From: Eledone cirrhosa
Taxonomy: Eukaryota
Length of the DNA: 64,000 nt
NCBI GenBank assembly: GCA_964016885.1
Contig: OZ024754.1
Location: forward strand, 32,116,001 to 32,180,000
Direction: 5' to 3'
Numbering within the stretch: position 1 is the stretch's first letter; each line of letters starts with the position of its first letter. Of this stretch, positions 1 to 64,000 are shown piece after piece. The translations under genes were made by a program, and so were the position numbers. Under the pieces are notes generated by a model. The model made no database searches. It saw only the letters and a list, made by a program, of their open reading frames with translations, and had not been told where the DNA came from.

Positions 1-156
1 ATGATTGAAGTTCCTTTAGTAACCGCAGTGTTAAGCTTGCCTGAAGATTTCATCTGCAACACTAGTCACTAATTTAATTGTTAACATTCTGTAATAATTC
101 AGCAGAAAATATTTTAAAACAGGATCTGTCAAAATTTGCAGTATTACATTAAATAT

Positions 157-476
157 TGTATATACTCGAAAACAGATTTTTAGGGTGAGTGAGAGATGTC
201 TTCTCTTGTGAAAATGCGTATAGCTTTCATTATGTAAAATCTCCCCCTTTTTTCTCATTTTTTCCCCGTTTTGGGGCACTTTTTTTCATGGTACTCCATT
301 TTGTTTTTTTAGAGGTTGGTAGGTCCGAGAATATGGGCCGAGGAATATATAACTTCAAAAATTCATTGTAAAACATATGTTGATTTGCTGCCTCGATATA
401 TAAACGGCGGTTTGGATATTAGCTTATTTCTCAGGCATAAAATAGGGAGTCGACTTATATTCGATTATATGCGGTA
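157..476. mobile_element. Degenerate Tc1/mariner (Tc2/pogo-like) MITE
   Basis: Left end ttgtatatactcgaa and right end gacttatattcgattatatgcggta resemble the TIRs of the element at 61451-61657. Confidence 0.45.
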
Positions 477-491
477 TTTTAACTATTTAAT

Positions 492-684
492 TGTTTCTAC
501 TTTTGGTTTCTACTACAAGGCCAGCAATTATCCCAGTGTATTACTGGTACTTTATTTTATCGACCCCTTAAGGATGAAAGGCAAAGTTAACCCCGGCGGG
601 TTTTGAACTCAGTCCGTAAAGGGACGTAACTGTGCTGCAAAGCATGGCGTCCGACCCTCTACCAATACTGCCAATCCACCGCCT
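492..684 (-). mobile_element. tRNA-derived SINE (Nin/Deu-like core), full length with target-site duplication
   Basis: Minus strand has A-box-like TGGCAGTATTGG, B-box GAGTTCAAA and core CCTTTCATCCTT..GGGGTCGATAAAATAAAGTACCAG; 18-bp direct repeat gtattttaactatttaat at 474-491 and 685-702. Confidence 0.85.
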
Positions 685-1124
685 GTATTTTAACTATTTA
701 ATGTGATGCAGTTATACTGCTGTTTTGTACTTCATCAATAAGACTTCACAGAACGATGTAACACAACCATGGACAGTACAGATTGTAAGAACAATACTGA
801 TGATTCTTAGCCATTGATTTCTTAGTCACTGTTATCGATACATACACACTTCATGATGCTTTAACAATACTTGTAATTAACAAATTAATACATTGTAATT
901 AACAAATTAATACATTGTATATCTTAACATTTATTTTGAAAATGTAGTCGTCACAAAGCTAATAGATATACTATAATGGTTTCGGATTTAGACACAAGAG
1001 GGGAGAGAAACGTCGATTAAATTGATCCCCAGTGCGATACTGGTATTATGTATAATAGCATTTTTCCGTTTCCTCCCTGCCCGTCTCCTCAATCTTTCTA
1101 TTGCTTCTTTAATTTCTCATTCTA

Positions 1125-1160
1125 TCTTCTGATGAAGGACTAGCGTCCGAAATGTTGAGA
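1125..1160 (+). ncRNA. Minimal type-I hammerhead ribozyme (family J)
   Basis: TCTT-CTGATGA-A-GGAC tagc GTCC-GAAA-TG-TT-GAGA; related copy at 14045-14080 (-). Confidence 0.65.
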
Positions 1161-1259
1161 CTCTTTTCCTACTATATCAAGAATAAGACTAATAATATAT
1201 TTCTCCATTGTACTGTGTCTTTGGCTTTGTTATTTCTGTTTGCCATTTGCATATATACA

Positions 1260-1322
<63 letters not shown>

Positions 1323-1341
1323 CAGTATATATATATATATA

Positions 1342-1476
1342 TACGTTATTCCGGGTTGATTCGGAGGTAACCACAGTAAGTAAGGTACTCAATACATTGC
1401 AGAGTATAAAAGTTTTAATATAGATGAGATTCTACAGGACTAGAACTGTTTCATTCTTTAGAAATCATCAGGAATC
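1342..1476 (-). mobile_element. HHR element family A (3' tail + ribozyme) in (TA)n
   Basis: Near-identical to 6407-6604, 11468-11716 and 53553-53920; (TA)n on both sides. Confidence 0.8.
1428..1476 (-). ncRNA. Type-I hammerhead ribozyme (family A)
   Basis: GATTC-CTGATGA-TTTC taaa GAAT-GAA-ACAG ttctagtc CTGT-A-GAATC: stem I 5 bp, stem III 4 bp, GUA cleavage triplet, ATTAAA just downstream. Confidence 0.85.
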
Positions 1477-1764
1477 ATATATATATATATATATATAAAC
1501 GGAAAAAATGAAACGATATTTCATTTCCCACTCTTAGTACGGCTGTTACTTAAATATAAGTATGTACACGTACATACATATATGTATACCGACGTACAGT
1601 AGTATGTATATATATATATACATACATGCACACATATATATATGCACGTATGGATTCACCGAATATTTATTATAATGCTCGGTGTGTTTGTAAACAAACA
1701 TCCCGTATTAAGCCGTAGTGTCTAGCAACCACCGTTGCTCGTTTGTTCAACACTGACAAAGGAA

Positions 1765-1805
1765 CGCTGTACTAGTTTCAAGCTTGTTAGCTATCGTCAG
1801 CAACG
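1765..1805 (-). ncRNA. Hammerhead ribozyme (family B, left arm)
   Basis: Reverse complement of 1977-2017. Confidence 0.8.
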
Positions 1806-1976
1806 TATACCTTCCTGCCAGATTGTTGAACGTATATACTTACCTTATGCATGTGTGTTTGTAAACAAACATCCCGTATTAAGCCGATTAACCCACTCGA
1901 TATGCAAATTGGGCTACTCAGCCGTTAATATGCATAAGGTAAGTATATACGTTCAACAATCTGGCAGGAAGGTATA

Positions 1977-2017
1977 CGTTGCTGACGATAGCTAACAAGC
2001 TTGAAACTAGTACAGCG
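1977..2017 (+). ncRNA. Minimal type-I hammerhead ribozyme (family B)
   Basis: CGTTG-CTGACGA-TAGCT aaca AGCTT-GAA-ACTAGT-A-CAGCG; palindromic stem III, GUA site. Confidence 0.85.
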
Positions 2018-2225
2018 TTCCTTTGTCAGTGTTGAACAAACGAGCAACGGTGGTTGCTAGACACTACGGCTTAATACGGGATGTTTGTTTACAAACACAC
2101 CGAGCATTATAATAAATATTCGGTGAATCCATACGTGCATATACATATGTGTGCATGTATGTATATATATATATACATACTACTGTACGTCGGTATACAT
2201 ATATGTATGTACGTGTACATACTTA

Positions 2226-2319
<94 letters not shown>

Positions 2320-2320
<1 letters not shown>

Positions 2321-2590
2321 ATGACAATAGAGGTGGTTCGAGTTAGTAATAGAATAATTAAGCTTAGATTAGTTGTAGGCAGGAGACTACTGACAATCAT
2401 CTCTGCCTATGCTCCCCAAGCAGGCCTAGGTAAAGAAGAGAAAGACTGGTTTTACGGACAACTTTTACAAACAGCCGCAATGACAGAGGACGGAGACATC
2501 GTTATGCTAGCAGGGGACTTCAATGGTCATGTTGGACAGCTCCAGGATGGATACACTGGGGTACATGGTGGGCACGGTTACGGTATTTAC
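2320..2590 (+). pseudogene. RTE-clade LINE AP-endonuclease fragment
   Basis: Translates as ..[50 protein letters not shown], with the SAYAP and GDFN motifs of APE domains. Confidence 0.85.
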
Positions 2591-2980
2591 ATGTAGGCAT
2601 GTGTGAGCGCGTGTTATATACGTATTTATGTGTGTATATTTATATACGTTTATATAATTATATGTATACACGCACACACAAACACACATATATATATATA
2701 TTTATATTTTATGTGTATTTGGTGTATACGTTCGTATGCGTGCAGATACAGGTGTTGTGTGGGTTCTGTATGTGCGTGCGTGTTTTTTTGTGTACGTGCT
2801 TGTATTTGCATACCCATAGCGAGTGCTTTCGCGTATGCTTGCGTATGTACGTATGGGATGCGTGCATGTATATATTTAATTTCAATAACCTCTGTAATTT
2901 ATTTACTTTATTCTTAACTCTGAAGCCGAGAATCATTCGGTTTCCTTAAGAGAATGTTAGTCTATGATTTCATTTATACC

Positions 2981-3190
2981 ATTTACGTGTAATTGTTCTC
3001 AACGATCCACATAATGACGTATTATCCTCGTTTTTTTTCGTTCATTGCCAGAGAACGTCTCCACGAACCACCTTCATTTATACCATAAACGTGGTTTTGT
3101 CTTTGCGTGTAATTGTTTTCACCGCTCCAAATAATGACGTATTGTCTTCGTTTTTTTCCGTTCTTTGCCAGGGAACGTTTCCACGAACCA
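2981..3190. repeat. Diverged two-copy tandem duplication, 120-bp period
   Basis: 2981-3070 aligns with 3101-3190 (cgtgtaattgtt..ataatgacgtatt..tcgttttttt..ttgcca..gaacgt..ccacgaacca). Confidence 0.75.
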
Positions 3191-3426
3191 AAGTATCGTC
3201 TTCCTGTCTTCCTTCGGTTGCAACGTTTTTTGAAATATTTACGTCTGCGTTCACAGATTGATTTTTTTAGTTTCGGAAGATCCCGTTAAGGGTGAAAGCA
3301 GCGATTCTTTGCTTAAACTTTAATCTGTTATTTTAATAAATATTTGCTCTACGGTTCTTATATATTTGATATATATTTATCCTTATCGAGCCCTCTTTGA
3401 ATTTTAGTCTTCAAATTTATTATTAT

Positions 3427-3488
<62 letters not shown>

Positions 3489-4385
3489 ATATAAATATAT
3501 ATATATATATATATATATTTAAAAAAAAGGAAAAGAATGACTTCACTTGTAGTGTTAAAAAATTAATGTTATAATATTATAATATTATGAGTTGGTAGAT
3601 CCAGTAAGTTCTTTGTTAACTTCGGTGGGAAGAATTTTAGAGATTCCTGGTTAACTTGGGTTGGAGAACTTTCTCGCATTCGTCTGTCTGTGGCGATTGT
3701 CAAACTGAGATCAGGTTGTGTTGAAATGTGTGACTATATATAAGAGAGATTTGGATGTGTCTGGTGTGTGGTGTTAATGAGTGTTGATGATGAAGGTCCG
3801 GAGGAATTAAAGTATACATATATACACACACACACACGTACACACACACACACATACACACACGCATATATATACACTCAGAAAATGGTGAGGTTGTAAG
3901 ATAAGGGTGTTTGAGGAGAAGGTGGTCGTAAACCTACTCTCCTGCTGGTTTTATTTCATTAGTTGACCTTTGATGAGTATATAATGGCATAGCTGAATCA
4001 ACTCTTCCAAATTCATAAAGAATATCTTCTACAAATTTTTATATCAAAGATGAATTTAGGTGCTTGTCTAGGTTTAATGAGGCGTAAGATACATGTGTTT
4101 TGATAAGAATGGGATGATATGAAAAAGAGAAAAGAAGGATAGTTTGCGAATATTTGTCAAAGATGTGTTGTTGATATTGGTCTGGGAGAGGAAGTGTGTG
4201 TGTGGGGGGGGGGGGGGGGGGGGGGCATGGTGGCTCACGTATTCACTTCCTTATATGTAAATGTATCTACAGTCCAAATGTATCTACAGTCCATATATAC
4301 TACATACAAACACATATCAACACATATATACATATACATATATATACATACATACATATACACACATCCATACGCATACACACCC

Positions 4386-4466
<81 letters not shown>

Positions 4467-4557
4467 CACACATATACGTACACATATATACACATATATA
4501 CACACACATACATATACACCCATATATACACACACACCTTTTTTATATATATATATG

Positions 4558-4606
<49 letters not shown>

Positions 4607-4650
4607 AAGTTAAATAAAAGTCAAATGATTAAAATTTAGCTTCGTTTATT

Positions 4651-4705
4651 ACTGCTATATATATTTCAGTGACAGCCATCTTTGGCTGTGACCTCTTCAG
4701 GCAGT
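4651..4705 (-). ncRNA. Hammerhead ribozyme (family C, left arm)
   Basis: Reverse complement of 4936-4990. Confidence 0.8.
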
Positions 4706-4935
4706 TTGAATTAGTAATCTATAGACAAGTACATATGTTGTTTAGGTGTATGATATTGTCAATACTCTGATATGCCCAGTTCCTTGTTGGGTTGTTAATT
4801 CACTGGGGAACTGGAGTCATATGACTCCAGTTCCCCAGTGAATTAACAACCCAACAAGGAACTGGGCATATCAGAGTATTGACAATATCATACACCTAAA
4901 CAACATATGTACTTGTCTATAGATTACTAATTCAA

Positions 4936-4990
4936 ACTGCCTGAAGAGGTCACAGCCAAAGATGGCTGTCACTGAAATATATATAGCAGT
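4936..4990 (+). ncRNA. Type-I hammerhead ribozyme (family C)
   Basis: ACTGC-CTGAAGA-GGTCACAGCCA aaga TGGCTGTCACT-GAA-ATATATAT-A-GCAGT immediately followed by AATAAA. Confidence 0.85.
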
Positions 4991-5136
4991 AATAAACGAA
5001 GCTAAATTTTAATCATTTGACTTTTATTTAACTTTATTTTACACTACTCCGGAGTAACCAAACCAACCTGCGCACTTCGTCGAGTGCTCCAGCCTGCATA
5101 CTGAGGTGTTGGTATACAACCAACATAAACTCAAAA

Positions 5137-5176
<40 letters not shown>

Positions 5177-5499
5177 TATATATATATATTATATTATAAC
5201 ATTAAATCATAAATTTTTTAACACTACAAGTGAAGTCATTCTTTTCCTTTTTTTCAAATATACCTAACTGTGCCAAGGATCTCACACATTTTCCAATATA
5301 TATATATGTTCATTATAAATTTTAGTACAGCATTGACGAAGCTTTAGTATACGGCCAAGCTAGCGTATATACATAATCGGTCTGTAGCTTTAGCACTCGG
5401 ATGAGGTAAGACCCCAGAGTAATAACATTACGTTCAGACAGCTTAGCAAATCAGATATAGCAGTCGGCAGTCCAACCGCATTACCAGAGCAACGTGTAT

Positions 5500-5640
5500 G
5501 TGAGAAAAACCACAGACCCTCCATCTCAACTCTACTCTAAAAGCAGAAGAACTGCGAAACCGGTAAAGGAACCAAATAAATATATATATATTTTTTAAAA
5601 TAAGACTCCAGTTGCATTTTCGATTTCATGTTTTTCTCTC
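5500..5640 (+). mobile_element. HHR element family G (degenerate core in this copy)
   Basis: Homologous to 17685-17795 and 54275-54465; GCAG..CTGC-GAAACCGGTA-AAGGA then AATAAA. Confidence 0.65.
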
Positions 5641-5651
5641 TCCCCCCCCCC

Positions 5652-5774
<123 letters not shown>

Positions 5775-5984
5775 TATATATATATATAGATAAATCTACC
5801 AAAAGTTTACGGTAGTGTCCAATCCGTATGAAGAACTCAATGTAATCCGGATATCATGAAAAGAGAAGATGCATTCAAAAACTACTTTCGGTGAAAAATA
5901 AACAGAAAACAGAGTCAAGATAAATTATTAAAAAAATAATGAATAAACAAAGAAACAGTTCCTTATATTAAACAAAAAAAGTTC

Positions 5985-6124
5985 ATTATTTTACGATCGT
6001 TTCTAGGATATATATGTGTGTTAGAAATGGTATGCATATTCTATAGATCTATGTACAATATTTATACAAACTATCAGAGGGAATATACATACCTTCACAT
6101 ATATATGCTGTCTTCAGAAATAAT
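5985..6124 (-). ncRNA. Type-I hammerhead ribozyme with 107-nt stem II (family I)
   Basis: ATTATTT-CTGAAGA-[long hairpin]-GAA-ACGATCGT-A-AAATAAT; perfect 7-bp stem I; within a unique segment 5790-6130 flanked by (TA)n. Confidence 0.75.
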
Positions 6125-6128
6125 ACTT

Positions 6129-6194
<66 letters not shown>

Positions 6195-6198
<4 letters not shown>

Positions 6199-6345
6199 AT
6201 ATGTTGAAAAGGTAACACACCAGAGAGAGATAGTGTCTCTCTGGTGTGTTACCTTTTCAACATATTATAAAGAGCTCGGGATTCCTTCTCCTTTGAGCAC
6301 ATTATTGACAGGGAATAGCGAGAGTCTATGGCTCCGTTAGTTTAT

Positions 6346-6349
<4 letters not shown>
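6195..6349. mobile_element. Short fold-back element with tail in (TA)n, no ribozyme core retained
   Basis: About 35-bp perfect hairpin (ataatatgttgaaaaggtaacacaccagagag / ctctctggtgtgttaccttttcaacatattat) then an 80-bp tail with TTGAGCAC. Confidence 0.6.
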
Positions 6350-6406
<57 letters not shown>

Positions 6407-6409
<3 letters not shown>

Positions 6410-6604
6410 TTAATATAGATGAGATTCTACAGGACTAGAACTGTTTCATTCATTAGAAATCATCAGGAATCCCTGATGATTTCTAATGAATGAATGAAAC
6501 AGTTCTAGTCCTGTAGAATCTCATCTATATTAAAACTTTTATACTCTGCTATGTATTGAGTACCTTACTTACTGTGGTTACCTCCGATTCAACCCGGAAT
6601 AACG
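6407..6604. mobile_element. Fold-back HHR element family A with ribozyme cores on both strands
   Basis: HHR (-) 6423-6471 abuts inverted HHR (+) ~6472-6520; tail to 6604; (TA)n flanks. Confidence 0.85.
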
Positions 6605-6636
<32 letters not shown>

Positions 6637-6761
6637 GGTTTGAGGTTCACCACTGTATAGAGCTGGTCTATTCCGTATGGTCAATCGTAATGCAATAATA
6701 TAGAGAGTACTCAACGTAAAGCAGTTCAAGGATTTACACAAATCCAGCCTCCTGTCATTTC

Positions 6762-6793
<32 letters not shown>

Positions 6794-6796
<3 letters not shown>

Positions 6797-6930
6797 GTTT
6801 CTACTTTAGGCACAAGGCCAGCAATTACCCAGTGCAACCTCGGCGGGATTTGAACTCAGATCGTAAAGAGACATAACTATGCTGGAAAGCATGGCGTCCG
6901 ACCCTCTACCGATACTGCCAATCCACCAAC
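6794..6930 (-). mobile_element. SINE (Nin/Deu-like) with internal deletion
   Basis: Matches both ends of 492-684 but lacks the core. Confidence 0.75.
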
Positions 6931-7000
6931 CAAACAGTGAGTGTGTTCTGTTATTAATTCTGGCAATATTACACAAATATGACCCTCCCCAAGTATAACA

Positions 7001-7093
<93 letters not shown>

Positions 7094-7163
7094 TGTGTGT
7101 GTGTATATATATATGTATCTATGTGTATATATATATGTGTGTGTGTGTGTATATACATGTATC

Positions 7164-7222
<59 letters not shown>

Positions 7223-7235
7223 ATATGTATCTATG

Positions 7236-7270
<35 letters not shown>

Positions 7271-7581
7271 ATGTGTGTGTGTGTGTGTGTGTGCAAAGCA
7301 TTGGAAACGTATTCAATATCGTAGTAGGTTAGAATAGTATTTATTGAAGGCTGACTCTTCGCGAATTCCTTTCTCATATAGGAACACCCCCCCCCCCCCC
7401 CCCACACACAAATTACACACACACACACATATACGTATACACACACACACACACATAAATGTCCCTCTTGAATATTTAATGTGGTAAGATCCGGAATTCC
7501 AAGTAAAGTGGTAGAACTGGTTAATATTGAATGAGATGTATTTCTGGGTATTGCACCACAAGTGTGAATAACTGTCCTTTT

Positions 7582-8095
7582 TGGTTGGTTGACTGGTCGG
7601 ATGGTTGGGTGGCTGGTTGTGTGGTTGGGTGGCTGGTTGGGTGGTTGGTTGTGTGGTTGGGTGGCTGGTTGGGTGGTTGGTTGTGTGGCTGGTTGGGTGG
7701 TTGGTTGTGTGGTTGGTTGTGTGGTTGGGTGGCTGGTTGGGTGGCTGGTTGGTTGGTTGTGTGGTTGGTTGGCTGGTTGGCTGGTTGGCTGGTTGGTTGG
7801 CTGGTTTGGTGGCTGGTTGGTTGGTTGGGTGGCTGGTTGGTTGGTTGTGTGGTTGGTTGGCTGGTTATGTGGTTGGTTGTGTGGCTGGTTGGTTGGTTGT
7901 GTGGTTGGTTGTGTGGTTGGTTGGCTGGTGGGTGGCTGGTTGGGTGGTTGGTTGGTTGTGTGGTTGGTTGGTTGGTTGTGTGGTTGGTTGGCTGGTTGTG
8001 TGGCTGGTTGTGTCGTTGGTTATGTGGCTGGCTGGTTGTTTGATCGTGTGCTGTTTGTGTGGCTGGGTGGTTGGGTGGTTGGGTGGTTGGGTTGT
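7582..8095. repeat. Degenerate (GGTT/GGCT)n satellite
   Basis: Direct reading. Confidence 0.9.
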
Positions 8096-8822
8096 TGATG
8101 CCTAATCGGTTCCCTAGAGAAATCTTTAGTTGACACCAAAGTTGCATTGTTTTAAGGCTTTTAGCTTGCTTGTATTTAAACAAATATAAACACAAACACA
8201 CACACACATACATACACACATACATACATACATACATACACACATACATACACACATACATACATACATACATACATACATACATACATACATGCATACA
8301 TACATTCATACATATATACACACATGCATAACTACGTAGAATAGAAAATCGTCTGTTTCGACGATGAGTATTACAGCTGTTCGACCAAGGATTTACTTAA
8401 TACATACATAATACATATATATATATATATATACATACATACATATATACATTTATTCATACATACATACATACATACATACACATACATACATACATAC
8501 ATACATACATACATACATACATACATACATACATACATACATACACAACTACATAGAATGAAACATCGTCGGTTTCGACGATGAGTATTACAGCTATTTG
8601 ACCAACAGAACAGCCTGCTTGTAATATTACTAACTTGTAGGTGTCGGACTATTCCACAGACACGTGGGCCTAAATCAAAAACCATTAATAGATCAACTTC
8701 ATCCTCTCAGTAACTATAAAATAAATTACCAGAGCTCGATATAATCGAGTTATCCCCCCCCCCCTACCATCAGCCCACACATATTACTGGTTTGTGACTA
8801 AATCAAAAATCATTATTAATGT

Positions 8823-9208
8823 AGATTGGCAGTATCGGTGGAGGGTCGGACGCCATGCTTTCCAGCACAGTTACGTCCCTTTACGGACTGAGTTCAAATC
8901 CCGTCGAGGTTGACTTTGCCTTTCATCCTTACGGGGTCGATAAAATAAAGTACCAGTAATACACTGGGATAATTGCTGGCCTTGTGCCAAAAGTAGAAAC
9001 AATTATTAATTAGTAAGGGCGAGGGATTGGCAGTATCGGTAGAGGGTCGGACGCCATGCTTTGACGCATGGAGTTACGGCCCTTGCCATTCTGAGTTCAA
9101 ATCCCGCCGAAGTTAACTTTGCCTTTCATCCTTACGGGGTCGATAAAATAAAGTACCAGTAATGTACTGGGTAATTGCTCGCCTTGTGCTAAAAGTAGAA
9201 ACAATTAT
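8823..9208 (+). mobile_element. Two head-to-tail SINE copies (8823-9005, 9017-9208)
   Basis: Each has TGGCAGTATCGG (A box), GAGTTCAAATCC (B box), the core and the end AAAAGTAGAAACAATT. Confidence 0.85.
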
Positions 9209-9288
9209 TAATATGTTTTAAAAAATAGGATAAAATCCCATAACTCTTTGTGGGGTCGCAGAGGCACCGTCATACGGTGTGTCTAGGG

Positions 9289-9556
9289 CAGGCATGTCAA
9301 ACACGTGACCCGCTGGCCGCACACGGCCCTTTGCAAGCACACATGCGGCCCGCACAAATATTTTTACAGCGCGAGCATGTTTTATATTCGTAAAATTAGT
9401 TGTAATGTGCGCAATTAGTTGTCGTGTGTGGCCCTCAGACAACACATATGTGAGCCATGTGGCCCTCAGACAACACATATGTGACCCATGTGGCCCTCAG
9501 ACAACACATATGTGACCCATGCGGCCCTCGGAGGGACCTTCAGCTTGACATGCCTG
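9289..9556. mobile_element. hAT (Charlie-like) MITE
   Basis: TIR CAGGCATGTCAA / TTGACATGCCTG; 8-bp TSD gtctaggg / gtctagcg; internal 29-bp tandem repeat at 9427-9530. Confidence 0.85.
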
Positions 9557-9636
9557 GTCTAGCGGTCTTTTTAAACCTGACGCAACCCAACCCTCTCCAG
9601 GTCTGAACACAGCCGAGTTTTTCTATAGGGGAAGAA

Positions 9637-9797
9637 TCGACCCCCAGTACTAGTCTGATACTTTTCTTTATCGAACTTGAAAGGGTGAAAGGTGAAGTTG
9701 ACCACGGTGGGATTTGAACTCAGAGCACGCAATGGGGTGGGACGAATACCGTAAAGCATTCTATCCGGCGTCTTAACGACTCTGCCAATTCGCCGCT
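9637..9797 (-). mobile_element. Older SINE copy (Nin/Deu-like)
   Basis: Minus strand GCGGCGAATTGGCAGAGTCG..GAGTTCAAATCCC..CCTTTCACCCTTTC. Confidence 0.7.
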
Positions 9798-10250
9798 TAT
9801 GTGTTGAAAAATAGATGTGAAGAAAAAGAAAGGGAAAAACATTGTAGAAAATTAAGAATCTGTTAAAAGTAATTGGCGTTAGACATAAGGCTGTTGTACA
9901 ACCTAATCTGAGCCATGACTGTTTCTAGAGGATAGGCCACTGTTAGAATGGATAGTCCAGTGTTTTGTTAGCATTTTAACCAGATATCCGGTCAGAGGAT
10001 AACTTCTTCCACCCCTCCCCTGGCATATCTTGAGCAGTGTCATGGGCCATACTCCCCCACCTCTCAGAATAAATATACAGAACCACACACTCTCTCACTT
10101 AAACGCTCCTTCTCTCTCTCTCTTTCTCACACACACACACATATATACACACATATATATGCACATGCATATATACATACATACACACACATACATACAC
10201 ATGTATATACATATATACATATATACGTACATAGAGAACCACATACAACA

Positions 10251-10318
<68 letters not shown>

Positions 10319-10500
10319 TATTCAAATATCTTCGTGCGAGCTACAATCGATAGTTAATCTTATTTTACAGGATTTAGCCATCAAAATCCGATTAAGCTTT
10401 AATCGAGTCCGCAGGCACAAAAGATTGCATTACATTAGCTTTCATGCTATATAAACTGTCCAAACACTTTCTCTTATTATTGTGTATATATATATGTATA

Positions 10501-10562
<62 letters not shown>

Positions 10563-10621
10563 TTATATATATATATATTTATTTATTTATTTATTTATAT
10601 ATATATAAATATATATAATAT

Positions 10622-11044
10622 AGAGGAGAGGAGAACAGAAAAGAGTGAACGACTAGAGTGAAATACATAAATTCTACGAAAAGTGTGGAAAATACATAAT
10701 TGGAAAGGTAAACAAAAATGCACAAACCCACCTTTATAACTATAAAACACCTGGACAGACTCAAAGAAGAGAATGTTTCACCATTAACAGTGTCAAAACC
10801 ATAACGTCCCAGGGCGTTATAAAGGTGGGTTTGTGCATTTTAATTTACCTTTCCAATTATTATGTATTTTCCACACTTTTTGTAGATTTTATGTATTTCT
10901 CTCTAGTGGTTCTCTAGCCCTCGTAATTCAAAACACACTCTTTGTGTGTTCTCTCTATATTATAATATGAAGAACCCGGTAATTATAGCTGAGCTCATTG
11001 AATTAGAGAGGATTAACGTGAGACTTTAACTCCGTGTTTTCATT

Positions 11045-11047
<3 letters not shown>
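10622..11047. mobile_element. Diverged fold-back element with tail in (TA)n
   Basis: Inverted arms ~10650-10740 / ~10816-10910 and a tail with CTGAGCTC; no complete HHR seen. Confidence 0.6.
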
Positions 11048-11109
<62 letters not shown>

Positions 11110-11208
11110 CAAATATATAGCTGGCAATTACATACCGTCATATATAATTATCCACATACAATTGTGTTATATATATTTATTTTACCTTTGCTATATATAT
11201 ATACCTTT

Positions 11209-11306
<98 letters not shown>

Positions 11307-11467
11307 AAGAAAGAAAGAAAGAGAGATAGAGAGACTGAGATAGAACTTATTTCCACAATTTTTACTCCCTCCAAAATGGATACCTCATATAAAATGGCGC
11401 ATTTTATATTTAAAAAGAAATACGGTATATATTATACTTGTATAATATATATATATAAATATATAGT

Positions 11468-11716
11468 ACGTTATTCCGGGTTGAATCGGAGGTAACCACA
11501 GTAAGTAAGGTACTCAATACATTGCAGAGTATAAAAGTTTTAATATAGATGAGATTCTACAGGACTAGAACTGTTTCATTCTTTAGAAATCATCAGGAAT
11601 CTGGGTATCAAAAAATAAATATGGTATTTATAGGTCTCTACAAGTGGTAGGAGAGGGTGGCAAGTGGGATGGGTGTAGGTCATTGGTTGATAGAAAAGGG
11701 AATTCATTAAAAGCTA
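11468..11716 (-). mobile_element. HHR element family A (ribozyme 11553-11601)
   Basis: Identical core to 1428-1476; 5' extension shared with 53619-53735. Confidence 0.85.
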
Positions 11717-11817
11717 ATATATATATTTTTAGGAATATAAAAAACAAACAACAAAACAAACCAGGAATACAAGTTACAAATGGTATTAGGTCCACGCTTA
11801 GTGAGAGTGGGGTGTGC

Positions 11818-11867
<50 letters not shown>

Positions 11868-11912
11868 TACATGTGTAATATATACCGTATTTCTTATATA
11901 TATACACATGCA

Positions 11913-11955
<43 letters not shown>

Positions 11956-11958
<3 letters not shown>

Positions 11959-12400
11959 AAAGTTCTATTTAAATTGTTGGGATACAACAAGCAAATATTT
12001 TTATATCTAATATAAAGAACTCAACAAATATTTGGAGTAAAAATACGATATTAACAAATGGAAACTATATTTATAAAACCATATTTATTTCATTATACAT
12101 ATTTTAAGGACACCAAGTTAAATTATGGTGTGCTTTCATCAGATAAAATATAATATAGAGCAACCATTAAATAAAAATATAATATTAAAATATAATATAG
12201 AGCAACCATTACTGTTGGAAGCTCGCTTCCAACAGTAATGGTTGCATTCTTTAAGGGTGTGTCAATATTTATTTATAAAACTGCTCTATATTATATTTTA
12301 TCTGATGAAAGCACTCCATAATTTAACTTGGTGTCCTTGAAATATGTATAATGAAATAAATATGGTTTTATAAATATAGTTTCCATTTGTTAATATCGTA
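11956..12400. mobile_element. Fold-back element with degenerate HHR core
   Basis: Inverted arms ~12045-12162 / ~12283-12400; CTGATGA at 12302 and GAAA at 12339; extra 20-bp hairpin at 12201-12244. Confidence 0.65.
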
Positions 12401-12489
12401 TATATATATATATATATACTTACGGTAAATATTGATGCAACCCAAATCAAGCACTCAACGTACTTTTTCCACATAGGAATGATGGAGTA

Positions 12490-12527
<38 letters not shown>

Positions 12528-12528
<1 letters not shown>

Positions 12529-12729
12529 CGAAGGAAATGTCGTAAGGAACAAGGTGGACCATAACGCACTAAAGTACTCAATACTTAGGGTAGTAGAGTG
12601 GGTAATAGGAACGAGTAGGATCCCGGCGGCTGAGCTCAAGCCGTTTCGACGGCTAATTCTGGACTAAATTTAGTCCAGAATTAGCCGTCGAAACGGCTTG
12701 AGCTCAGCCGTCGGGGTCCTACTCGTTCC

Positions 12730-12732
<3 letters not shown>
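12528..12732. mobile_element. Fold-back element family E (3' half of HHR on both arms)
   Basis: 64-bp arms centred at 12668/12669; GAA-ACGGCT tgagctc AGCCGT-C; copies at 17210-17422 and 23543-23745. Confidence 0.8.
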
Positions 12733-12771
<39 letters not shown>

Positions 12772-12860
12772 AACAATGATGGTTGGAAAATCACTGACGA
12801 AGGACTATTTTTATCATATGTAACCCATGTGCAAACCACGCAGTATTCTTCTTTCTTCTC

Positions 12861-12990
<130 letters not shown>

Positions 12991-12997
12991 TGTGTGT

Positions 12998-13128
12998 CCA
13001 GGGTTCAATCGGGAGTAACCACAGTAAGTAAGGAACTCAATACATAGTAGAGTATATGCAGGATTTAATATAGAAATGGGTTATACAGGACTAGAACTGT
13101 TTCATACTAATCCTCTAGAAGCCATCGA
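12998..13128 (-). mobile_element. Family A-related fragment truncated within the ribozyme
   Basis: Tail plus GAAACAGTTCTAGTCCTGTA only. Confidence 0.7.
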
Positions 13129-13157
13129 TATATATATATATATATATACATATATAT

Positions 13158-13591
13158 AAAATAAAGTTAAATAAAAAGTCAAATGTTTAAAATTTAGCTT
13201 CGTTTATTACTGCTATATATATTTCAGTGACAGCCATCTTTGGCTGTGACCTCTTCAGGCAGTTTGAATCATATGATTCCAGTTCCTCAGTGAAATAACA
13301 ACCCAACCAGGAACTGGGCATATCAGAGTATTGACAAAATTATACACCTCAACAACATATGTACTTGTCTATACCACACTAATTCAAACTGCCTGAAGAG
13401 GTCACAGCCAAAGATGGCTGTCACCGAAATATATATAGCAGTAATAAACGAAGTTAAATTTTAAACATTTGACTTTTTATTTAACTTTATTTTACATTAC
13501 TCCGGAGTAACCAAACTAACCTGCACACTTCGTCAAGTGCTCCAGCCTGCATACTGAGGTGTTGGTATACAACCAACATATACTCAAAATC
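13158..13591. mobile_element. Fold-back HHR element family C (HHR - 13209-13263, + 13388-13442)
   Basis: Short left arm 13158-13268, full right arm and tail. Confidence 0.85.
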
Positions 13592-13592
13592 T

Positions 13593-13747
<155 letters not shown>

Positions 13748-13792
13748 GTGACGAAACATAAGTCAATTGCATGAACTCATAATCCTTTATTT

Positions 13793-13848
13793 ACTGCTAT
13801 ATATATTTCGATGATAGCCATTGAATGGCTATGACCTCATCAGGCAGT
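13793..13848 (-). ncRNA. Hammerhead ribozyme, family C-related (C2)
   Basis: ACTGC-CTGATGA-GGTCATAGCCAT tca ATGGCTATCATC-GAA-ATATATAT-A-GCAGT-AAATAAA; flanks diverged from family C. Confidence 0.8.
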
Positions 13849-13911
13849 TAGTCAGTTCTTAGATATGCCAGCTCTGTGTTTATAGTGTTGATGGTATCAG
13901 AGCCTTGGGAC

Positions 13912-13945
<34 letters not shown>

Positions 13946-14044
13946 CTGTGTCTGTGTGTAAAAGGTAAACAGAAATAACAACTCAATCGGTACAGTATCT
14001 GGAAGGAATATATTAGGTTAACGTTTGATATAGCAGGAAGAGGG

Positions 14045-14080
14045 TCTTAACGTTTCGGATGCTAGACCTTCATCAGAAGA
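14045..14080 (-). ncRNA. Minimal hammerhead ribozyme (family J)
   Basis: TCTT-CTGATGA-AGGTCTAGCATCC-GAA-ACGT-T-AAGA. Confidence 0.7.
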
Positions 14081-14194
14081 AAGAATGAGAAATAAGATAA
14101 ATTGAAGGGATGGGTGGGATGGAATTGGAAAAAATGTCTTTAGATAAAAAATAACAGATCCATTCATGTTGACATTTCTTGGATATATATACAT

Positions 14195-14237
<43 letters not shown>

Positions 14238-14534
14238 AATTGATACAATTATATATATATATAGTAATTATATGTATTTGAACTGAAGCATATATACCAA
14301 TGAGAGAGCGGTAAGTTGCCACCACGCCGCACCAAATTGATTTGCGCTATTCATTACTCAGTGTACGCTCAACATAGCTTGTAAGGTGGAACGCCACCAG
14401 TATCGATTTTGTCGGTCAAATTCTCCTCGTGATGGTTGGTGTGGGGTGGGGCATCAATAAAATGAGTACCAGTGAAGTACTGAGATCGATTCTATAGGTA
14501 GCACATGTGCTACCAATATTTGTGGCTCTTTGGC

Positions 14535-14633
14535 AAAGGTTAACTTTGCCTTTCATCCTTTCGGGGTCGATAAAATAAAGTACCAGTAATACACTGGGTA
14601 TTTGCTGGCCTTGTGCCAAATGTAGAAACAATA
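14535..14633 (+). mobile_element. SINE 3' half
   Basis: Core and 3' end as at 8823; similar partial copies at 23748-23870 and 27063-27163. Confidence 0.75.
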
Positions 14634-14871
14634 ATTATACATATATTTATATATACATACGTACGTACATACATACATGTAAATATACATATATTTATAT
14701 ATACGTACGTACGTACATACATACATATAAATATACATATATTTATATATACATACGTACATAATACATATATACGTACGTACGTACATACATTCATACA
14801 TATATACATACGTACATACGTACATACATACATATATATATACATACATATGCATGTACGTACGTACGCAC

Positions 14872-14922
<51 letters not shown>

Positions 14923-14959
14923 CGTACGTACGTACTTATATACATACATAAACACATAC

Positions 14960-15328
14960 AGCAATATGAACAACGACAGTAACAATAATAACAAAAACAG
15001 TAACAATAGCAACAACAACAGTAACAATAACAGCAACAGCAACAACAACAACAACAACAGTAACAACAATAACAACAGTAACAATAATAACAACAATAAC
15101 AACAATAACAACAACACTAACAACAATAACAACAGTAACAACAACAATAAGAACAACAGTAACAACAACAACAGTAACAACAACAACAACAACAGTAACA
15201 ACAACAACAGTAACAACAACAACAGTAACAACAATAACAACAATAGTAACAACAACAACAACAACAACAGTAACAACAATAACAACAATAGTAACAACAA
15301 CAACAACAACAACAACAACAATAACAAC
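14960..15328. repeat. (AAC/AAT/AGT)n trinucleotide repeat
   Basis: Direct reading. Confidence 0.95.
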
Positions 15329-15404
15329 TCCGTTCGCCATCAATAAAAGATTGTAAAAGTTTTTAATCTGATCCAGTAAAAAGTCCCAATATTTTTAATG
15401 TAAC

Positions 15405-16604
15405 GATAGAACCTCGTGTAGTAGATAGTGTATGATAGAACCTCGTGTAGTAGATAGTGTATGATAGAACCTCGTGTAGTAAATAGTGTATGATAGAACC
15501 TCGTGTAGTAGATAGTGTATGATAGAACCTCGTGTAGTAGATAGTGTATGATAGAACCTCGTGTAGTAGATAGTGTATGATAGAACCTCGTGTAGTAGAT
15601 AGTGTATGATAGAACCTCGTGTAGTAGATAGTGTATGATAGAACCTCGTGTAGTAGATAGTGTATGATAGAACCTCATGTAGTTGATAGTGTATGATAGA
15701 ACCTCGTGTAGTAGATAGTGTATGATAGAACCCCGTGTAGTAGATAGTGTATGATAGAACCTCGTGTAGTAGATAGTGTATGATAGAACCTCGTGTAGTA
15801 AATAGTGTATGATAGAACCTCATGTAGTAGATAGTGTATGATAGAACCTCGTGTAGTAAATAGTGTATGATAGAACCTCGTGTAGTAGATAGTGTATGAT
15901 AGAACCTCATGTAGTAGATAGTGTATGATAGAACCCCGTGTAGTAAATAGTGTATGATAGAACCTCGTGTAGTAGATAGTGTATGATAGAACCTCATGTA
16001 GTTGATAGTGTATGATAGAACCTCGTGTAGTAGATAGTGTATGATAGAACCCCGTGTAGTAGATAGTGTATGATAGAACCTCATGTAGTAGATAGTGTAT
16101 GATAGAACCTCGTGTAGTAAATAGTGTATGATAGAACCTCGTGTAGTAGATAGTGTATGATAGAACCTCATGTAGTAGATAGTGTATGATAGAACCTCGT
16201 GTAGTAGATAGTGTATGATAGAACCTCGTGTAGTAGATAGTGTATGATAGAACCTCATGTAGTAGATAGTGTATGATAGAACCTCGTGTAGTAGATAGTG
16301 TATGATAGAACCTCATGTAGTAGATAGTGTATGATAGAACCTCATGTAGTAGATAGTGTATGATAGAACCTCGTGTAGTAGATAGTGTATGATAGAACCT
16401 CATGTAGTAGATAGAGTATGATAGAACCTCGTGTAGTAGATAGAGTATGATAGAACCTCATGTAGTAGATAGTGTATGATAGAACCTCATGTAGTAGATA
16501 GTGTATGATAGAACCTCATGTAGTAGATAGAGTATGATAGAACCTCGTGATAGAACCTCATGATAGAACCTCAATATAAGTAGATAGTGCATGATAGAAC
16601 CTCA
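15405..16604. repeat. 29-bp minisatellite, about 40 copies
   Basis: Unit gatagaacctcgtgtagtagatagtgtat. Confidence 0.95.
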
Positions 16605-16756
16605 TATATATATATATATATATATAAGGGGAAACAGGGGCTGTGTAGTTGCAGGATATGGTGTACTTATAAATAAGAGGAAAGCACGAACAGGAGAAAA
16701 ATTTTCCTTCATCAGTTGTCTGCTGGGGATCATGGATATTTCTACGCATTAAAGAC

Positions 16757-16868
<112 letters not shown>

Positions 16869-16895
16869 TATATATATATATGTATATATATATAT

Positions 16896-16952
<57 letters not shown>

Positions 16953-17004
16953 CATATGTATATGTATATATATAATTATGTAATAAACAACACAATACAA
17001 TTTA

Positions 17005-17073
17005 TCCATTACTCAAGGTTTCACGAAGTCAGACGATTCTAACAGAAGCGTCTGAAGTCGTACATCAGATAGA
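17005..17073 (-). ncRNA. Hammerhead-like ribozyme, family H-related, with A9 substituted
   Basis: TCTAT-CTGATGT-ACGA..TCAGACG..CGTCTGA..TCGT-GAA-ACCTTGAGT-A-ATGGA; element 16972-17151 shares end and tail with 53975-54242. Confidence 0.6.
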
Positions 17074-17148
17074 AATCTTTGATAATTAAATACCTTTCTT
17101 CTATACATAGAGCACTCTTCTTTCCTGTATTGTTTCCACGGAAATACT

Positions 17149-17209
<61 letters not shown>

Positions 17210-17214
<5 letters not shown>

Positions 17215-17420
17215 AACGAGTAGGACCCCGACGGCTGAGCTCAAGCCGTTTCGACGGCTAATTCTGGACTAAATGAAAAATTTAGTCCAGAATTAGCCGT
17301 CGAAACGGCTTGAGCTCAGCCGTCGGGGTCCTACTCGTTCCTATTACCCACTCTACTACCCTAAGTATTGAGTACTTTGGTGCGTTATGGTCCACCTGGT
17401 TCCTTACCACATTTCCTCCG

Positions 17421-17422
<2 letters not shown>
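17210..17422. mobile_element. Fold-back element family E
   Basis: Perfect ~65-bp arms around a gaaaa loop (17275-17279) plus tail; (TA)n flanks. Confidence 0.8.
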
Positions 17423-17464
<42 letters not shown>

Positions 17465-17730
17465 ACAGGGAGAAAGAGACGATTATTAGGAAGAAAAATA
17501 TATTTTTTTCCTTTTTTATCTCTCTCTCTCTTTTTTCTGGGTTAGAAAATGATTAAAACGAAATGTTTTACTTTGTGTGAAGTGTTAAGGTATTAGTTGA
17601 TTTATTTATTAATTAACAATGGCATTTATTTATCTATTTATATATTAAATAATTGTCTATATTATATATGAAATATATATATATGAAATGGAAAATGCAA
17701 CTGGAGTCTTTTTAAGAATATTTATTTGGT

Positions 17731-17770
17731 TCCTTTACCGGTTTCGCAGTTCTTGTGCTTTTCAAAAGTA
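17731..17770 (-). ncRNA. Hammerhead ribozyme, U3-A8 variant (family G)
   Basis: CTT-TTGAAAA-GCA caagaac TGC-GAA-ACCGGT-A-AAG. Confidence 0.6.
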
Positions 17771-17880
17771 GAATTGAGATGGAGGGTTTGTGGTATATAT
17801 ATTTATGAGAGAGAGAGAAAGAAAGAATGAGTGAGTGAGTGAGTGAGTGAGAGAGAAAGAGAGAAAGAGAGAGAGAGAGA

Positions 17881-17927
<47 letters not shown>

Positions 17928-18071
17928 CAGACTTTATATCTTGAAGTGTTAAATACAATACATTTCGAGCCACTGTAATCTGACTGTGTTCAATAAATAG
18001 TTAAGAATAAGTTGAAATCTCTCACTATCACTATCAACATCCTCCTCCTCCTCCTCATCATCATCATCATC

Positions 18072-18109
<38 letters not shown>

Positions 18110-18157
18110 CAACAACAGCAGCAGTAGTAGTAGTAGTAGTAGCAGCAGCAACAGCAA

Positions 18158-18190
<33 letters not shown>

Positions 18191-18355
18191 TAGTAGTAGC
18201 AGCAGCAGCAGCAGCAGCACTAGTAGTAGTAGTAGTAGTAGTAGTAGTAATAGTAGCAACAGCAGCACCAGCAGTAGTAGTAGTAGTAGTAAAGTAGCAA
18301 CAGCAGCACCAGCAGTAGTAGTAGTAGGAGTAGTAGTAGTAGCAGCAGCAGCAAC

Positions 18356-18393
<38 letters not shown>

Positions 18394-18400
18394 CAGCAGC

Positions 18401-18474
<74 letters not shown>

Positions 18475-18484
18475 TAGTAGTAGT

Positions 18485-18528
<44 letters not shown>

Positions 18529-18662
18529 CAGTAGTAGTAGTAGTAGTAGTAGTAGTAGCAGCAGTAGCAGTAGCAGTAGTAGTAGTAGTAGTAGCAGCAG
18601 CAGCAGTAGCAGCAGCAGCAGTAGCAGCAGCAGCAGTAGTAGTAGTAGTAGTAGTAGTAGTT
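18072..18662. repeat. (AGT/AGC)n repeat
   Basis: Direct reading. Confidence 0.95.
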
Positions 18663-18927
18663 AGTTAGTAACTAAGAGATCTAGCTGTTATAACAGTATC
18701 ATGTCTGTGTTATTGTTGTCAGCTATGGATTTATCAGTAAGATTGGAAGATTGGAAGATTGGAAGATTTATGGCCAGAAATAAACATCACAAGTGAACGC
18801 TGCTATACAATAGTTATTGAAATATTTGTTGGTTCTTTGTATTTCGTATTTTATATTTTAGATGGAATCAATGTTGATATATATGAGAAGGATAAATGAT
18901 TTTACCGTTTGGATTTTTAGTGTTGTG

Positions 18928-19036
<109 letters not shown>

Positions 19037-19090
19037 TTCGGACCTTGAAATCTTGTGTAGCGCCGTTGTTCTGTGTTTAAACATAAATAA

Positions 19091-19201
<111 letters not shown>

Positions 19202-19888
19202 GTGTGTGTAAAAGAGTTTAGATGAGTTGATAATACAACCATATAAAGGCAAAACATATTTCAAAGCTCAATGTGATTTTCGGACTTGTAATATTATGGA
19301 GAATGTATTTGTTATCATTCGTATACATCGAAATTTATTGCGCAACCTTAGCTTTCATGGTTTGATTATCTTACATGAGTGCAACCAATGTTTGTCAGTC
19401 ATATCTTCAGGCGAACTCTAAACAAATGTAGACCGCATGTAATAAAATAAATAATGTTAAAAAAGCCTAGTTCATACAACAACAGGTCAAAGAAATGTAC
19501 CAGTGACAATAGCAAAATTTCCAGGGATTTAAACCTTATAATGAATACCTCAACACCAAAAATGAAATTTTCAGGAACTGCTTACATTTCAAAAAATACT
19601 TGCTCTCTTCATGGAAACACCATCTCCCAGACACACAGCCTACAAAATACACTTGAAAAATATCGTACATGCTTACAGTCAGTCACTCAAACTATTACGA
19701 TATTTTCGCCCCCTCGTCTCTCATACTTCACACTTTGAAATACATCTTTACAAATCATGAACTGAACATACCAACTGTATAACAAATTGTCACCTTCTAC
19801 ATCTTATCTTATTTTCTTCTTCTCCACAGACTCAGTGTAATTCTCTCTCTCTCTGTATATATAGGGCGGGAAATTAGTAAATATTTAG

Positions 19889-20575
<687 letters not shown>

Positions 20576-20846
20576 GTAAAAAAGGAAAAAGACAGTAGAA
20601 AATGTTAAAGGGATTTTCTCTCAGAATAACATCAAAACATCTATTTACAAAATAGAGATTTCCACATTTAATTGTACCGGTTTCAGCTTATATGTTTTTC
20701 AACGACGGAAGTGTATAATGCAATTAAATTGCATATTAATAAGAAAATGGGGGGAAAAATTTGTTTTTACATACATATATAGGGAGGAAAGTTCACATTT
20801 TAGTCTGTAGCTTTCTTTCTCTCTTAGTGTTGACCTTAGCCTTACC

Positions 20847-20923
<77 letters not shown>

Positions 20924-20934
20924 GTATATATATA

Positions 20935-20965
<31 letters not shown>

Positions 20966-21088
20966 GAATATAGACATAGAATATTCGAAAATATTCTGTA
21001 TGTTTATAATAAACATTTTGAAGACCTAATCGCTATAGAATAGAATACGTCACGTATTACAATTAGATTCTCGATAAAAGCAAGGGAA

Positions 21089-21131
21089 GTAATCTACGCG
21101 TTTCATTCTTATTAGAAATCTTCAGGACTAC
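21089..21131 (-). ncRNA. Hammerhead ribozyme (family D), repeated every 310 bp to 22949-22991 (7 copies)
   Basis: GTAGTC-CTGAAGA-TTTCT aata AGAAT-GAA-ACGCGT-A-GATTAC. Confidence 0.88.
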
Positions 21132-23155
21132 ATATCCAGTGCTTTTATCGAGAATGACACAGCTAGAGACTTATAGAATACTTAGCTGTGTACAGGAACT
21201 GGTTTGAAAGAGCGGTTGCCGGTCCGGCAGAAATTAGAAATTGGAATAAATGCTCTGAAATAGCGATATATATGTGAATATAGACATAGAATATTCGAAA
21301 ATATTCTGTATGTTTATAATAAACATTTTGAAGACCTAATCGCTATAGAATAGAATACGTCACGTATTACAATTAGATTCTCGATAAAAGCAAGGGAAGT
21401 AATCTACGCGTTTCATTCTTATTAGAAATCTTCAGGACTACATATCCAGTGCTTTTATCGAGAATGACACAGCTAGAGACTTATAGAATACTTAGCTGTG
21501 TACAGGAACTGGTTTGAAAGAGCGGTTGCCGGTCCGGCAGAAATTAGAAATTGGAATAAATGCTCTGAAATAGCGATATATATGTGAATATAGACATAGA
21601 ATATTCGAAAATATTCTGTATGTTTATAATAAACATTTTGAAGACCTAATCGCTATAGAATAGAATACGTCACGTATTACAATTAGATTCTCGATAAAAG
21701 CAAGGGAAGTAATCTACGCGTTTCATTCTTATTAGAAATCTTCAGGACTACATATCCAGTGCTTTTATCGAGAATGACACAGCTAGAGACTTATAGAATA
21801 CTTAGCTGTGTACAGGAACTGGTTTGAAAGAGCGGTTGCCGGTCCGGCAGAAATTAGAAATTGGAATAAATGCTCTGAAATAGCGATATATATGTGAATA
21901 TAGACATAGAATATTCGAAAATATTCTGTATGTTTATAATAAACATTTTGAAGACCTAATCGCTATAGAATAGAATACGTCACGTATTACAATTAGATTC
22001 TCGATAAAAGCAAGGGAAGTAATCTACGCGTTTCATTCTTATTAGAAATCTTCAGGACTACATATCCAGTGCTTTTATCGAGAATGACACAGCTAGAGAC
22101 TTATAGAATACTTAGCTGTGTACAGGAACTGGTTTGAAAGAGCGGTTGCCGGTCCGGCAGAAATTAGAAATTGGAATAAATGCTCTGAAATAGCGATATA
22201 TATGTGAATATAGACATAGAATATTCGAAAATATTCTGTATGTTTATAATAAACATTTTGAAGACCTAATCGCTATAGAATAGAATACGTCACGTATTAC
22301 AATTAGATTCTCGATAAAAGCAAGGGAAGTAATCTACGCGTTTCATTCTTATTAGAAATCTTCAGGACTACATATCCAGTGCTTTTATCGAGAATGACAC
22401 AGCTAGAGACTTATAGAATACTTAGCTGTGTACAGGAACTGGTTTGAAAGAGCGGTTGCCGGTCCGGCAGAAATTAGAAATTGGAATAAATGCTCTGAAA
22501 TAGCGATATATATGTGAATATAGACATAGAATATTCGAAAATATTCTGTATGTTTATAATAAACATTTTGAAGACCTAATCGCTATAGAATAGAATACGT
22601 CACGTATTACAATTAGATTCTCGATAAAAGCAAGGGAAGTAATCTACGCGTTTCATTCTTATTAGAAATCTTCAGGACTACATATCCAGTGCTTTTATCG
22701 AGAATGACACAGCTAGAGACTTATAGAATACTTAGCTGTGTACAGGAACTGGTTTGAAAGAGCGGTTGCCGGTCCGGCAGAAATTAGAAATTGGAATAAA
22801 TGCTCTGAAATAGTGATATATATGTGAATATAGACATAGAATATTCGAAAATATTCTGTATGTTTATAATAAACATTTTGAAGACCTAATCGCTATAGAA
22901 TAGAATACGTCACGTATTACAATTAGATTCTCGATAAAAGCAAGGGAAGTAATCTACGCGTTTCATTCTTATTAGAAATCTTCAGGACTACATATCCAGT
23001 GCTTTTATCCAGTGCTTTTATCGCTATTTCAGAGCATTTATTCCAATTTCTAATTTCTGCCGGACCGGCAACCGCTCTTTCAAACCAGTTCCTGTACACA
23101 GCTAAGTATTCTATAAGTCTCTAGCTGTGTCATTCTCGATAAAAGCACTGGATAT

Positions 23156-23198
23156 GTAGTCCTGAAGATTTCTAATAAGAATGAAACGCGTAGATTAC
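23156..23198 (+). ncRNA. Hammerhead ribozyme (family D, inverted unit)
   Basis: Same motif on the + strand. Confidence 0.88.
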
Positions 23199-23351
23199 TT
23201 CCCTTGCTTTTATCGAGAATCTAATTGTAATACGTGACGTATTCTATTCTATAGCGATTAGGTCTTCAAAATGTTTATTATAAACATACAGAATATTTTC
23301 GAATATTCTATGTCTATATTCACATATATATCGCTATTTCAGAGCATTTAT

Positions 23352-23433
<82 letters not shown>

Positions 23434-23434
23434 T

Positions 23435-23491
<57 letters not shown>

Positions 23492-23492
23492 T

Positions 23493-23542
<50 letters not shown>

Positions 23543-23543
<1 letters not shown>

Positions 23544-23745
23544 CGAAGGAAGTGTGGTAAGGAATCAGGTGGACCATAACGCATCAGAGTTCTCGATACT
23601 TTGGGTAGTAGAGTAGGTAATAGGAAAAGGTTCAGGACCCCGACGGCAGAGTTCAAGCCATTTCGACGGCTATGTCTGGACGCAGAAATAGCCGTCGAAA
23701 CGGCTTGAGCTCTGCCGTCGGGGAAGGGGAAAGAACCGTCGGATA
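23543..23745. mobile_element. Family E diverged copy
   Basis: Same tail and fold-back as 12528-12732. Confidence 0.75.
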
Positions 23746-24149
23746 ACATGCTTTACCTTTCATCCTTACGGGGTCGATAAAATAAATTACCAGTAATGTA
23801 CTGGGGTCGATTTCGTCGACTTCCCCCTCCCCCAAAACTGCTGGCCTTGTGTCTAAGTCAGAAACCATTATTATTATTATTGTAGGATATAATGGCCGAA
23901 TATATGCATGTATGTATATATGTATGTATAAGGCGGGGTCAGCCATGATGTATGTATGTATGTATGTATGTATGTATGTATGTATGTATGTATGTATGTA
24001 TGTATGTATGTATGTATGTATGTGTGTGTTTGTGTGTATGTATGCATGTATGTATATATGTATGTATAAGGATGGGGCAGCTATGATGTATGTATGTATG
24101 CATGTATGTGTGTGTTTGTGTGTATGTATGTATGTATGTACGTATGTAT

Positions 24150-24675
24150 GTCGGGTCACTCTTGAGTGCTACTGGTAACATGTAACCCAGTACAACCTGT
24201 CGCATGGTCGGGTCGTTGGCGACTAAACCGGCAACCTCACCAAGTTTACTTGGCGAGGAGGCTGATTTTGGACACCCAGCAGGCAGGACAAAAAACAAAA
24301 CCTGACAAAGGGCGGAAGAACTCATAAGAATCAATGGCCATCCGAAAGTGTGTAAATATGTATATATATATATGCATGTATACTTATGTGTATATATGCG
24401 CGGGGACATAGGAATAATCGGGCTGGATACGCGATCGCGCGGTTAAACCACTGGGAGTGAAGGACCCCTAGCCTTTGTCAGGGCATTCTTCTAGGAGAAG
24501 GCAACTCAGGAAACTGGGATAACTCCAATATAAAACCTGCGGCTCAGTAGTTTCCGATGATGTTTATCTTTTCTTCTTTTCGGGTTATAGCTACTGTCGC
24601 TCAGAGAGTGGGATTGGCTCAGTGCACAGTCTTTCCACACTTTAAAAAAATCTTCACGCACAGGCATTGTACGAT
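24150..24675 (+). mobile_element. 5' region of RTE-like element (interrupted)
   Basis: Homologous to 24948-25350 (gtgctactggtaacatgta.cccagtacaacctgtc.catggtcgggtcgttggcgactaaac). Confidence 0.6.
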
Positions 24676-24947
24676 AGAATTAATTAATAATTATTAATAA
24701 TGGTATATCGTGCAATTACCATACTCGATAACGAGGGGGCAACCATCATGTATATATGTATGTATGTATGTGTATATATGTGTGTATGTATGTATGTGTG
24801 TATATATGTATGTATGTATTTATATATGTGTGTATGTATGTATGTATGTATGTATGTGTGTATGTATGTATGTGTGTATATATGTGTGTATGTATGTATT
24901 TATGTATGTATGTATGTATGTATGTATGTATGTATGTATGTATGTAT

Positions 24948-25580
24948 GTCAGGTCACCAGTTGGTGCTACTGGTAACATGTATCCCAGTACAACCTGTCT
25001 CATGGTCGGGTCGTTGGCGACTAAACTGCCAACCCCACCAAGGTTTCTTGGTGAGGAGGGTGACTTTGGACATCCTGCAGGACTAAAAACAAAACCTGTC
25101 AAAAGGGCAAAGGAGCTCTTAAGAGTCAATGGTCATCCAAAATCACCGGGAGAGATGACCCCTTAGCCTTTGTCAAGGCAGAATTCTAGGAGAAGGAAAA
25201 CTCTGAAATAACACCTGCAACTCTGATGGTATTCAATGATGTTGACTTGTTCTTCTTTTTGGTAAATATCATCTTGGTTAAGAGAGTGGGACTGGCTTTG
25301 TGCAGTGCCTTTGCTCACTATAAAAGCTTCACGGCACAGGCATTGCTTCATATCTGGAGATCTCTCTGCACTTGTCGTCACATGGTACCATGGGCCCATG
25401 AGCCCAGCACTATGTGTCAATATTTGTCACAAGTGTAGTGTTTGTACCAGAGTTTTCAAGTCGCTGGCTGGACTAAAAAGTCACACTCGTTCAGCGCATC
25501 GGTAGGGGTTCTCCTACATGGATATAAAGTAGTGGCTTTACTCGAAAACGAGTTGGCAGCCACCATGTATGTATGTATGT
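24948..25580 (+). mobile_element. Internally deleted RTE/BovB-like retroposon in (TATG)n
   Basis: 5' region joined to a C-terminal zinc-finger remnant CSVCTRVFKSLAGLKSHTRSAHR and a 3' end gagttggcagccaccat(gtat)n; 3' fragment repeated at 54466-54637. Confidence 0.7.
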
Positions 25581-25797
25581 GTGTGTGTATGTTCAACCCT
25601 TAAACTTCGAGTTAGACATACATACAGCATGTTTCTCCACTTGTTAACCAGTATCACTAAATTACAGAATCACAGATTTCTAGAATAACAGAATACGATC
25701 ACAGATTGTCATCCTGTTTTTGTTGTTGTTTTTGTTGTTGTTATAACAAACACACAAAGACGAATGGAATATGAAATAGACCCGCCATTATATAGAC

Positions 25798-25877
25798 ACC
25801 ACGGCGACGACGACGACGGCCACCACCACTACTACTACTACCACCACCACCACCACCACCACCACCACCACCACTAT

Positions 25878-25922
<45 letters not shown>

Positions 25923-25995
25923 CACCACCACCACCACCACTACTACTACTACTACTTCTACTACTACTACTACCACCACTACCACCACCACCACA

Positions 25996-26044
<49 letters not shown>

Positions 26045-27062
26045 GTACCATCACTACTACTGCTACTACTACTAACACCACTACTACTACTACTAACACC
26101 ACTACTACTACTACCATCACCACCACTACTACTACTACTACGATCACCACTACTACTACTACTACCATCACCACCACTGTTGTTCCTTTAACAACAAAGA
26201 ATATTATTCAGAGCTGTTGCCACTACTATTACTACTACTACGACTACAACCATCACCACTACTGTCACCACCACCACTACCTACCACCACCACCACCACC
26301 ACCACCACCACCACCACCACCAACACCAACACCACCACTACCTACCACCACCAACACCACCTCCACCAACACCACCACCACCACCACCACCACCAACACC
26401 ACCACCACCAACACCACAACCACCAACACCACCACCACCACCACCACCACCACCACCACCGCCACCAACAATAACATCACCACCACCTCCATCACCAGCA
26501 CCACCACCACCACCATCACCACCTCCATCACCAACACCACCACCAACACCACCACCAACACCACCACCACCAACACCACCACCGCCTCCATCACCAACAC
26601 CACAACCACCAACACCACCACCACCACCACCACCACCACCACCACCACCATCACCATCACCACCACAACCACCACCACCACCACCACCACCACCAACACC
26701 ACCACCACCAACACCACCACCACCACCACCATCACCACCACTACCTACCACAACCACCACCACCACCACCACCATCACCACCACAACCACCAACACCACC
26801 GCCACCACCATCACCACCACCCACCCCCATCACCCCCACTATCACCAACACCACCACCAACACCACCACCTCCATCACCACCACCACCACCAACACCACC
26901 TCCACCACCACCAACACCACCTCCACCACCACCACCTCCATCACCACCACCACCAACACCACCTCCACCACCACCAACACCACCTCCACCACCACCACCT
27001 CCATCACCACCAGCACCACTACCACCTCCATCACCACCACCACCACCACCACCACCACCACC
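25798..27062. repeat. (CAC/TAC)n repeat region
   Basis: Direct reading. Confidence 0.9.
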
Positions 27063-27442
27063 AGAGGTTAACTTTGCCTTTCATCCTTACGGGGTCGATA
27101 AAATAAAGTACCAGTAATACACTGGGTTATTTGCTGGCCTTGAGCCTAAAGTAGAAACAATTATTCTCATTATTGTTGCTGCATCAACAGCAACAACCAT
27201 CATCATCACCATCATCATTACCACAAGCAGCAGCAGTAGTCGGAGATGCAACAATAACAACATCAATAGCCATAGAAACAGCAGTAACAATAGCAACATC
27301 GATATTAACAACAACAACAACAACCATAGCAACAACGACAAGAGCAGCAGGAGTCATTGAAAAGCCTGCTAGGTTGTTTCTTGATCTGCTAGAAATAGCA
27401 GTCAAATCTCTAACAAATCACACGCAAGCATATAAATGTATA

Positions 27443-27620
27443 TAATTGTTTCTACTTTAGGCACAAGGCCAGCAATTACCCAGTGGATTACTGGTACTTT
27501 ATTTTATCGACCCCATAAGGATGAAAGGCAAAGTCAACCTCGGCGGGATTTGAAATCAGATCGTAAAGGGACGTAGCTATGCTGGAAAGCATGGCGTTCG
27601 ACCCTCTACCGATACTGCCA
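27443..27620 (-). mobile_element. SINE (Nin/Deu-like)
   Basis: Near full-length match to 492-684. Confidence 0.85.
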
Positions 27621-27700
27621 TATAATAAAGACGACTATACTCTACCAATGTATTGAGTACCTTTTTTTAACAGTGGTTACCTCTCGACACAATTCGGGAA

Positions 27701-27770
<70 letters not shown>

Positions 27771-27773
<3 letters not shown>

Positions 27774-28330
27774 GGAAAAAAAATGAAACGAAATTTCATT
27801 TCCCACTCTTAGTACGGCTGTTACTTAAATATAAGTATGTATACGTACATACATATATGTATACAGACGTACAGTAGTATGTATATATATACATACATGC
27901 ACACATATATATATGTACGTATGGATTCACCGAACATTTATTATAATGCTCGGTTTGTTTGTAAACAAACATCCCGAATTAAGCCGTACAGTGTTTAGCA
28001 ACCATCGTTGCCCTTTTGTTCAACACTAGCAAAGGAACGATGTACTAGTTTCAAGCTTATTAGCTATCGTCAGCACCGTATACCTTCCTGCCAGGTGATT
28101 GAACGTCTGAAAGTATATACTTTCCTTGTGCATGTTAACGGCTGAGCAGCCCAATTTGCATATCGAGTGAGTTAATCGGCCGGGCGCACCGAAAACGATA
28201 AATGGAAAAAAATGAAACGAAATTTCATTTCTCACTCATCCATACGTACATATATATATGTGTGCATGTGTGTATACATACTACTGTACGTCTGTATACA
28301 TATATGTATGTACGTATACATACTTATATA
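27771..28330 (-). mobile_element. Family B element (HHR - 28038-28078) with short inverted arm
   Basis: Homologous to 1498-2231; terminus re-copied at 28200-28236, then inverted segment 28238-28330. Confidence 0.85.
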
Positions 28331-28500
28331 TATATATAACAGACACACACACACAAACACACACAGACAGACACAGACACACACATGCTCACACACACAG
28401 ACACACACACGCACACACACACAGACACACATGCACACGCATGCACATACACACAGACATATACACACACACACAAACACAAGCAAACAGCCCCATCCCG

Positions 28501-28579
<79 letters not shown>

Positions 28580-28581
<2 letters not shown>

Positions 28582-29141
28582 TTTCTGAATTTGTTTAGCA
28601 AGATTCTTTATCTGAAAACGTGTGTTGAAACCGATATTGTTATACTTTGGGAGGGTCATGTTGCCAATAAGAAACACACGCACCAGTTGCTTTCACTTCA
28701 ATTTATTATAATAAATTTATAAATTTAGGAATTTATAAATTTCCGGTTGGTTGGTTCCACAACCAGATGGATATATTGTCAAAGTTCTTTCGTCACACAT
28801 TCTGTGACCTCTTCAGTGACTGAGGATTCTTTTCTTTGTTTTTGTGCCTTTTCTTTTGTGCTGTCCTACGCCATCTTGTTTCTGTGTGTCTCACAGAAAC
28901 AAGATGGCGTAGGACAGAACAAAGGAGAGGCACAAAACAAAAGAAAAGAATCCCCAGTCACTGAAGAGGTCACAGAATGTGTGACGAAAGAACTTTGACA
29001 ATATATAAACAACCATCTGGTTGTGGAACCAACCAACCAACCAACCGGAAATTTCTAAATTTCTAAATTTATTATAATAAATTGAAGTGAAAGCAACTGG
29101 TGCGTGTCTTTCTTATTGGCAACATGACCCTCCCAAAGTAT

Positions 29142-29147
<6 letters not shown>
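28580..29147. mobile_element. Fold-back HHR element family F
   Basis: About 253-bp arms 28634-28886 / 28892-29147, 5-nt loop, tail 28580-28633; (TA)n flanks. Confidence 0.88.
28957..28999 (+). ncRNA. Minimal hammerhead ribozyme (family F); mirror copy at 28778-28820 (-)
   Basis: GTCA-CTGAAGA-G-GTCACA gaatg TGTGAC-GAA-AGAACT-T-TGAC. Confidence 0.7.
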
Positions 29148-29233
<86 letters not shown>

Positions 29234-29237
<4 letters not shown>

Positions 29238-30093
29238 TCATCATCATCATCGTTTAACGTCCATTTTCCACGCTAGCATGGGTTTGGATGGGAGTTTTCC
29301 CACTAGAGGCAAGATTGGTTGTCCTGCTCGTATAGGACCGTCTGGCGCTTTCTACGGCTGGATGCCCTTCCTAACACCAACCACGTTTACAGCGTGGACT
29401 GGGAGGTTTTTACCGTGTTACCTACACGGCCACATTACAGCGTGGACTGTGTTTTTTTGTTGTAACACCTACACGACCTCATTTGTTTCGGACTGGATGT
29501 TGTGGTACCAACATAACTTCTCATTCAAGGGGGTGGTGTGGATGGGGTGGGGGTAGTGGGACGGGGTGTATTTTTGTTAGAGGTGCCTACTGACTGTAGG
29601 TTTCGCTTTGTACTTAGGCAAGGCGGGTCTTCTGTATAATTGTGTAGCGCCAAAGATCTCGGTCCAGTGACATTGTCTTGGAAAGGTGTAAGTGTGTGAG
29701 GTCGGAATTTATCAAGTCGTCCCAGGTTTTTCTGAGTCTGCCTACTCCGTGGCTACCGTCTATTTTTATCGCCCTGCACTTTTTTATACAGCTGTCGTCT
29801 TTCATGCGCATCACGTGACCGTACCAATGTAGTCTTCTCTCAAGTAAACAACATCCGATCCCTCTTATTCCTAATTTCTCACTTAGTTCGTTTATGCTTT
29901 GCCGTTCACGTATATTACTACTATTACACATCCAGCGGAGCATGCAAGCCTCGTTTCTCTCCAGTCTGCGTAGATCCTCTGCACACAAGGCCCAAGTCTT
30001 ACTGCCATGTAACATTGCTGTTCGTATGCAGGCATCATACAGCCAGCCTTTCATTTTTAGAGAGAACCCTTTAGCGGCCAATAGTGGTATAAG
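29234..30093 (-). pseudogene. RTE-clade LINE 3' end (ORF C-terminus 29614-30081, 3' UTR, (GAT)n tail)
   Basis: [56 protein letters not shown] is a typical RTE C-terminus; ends ggacgttaaacgatgatgat. Confidence 0.9.
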
Positions 30094-30122
30094 CTATATA
30101 TATGTGTGTGTGTATATATATA

Positions 30123-30224
<102 letters not shown>

Positions 30225-30276
30225 CATATCTCTCTCTCTATATATATATATATAGAGAGAGAGAGACAGATACATA

Positions 30277-31290
<1,014 letters not shown>

Positions 31291-31379
31291 TATATATATA
31301 CATTTAATCATTAGTCTGGTTTCTAACTCAATAAACAATGCATTTATTGTCATTTAAAGTGTGTATGTATATTTTGGGA

Positions 31380-31411
<32 letters not shown>

Positions 31412-31418
<7 letters not shown>

Positions 31419-32285
31419 GGAGATACTGTGGACATGTGGAAGGTACAGTGGTGGACATGTGGGAGGTATTGTGGACATGTGGGAGGTATAGTGGACATGT
31501 GGGAGATACTGTGGGCATGTGGGAGGTACAGTGGATATGTGGGAGATACTGTAGACATGTGGGACGTACAATGGACATGTGGGAGATACTGTGGACATGT
31601 GGGAGGTACTGTGGACATGTGGGAGATACAGAGGGCATGCGGGAAACACTGTGGACATGTGGGAGGTACTGTGGGCATGTGGGGGACACATTGTACATGT
31701 GGGAGTTATAGTGGACATGTGTGGGATACTGTGGACATGTGGGAGGTACTGTGGGAATGTGGGGGACACAGCGGACATGTGGGAGTTATAGTGGACATGT
31801 GTGGGATACTGTGGACATGTGGGAGGTACAGTGGACATGTGGGAGATACTGTGGACATGTGGGACGTACAGTGGACATGTGGGAGTTATAGTGGACATGT
31901 GTGGGATACTGTGGACATGTGGGAGATACTGTGGGCATGTGGGGGACACATTGGACATGTGGGAGTTATAGTGGACATGTGTGGGATACTGTGGACATGT
32001 GGGAGGTACAGTGGACATGTGGGAGATACTGTGGACATGTGGGACGTACAGTGGACATGTGGGAGTTATAGTGGACATGTGTGGGATACTGTGGACATGT
32101 GGGAGGTGCAGTGGACATGTGGGACGTACAGTGGACATGTGGGAGTTATAGTGGACATGTGGGAGATACAGTGGACATGTGGGAGATACAGTGGACATGT
32201 GGGAGGTACAGTGGACATGTCGGAGATACAGTGGACATGTGGGAGATACTGTGGGCATGTGGGAGATACAATGGACATGTGGGAG
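31412..32285. repeat. 20-bp minisatellite, about 43 copies
   Basis: Unit gtggacatgtgggagatact with variants. Confidence 0.95.
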
Positions 32286-32384
32286 TCACTGCCTGCTTCA
32301 ACCTCCACTATTCCTATCACTACATTGAAAACCACCAATAAACATCTGACATAACCCCCCCCCCCCCCCCTCCGCCACGATGCT

Positions 32385-33955
32385 ACTACACCACCTAACA
32401 ACACTACCACCTCCACTCAGCCCTAATATATATATAACACACCACAACACCACCTAACAACACTACCACCTCCACTCGGCCCTAATATATATATAACACA
32501 CCACACCACCTAACAACACTATCACCTCCACTCAGCCCTAATATATATATAACACACCACAACACCTAACAACACTATGACCTCCACTCGGCCCTAATAT
32601 ATATATAACACACCACAACACCACCTAACAACACTACCACCTCCACTCAGCCCTAATATATATATAACACACCACACCACCTAACAACACTACCACCTCC
32701 ACTCGGCCCTAATATATATATAACACACCACAACACCACCTAACAACACTACCACCTCCACTCAGCCCTAATATATATATAACACACCACACCATCTAAC
32801 AACACTATCACCTCCACTCGGCCCTAATATATATATAACACACCACAACACCACCTAACAACACTACCACCTCCACTCAGCCCTAATATATATATAACAC
32901 ACCACACCACCTAACAACACTATCACCTCCACTCGGCCCTAATATATATATAACACACCACACCACCTAACAACACTATCACCTCCACTCGGCCCTAATA
33001 TATATATAACACACCACACCACCTAACAACACTACCACCTCCACTCAGCCCTAATATATATATAACACACCACAACACCACCTAACAACACTATCACCTC
33101 CACTCGGCCCTAATATATATATAACACACCACAACACCTAACAACACTACCACCTCCACTCGGCCCTAACATATATATAACATACCACAACACCTAACAA
33201 CACTACCACCTCCACTCAGCCCTAATATATATATAACTCACCACACCACCTAACAACACTATCACCTCCACTCGGCCCTAATATATATATAACACACCAC
33301 ACCACCTAACAACACTATCACCTCCACTCGGCCCTAATATATATATAACATACCACAACACCTAACAACACTACCACCTCCACTCGGCCTTAATATATAT
33401 ATAACACACCACACCACCTAACACCACTATCACCTCCACTCAGCCCTAATATATATATAACACACCACACCACCTAACAACACTACCACCTCCACTCAGC
33501 CCTAATATATATATAACACACCACACCACCTAACAACACTACCACCTCCACTCGGCCCTAATATATATATAACATACCACAACACCTAACAACACTACCA
33601 CCTCCACTCAGCCCTAATATATATATAACACACCACACCACCTAACAACACTATCACCTCCACTCGGCCCTAATATATATATAACACACCACAACACCTA
33701 ACAACACTACCACCTCCACTCGGCCCTAATATATATATATAACACCACAACACCTAACAACACTACCACCTCCACTCGGCCCTAACATATATATAACACA
33801 CCACAACACCTAACAACACTACCACCTCCACTCGGCCCTAACATATATATAACACACCACAACACCACCTAACAACACTACCACCTCCACTCGGCCCTAA
33901 TATATATATAACACACCACACCACCTAACAACACTATCACCTCCACTCAGCCCTG
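32385..33955. repeat. 59-62-bp minisatellite, about 26 copies
   Basis: Unit acaccacctaacaacactaccacctccactcggccctaatatatatataacacaccac. Confidence 0.95.
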
Positions 33956-34028
33956 ACTAATATATACAAGAGCTTTTAATACCATTTTAACGACATTGAC
34001 TCTCTCTCATTCAACCCCACAACATCCC

Positions 34029-34330
34029 CAGAAGCATAACTAGGGAAAATAGCGCCTATGGCAAGCAGTGAAATTGCGTCCCTGCCCAGCATTGTATTTT
34101 TACCTATGGCCCTAATAATTTATATAAATGGTTTAAGGATCCAGCCACCATAATAGTTCTCACCCATGATAATCAGAGACAGATCATACATCTGAAGGAG
34201 TTTTTTTTTTTATCACACTCCGGCGAGGCTTATTTGACTTTAATAGAACGTGCTCCTAGTCCAAGTGGCGCCCTCTTCATGTGTCATCCATAGCACGTGC
34301 CATGCTTGCCATACCCTAGTTACGCCTCTG
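34029..34330. mobile_element. PIF/Harbinger-like MITE
   Basis: TIR cagaagcataactaggg / ccctagttacgcctctg; subterminal atggcaagca / tgcttgccat. Confidence 0.65.
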
Positions 34331-34712
34331 AACACCCCCACAACACTCGCACCTCCAAACTCTTGGTTCTGCGACAAAAAAACTGCTTATTTTAAAGTGT
34401 TTAAATGTATCTAAAGATATTCCATCATAATTTTATGTAAGAACATTTGTTAACTTTTGTTCTAAGCATCAGCTTAATAAGAAAGTTATGTTATTAAATC
34501 CCAGCAAATTTTCCATTATTTTCAAAATTATTTGAAAATCAGAGGCAATAACAAAAATCTTAATATTAAAATAAGTGGATGTCTTTGTAAATGAGAGGTG
34601 TCGATCTCTTTCGAGGGAGCTTCTATGTTGACACAAGTACTGATAAGAATAGCCGCCAAATCTACCTCAAATCGTCTTAAAAACAGGAAAGACACATTTG
34701 GATATCCTAAGT

Positions 34713-35043
34713 TAGAGTTTCTGAAACTTTTGGGGCCACCGCCCCCCTCACGGCCACGTTATACCCTCAGCGCCCCACCCCTATTTCCAGAGGGACCTGC
34801 CTACACGCAAATTGTAAATAATTAAAATCGTTAATTAATATACTTAATAAATAATATAATATATACTATGTATAAATATCATATATTTTTTATTTTACTA
34901 TATATATATAAAATGTATGATTTGATATTTAATATACTAGTATATCATCTCTACCACCCCCTTAGGCCTCAGTGCCCACCGGGACCTTCTCAATGCCCCC
35001 CCCCCCCCCCAGGGTGCGGTAGTACCCACTTTCAGAACCTCTG
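34713..35043. mobile_element. hAT MITE nested in a SINE-like repeat
   Basis: TIR tagagtttctgaaact / actttcagaacctctg; 8-bp TSD tcctaagt / tccaaagt. Confidence 0.7.
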
Positions 35044-35946
35044 TCCAAAGTCCAAATCACAATATGCATTGGAAAAAAAAAAAAAAAAAATCAAAAGATG
35101 TAATGTTTACGGCTAGAATGGCATCCTTTTAACCATAGGCCTGCTCCGTCGTGGTCGATATGGAGTTAAATAACAACAATAACATCAACAGTAGCAGCAA
35201 TTATTAAAATCTTCAAATAGTATTTCATAAATTACTTGGTGCTAGGAATATTTAAGAGACAATTCTTCGATTAATTGACGAATTAATAAATTTATTTATT
35301 CATTTATTCCGAAATCTTTTGCCTGGTTAAGGAACCTAATCCCAGCTCAGGCAATATTTCCCAGTGATCTCTCCGGTACATATTTCCTATAGAGCTCAAC
35401 CGCAACAACATTAGATATAGAACTGCCGGCATATCTAGGACGGCACTATTGATATACACACACATCTCTTCTCTACCCATATCGCTCACTCACCAGAACA
35501 ACTACTACTACAGTCTCTGTTCTTTGGAACTAGCCAGCCAACTAGCTAGATACCATCCTCCACCCACTATACACCCGTCTCTAATTCCTCTTCCTGATTC
35601 TTCCATCTTCCACTCACCCCCTATATCGCACACTACACTTTGACCACACTAAACACGAGGCTCTTACGTGGCAGTTCGATCTGCTTAGAATTGGCAGTCA
35701 AATCTCCCTCAAATCATGTTCGATAACGTCGTCCTGTGTTCCCTGTACATAGCAAAACATGGTGGTCATGGACAGGACTTGAACATCGAAAATAAAAGAT
35801 ACTAGTTTAATACTGCAAAATGTTTGTTTCCTACTTTACTGAGTCAACCGTGGTGGATGGTACAGAGTACCAAACAGAAAGTATTGCGGTGTTTTCTTGC
35901 CCCCTTTTTACGTTCCCAATTCAAATTTCAACCGGGATGGGATATC

Positions 35947-36134
35947 TACGAGGATTGGCTGAAAAGTTCATAGGCTGATCAAGATACTCTCATGGAATGA
36001 TCAAATAAGGTTTATTTTTCAACATAGTCCCTAGAAAGAAACAATGCAGTTATTAATAAGAAGAGTTGAAATTAATGCGTGCAAGATTTTACTCTTTCAT
36101 AGTCAGCCTGTGAACTTTTCAGTCGACCCTCGAA
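35947..36134. mobile_element. Mariner-like MITE
   Basis: TIR (ta)cgaggattggctgaaaagttcataggctga / tcagcctgtgaacttttcagtcgaccctcg; homologous to 38792-39136. Confidence 0.75.
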
Positions 36135-36201
36135 TTTTACTATTTCACTCTTTTGGAGTCGATAAAATAAAATACCTGTTGTTGTTGTTAGGAGTTTGCG
36201 C

Positions 36202-37215
36202 CTAGATCAGTCACGATTGAGTTAAATCTCTGATCAAAGGCATGCACTAGATCAGTCACAATTGAGTTAAATCTCTGATCAAAGGTATTCACTAGATCAG
36301 TCACAATTGAGTTAAATCTCTGATCAAAGGCATGCACTAGATCAGTCACAATTGAGTTAAATCTCTGATCAAAGGTATTCACTAGATCAGTCACAATTGA
36401 GTTAAATCTCTGATCAAAGGCATGCACTAGATCAGTCACAATTGAGTTAAATCTCTGATCAAAGGTATTCACTAGATCAGTCACAATTGAGTTAAATCTC
36501 TGATCAAAAGTATTCACTAGATCAGTCACAACTGAGTTAAATCTCTGATCAAAGGTATTCACTAGATCACTCACAACTGAGTTAAATCTCTGATCAAAGG
36601 TATTCACTAGATCACTGACAACTGAGTTAAATCTCTGATCAAAGGTATTCACTAGATCAGTCACAACTGAGTTAAATCTCTGATCAAAGGTATTCACTAG
36701 ATCAGTCACAACTGAGTTAAATCTCTGATCAAAGGTATTCACTAGATCACTCACAACTGAGTTAAATCTCTGATCAAAGGTATTCACTAGATCAGTCACA
36801 ACTGAGTTAAATCTCTGATCAAAGGTATTCACTAGATCACTCACAACTGAGTTAAATCTCTGATCAAAGGTATTCACTAGATCACTCACAACTGAGTTAA
36901 ATCTCTGATCAAAGGTATTCACTAGATCACTCACAACTGAGTTAAATCTCTGATCAAAGGTATTCACTAGATCACTCACAACTGAGTTAAATCTCTGATC
37001 AAAGGTATTCACTAGATCACTCACAACTGAGTTAAATCTCTGATCAAAGGTATTCACTAGATCACTCACAACTGAGTTAAATCTCTGATCAAAGGTATTC
37101 ACTAGATCAGTCACAACTGAGTTAAATCTCTGATCAAAGGTATTCACTAGATCAGTCACAACTGAGTTAAATCTCTGATCAAAGGTATTCACTAGATCAC
37201 TCACAACTGAGTTAA
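36202..37215. repeat. 45-bp minisatellite, about 22 copies
   Basis: Unit ctagatcagtcacaactgagttaaatctctgatcaaaggtattca. Confidence 0.95.
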
Positions 37216-37544
37216 ACTTCTTTCCTTACTAGTCAGAAGTGGTACTAGGAGGTATGAGAAGGGTTAACGTCTTTGTGTGTGTGTGTGTGTGCGTTTTTCC
37301 TTTTTTTAAATTCAATATTGTATTTATTGATTTACTTATTTTATTTTATATATTTATTTATTTTTATTATTTAATATATGTGTCTGGCACAACGTATGTG
37401 TATACATATACAAATGCAGGTATAATTGTATGATGGGTATTGTGTTGTTATGCAAAGGGTATTTTGTGTGTGTTTTAACTCTTGCATACATACATGCACA
37501 CACAAACAGACAAACACATTGCAAATCAAACATGGACCACCCAC

Positions 37545-37589
37545 CTTCCCAAACTCGGTATACAGAACCGGTTCGCAGTATAGTATCAG
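37545..37589 (-). CDS. Candidate 45-nt internal exon of an unknown host gene
   Basis: Minus strand tttttctgtgtgcattttcag|CTGATACT...TTTGGGAAG|gtgggt; open in two frames; no homology recognised. Confidence 0.3.
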
Positions 37590-38254
37590 CTGAAAATGCA
37601 CACAGAAAAACAGTTACATACAGACAACTGCATATCTACCTCGTCAGCTACCTGCTGGCGTGCAATTTCGTGCATGAAGGTAGTATTGCACAATTTTCTC
37701 AACAGATTGGAGAAATGCTCCGTTGGTAACAAAGTGAGATGATAACAAAGAATGATGACAGGAAAATATACGGGTCTCCTATGGCAAAAACAGAGATGAA
37801 TACATAAAAACATTACGACCAGAAATAGACAGCAGCCATTGTAAAATGTGAAACAAGTTAACGCTGGAAAATTGGAAAAAATTTAGACATTCGTCAAAGG
37901 AATATGGTTAGTTGGCGGAGCCTAACAAAAGGAATTTCTGTTATCTACCGATTCTAAGGGATGGAATAAGAGGAGGAAGAAGACGAGAGAATGATAGTAA
38001 GAAGAACAAGAAGAAAGTGGATAAGGGGAAAAGAAAGTGAGTGGGTGAGATATCGAGAGAACAGAAGTTAATGTCACACAAGTAAAATCATGGTAGTTTG
38101 TCGTCAGAAAACATGTAATGTTATATACTTATAAACAGAGTATCAGCAGAGAATGCACGCAGAAAGCAGTTACGTAAGACGAATATATATATGTGTGTGT
38201 ATGTGTGTGTATGTATACACAAAGTTGTATCTGTATAAATACTTATACATACCT

Positions 38255-38352
<98 letters not shown>

Positions 38353-38518
38353 GCAACGTTATATTTGTATAAATACAGAGTGTGTAACCGAGACTGCACG
38401 AGCATGTATAAATATATACAAACATCTAATATGTAGGCATTTTATATATTACTCTTTTACCTGTTCCAGCCATCCGGCTGAGGCCATGCTGGGGCTACAT
38501 ATATATTATATATGTGTG

Positions 38519-38551
<33 letters not shown>

Positions 38552-38791
38552 GGGGGGGGAGATTAAGATATTGAAGATTTCGTTAGTTCGACAGTTTCAA
38601 ATAGACCAAAAACAGAAATTTTACATAATTTACATAAGTTTATAGGCATCATTATTCTCAATAAAGATGGCTTCCCTCTGTATATTTTTATGTTCTTCCA
38701 ATTTGTCTCCTGGTACGAAAAGTATTTGTCATGACCTCAGCCATGTTTTATGCTCGTATAGATACTGGCTTGTTCCCCCATGTTCAAAACC

Positions 38792-39136
38792 CGAGGGTCG
38801 ACTGCGAAAAGTTCATAGACTGACTACGAAGGAATGATGCTAAAGCTGTGAAATCTTGCGTGCATTAATTTCAACACTTTTTATTAATAACTGCATTGTT
38901 TCTTTCCGGGGACTATGTTGAAAAATAAACCTCATTTGGTCATTCCTTGAAAGTATGTTGGTCAGCCTATGAAGGAGTGAAGCTAGAGCTGTGGAATCTT
39001 GCATGCATTAATTTCAACTGTTTTTATCAATAACTGCATTGTTTCTTTCCAGGGACTATGTTGAAAAATATTCTTCATTTGGTCATTCCATGAGAGTATC
39101 TTGGTCAGCCTATGAACTATGCAGCCGACCGTCGTA
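38792..39136. mobile_element. Mariner-like MITE with internal tandem duplication
   Basis: TIR cgagggtcgactgcgaaaagttcatag / ctatgaactatgcagccgaccgtcg(ta); ~140-bp internal segment duplicated. Confidence 0.75.
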
Positions 39137-39204
39137 TATAGCACAGTAATGGCTTCAGTGAGAGGAGGGAGGCTGGTACACATGGCAGGCTTGCAAGACC
39201 TAAT

Positions 39205-39650
39205 TAGGCAGAATCGGTAGAAAGTCGGACAAAAATGCTTTGCGTATTTGATTGCGACTTTTATGTTCTGAGTTCAAATCTCGTTGAGTAAGTCAACTTT
39301 GTCTTTCACAGTTCTGGGATCGATAAAATAAAATAGCAGTCAAGTACGGGAGTGGGGAAGATTTAATCGACTCCTCCCCCCCAAACTGCTAGCCTTGTGC
39401 CTCAATTAGAAACCATTGGGGGCGGTGAATTGGCAGAATCGTTAGAGCGTCAGTCAAGATGTTTTGCGGCGTCTGTTCCAGCGCTTTACGTTCTGAGTTC
39501 AAATCATGCAGAGGTCAATTTTGCTTTTCATCCTTGGGGAGGGGTGGGGTAGGGTGGGGTAGATAAAATAGTATACCAGTTAAGTACTGGGGGTCGATTT
39601 AATTGATTAATAAATCATCCCCATATTGCTTGCCTTGTGACTATGCAATA
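39205..39650 (+). mobile_element. Two older head-to-tail SINE copies (39205-39415, 39419-39650)
   Basis: GGCAGAATCG A box, GAGTTCAAATC B box, degenerate core. Confidence 0.75.
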
Positions 39651-39844
39651 CAATTCTAACAACAGCAATAACAACAACAACAACAACAACAATAACACCA
39701 CCGGTAATACAATACTAACAACAGCAACAGTAATATAACAACAGTAATACAACAACAAAAGCAATACAAAATGAGTACTACAAAGATAACAACAGCAACA
39801 ATAACAACAATAACAGCAGCAATAATTAAAGCAATACACGACTC

Positions 39845-41400
39845 TATGTAGTCGTTTGACCTACTAGAAATAGCAGCTAAATTACTTTCAAATTATCACC
39901 ATAATGTATTATATTGGAAGGACACACTATCTTTATTTGATGTAGTCCTACATACATATTAGCTGAAACAATTAAATTGGTTGGTCACAAGTGGAACGTC
40001 TTCTATCAGAATTCAATCTGGTCTGGTCGATCAAAGCTGACCTGGGGCTAAACAACCACGGCTACCTCTATTACAACAATAACAACAACAAAAGCAATGA
40101 AACAACAACTGCAAATGGCGCAAATAAAAGACAAGAACAACAACAGTCATAACAGCGACACTATGCAACAACAGTAACAACAACAACAGCAATACACTAA
40201 CAGCAGCAACAACAGCAACAGCAATACACTAACAGCAGCAACAACAGCAACAGCAATACACTAACAGCAGCAACAACAACAACAGCAACATCAATAACAC
40301 CAACAATCCTAACAACAATGACAGCAGCGCAACAGCAACAATAGCGACAACATTGCAGCAACAACAACAGCAGCAGCAGCAGTAACAACAACGAAGACAA
40401 CGTCAGCAACAACAACAGCAGTTACAACAACATCAACAACAACAGTTACAACAACAACAGCAGCAGCAACAGCAATAACGACAGCAACAATAACGGCAGT
40501 AACAACGAAAACAGCAGCAACAACAGCAGTTACAACAGCAGTTACAACAGCAGTTACAACAACAGCAGTTACAACAACAGCAGTTACAACAACAGCAGTG
40601 ACGGCAACAGCAACAGCAACAATAACAGCAGCAACAACAACAGCAGCCTCAGCAACAGCAACAACAGTAACAATAACAGCAGTAACAACAACAATGGCCG
40701 CAACAATAACAGCAACAGCAACAACGATAGCAGCAGTACAACAACAATGGCAGCAACAATAACGGCAGTAACAACAACAACAACAACAACAGCAATAGCT
40801 ACAGCAACAGTACAACAACAACAACAACGACAGCAAGAATACAACAACAATGACAGCAGCAACAACAACGACAGCAAAATCATCAATGACATTAACACCA
40901 ATAACAATAACGACAACGACACCAACAATACTAACAACGACAATAACAACACCGACAAACAATACACTATATGGTCCCTCGACCTGCCAGAGATAATAGC
41001 TAAATACGCCTCCGATTCACATCCTTACTGACTGATGTACCGACTACATTGCCAAATGTAGTCTTTAGATTGTCTCTAAATCGACAAGATGGTCACGGCT
41101 GGACGGTCTTTGGTCATAAACTTGCTTGAACAAAGCTGACCTGAGGCTTAACAATAACAATAACCACCATCACCATCACCAACACCACCAACAACATCAA
41201 CTATACGACCTGCTAGAAATAGCAGCCAAAGCTCCCTCCTTCCCTCAAAATATTGTTTTTAGAAAAAGGAAACAGTGAATATAATGAATGACCCCCGCTA
41301 CATAAAATGACAGGATGGTCACGGCTGGACAGGAACTTCTTTTATCTTATGTTTGCCCGATCCTGGGGCAAAACAACAACAGTATTAACAACAACAACAA
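39845..41400 (+). mobile_element. Three copies of a second SINE-like repeat separated by expanded (AAC/AGC)n
   Basis: gacct(a/g)ctagaaatagcagc..gatggtca.ggctgga..gctgacctggggct at ~39850, ~40975 and ~41207; also 27370, 35670, 43250(-) and 57840. Confidence 0.65.
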
Positions 41401-41593
41401 CACCTACCTTTAAATGCTTTTAATGTTCCTTGTTCTCTCTGTTTTTTTCTTCTTCTTCTGATTTCTTCTTTTTCTCTTTCTTTAATTCCCCCCGCATTTG
41501 TTGTTGTTCTTCTTTTTCTTCTTCCTATTCAGTTAAATAGCCACATCGAATCAACGGAATCGAATCTCCCACGTCGGTCTATTGAACAGAGAT

Positions 41594-42535
41594 ATCACCA
41601 CCGCCACCACCACCATCATCAATAATGACTATTGCGTCTACTGTCACCACCACGACCACCGCCACCACCACCACCATCAATGATAACTACTGCTTCTACT
41701 ATCACCACCGCCACCGCCACCACCACCATCAATAATAACTACTGCTTCTACTATCACCACCGCCACCACCGATAATAACTACTACTACCACCACCACCAC
41801 CACCACCATCAATAATAACTACTACTACCACCACCACCACGACCACCATCAATAACTACTGCTTCTACTATCACCACCACCACCACCACCATCAATAACT
41901 ACTGCTTCTACTATCACCACCACCACCATCAATAATAACTACTGCTTCTACTATCACCACCGCCACCACCGATAATAACTACTACTACCACCACCACCAC
42001 CACCACCATCAATAATAACTACTACTACCACCACCACCACCACCACCATCAATAACTACTGCTTCCACTATCACCACCGCCACCACCACCACCATCAATA
42101 ATAACTACTGCTTCTACTATCACCACCACCACCACCACCATCAATAACTACTGCTTCTACTATCACCACCGCCACCATCAATAATAACTACTGCTTCTAC
42201 TATCACCACCGCCACCATCAATAATAACTACTGCTTCTACTATCACCACCACCACCATCAATAATAACTACTGCTTCTACTATCACCACCGCCACCATCA
42301 ATAATAACTACTGCTTCTACTATCACCACCACCACCATCAATAATAACTACTGCTTCTACTATCACCACCACCACCATCAATAATAACTACTGCTTCTAC
42401 TATCACCACCACCACCATCAATAATAACTACTGCTTCTACTATCACCGCCACCACCATCAATAATAACTACTGCTTCTACTATCACCACCGCCACCACCG
42501 ATAATAACTACTACCACCACCACCACCACCACCAC
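41594..42535. repeat. About 40-bp minisatellite derived from (ACC/ACT)n
   Basis: Unit accaccatcaataataactactgcttctactatcaccacc. Confidence 0.9.
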
Positions 42536-42660
42536 TAGCACTTGCACAACTATCAACAACAACAACTGCAACAACAATAACAACAGCAACTACCACAAGA
42601 GTAACAGCAATAGAAGTTAGAAATACAACTACCACCCTACCATTGCTGCTGCTGCTGCTG

Positions 42661-42723
<63 letters not shown>

Positions 42724-42810
42724 TTACTACTACTACTACTACCATTACTGTTGCTGCTGCTGCTGTTATTACTACTACTGATAAATGGCTATCAGGCAGT
42801 GCTGTGATAA

Positions 42811-42844
<34 letters not shown>

Positions 42845-43213
42845 ATGTATGTATGTATGTATGTATGTATGTATGTATGTATGTATGTATGTATGTATGC
42901 GTGTGTATGTATGCGTGTGTATGTGTGTATGTATGTATGTGTGTATGTATGTGTGTATGTGTGTATGTATGCATGTAAGTATGTATGTATGTATGTATGT
43001 ATGCGTGTGTGTATGTATGCATGTATGTATGTATGTATGTATGTATGTATGTATGTATGTATGCGTGTGTATGTATGCGTGTGTATGTGTATGTATGTAC
43101 GTATGTGTGTAGTGCAATGTAGAGCGGTGTGGAGTGATATGTACTTTTCTTGTTGCTTCGCATCAGGTCAACCTTGATGGTGCAACCTTCCAGCCGTGGC
43201 TATCCCGTTTAAA

Positions 43214-43247
<34 letters not shown>

Positions 43248-43419
43248 CAGGGACTACATTGTCAAATATCTACCCCAGGATGTGATTTGAGGACGATTTG
43301 GCTGCTATTTCTAGCAGATCGAAACACCACGTACAGGCTTTGCTGGTTTCTGCTCAAGTATTGTATGTATGGGTTGTGGTGTAATGTAGTAAGGTATAGT
43401 GTCGTATATTGTAGTATAG

Positions 43420-44840
43420 TATAGTGTGGTGAGGTGTACTATAGTGTGGTTGGGTGTGGTGTGGTGTCCTGTTCTATAATGTGGTATAGTGTGGTGAGGT
43501 GTACTATAGAATGGTGTGGTATAGTGTGTTGAGGTGTAATATAGTATGGTGTGATGTGGTGTAGTATAGTATGGTGTGGTGTAGTGTGGTGTGGTGTCCT
43601 GTGGTATAGTGTGGTGAGGTGTACTATAGAATGGTGTGGTATAGTGTGTTGAGGTGTAATATAGTATGGTGTGATGTGGTGTAGTATAGTATGGTGTGGT
43701 GTAGTGTGGTGTGGTGTCCTGTGGTATAGTGTGGTGAGGTGTACTATAGTATGGTGTGATGTGGTGTAGTATAGTATGGTGTGGTGTAGTGTGGTGTGGT
43801 GTCCTGTGGTATAGTGTGGTGAGGTGTACTATAGAATGGTGTGGTATAGTGTGTTGAGGTGTAATATAGTATGGTGTGATGTGGTGTAGTATAGTATGGT
43901 GTGGTGTAGTGTGGTGTGGTGTCCTGTGGTATAGTGTGGTGAGGTGTACTATAGTATGGTGTGATGTGGTGTAGTATAGTATGGTGTGGTGTAGTGTGGT
44001 GTGGTGTCCTGTGGTATAGTGTGGTGAGGTGTACTATAGAATGGTGTGGTATAGTGTGTTGAGGTGTAATATAGTATGGTGTGATGTGGTGTAGTATAGT
44101 ATGGTGTGGTGTAGTGTGGTGTGGTGTCCTGTGGTATAGTGTGGTGAGGTGTACTATAGAATGGTGTGGTATAGTGTGTTGAGGTGTAATATAGTATGGT
44201 GTGATGTGGTGTAGTATAGTATGGTGTGGTGTAGTGTGGTGTGGTGTCCTGTGGTATAGTGTGGTGAGGTGTACTATAGTATGGTGTGATGTGGTGTAGT
44301 ATAGTATGGTGTGGTGTAGTGTGGTGTGGTGTCCTGTGGTATAGTGTGGTGAGGTGTACTATAGAATGGTGTGGTATAGTGTGTTGAGGTGTAATATAGT
44401 ATGGTGTGATGTGGTGTAGTATAGTATGGTGTGGTGTAGTGTGGTGTGGTGTCCTGTGGTATAGTGTGGTGAGGTGTACTATAGTATGGTGTGATGTGGT
44501 GTAGTATAGTATGGTGTGGTGTAGTGTGGTGTGGTGTCCTGTGGTATAGTGTGGTGAGGTGTACTATAGTATGGTGTGATGTGGTGAGGTGTCCTGTTCT
44601 ATAATGTGGTATAATGTGGTGAGGTGTACTATAGAATGGTGTGATGTGGTGAGGTGTCCTGTTCTATAATGTGGTGAGGTGTACTATAGAATGGTGCAGT
44701 GTGGTGAGGTGTACTATAGAATGGTGCAGTGTGGTGTGGTGTCCTGTTCTATAATGTGGTATAGTGTGGTGAGGTGTACTATAGTATGGTGTGATGTGGT
44801 GTGGTGTCCTGTTCTATAATGTGTTAGTGTGGTGAGATGT
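43420..44840. repeat. Pentamer-based higher-order repeat (120- and 85-bp units)
   Basis: GTGTG/GTATA/GTATG pentamers punctuated by gtcct. Confidence 0.85.
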
Positions 44841-44909
44841 AGTATAGTATAGCGTCATGTACTGTAATGTGGTATAGTGCAATGTGGTGTTATATTCTAT
44901 AATGTCGTA

Positions 44910-47140
44910 TAATATGGTCTGGTGTACTATACTATGATGTGGTATAGTGTGGTCTGGTGCACTATACTATGATATGGTATAGTGTGGTCTGGTGCACTAT
45001 ACTATGATATGGTATAGTGTGGTCTGGTGCACTATACTATGATATGGTATAAAGTGGTCTGGTGCACTATACTATGATATGGTATAGTGTGGTCTGGTGC
45101 ACTATACTATGATGTGGTATAATGTGGTCTGGTGCACTATACTATGATGTGGTATAGTGTGGTCTGGTGTACTATACTATGATATGGTATAATGTGGTCT
45201 GGTGCACTGTACTATGATATGGTATAGTGTGGTCTGGTGTACTATACTATGATGTGGTATAGTGTGGTTTGGTGCACTATACTATGATGTGGTATAATGT
45301 GGTCTGGTGTACTATACTATGATATGGTATAGTGTGGTCTGGTGCACTATACTATGATATGGTATAGTGTGGTCTGGTGTACTATACTATGATGTGGTAT
45401 AGTGTGGTTTGGTGCACTATACTATGATGTGGTATAATGTGGTCTGGTGTACTATACTATGATATGGTATAGTGTGGTCTGGTGCACTATACTATGATAT
45501 GGTATAGTGTGGTCTGGTGCACTATACTATGATATGGTATAGTGTGGTCTGGTGCACTATACTATGATATGGTATAGTGTGGTCTGGTGCACTATACTAT
45601 GATGTGGTATAGTGTGGTCTGGTGCACTATACTATGATATGGTATAGTGTGGTCTGGTGCACTATACTATGATGTGGTATAGTGTGGTCTGGTGTACTAT
45701 CCTATGATATGGTATAATGTGGTCTGGTGCACTGTACTATGATATGGTATAGTGTGGTCTGGTGTACTATACTATGATGCGGTATAGTGTGGTCTGGTGC
45801 ACTGTACTATGATATGATATAGTGTGGTCTGGTGTACTATACTATGATGCGGTATAGTGTGGTCTGGTGCACTGTACTATGATGTGGTATAGTGTGGTCT
45901 GGTGTACTATACTACGATGCGGTATAGTGTGGTCTGGTGCACTATACTATGATATGGTATAGTGTGGTCTGGTGTACTATACTATGATATGGTATAGTGT
46001 GGTCTGGTGCACTATACTATGATATGGTATAGTGTGGTCTGGTGCACTATACTATGATGTGGTATAGTGTGGTCTGGTGTACTATACTATGATATGGTAT
46101 AGTGTGCTCTGGTGCACTATACTATGATATGGTATAGTGTGGTCTGGTGCACTATACTATGATATGGTATAGTGTGGTCTGGTGCACTATACTATGATGC
46201 GGTATAGTGTGGTCTGGTGCACTGTACTATGATATGGTATAGTGTGGTCTGGTGCACTATACTATGATATGGTATAGTGTGGTCTGGTGTACTATACTAT
46301 GATATGGTATAGTGTGGTCTGGTGCACTATACTATGATGCGGTATAGTGTGGTCTGGTGCACTGTACTATGATATGGTATAGTGTGGTCTGGTGCACTAT
46401 ACTATGATATGGTATAGTGTGGTCTGGTGCACTATACTATGATGCGGTATAGTGTGGTCTGGTGCACTGTACTATGATATGGTATAGTGTGGTCTGGTGT
46501 ACTATACTATGATATGGTATAGTGTGGTCTGGTGTACTATACTATGATATGGTATAGTGTGGTCTGGTGCACTATACTATGATGTGGTATAGTGTGGTCT
46601 GGTGTACTATACTATGATGTGGTATAGTGTGGTCTGGTGTACTATACTATGATGTGGTATAGTGTGGTTTGGTGTACTATACTATGATATGGTATAGTGT
46701 GGTCTGGTGCACTATACTATGATATGGTATAGTGTGGTCTGGTGTACTATACTATGATGCGGTATAGTGTGGTCTGGTGCACTATACTATGATGCGGTAT
46801 AGTGTGGTCTGGTGCACTGTACTATGATATGGTATAGTGTGGTCTGGTGTACTATACTATGATATGGTATAGTGTGGTCTGGTGTACTATACTATGATGC
46901 GGTATAGTGTGGTCTGGTGTACTATACTATGATATGGTATAGTGTGGTCTGGTGCACTATACTATGATGTGGTATAGTGTGCTCTGGTGCACTATACTAT
47001 GATATGGTATAATGTGGTCTGGTGTACTATACTATGATGTGGTATAGTGTGGTCTGGTGTACTATACTATGATATGGTATAGTGTGGTCTGGTGCACTAT
47101 ACTATGATGTGGTATAGTGTGGTCTGGTGCACTATACTAT
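44910..47140. repeat. 35-bp minisatellite, about 63 copies
   Basis: Unit ggtatagtgtggtctggtgcactatactatgatat. Confidence 0.95.
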
Positions 47141-47168
47141 AATATTATATGATTTACAGCTATGATGT

Positions 47169-47216
<48 letters not shown>

Positions 47217-47554
47217 ATAGTAGTAGTAGTAGTAGTAGTAGTAGTAAAGTAGTAGTGGTAGTAGTTATCGAAGTGTTTAATATGTCGTGGGATAATGTGT
47301 TAGTGTTATATATAGAAGTGTGTTAGTGCTGTAGTGTATATCTCGGGTCTTAAATAATAGGGTGGGTGGGTGGAATTAGCGGCGATGTGTAGTTGGGGGG
47401 CTGGAAATTCAGTAAGTTCTCTAGGTTGTCTCAGTTGAGTTTTTAAAAACCAGAATTAGTGGTTTAGTTTACATATTTAGACCTTAAACCATCCTACTTA
47501 TTTTATAACATACAAGCCGAAGCTGAAGCATATAGACAATATGCCCCCCACACC

Positions 47555-47816
47555 CTCCCACTGCAAAGTGGTCGTGGAGGCGCCACGGCAAAAAAGCACC
47601 CAGCCCACACTGTAAAGTGGAAGTGTAGGCGCTATGGGGAAAAAAACACCCATCACTCACTGTGAATGAGGTTGGTGTTAGGGAGGGCATCCTGCTGTAG
47701 AAATCAAGCCAGAATCAGTTCCCGTATGAGCAAGGCATGGTCAGTCGACCGGACACTGCCCACAACAGGACAACCCGTCTAACCCATGCTAGCGTGGAAG
47801 AACGGACGTAAAACGG

Positions 47817-47867
<51 letters not shown>
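47555..47867 (+). mobile_element. RTE LINE 3' UTR with (GAT)n tail
   Basis: aacccatgctagcgtggaa..ggacgtaaaacg(gat)n, homologous to 29234-29460. Confidence 0.8.
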
Positions 47868-47868
<1 letters not shown>

Positions 47869-48071
47869 AGGATTTCTAGTAATGTACTTTTTTTTTATCA
47901 TGTAGTGTAATGTTTGTTCATGCACAAAGAAAATTGTCGCAGGAATGCTACTACTTAAAATAAAATTTCACCGGAGATAGATTAGTAAAATTTAATAAGT
48001 GAGAGGTGGAAAAAAATTTGAAAAATTAATGAGCTGGGCAGTGGCGATGATGGGTGAGCCGGGAGAATATA

Positions 48072-48172
48072 ATAATTGTTTCTACTTTTGGCACAAGGCC
48101 AGCAATTATCCCAGTGCATTACTGGTACTTTATTTTATCGACCCCGTAAGGATGAAAGGCAAAGTTAACCTC
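48072..48172 (-). mobile_element. SINE 3' half
   Basis: Core and 3' end match. Confidence 0.8.
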
Positions 48173-48313
48173 GATAATGTGTTAAGTTAAGAAGATCATC
48201 TTTATGTGATAGGTGTTTGCTTTTATAGCGGTTGTTGGTGATGTTGTTTAACCCCAGGTTAGCTCTGCTTGAACAGTCCTTGTGGTCAACATTATTCAAA
48301 CTAAGAATATCAC

Positions 48314-48314
<1 letters not shown>

Positions 48315-48360
<46 letters not shown>

Positions 48361-49888
48361 GTGCGTATGTGTGTGTATGTTGTGTGTGTTGTGTGCATAT
48401 GTGTGTTTATGTGTGTATGTGTGTAAATATGTGTTGTGTGATGTGTGTGTATGTGTGCTGTGTGAGTCTCTGTGTGTATGTGTGTGTATGTTGTGTGTGT
48501 GTTGTGTGAATATGTGTGTTTATGTGTGTATATGTGTGTAAATATGTGTTGTGTGATGTGTGTGTATGTGTGCTGTGTGAGTCTCTGTGTGTATGTGTCT
48601 GTATGTTGTGTGTGTGTTGTGTGAATATGTGTGTTTATGTGTGTATGTGTGTAAATATGTGTTGTGTGATGTGTGTGTATGTGTGCTGTGTGAGTCTCTG
48701 TGTGTATGTGTGTGTATGTTGTGTGTGTGTTGTGTGAATATGTGTGTTTATGTGTGTATGTGTGTAAATATGTGTTGTGTGATGTGTGTGTATGTGTGCT
48801 GTGTGAGTCTCTGTGTGTATGTGTGTGTATGTTGTGTGTGTGTTGTGTGAATATGTGTGTTTATGTGTGTATATGTGTGTAAATATGTGTTGTGTGATGT
48901 GTGTGTATGTGTGCTGTGTGAGTCTCTGTGTGTATGTGTGTGTATGTTGTGTGTGTGTTGTGTGAATATGTGTGTTTATGTGTGTATGTGTGTAAATATG
49001 TGTTGTGTGATGTGTGTGTATGTGTTGTGTGTGTGCTGTGTGAGTCTGTGTGTATGTTGTGTGTGTTGTGTGAATATGTGTGTTTATGTGTGTAAATATG
49101 TGTTGTGTGATGTGTGTGTATGTGTTGTGTGTGTGCTGTGTGAGTCTGTGTGTATGTGTGTGTATGTTGTGTGTGTGTTGTGTGAATATGTGTGTTTATG
49201 TGTGTATATGTGTAAATACGTGTTGTGTGTGTGCTGTGTGAGTCTCTGTGTGTATGTGTGTGTATGTTGTGTGTATGTTGTGTGAATATGTGTGTAAATA
49301 TGTGTTGTGTGATGTGTGTGTATGTGTTGTGTGTGTGCTGTGTGAGTCTCTGTGTGTATGTGTGTGTATGTTGTGTGTATGTTGTGTGAATATGTGTGTT
49401 TATGTGTGTATGTGTGTAAATATGTGTTGTGTGGTGTGTGTGTGTAAATGTGTGTTGAGTGTATGTAAACGTGTGTCCACTATATGTATGTGTGTGTGTG
49501 TATATGAGTTGCATGTGTGAGTGTGAGTTGTATGTGTGTGTGTGCGTGTATGAGTTGTATGTGTATATGTGTGTGTGTGCATGTATGAGCTGTATGTGTA
49601 TGTGTATATATGTGTGTGTGTGTGGGTGTATGAGTTGTATGTGTATGTGTATATGTGTGTGCATGTATGAGTTGTATGTGTATGTGTATGTGTGTGTGTG
49701 CGTGTATTAGTTGTATGTGTATGTGTATATGTGTGTGTGTGTGTGCATGTATGCGTTGTATGTGTATGTGTATATGTGTATGCATGTATGAGTTGTATGT
49801 GTATGTGTATATGTGTGTGTGTGTGCGTGTATGAGTTGTATGTGCGTGCGTGTATGAGTTGTATGTGTATGTGTATATGTATGTGCGT
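48315..49888. repeat. (TG)n-derived compound satellite (~113-bp higher-order unit in the first half)
   Basis: Recurring gctgtgtgagtctctg and gtaaatatg markers. Confidence 0.85.
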
Positions 49889-49891
49889 ATC

Positions 49892-50054
49892 TAGGGCCTA
49901 TGATAGGGGGATCCAGCTGGTACTTTGTTGCGGGTCCCAAGAACTGAGAAGGCCCCACAGCAACCATGCAACATCCATTTTGAGAAAAATCTGGGCCTGC
50001 TTCGGGCCCCAAAGGGGTCTTGTACCGCCTTGCAAGATTTTTCTTGGAGGCCCT
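49892..50054. mobile_element. Possible Harbinger-like MITE
   Basis: Ends agggcct / aggccct with GC-rich subterminal motifs. Confidence 0.4.
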
Positions 50055-50189
50055 GTGTATGTGTGAGTTGTATCTATATGTGTGTGCGTGAGTATGTGCG
50101 TGTGTAAGTTGTATGTGTGATTGTGCGTGCGTGTGTGAATTGTATGTGTATGTGTGTGTGTATATATATATATATATGTGTGTGTGTTT

Positions 50190-50352
50190 ATACCGGGTTC
50201 AATCGGAGGTAACTGAACTCAATACATAGCAGAGTATAACTATTTAATATAGAAATGGCTTCTACGGGACTAGAACTGTTTCATTCGGAAGAAATCATGA
50301 TTTCTTCCGAATGAAACAGCTCTAGCCCTGTAGAAGCCATTTCTATATTTAA
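50190..50352. mobile_element. Family A-related fold-back element turning inside the HHR core
   Basis: Palindrome centre TCA|TGA at 50297/50298; TGA-TTTC ttcc GAAT-GAA-ACAG ctctagcc CTGT-A-GAAGCC. Confidence 0.75.
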
Positions 50353-50359
50353 TATACAT

Positions 50360-50724
50360 ATATATATGTGTGTGCGTGTGCGTGTGTGTGTGTGTGAATT
50401 GTATGTGTATGTGTGTGTGTGTGTGTTGTATATGTATATGTATGTGTATGTATATATTTATATATATATGTATGTGTGTGTGTATATATATATATATATG
50501 TGTGCGCGTGTGTGTGTGTGAATTGTATGTGTGTGTGTGTGTGTGTTGTATATGTATATGTATGTGTATGTATATATTTATATATATATGTATGTGTGTG
50601 TGTATATATATATATATATGTGTGTGTGCGCGTGTGTGTGTGTGAATTGTATGTGTGTGTGTGTGTGTTGTATATGTATATGTATGTGTATGTATATATT
50701 TATATATATATGTATGTGTGTGTG

Positions 50725-50756
<32 letters not shown>

Positions 50757-50798
50757 AATTGTATGTGTGTGTTGTATATGTATATGTATGTGTGTGTG

Positions 50799-50831
<33 letters not shown>

Positions 50832-50932
50832 ATATATATATATATGTGTGTGTGTGAATTGTATGTGTGTGTGTTGTATATGTATATGTATGTGTATGTA
50901 TATATTTATATATATATATGTATGTGTGTGTG

Positions 50933-50965
<33 letters not shown>

Positions 50966-51059
50966 ATGTGTGTGTGTTGTGCGTGTGAATTGTATGTGTG
51001 TGTGTGTGTTGTATATGTATATGTATGTATATATTTATATATATATGTATGTGTGTGTG

Positions 51060-51090
<31 letters not shown>

Positions 51091-51159
51091 TGTGCGTGTG
51101 TGTGTTGTATATGTATGTGTATGTATATATTTATATATATATATATGTATGATTGTGTG

Positions 51160-51215
<56 letters not shown>

Positions 51216-51293
51216 TGTGTGTGAATTGTATGTGTGTGTGTTGTATATGTATATGTATGTGTATGTATATATTTATATATATATGTATGTGTG

Positions 51294-51337
<44 letters not shown>

Positions 51338-51419
51338 AATTGTATGTGTGTGTGTGTGTGTTGTATATGTGTATGTGTGTGTATGTATATATTTATATAT
51401 ATATATGTATGTGTGTGTG

Positions 51420-51451
<32 letters not shown>

Positions 51452-51523
51452 AATTGTATGTGTGTGTGTTGTATATGTATATGTATGTGTATGTATATAT
51501 TTATATATATATGTATGTGTGTG

Positions 51524-51560
<37 letters not shown>

Positions 51561-51660
51561 ATGTGTGTGTGTTGTGCGTGTGAATTGTATGTGTGTGTGT
51601 GTGTTGTATATGTATATGTATGTGTATGTATATATTTATATATATATGTATGTGTGTGTG

Positions 51661-51692
<32 letters not shown>

Positions 51693-51768
51693 AATTGTAT
51701 GTGTGTGTGTTGTATATGTATATGTATGTGCATGTATATATTTATATATATATATGTATGTGTGTGTG

Positions 51769-51801
<33 letters not shown>

Positions 51802-51874
51802 ATGTGTATGTGTGTGTGTGTGTGAATTGTATGTGTGTGTGTTGTATATGTATATGTATGTGTATGTATATATT

Positions 51875-51939
<65 letters not shown>

Positions 51940-52009
51940 ATGTGTGTGTGTTGTGCGTGTGAATTGTATGTGTGTGTGTGTGTTGTATATGTATATGTAT
52001 GCATATATT

Positions 52010-52066
<57 letters not shown>

Positions 52067-52261
52067 TGTGCGTGTGTGTGTTGTATATGTATGTGTATGT
52101 ATATATTTATATATATATATATGTATGATTGTGTGTATATATATATATATATATGTGTGTGTGCGCGTGTGTGTGTGTGTGTGTGTGAATTGTATGTGTG
52201 TGTGTTGTATATGTATATGTATGTGTATGTATATATTTATATATATATATATATGTATGTG

Positions 52262-52316
<55 letters not shown>

Positions 52317-52416
52317 ATGTGTGTGTGTTGTGCGTGTGAATTGTATGTGTGTGTGTGTGTTGTATATGTATATGTATGTGTATGTATATATTTATATATA
52401 TATGTATGTGTGTGTG

Positions 52417-52454
<38 letters not shown>

Positions 52455-52490
52455 CGTGTGTGTGTGTGTATGTGTGTGTGTTGTGCGTGT
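50360..52490. repeat. Compound (TG)n/(TA)n higher-order repeat
   Basis: Recurring gtgaattgtatgtg marker about every 100-125 bp. Confidence 0.85.
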
Positions 52491-53334
52491 GCAGAAGGTT
52501 AGATGGTGGAGTTGCTCCTACTTATTTTTCTCTTCCTCCTTCTCATCACTCTTCAATGCTGGGATGGTAGCTATGGCCAACAACAACAACAACAATGAAA
52601 TATATATAGTTCCGATGAAAACGTAGAGCAACACTGGCGTTCGAGCCATCCCCGCCGCTCTACCACCACCACCACCGGCGGCGCCTCTACAACGATGTAC
52701 GCCACCACCACCACCACCAATACTATAACGGCCTGTTCTTCTCTGACCCTCACCCTCTCTCCTCGTTCTCTCCGCAATACTCACATCGTCCATCATTTGA
52801 TATAACCATTGAACAAATGAACGACTGGCTCACTAACTATCCGTATATCTGTCTGTCTGTCTCATAACCCGTCTGTCTGTCAGTCTGACTGACTTTCTGT
52901 CTGTCTGCTGCCTGTCTGTCAGTCTGACTGACTGACTGACTGACTGCCTATCTGTCTATCTGTCTGTCAGTCTGACCGTTTGCCTGCCTTTCTGTCTCTC
53001 AGTCAGTCTGTCAGTCTGACTGCCTGTGTTCGTTGACAAATGACTTGCAGACGACCATGCAGATATCTATTAATTAATTACATTAGCAATAGCACTAACA
53101 CAGGGTGATTCATAATAGCTCCGCATATGAAAGCATATGCAATGTGTTTATGATAAATATAGAAAAGTCTCGCTGTGGGTATTTCAAGAAGTGATCATGT
53201 CACAGCTACCACAGTAGCAGCGGGAGAACGCTTAAAATACCCACAACGAGACATTTATTACATTACTATACACAAACCACATTGTATTGTATATGATTTC
53301 ACATACGTCTCAAGACATATCTATATCTATAGAC

Positions 53335-53382
<48 letters not shown>

Positions 53383-53493
53383 GTCTTTGTATGTATGTAT
53401 ATATAGACGTATATATGTATATATACGTCTTTATATACATACATACATACATACATACATACATACAAAGACGTATACATACATACAAAGACG

Positions 53494-53527
<34 letters not shown>

Positions 53528-53552
53528 CATGTATATATATATATGTATATAT

Positions 53553-53920
53553 AGTTTTAATATAGATGAGATTCTACAGGACTAGAACTGTTTCATTCTT
53601 TAGAAATCATCAGGAATCTGGGTATCAAAAAAATAAATATGGTATTTATAGGTCTCTTCAGATGGTAGGAGAGGGTAGGGAGTGGGATGGGTGGAGGTCA
53701 TTGGTTGATAGAAAAGGGTATTCATTAAGAGCTAATTCTTCAAAGCTATAGTTTATATTTAGAGTAACAAAGGCAGAAAGAATTCTATAAACAAGTTCAG
53801 AATGGGGTGCCACTCCTTATTTTTAAGTTTCTCTTAAGCTAACAACGCCTAGATTTCAGGTGTCTATAAGATCATTGGGGGTCAGTCATGGTTGATGGAT
53901 TTAAAGAAAAGGGAAATTCT
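53553..53920 (-). mobile_element. Family A element, longest copy (HHR 53570-53618)
   Basis: Tail-less end identical to 6407; about 300 bp of 5' extension. Confidence 0.85.
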
Positions 53921-53974
53921 ATATATATATATAATTTTATATATATATATATATTATATTTTATATATATATAT

Positions 53975-54242
53975 ATAGTTATGTAATAAACAACATAAGG
54001 CAATTATTCCATTTACCAGTGGTTTCTTAAAAGCAAAAGATTTTGCTTTCAATCCTCAGAATGAAAAAATCCTGGTCTGTTTATTGATTTTTTCATTCTG
54101 AGGATTGAAAGCAAAATCTTTTGCTTTTAAGAAACCACTGGTAAATGGAATAATTGCCTTATGTTGTTTATTACATAACTATTAAGCTCTGTTACCTACA
54201 TAGAGCACTCTTTTTTCCTGGACTTTTCCGACGGAATTACTT
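53975..54242. mobile_element. Fold-back HHR element family H
   Basis: Perfect 97-bp arms 53975-54071 / 54086-54182 plus tail. Confidence 0.88.
54092..54149 (+). ncRNA. Type-I hammerhead ribozyme (family H); mirror copy at 54008-54065 (-)
   Basis: TTCATT-CTGAGGA-TTGAAAGCAAAA tc TTTTGCTTTTAA-GAA-ACC act GGT-A-AATGGA. Confidence 0.8.
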
Positions 54243-54274
54243 TATTCATTCACACACACACATATATATATATA

Positions 54275-54465
54275 AAGAAAATAAGATGAAATCGAAAATG
54301 CAACTGGAGTCTTATTTAAAAAAAAATATATATATATTTATTTGGTTCCTTTACCGGTTTCGCAGTTCTGCTTTTCAAAAGTAGAGTTGAGATGGAGGGT
54401 CTGTGGTTCTTCTCAGATGTGAGAAAAACCACAGACCCTCCATCTCAACACTACTTTTGAAAAGC
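54275..54465 (-). mobile_element. Family G element (U3-A8 HHR 54347-54383) with fold-back
   Basis: CTT-TTGAAAA-GCAG aa CTGC-GAA-ACCGGT-A-AAG; ~46-bp inverted arms centred near 54418. Confidence 0.75.
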
Positions 54466-54637
54466 CATGGGCCCCCAGCACTATGTGTCAATAATTGTCA
54501 CAAGTGTAGTGTTTGTACCAGAGTTTTCAAGTCGCTGGCTGGACTAAAAAGTCACACTCGTTCAGCGCATCGGTAGAGGTTCTCCTACATGGATATAAAG
54601 TAGTGGCCGTACTCGAAAACGAGTTGGCAGCCACCAT
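54466..54637 (+). mobile_element. RTE/BovB-like 3' fragment
   Basis: Near-identical to 25388-25566. Confidence 0.75.
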
Positions 54638-55069
54638 ATATGTATGTACGTCTATGTGTGTATGTGTCTGTATCTATAGACATCTATGTATATATATATA
54701 CGTCTTTGTATGTATGTGTCTGTATCTATAGATGTTTATATGTATATGTGTGTCTACATGCATCTATGTTTATGTGTGTCTGTATATGTATGTAGTATAT
54801 ACACGTCTATGTGTGCATGTGTGTCTGTATGTATAGACGTCTATATGTATATATGTATCTACATGCATCTATGTGTGTGTGTGTCTGTATGTATCTACAT
54901 GCATCTATGTGTTTGTGCGTGTGTGTGTGTGTGTCTACATGTATCTGTGTTTGCGCGTGTGTGTGTGTATCTACATGTATCTATGTGTTTGTGTATGTGT
55001 GTGTATCTACATGTATATATGTGTTTGTGTGTGTGTCTCTATGTATCTATGAGTGTATTTGTCGATATC

Positions 55070-55482
55070 TATGGTGTTGGAGGTGCTGGTAATGGTGGTG
55101 ATGGTGGTAGTAGTAGTAATGGTGGTAGTGATGGTGGTGGTTGTGGTAAGTGGTGGTGATGGTAGTGGTAATGGTGGTAGTGGTAGTCGTGGTGGCGGCA
55201 GCGGCGAAGATAATGGTGGTAGTGATGGTGGTGCTGGTAATGGTGATGGTGGTGTTGGTGGCAGTGGTAATGGTAGTAGTGGTGGTGGTAACGGTGGTAG
55301 TGGTGGTGGTGATGGTGTTGGTGGTGTTGGTGGCAGTGGTAATCGTAGCAGTGGTGGTGGTAACGGTGGTAGTGGTGCTGGTAATGGTGATGGTGGTGTT
55401 GGTGGCAGTGGTAATGGTAGTAGTGGTGGTGGTAACGGTGATAGTGGTGGTGGTGATGACCATATTACTACTACTGCTGCTG

Positions 55483-55520
<38 letters not shown>

Positions 55521-57740
55521 GCTGCTGCTGCTGTTGCTACAATTAGTATTGATGGGTAGTTGTAATGGTGATCATGTAAATAAGAATAGTATTAGTGATA
55601 ACAGAAGTGGTGGTGATGGTGTTGGTAGTGGTGGTGGTGGTGTTGGTAGTGGTGGTGATGGTGTTGGTAGTGGTGGTGGTGGTGTTGGTAGTGGTGGTGA
55701 TAGTAGTAGTAGTAGTAGTGGTGGTGGTGGTGTTGGTAGTGGTGGTGGTGGTGTTGGTAGTGGTGGTGGTGGTGTTGGTAGTGGTGGTGGTGGTGTTGGT
55801 AGTGGTGGTGGTGGTGTTGGTAGTGGTGGTGATAGTAGTAGTAGTAGTAGTGGTGGTGGTGGTGTTGGTAGTGGTGGTGGTGGTGTTGGTAGTGGTGGTG
55901 GTGGTGTTGGTAGTGGTGGTGATAGTAGTAGTAGTAGTAGTGGTGGTGGTGGTGGTGGTGGTGGTGGTGGTAGTGATGGTGGTGGTGGTGGTGGTGGTAG
56001 TAGTGATGGTGGTGGTGGTGGTGGTGGTGGTGGTGGTGGTAGTGGTGGTGATAGTAGTAGTAGTAGTAGTGGTGGTGGTGGTGGTGGTGGTGGTGATAGT
56101 AGTAGTAGTAGTAGTGGTGGTGGTGGTGGTGGTGGTGGTGGTGGTGGTAGTGGTGGTGATAGTAGTAGTAGTAGTAGTGGTGGTGGTGGTGGTGGTGGTG
56201 GTGGTGGTGGTAGTGATGGTGGTGGTGGTGGTGGTGGTAGTAGTGATGGTGGTGGTGGTGGTGGTGGTGGTGGTGGTAGTGATGGTGGTGGTGGTGATAG
56301 TAGTAGTTGTAGTGGTGGTGGTGGTGGTGGTGGTGGTGGTGGTGGTAGTGATGGTGGTGGTGGTGGTGGTGGTAGTAGTGATGGTGGTGGTGGTGGTGGT
56401 GGTGGTGGTGGTAGTGATGGTGGTGGTGGTGATAGTAGTAGTTGTAGTGGTGGTGGTGGTGGTGGTGGTGGTGGTGGTAGTAGTGATGGTGGTGGTGGTG
56501 GTGATAGTAGTAGTTGTAGTGGTGGTGGTGGTGGTGGTGGTGGTGGTGGTAGTAGTGATGGTGGTGGTGGTGGTGGTGGTGGTGGTGGTAGTGATGGTGG
56601 TGGTGGTGGTGGTGGTGGTGGTAGTAGTGATGGTGGTGGTGGTGATAGTAGTAGTTGTAGTGGTGGTGGTGGTGGTGGTGGTGGTGGTGGTGGTGATGGT
56701 GGTAGTTGGTGGTGGTGGTAGTAGTGATGGTGTTGGTAGTGGTGGTGATAGTAGTAGTAGTAGTAGTGGTGGTGGTGGTGGTGGTGGTGGTGGTAGTGAT
56801 GGTGGTGGTGGTGGTGGTGGTGGTGGTGGTAGTGATGGTGGTGGTGGTGGTGGTGGTGGTGGTAGTAGTGATGGTGGTGGTGGTGATAGTAGTAGTTGTA
56901 GTGGTGGTGGTGGTGGTGGTGGTGGTGGTGGTGATGGTGGTAGTTGGTGGTGGTGGTAGTAGTGATGGTGTTGGTAGTGGTGGTGATAGTAGTAGTAGTA
57001 GTAGTGGTGGTGGTGGTGGTGGTGGTGGTGGTAGTGATGGTGGTGGTGGTGGTGGTGGTAGTAGTGATGGTGGTGGTGGTGATAGTAGTAGTTGTAGTGG
57101 TGGTGGTGGTGGTGGTGGTGGTGGTGATGGTGGTAGTTGGTGGTGGTGGTAGTAGTGATGGTGTTGGTAGTGGTGGTGATAGTAGTAGTAGTAGTGGTAG
57201 TGGTGGTGGTGGTGGTGGTGATGGTGGTAGTAGTTGGTGGTGGTGGTAGTAGTGATGGTGGTGGTGGTTGGTGGTGCTGGTGGTGGTAGTAAATGATGGT
57301 GGTGGAGGTGGTAGTAGCGGTGGTGGTTGTAGTAGTGTGGAGGTGGGGTGGTAGTGGTGGGGGTGGTTGTAGTAGTGGTGGAGATGGAAGTAGTGATGGT
57401 AATGGTACTAGTGACAATAGTAGTGGTAGTAGTGGTGCTGGTGGTAGTGGTGATGGTGGTCGTGGTGGTAGTAGTGATGGTGATGGTCAGTTGTAATAGC
57501 AGAGATGTTCACTATAGTGATGGCAGTGGTGTTGGTGGCGGTAGCGTTGGTGGTAGTAGTGATGGTGGTAGTAGTGATGGTGGTAGTAGCGTTGGTGGTA
57601 ATAGTGATGGTGGTCGTAGTGATGGTGAAGGTGACAGTGGTGGCAGTAATAATGGTGGTGGTGGTAGTAGTGATGGTGAAGGTGGTAGCAGTGATGGTGG
57701 AGATAGTGGTGGTGGTGGTGGTGGTGGTGTGGTGGTGGTA
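55070..57740. repeat. (GGT/AGT/GAT)n repeat region
   Basis: Direct reading. Confidence 0.95.
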
Positions 57741-58063
57741 TTATTTATTTATTTATCTCCTGTATTTATCAAGTGATAATGATATTAATTAGATTTTTTT
57801 TAAAGTAATAGCGGTATATATAAATATAGGTGAACCCTGTACATGGTCGCTGAATCTGTTAGAAATAGCAGCCAAATTGCAATTTAGTGTATTTAAGAGT
57901 GATTAATGTAATTCGAAATATATCTATAAAAAAAACTGGGTAGTCATGGCTGGAATAACACTGATTAAAGACTCCCAGACATCCATGCTCGTTTGTGTAT
58001 CATCGTCTGCTGAAACGAGGCAGGCTTTTAAAACGAGGCAACGGTGTTCACGTCTTACGTTGT

Positions 58064-58272
58064 GTGAAGCTACGTGGCTTAGGAGTTACAGTCTTTGGCT
58101 CACGATCGTATGCTCGTGAGTTCGATTCCCGGCGATAAGGTGTATCTTTGACTAACATGATTTAATCCCGCCGAGGTTAACTTTGCCTTTCATCCTTACG
58201 GGATCGATAAAATAAAGTACCAGTAATGTACTGGGTATTTGCTGGCCTTGTGCCAAAAGTAGAAACAATTAT
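58064..58272 (+). mobile_element. tRNA-like head (TGGCTTAGG..GAGTTCGATTCC) followed by SINE 3' part
   Basis: B box at 58118-58129; SINE core 58165-58272. Confidence 0.65.
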
Positions 58273-58275
58273 TTA

Positions 58276-58745
58276 GCCCGCCTCGCAGAAGAACGTAAAA
58301 TAAACAAATACTGGGGTTTGTCCGGCCGCCGTCAAGACCTCCGGCGTACTTGGTCCCCGTACTGCCGAGCTCCTCCGCAAGATCGGAGCGTTGGTGACCC
58401 GTCTGAGGGGGGAGCGCCGCGAGTTTAGGTGGCTGTAGCAGCGGGTGTCACTGGGTATCGTCCGGGGGAATGTTTTAGCGGTCTTGTCAGCGGCGGTCAG
58501 CACTTCTGCCCTCTTGCCCTAGGCCCAAAGCCCAATCACCCTCCGCTCTCTTCTGCGACACTAGAGCTCTTGCCGCCCACTCCCCCTCCCGATCTTTTTC
58601 TTTTTTTCCTCCTTTCTTTTTTTTTTCTATATTTCCCTATTCTTTCTTTCCTTTTGTTTCCCCTTCTTTTTTTATTATTTCTGTATTGAAAATAAACATG
58701 TATATTTGGTATACTTTATCATCTGTATTTCAACTATAAAAAAAA
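58276..58745 (+). pseudogene. 5'-truncated CRE-clade non-LTR retrotransposon (restriction-like endonuclease C-terminus, 3' UTR, A tail)
   Basis: ARLAEERKINKY (frameshift) AVKTSGVLGPRTAELLRKIG..GERREFRWL*QRVSLGIVRGNVLAVL resembles the CRE motifs AExxKxxKY, ETxGxxG and QRxSxxIxRGN; GC-rich; ends in an A run. Confidence 0.75.
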
Positions 58746-58908
58746 TTAAGGGCTATTCCTTACCATAGACTGTGTTATGCAGAATCTCCTTGAGAACTAT
58801 ATTAAGAGTACACGTGTCTATGGAATGCTCAACCACTTGCAGGATTATTTACCTCCCCTGATAATAAGGGGAGAGAACTCCGGCTGACTAAACAGTAAGA
58901 AAAAAAAT

Positions 58909-58993
58909 AATTGTTTCTACTTTTTGGCACAAGGCCAGCAATTAAAACAGTGCATTACTGGTACTTTATTTTCTCGACCCCGTAAGGATGAAA
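58909..58993 (-). mobile_element. SINE 3' fragment
   Basis: Core and 3' end match. Confidence 0.7.
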
Positions 58994-59051
58994 GAAGTGA
59001 GAGGATTTTTAACTTTGATAAAAGTGAATAAGTTCTAGTTTTTTGGGCTCT

Positions 59052-59192
59052 CATCACCATCATCATCATCACCAGCACCAGCACCAGCACCAACATAATC
59101 ACCAGCACCACCATTATCACCACCACCACCACCACCACCACCATAATCAACAGCACCGGCACCAACAAGACCACCACCAACAGCAGCAGCAG

Positions 59193-59223
<31 letters not shown>

Positions 59224-59495
59224 ATCACCACCAATACCAGCAGCACCACCACCACCACCATCATCACCACCAATACCACCAGCACCAATACCACCACCAT
59301 CACCAACACCACCACCATCATCACCACCAATACTACCAGCACCACCAGCACCACCAACACCACCACCATCATCACCACCAATACCACCAGCACCACCACA
59401 ATCATCACCACCAATACCACCAGTACCAGCACCAGCACCAGCACCACCACCACCACCACCACCAATACCACCACCACCAACACCACCACCATCAC
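59052..59495. repeat. (CAC/CAG/CAT)n repeat
   Basis: Direct reading. Confidence 0.9.
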
Positions 59496-59618
59496 AAGCA
59501 TCATAATAACTCTCTTAAAGAAATAGCTTGATAAAACTAGATATGAAACAAACAAAAAAGAATTGTTTAAGCATTAGATGAAGTTTATTAAGGAAAAAAT
59601 TCTAGAATTTTTGTAATA

Positions 59619-60165
59619 AGATCCTTTATAGTGTCTAATTCAATATTCCACTATAGATCCTTTATAGTGTCTAATTCAATATTCCACTATAGATTCTTTA
59701 TAGTGTCTAATTCAATATTCCACTATAGATCCTTTATAGTGTCTAATTCAATATTCCACTATAGATTCTTTATAGTGTCTAATTCAATATTCCACTATAG
59801 ATTCTTTATAGTGTCTAATTCAATATTCCACTATAGATTCTTTATAGTGTCTAATTCAATATTCCACTATAGATTTTTTATAGTGTCTAATTCAATATTC
59901 CACTATAGATCCTTTATAGTGTCTAATTCAATATTCCACTATAGATTCTTTATAGTGTCTAATTCAATATTCCACTATAGATCCTTTATAGTGTCTAATT
60001 CAATATTCCACTATAGATTCTTTATAGTGTCTAATTCAATATTCCACTATAGATTCTTTATAGTGTCTAATTCAATATTCCACTATAGACCCTTTATAGT
60101 GTCTAATTCAATATTCCACTATAGATCCTTTATAGTGTCTAATTCAATATTCCACTATAGATTCT
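59619..60165. repeat. 36-bp minisatellite, about 15 copies
   Basis: Unit agat(c/t)ctttatagtgtctaattcaatattccactat. Confidence 0.95.
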
Positions 60166-60299
60166 AAAATCTGTTTCTTTTACAAAAATTGTTTCTATTA
60201 TTTCAATATTTCTTCCTTCCTTTCATTGAATGAACATATATCTGAAATAAAGCAGAGGACTGTTGTTAGAGTTAGTTTATATAATCTACTTTGGTTGGG

Positions 60300-61040
60300 A
60301 TATTTAATCTGGGGTGGTAGATTTAACATGTAGTTGTAGAGGTAATTAGGGGTGGTAGGTTTAACGTGTAGTTGTAGAGGTAATTAGGGGGTGGTAGGTT
60401 TAACGTGTAGTTGTAGAGGTAATTAGGGGGTGGTAGGTTTAATCTGGGGTGGTAGATTTAACCTGGGATGGTAGATTTAGTGTGTAGTTGTAGACTTAAT
60501 TAGAGGTGGTAGATTTAACCTGGGGTGGTACAGATAACCTGGTTTTGTAGAGTTAATTAGGGGTGGTGCAGATGACCTGGGTTTGTAGAGTTAATTTGGG
60601 GTGGTAGATTTAATTTGAAGTGGTACAGATAATTTGGTGTGGTAGATTTAACCTGGGGTGGTAGATTTAACCCGGGGTGGTAGATTTAACCTGAGGTGGT
60701 AAATTTAGTCTGGGGTGGTAGATTTAACCTGGAGTGGTAGATTTAACCTGAGGTGGTAGATTTAATCTGGGTGGTAGATTTAATTTGGAGTGGTAGATTT
60801 AGCCTGGGTTTGTAGATTTAACCTGGGGTTGTAGAGTTAATTTGAGGTGGTAGATTTAGCCTGGGCTGGTAGATTTAACCTGGGGTGGTAGATTTAACCT
60901 GGGGTTGTAGATTTAACCCGGGGTCGTAGATTTAGCCTGGGGTTGTAGATTTAACCCGGGGTGGTAGATTTAATCTGGGGTGGTAGATTTAACCTGGGGT
61001 GGTAGATTTAATCTGGGCTGGTAGATTTAACCTGGGGTTG
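60300..61040. repeat. Degenerate 19-bp minisatellite
   Basis: Unit ggtagatttaacctggggt. Confidence 0.9.
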
Positions 61041-61450
61041 AAGAATTAAAGGGGACATAGATTCTGACCCTTCTCCACCTGACTAAACAGTAAGAAAAGG
61101 GGTACCACAGGTACTGACCCTTTATCACCACCACCACCACCAACACCACCGACACCACCACCACCGACACCACCACCACCACCACCACCACCACCACCAC
61201 CACCACCCCCAACAACAACACCACCAACACCACCATTAACAACATTATAGTAGTCATATCAATTAACTACTATTAAAATAATATGATTAAAATGAAAAAA
61301 ATAATTCCCCAAACCTTTCTAATATCCTTTCAAAAAACTCTTTCAAATATGTTACTCTTGGGATAACACCACACTGAAAGAGAAAACAGAATTTTGGAAA
61401 CAAAGTCTGTGATTACAAAGGAAATAAATACAAAATTAATTGATTAAAAT

Positions 61451-61657
61451 TACTGTATATACTCAAATATAAGCTGAGGAATATGTGACCTCCCTCCCCA
61501 TAAAAATCGATGGTAAAATACGTCATCTAAAACAATGTGTTGATTAGCTGCCTTGGCTTATAAATGGGGTTTGGGTTTTTGCCCATTTCTCAGACATAAA
61601 TAGGAGGATAGGGAGGTGTTGGGTTAAATTCAGACTTATATCTGAGTATATATGGTA
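61451..61657. mobile_element. Tc2/pogo-like MITE
   Basis: TIR tactgtatatactcaaatataagc / gacttatatctgagtatatatggta with TA ends. Confidence 0.7.
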
Positions 61658-61710
61658 AATACAGAAACTAAATATTGTTGGGATTTTGGGGGATTATTGC
61701 TAATTATTTT

Positions 61711-61838
61711 ACAAGAAACAGACAGAATAGTTCAAGGAATATTCTCTCCAAGAAACAGCTAAAACAGTTCAAGGAATATCCTCTCCAAGAAACAACTAAA
61801 AAAGTTCAAGAAATATTCTCTCCAAGAAACAGCTAAAA
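61711..61838. repeat. About 38-bp tandem repeat, three copies
   Basis: caagaaacagctaaaacagttcaaggaatattctctc. Confidence 0.8.
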
Positions 61839-62273
61839 GACTTACTGCATGGAAAAGTCATTTTATATATTAAAAAAAAACACCAAATCATTAAACTTTA
61901 TTTTATACTTATCATTTATTTCTTGGTGTCAACATTTTTGTCACACCATGTGCGACCTGGTAACTAATAGAGTGATGAAAATTTCGACACCAATAAATGT
62001 TAACAGTTTTGGTTTTTGTGTTTATTCTAAATGGCTAAAAGGACTCTCTTCCTTGCAGTTACAACACATGGTCTTAGTTCAAGTCCCTTGCCAAACAAGT
62101 ACAACTCCAAGACTAATATATTGCTAACTTTAAGCCTTTAGCATTGACATTACTCTATATTTACTATTGTATTTTCATGGTAGACACTTTATCTCACATA
62201 GTATTGAATCTATTTGGATATTATTTATTTTGAGAACAATACCTTAACATAAGTATGAGCAGCAGTTACAGCC

Positions 62274-64000
62274 GGTTTGCACAGAAAGAGGTGAGAGAAT
62301 TCTGGCTGGATACAGCTGGTTTGAACAGAAAGAGGTGAGAGAATTCTGGCTGGATACAACTGGTTTGAACAGAAATAGGTGAGAGAATTCTGGCTATATA
62401 CAGCTGCTTTGAACAGAAAGAGGTGAGAGAATTCTGGCTGGATACAACTGGTTTGAACAGAAAGAGGTGAGAGAATTCTGGCTGGATACAGCTGGTTTGA
62501 ACAGAAAGAGGTGAGAGAATTCTGGCTGGATACAGCTGGTTTGAACAGAAAGAGGTGAGAGAATTCTGGCTGGATACAATTGGTTTGAACAGAAAGAGGT
62601 GAGAGAATTCTGGCTGGATAGAGCTGGTTTGAACAGAAAGAGGTGAGAGAATTCTGGCTGGATACAGCTGCTTTGAACAGAAAGAGGTGAGAGAATTCTG
62701 GCTGGATACAGCTGGTTTGAACAGAAAGAGGTGAGAGAATTCTGGCTGGATAGAGCTGGTTTGAACAGAAAGAGGTGAGAGAATTCTGGCTGGATACAGC
62801 TGCTTTGAACAGAAAGAGGTGAGAGAATTCTGGCTGGATACAATTGGTTTGAACAGAAAGAGGTGAGAGAATTCTGGCTGGATACAGCTGGTTTGAACAA
62901 AGAGGTGAGAGAATTCTGGCTGGATACAACTGGTTTGAACAGAAAGAGGTGAGAGAATTCTGGCTGGATACAACTGGTTTGAACAGAAAGAGGTGAGAGA
63001 ATTCTGGCTGGATACAACTGGTTTGAACAGAAAGAGGTGAGAGAATTCTGGCTGCATAGAGCTGGTTTGAACAGAAAGAGGTGAGAGAATTCTGGCTGGA
63101 TACAGCTGCTTTGAACAGAAAGAGGTGAGAGAATTCTGGCTGGATACAATTGGTTTGAACAGAAAGAGGTGAGAGAATTCTGGCTGGATAGAGCTGGTTT
63201 GAACAGAAAGAGGTGAGAGAATTCTGGCTGGATGCAGCTGCTTTGAACAGAAAGAGGTGAGAGAATTCTGGCTGGATACAATTGGGTTGAACAGAAAGAG
63301 GTGAGAGAATTCTGGCTGGATAGAGCTGGTTTGAACAGAAAGAGGTGAGAGAATTCTGGCTGGATACAGCTGCTTTGAACAGAAAGAGGTGAGAGAATTC
63401 TGGCTGGATACAGCTGGTTTGAACAGAAAGAGGTGAGAGAATTCTGGCTGGATAGAGCTGGTTTGAACAGAAAGAGGTGAGAGAATTCTGGCTGGATACA
63501 GCTGCTTTGAACAGAAAGAGGTGAGAGAATTCTGGCTGGATACAATTGGTTTGAACAGAAAGAGGTGAGAGAATTCTGGCTGGATACAGCTAGTTTGAAT
63601 AAAGAGATGAGAGAATTCTGGCTGGATACAACTGGTTTGAACAGAAAGAGGTGAGAGAATTCTGGCTGGATACAACTGGTTTGAACAGAAAGAGGTGAGA
63701 GAATTCTGGCTGGATACAACTGGTTTGAACAGAAAGAGGTGAGAGAATTCTGGCTGGATACAGCTGGTTTGAACAGAAAGAGGTGAGAGAATTCTGGCTG
63801 GATACAACTGGTTTGAACAGAAAGAGGTGAGAGAATTCTGGCTGGATACAACTGGTTTGAACAGAAAGAGGTGAGAGAATTCTGGCTGGATACAGCTGGT
63901 TTCAACAGAAAGAAGTGAGAGAATTCTGGCTGGATACAACTGGTTTGAACAGAAAGAGGTGAGAGAATTCTGGCTGGATACAGCTGGTTTGAACAGAAAG
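62274..64000. repeat. 44-bp minisatellite, about 39 copies, runs off the window
   Basis: Unit ggtttgaacagaaagaggtgagagaattctggctggatacagct. Confidence 0.95.

Follow-up and report, generated by a model that had tools for sequence, protein, structure and literature searches.

Insertion-level signs of Penelope-like element mobilisation in a probable new non-LTR retrozyme family of Eledone cirrhosa

Introduction

Metazoan non-LTR retrozymes are the closest described systems to the sequence analyzed here. In the available sections of PMC7229834, those of coral, mussel and axolotl are non-coding tandem units of 170-400 nt with a GC content below 50%, and each unit carries one type I hammerhead ribozyme with a weak palindromic helix III. 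Penelope-like elements (PLEs) reside in the same genomes (available portions of PMC7229834 and bioRxiv 10.64898/2026.07.22.740005), and a PLE origin of retrozymes has already been argued from co-occurrence together with pLTR similarity and phylogeny (bioRxiv 10.64898/2026.07.22.740005). In the same work 8 of 9 Xenopus retrozyme dimers were uncleaved in vitro. With respect to the helper, the accessible part of a 2020 review held that animal retrozyme sequences offer no clue (PMC7761336).

PLE insertions are recognized, according to the available text of PMC8557442, by a 5'-truncated copy in inverted orientation together with a tail of 30-40 bp at one end. In vitro, PLE protein cleaves and extends each of the two strands, the tail being the stretch between two internal reverse transcriptase (RT) starts (PMC11167929). 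The single PLE examined in vitro, PAc, did not require hammerhead cleavage and acted mainly on uncut RNA (PMC11167929). That PLEs might use a circle as template has already been proposed (PMC4209133, available portion).

The 310-bp unit described here shares with the published non-LTR retrozymes its non-coding tandem organization, size, GC content (34%), single type I hammerhead with weak palindromic helix III and co-resident PLEs, and its helix II rests on a U-U mismatch, as does that of axolotl HHR_Amex2 (PMC7229834, available sections). A divergent two-arm layout, fixed start sites, a tail and (TA)n targeting are present here and absent from the retrozyme descriptions in the accessible text of PMC7229834 and bioRxiv 10.64898/2026.07.22.740005. 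While expression and circularity have been demonstrated for the published retrozymes (PMC7229834, available sections), the 310-nt family is described here from genome sequence; and whereas Xenopus retrozyme families match known pLTRs (bioRxiv 10.64898/2026.07.22.740005), no PLE with a matching pLTR was found among the loci searched here. The insertions resemble those of EN+ PLEs as portrayed in the available sections of PMC8557442, PMC11167929 and PMC4209133, which likewise have an inverted 5'-truncated arm, a tail of about 26-42 nt at one end, two internal start sites and AT-rich or (TA)n targets, together with a palindromic-helix-III hammerhead and a U3:A8 core variant in relatives (PMC4209133). 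Unlike EN+ PLEs, the element has no ORF and consists entirely of a pLTR-like unit of 310 nt, of which an arm contains as many as 27 copies. Chlamys elements such as MRC1 are likewise non-autonomous PLE derivatives with multicopy head-to-tail insertions; they belong to a clade without canonical hammerheads and resemble their autonomous partners at the 3' end (PMC8557442, available text), whereas the 310-bp unit clearly resembles no PLE end tested.

Taken on its sequence characters, the array would represent a new non-LTR retrozyme family with insertion-level signs of PLE mobilisation, for which helper and cleavage are predicted. Neither two-armed, tailed retrozyme insertions nor a cephalopod retrozyme was found in the literature covered, most subscription papers lying outside it, including the available parts of PMC7761336 and PMC13282606.

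The array in the analyzed window

The window, a stretch of 64,000 nt of Eledone cirrhosa DNA (contig OZ024754.1, positions 32,116,001 to 32,180,000), lies on the contig designated C14 of a microsatellite-rich genome of 3.0 Gb. Units were numbered on the predicted 310-nt monomer between two GUA cleavage sites (21095-21404, minus strand; position 1 = 21404). A left (TA)n target tract (20849-20964, no strand assigned) is followed by the left arm (20965-23009, RNA sense on the minus strand), in which periodicity gave 6.60 tandem 310-bp units. The first-pass annotation had described six full units plus a partial one with a single substitution at 22814 (C>T), and both statements were borne out; the substitution is G141A in RNA sense and the six full units are otherwise identical. 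The outer end of this arm falls at unit position 130, the "short" start site, and its inner end at 256.

The inner junction (23010-23018, no strand) holds nine inserted bases; this linker belongs to a 13-bp local duplication in which the insert copies adjacent sequence, and it is joined to the right arm via a TATC overlap. The right arm (23019-23357, plus strand) is an inverted exact match of 339 bp, or 1.09 units, running from unit position 137 round to 165. Its one plus-strand hammerhead (23156-23198), with a predicted cut after 23192, agrees with the inverted, plus-strand ribozyme unit of the earlier annotation. At the end of the right arm only, unit positions 140-165 form a PLE-type tail (23332-23357, plus strand) as tails are defined in the available sections of PMC8557442 and PMC11167929, and the right (TA)n target tract follows (23358-23542, no strand). 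Four features go beyond that first reading: a U-U mismatch underlies stem II, a (TA)n target flanks the array on either side, the inverted arm carries the 26-nt tail, and the family is large. The inverted unit is the second arm of a Penelope-type insertion, a diagnostic feature rather than an extra. The exact unit count, 6.60 + 1.09, is as assembled.

Sequence comparison with sister families identified a region which they keep, unit 59-165 (21240-21346, minus strand). It contains a helix (59-66/138-145), hairpins including one with a UUCG loop, the tail up to 165, and the CAUAUAUAUC tract with the short start site (130/139), and we infer that it is the RT-initiation region. At unit positions 38-50 and 84-92 (21313-21367, minus strand) a CRE-like palindrome lies upstream of a TATAAA motif; it is speculative that these form an internal promoter, and the motif is absent from the sister families. 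A promoter scan with a bacterial model, irrelevant to this genome, stayed at chance level.

Other elements were noted in the window. A GC-rich fold-back element sits directly right of the array (23636-23723), and a similar sequence occurs beside one other locus (L144:3000-3080). A further type I hammerhead, recognized by eye and missed by the automated filter, with a CUGAAGA core and a long stem II, lies at about 20055-20118 (minus strand). Hammerhead motifs of other families occur at 28816 (minus) and 28961 (plus), 54059 (minus) and 54098 (plus), and 1129 (plus); the two divergent pairs are probably small two-armed PLE-type insertions. Autonomous PLE families B and D are represented by fragments of their 3' ends at 5498-5639, 17464-17794 and 54271-54465.

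Hammerhead and predicted RNA fold

A type I hammerhead at 21089-21131 (minus strand; predicted cut 21095/21094) recurs every 310 bp up to 22955. Seven were found on the minus strand, one GUA-site ribozyme per unit as had been claimed, and the motif is present in 8/8 units within the window; the first predicted GUA cut falls at 21094/21095, where cleavage had been placed. Stem I has 6 bp (GUAGUC/GAUUAC), stem II has 4 bp over the U-U mismatch, stem III is the palindrome ACGCGU, and the core consists of CUGAAGA and GAAA. Position 7 of the hammerhead core is free to vary, and three alleles were seen there. No Rfam model matched the array at the gathering threshold, the best match below it being a weak one to Hammerhead_HH9 (17 bits, E 0.31).

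The previously reported 16-bp helix extending stem I is present. Hammerhead and helix together span 21067-21155 (minus strand), fixed variants keep the helix pairs, and the combined fold gave z = -5.75 (0/200 shuffles as good). The helix would draw the two monomer ends together, and the linear monomer is predicted to fold with its ends juxtaposed. The hairpins named in the annotation are also present, with the exception that TGCCGG-A-CCGGCA cannot form with a 1-nt loop and folds as 5 bp with a 3-nt loop. A dimeric hammerhead formed through the palindromic stem III had been suggested as well, and the minimum-energy fold of two ribozymes is predicted to pair both ACGCGU palindromes.

Circular folding of the monomer predicted -67.8 kcal/mol (z = -4.7) with a branched shape and 58% of bases paired, compared with 55% in shuffles. 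The term "viroid-like" was therefore not retained, the hammerhead occurring in one polarity only and the fold not being rod-like. Like hammerhead viroids (Avsunviroidae; available part of PMC7761336 and general knowledge), the family combines a similar size range, a hammerhead and a predicted circular monomer, and these properties would suit a viroid-like RNA replicating from RNA to RNA and occasionally endogenised. Unlike them it is genome-encoded, and it shows no sign of RNA-to-RNA replication or infectivity. On this evidence and that of the haplotypes below, we regard such an RNA as very improbable.

A genome-wide family

Family size was estimated by pattern searches of the genome itself. 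A degenerate hammerhead core gave 17,812 matches genome-wide and the exact 40-nt core of the window haplotype gave 1,522 copies. Exact unit-TA tail ends at position 165 numbered 992, and exact short ends at 130/139 numbered 1,154. Reversed-pattern controls gave 0 for the degenerate core and for both kinds of end. From the end and core lists 124 insertions were taken in positional order and mapped, all on contig C1 except that of the window; L064 (a duplicate of L038) and arms under 50 bp were dropped. The unit (310 bp, GC 0.339, non-coding, tandem) lies within the size and composition range of non-LTR retrozymes (about 150-450 bp, <50% GC), and the family is dispersed over many loci, without LTRs, its ends adjoining (TA)n. 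Its assignment to the retrozymes, already made by the first-pass annotation, is thus upheld as far as sequence characters can place it. Both flanks of an insertion are (TA)n, in which a target-site duplication is indistinguishable from the tract. The recent origin proposed for the array is in keeping with a singleton rate of 4.0e-4 per bp over 327 kb.

Repeats and inversions that are almost perfect pose difficulties for assembly, and the view presented here is assembly-based. An assembly artefact would nevertheless have to account for more than 1,000 loci spread over many contigs, which differ individually in junction and haplotype and all obey one end rule, and we hold it to be extremely improbable. 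A single case of apparent local duplication or assembly duplicate was seen at L038 (G000:C1:56257500-56267000), where the insertion is present twice with identical junctions beside an assembly gap.

Sister families, with units of about 314-323 bp and 3,177 motif matches, share the start-site region and both ends with the 310-bp family, and their core has U3:A8 in place of C3:G8. Covariation of the U3:A8 type is known from PLE hammerheads (PMC4209133, available portion), and it was observed both in the autonomous PLE_B (L145, L150, L156) and in non-coding sister retrozymes (L144, L231). A short palindromic element of another family (L153:7000-7210) combines a CUGAUGA core with a stem II that likewise has U-U at its base.

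Two-armed architecture and the end rule

Two divergent arms with RNA 3' ends outward, the inverted-copy arrangement of PLEs, were found in 102/124 mapped insertions; among the remaining 22 are loci with gaps, loci truncated at the edge of the retrieved region and loci whose second arm is tiny. The arms map end to end onto the 310-bp unit, and no RT plus GIY-YIG ORF lies between pLTRs as in an autonomous PLE. A tblastn search of the window with six PLE proteins gave no match. Median arm lengths were 3.2 and 3.8 units, with a maximum of 27.

One short and one tail end were present in 98/98 two-armed insertions with both ends read (97 independent, one being a local duplicate; four two-armed insertions cut by an edge fall outside this count). 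The short arm ended at unit 118-139, mostly 130 or 139, and the tail arm at 154-172, mostly 165. As one end of each locus was fixed by the method of selection, the free end is the informative one: it was a tail in 46/46 insertions selected by their short end alone, and 42/46 of these tails adjoin TA. The rule also held in 10/10 insertions selected by hammerhead alone, and five additional two-armed insertions fit it.

At the inner junctions (n = 102), 80 were blunt or overlapping and 22 had inserted bases; an overlap of at least 2 nt was present at 50 of the 80, compared with 18.5% in a random null. The inner ends (n = 204) were uniform round the unit (chi2 p = 0.34), with 4/204 within 5 nt of the cut where 6.6 were expected. 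Inner ends that are uniform, with no excess near the cut, indicate that the RT continues past the cut site. Inner ends seemed to cluster at unit 294-297, an artefact of extending against the window haplotype that was gone when per-locus haplotypes were used.

These observations bear on a template in the form of a cleaved linear monomer, its ends held by stem I and the 16-bp helix, with the RT jumping the nick at each turn. The predicted juxtaposition of the monomer ends would suit this, and the haplotype results described below fit it equally well. Against such a nick stands the lack of an inner-end excess at the cut in arms of up to 27 turns, and the documented form in coral, mussel and axolotl is the circle (PMC7229834, available sections). 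We consider this template improbable and favor one that is closed.

Unit haplotypes and the nature of the template

Haplotypes were compared in the 103 insertions with at least three units, indels being excluded here and from the selection counts. There were 37 substitution haplotypes, 28 of them seen once, and the haplotype of an insertion was carried by at least three quarters of its units, nearly always all. The annotation had proposed a monomer template read round more than once, and haplotypes fixed across the units of both arms are what it would produce. New variants fixed in all units of both arms require a one-unit bottleneck. Among minority variants in turns covered by both arms, 68 were confined to one arm compared with 8 that were shared, a test which loses power if most singletons post-date the burst. 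These data favor a one-unit template common to both arms, compatible with a circle without proving covalent closure.

Private variants could also arise if RNA replicated on RNA. T232C has 10 copies genome-wide, comprising 8/8 units of L040 and two lone units, and no genomic parent was found in the assembly, the two isolated copies sitting in other backgrounds; this would suit the viroid-like reading. The singleton rate predicts, however, that about 12% of units carry a new variant, a figure comparable in order of magnitude to the 27% of insertions whose haplotype was seen once, so that no extra RNA replication is needed and the private variants are explicable without it. A second variant, A88T, is fixed in three arrays and occurs as a lone unit in a fourth array of the same background, which is a possible parent (chance background about 23%).

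The shared minority variants came from three insertions, six from L043 and the others from L074 and L181. In L043 (G000:C1:136717500-136727400) each arm starts with two turns of a first haplotype and continues with a second, a pattern that agrees with a linear multimer and that a single monomer circle leaves unexplained; L043, L074 and L181 look like multimer-templated insertions. It could be supposed that the same PLE machinery usually copies an uncut linear multimer from a source array, with the hammerhead acting otherwise or rarely. Variants shared at the same turn in both arms of these three insertions, and the weakness of stems II and III, speak for this. Set against three such insertions are the 28 once-seen haplotypes fixed in all units, a fixation in both arms that is impossible without the one-unit bottleneck, and the sparing of the ribozyme by fixed variants. 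We judge an uncut multimer unlikely as the usual template.

Arms were also found to differ in L116 and L144. In L033, L110, L123 and L218 variants recur with irregular spacing between turns, which points to long arrays having expanded as DNA or been collapsed in assembly. Probably a minority of insertions reflect multimer templates, switches of template or subsequent change at the DNA level. As a general explanation, the scenario of bioRxiv 10.64898/2026.07.22.740005, in which the insertion starts as a single unit or a short PLE-terminal fragment and then grows at the DNA level like a satellite, draws on these same four arrays, and such growth would homogenise units too. It does not account for private variants common to both multi-unit arms, for independent fractional arm lengths or for random inner ends, and expansion at more than 1,000 loci would have had little time at a divergence of 4e-4 per bp. 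We rate it as quite improbable, below the nicked monomer. Taken as sequence evidence, the pattern points to a template that is monomeric, probably circular, and under selection.

Selection on the ribozyme

Disruptive substitutions, meaning those in the core or breaking a pair, made up 1/35 of fixed substitutions compared with 26/130 of singletons (Fisher p = 0.018), as scored against the window haplotype and with 14 regions having been picked on the exact core. Within structured sites the difference was 1/7 fixed versus 26/30 singleton (p = 0.0006). Among the 35 distinct fixed substitutions one breaks a pair, none falls at the 12 scored core positions, and six in helices keep pairing. A fold of a three-sequence alignment showed compensatory change in 3/14 pairs, too few sequences for statistics. 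That fixed variants spare the ribozyme fold points to selection on the ribozyme.

Candidate Penelope-like helper

The genome contains 10,595 GIY-YIG candidates, 150 of which were scored, and the presence of RT and GIY-YIG domains was confirmed. A full 775-aa open frame was present in 22/150 scored matches to one family, PLE_A. Among eight fetched copies of PLE_A, the two-armed ones had one tail and one short end in 6/6 cases, with the short end about 126-130 nt after the cut. By eye, the PLE_A pLTR hammerhead has a CUGAAGA core, a U-U stem II base and a palindromic stem III. An intact RT-GIY-YIG PLE with the same insertion pattern is thus found in the same genome. PLE_A (L159, L255-L262) is young and probably still active; intact 775-aa ORFs are numerous in this family, and its C-x4-C-x2-C linker motif would suggest an affinity with Neptune or Nematis.

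Comparison of the unit with the ends of PLE_A, B, C and D gave only a 26-nt match in the hammerhead core, to PLE_A (E 0.02), and no clear homology to these ends outside the core. No autonomous PLE with a matching pLTR was present in 50 of the 150 GIY-YIG loci, eight full-length PLE_A regions or 30 sister loci; no PLE ORF was in line in any of the 30 sister loci, and the 124 mapped insertions of the 310-bp family were free of PLE arms. A hybrid insertion in (TA)n was observed at L227 (G000:C1:4921866-4924891), where an arm of PLE_A 3' end (99%) and an arm of sister retrozyme unit are joined directly through a 31-bp fold-back; it is a single case, belongs to a sister family and is tailed at both ends. 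One pattern search for sister-tail hybrids gave no match and was not counted as evidence. From the insertion structure it appears very probable that the 310-bp retrozyme is mobilised by a PLE; PLE_A is the best candidate for the helper, its chances of being the right one standing about even.

Discussion

We consider it likely that the array is a young insertion of a non-coding hammerhead retrozyme of 310 bp into (TA)n, for which a PLE RT-GIY-YIG protein copied one monomeric, probably circular RNA from both strands of the target. Arrays would be transcribed, and neighboring hammerheads, by the predicted fold, would pair via the ACGCGU palindrome and cut out 310-nt monomers, which would be ligated into circles as in published retrozymes. 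The presumed PLE protein would then cut both strands of a TA tract, and two cDNAs would be primed at fixed internal sites, 130/139 and about 165, as the end pattern of the insertions displays. Each cDNA would circle the unit a variable number of turns with no stop at the cut site, in agreement with the arms observed. Joining of the cDNA ends by short microhomology or a few templated bases, the pattern found at the junctions, would yield divergent arms and one tail through a repair route that is presumed. A more specific version, in which a single 310-nt circle sits on a PLE_A RT dimer and is primed at two fixed sites from both strands of the TA break in two independent runs, is tentative and, to our judgment, somewhat more likely to be wrong than right.

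The enzyme that moves animal retrozymes and the circle as template have been proposed previously and not demonstrated. Support at the level of insertions is offered here by ends that obey the PLE tail rule, by a haplotype common to both arms, by cDNAs that continue past the cut site and by the signs of selection on the ribozyme. The predicted 310-nt RNA and an intact 775-aa PLE protein in one genome provide both parts of a direct test, and the same test bears on the inverted arms and tails of PLEs and on multi-turn cDNA synthesis from a circle by a PLE RT. If the reading of one circle on a PLE_A dimer is true, the arrays would be a genomic record of the Penelope reaction, and the retrozyme would be a satellite of a named, intact PLE with its ribozyme selected in each round.
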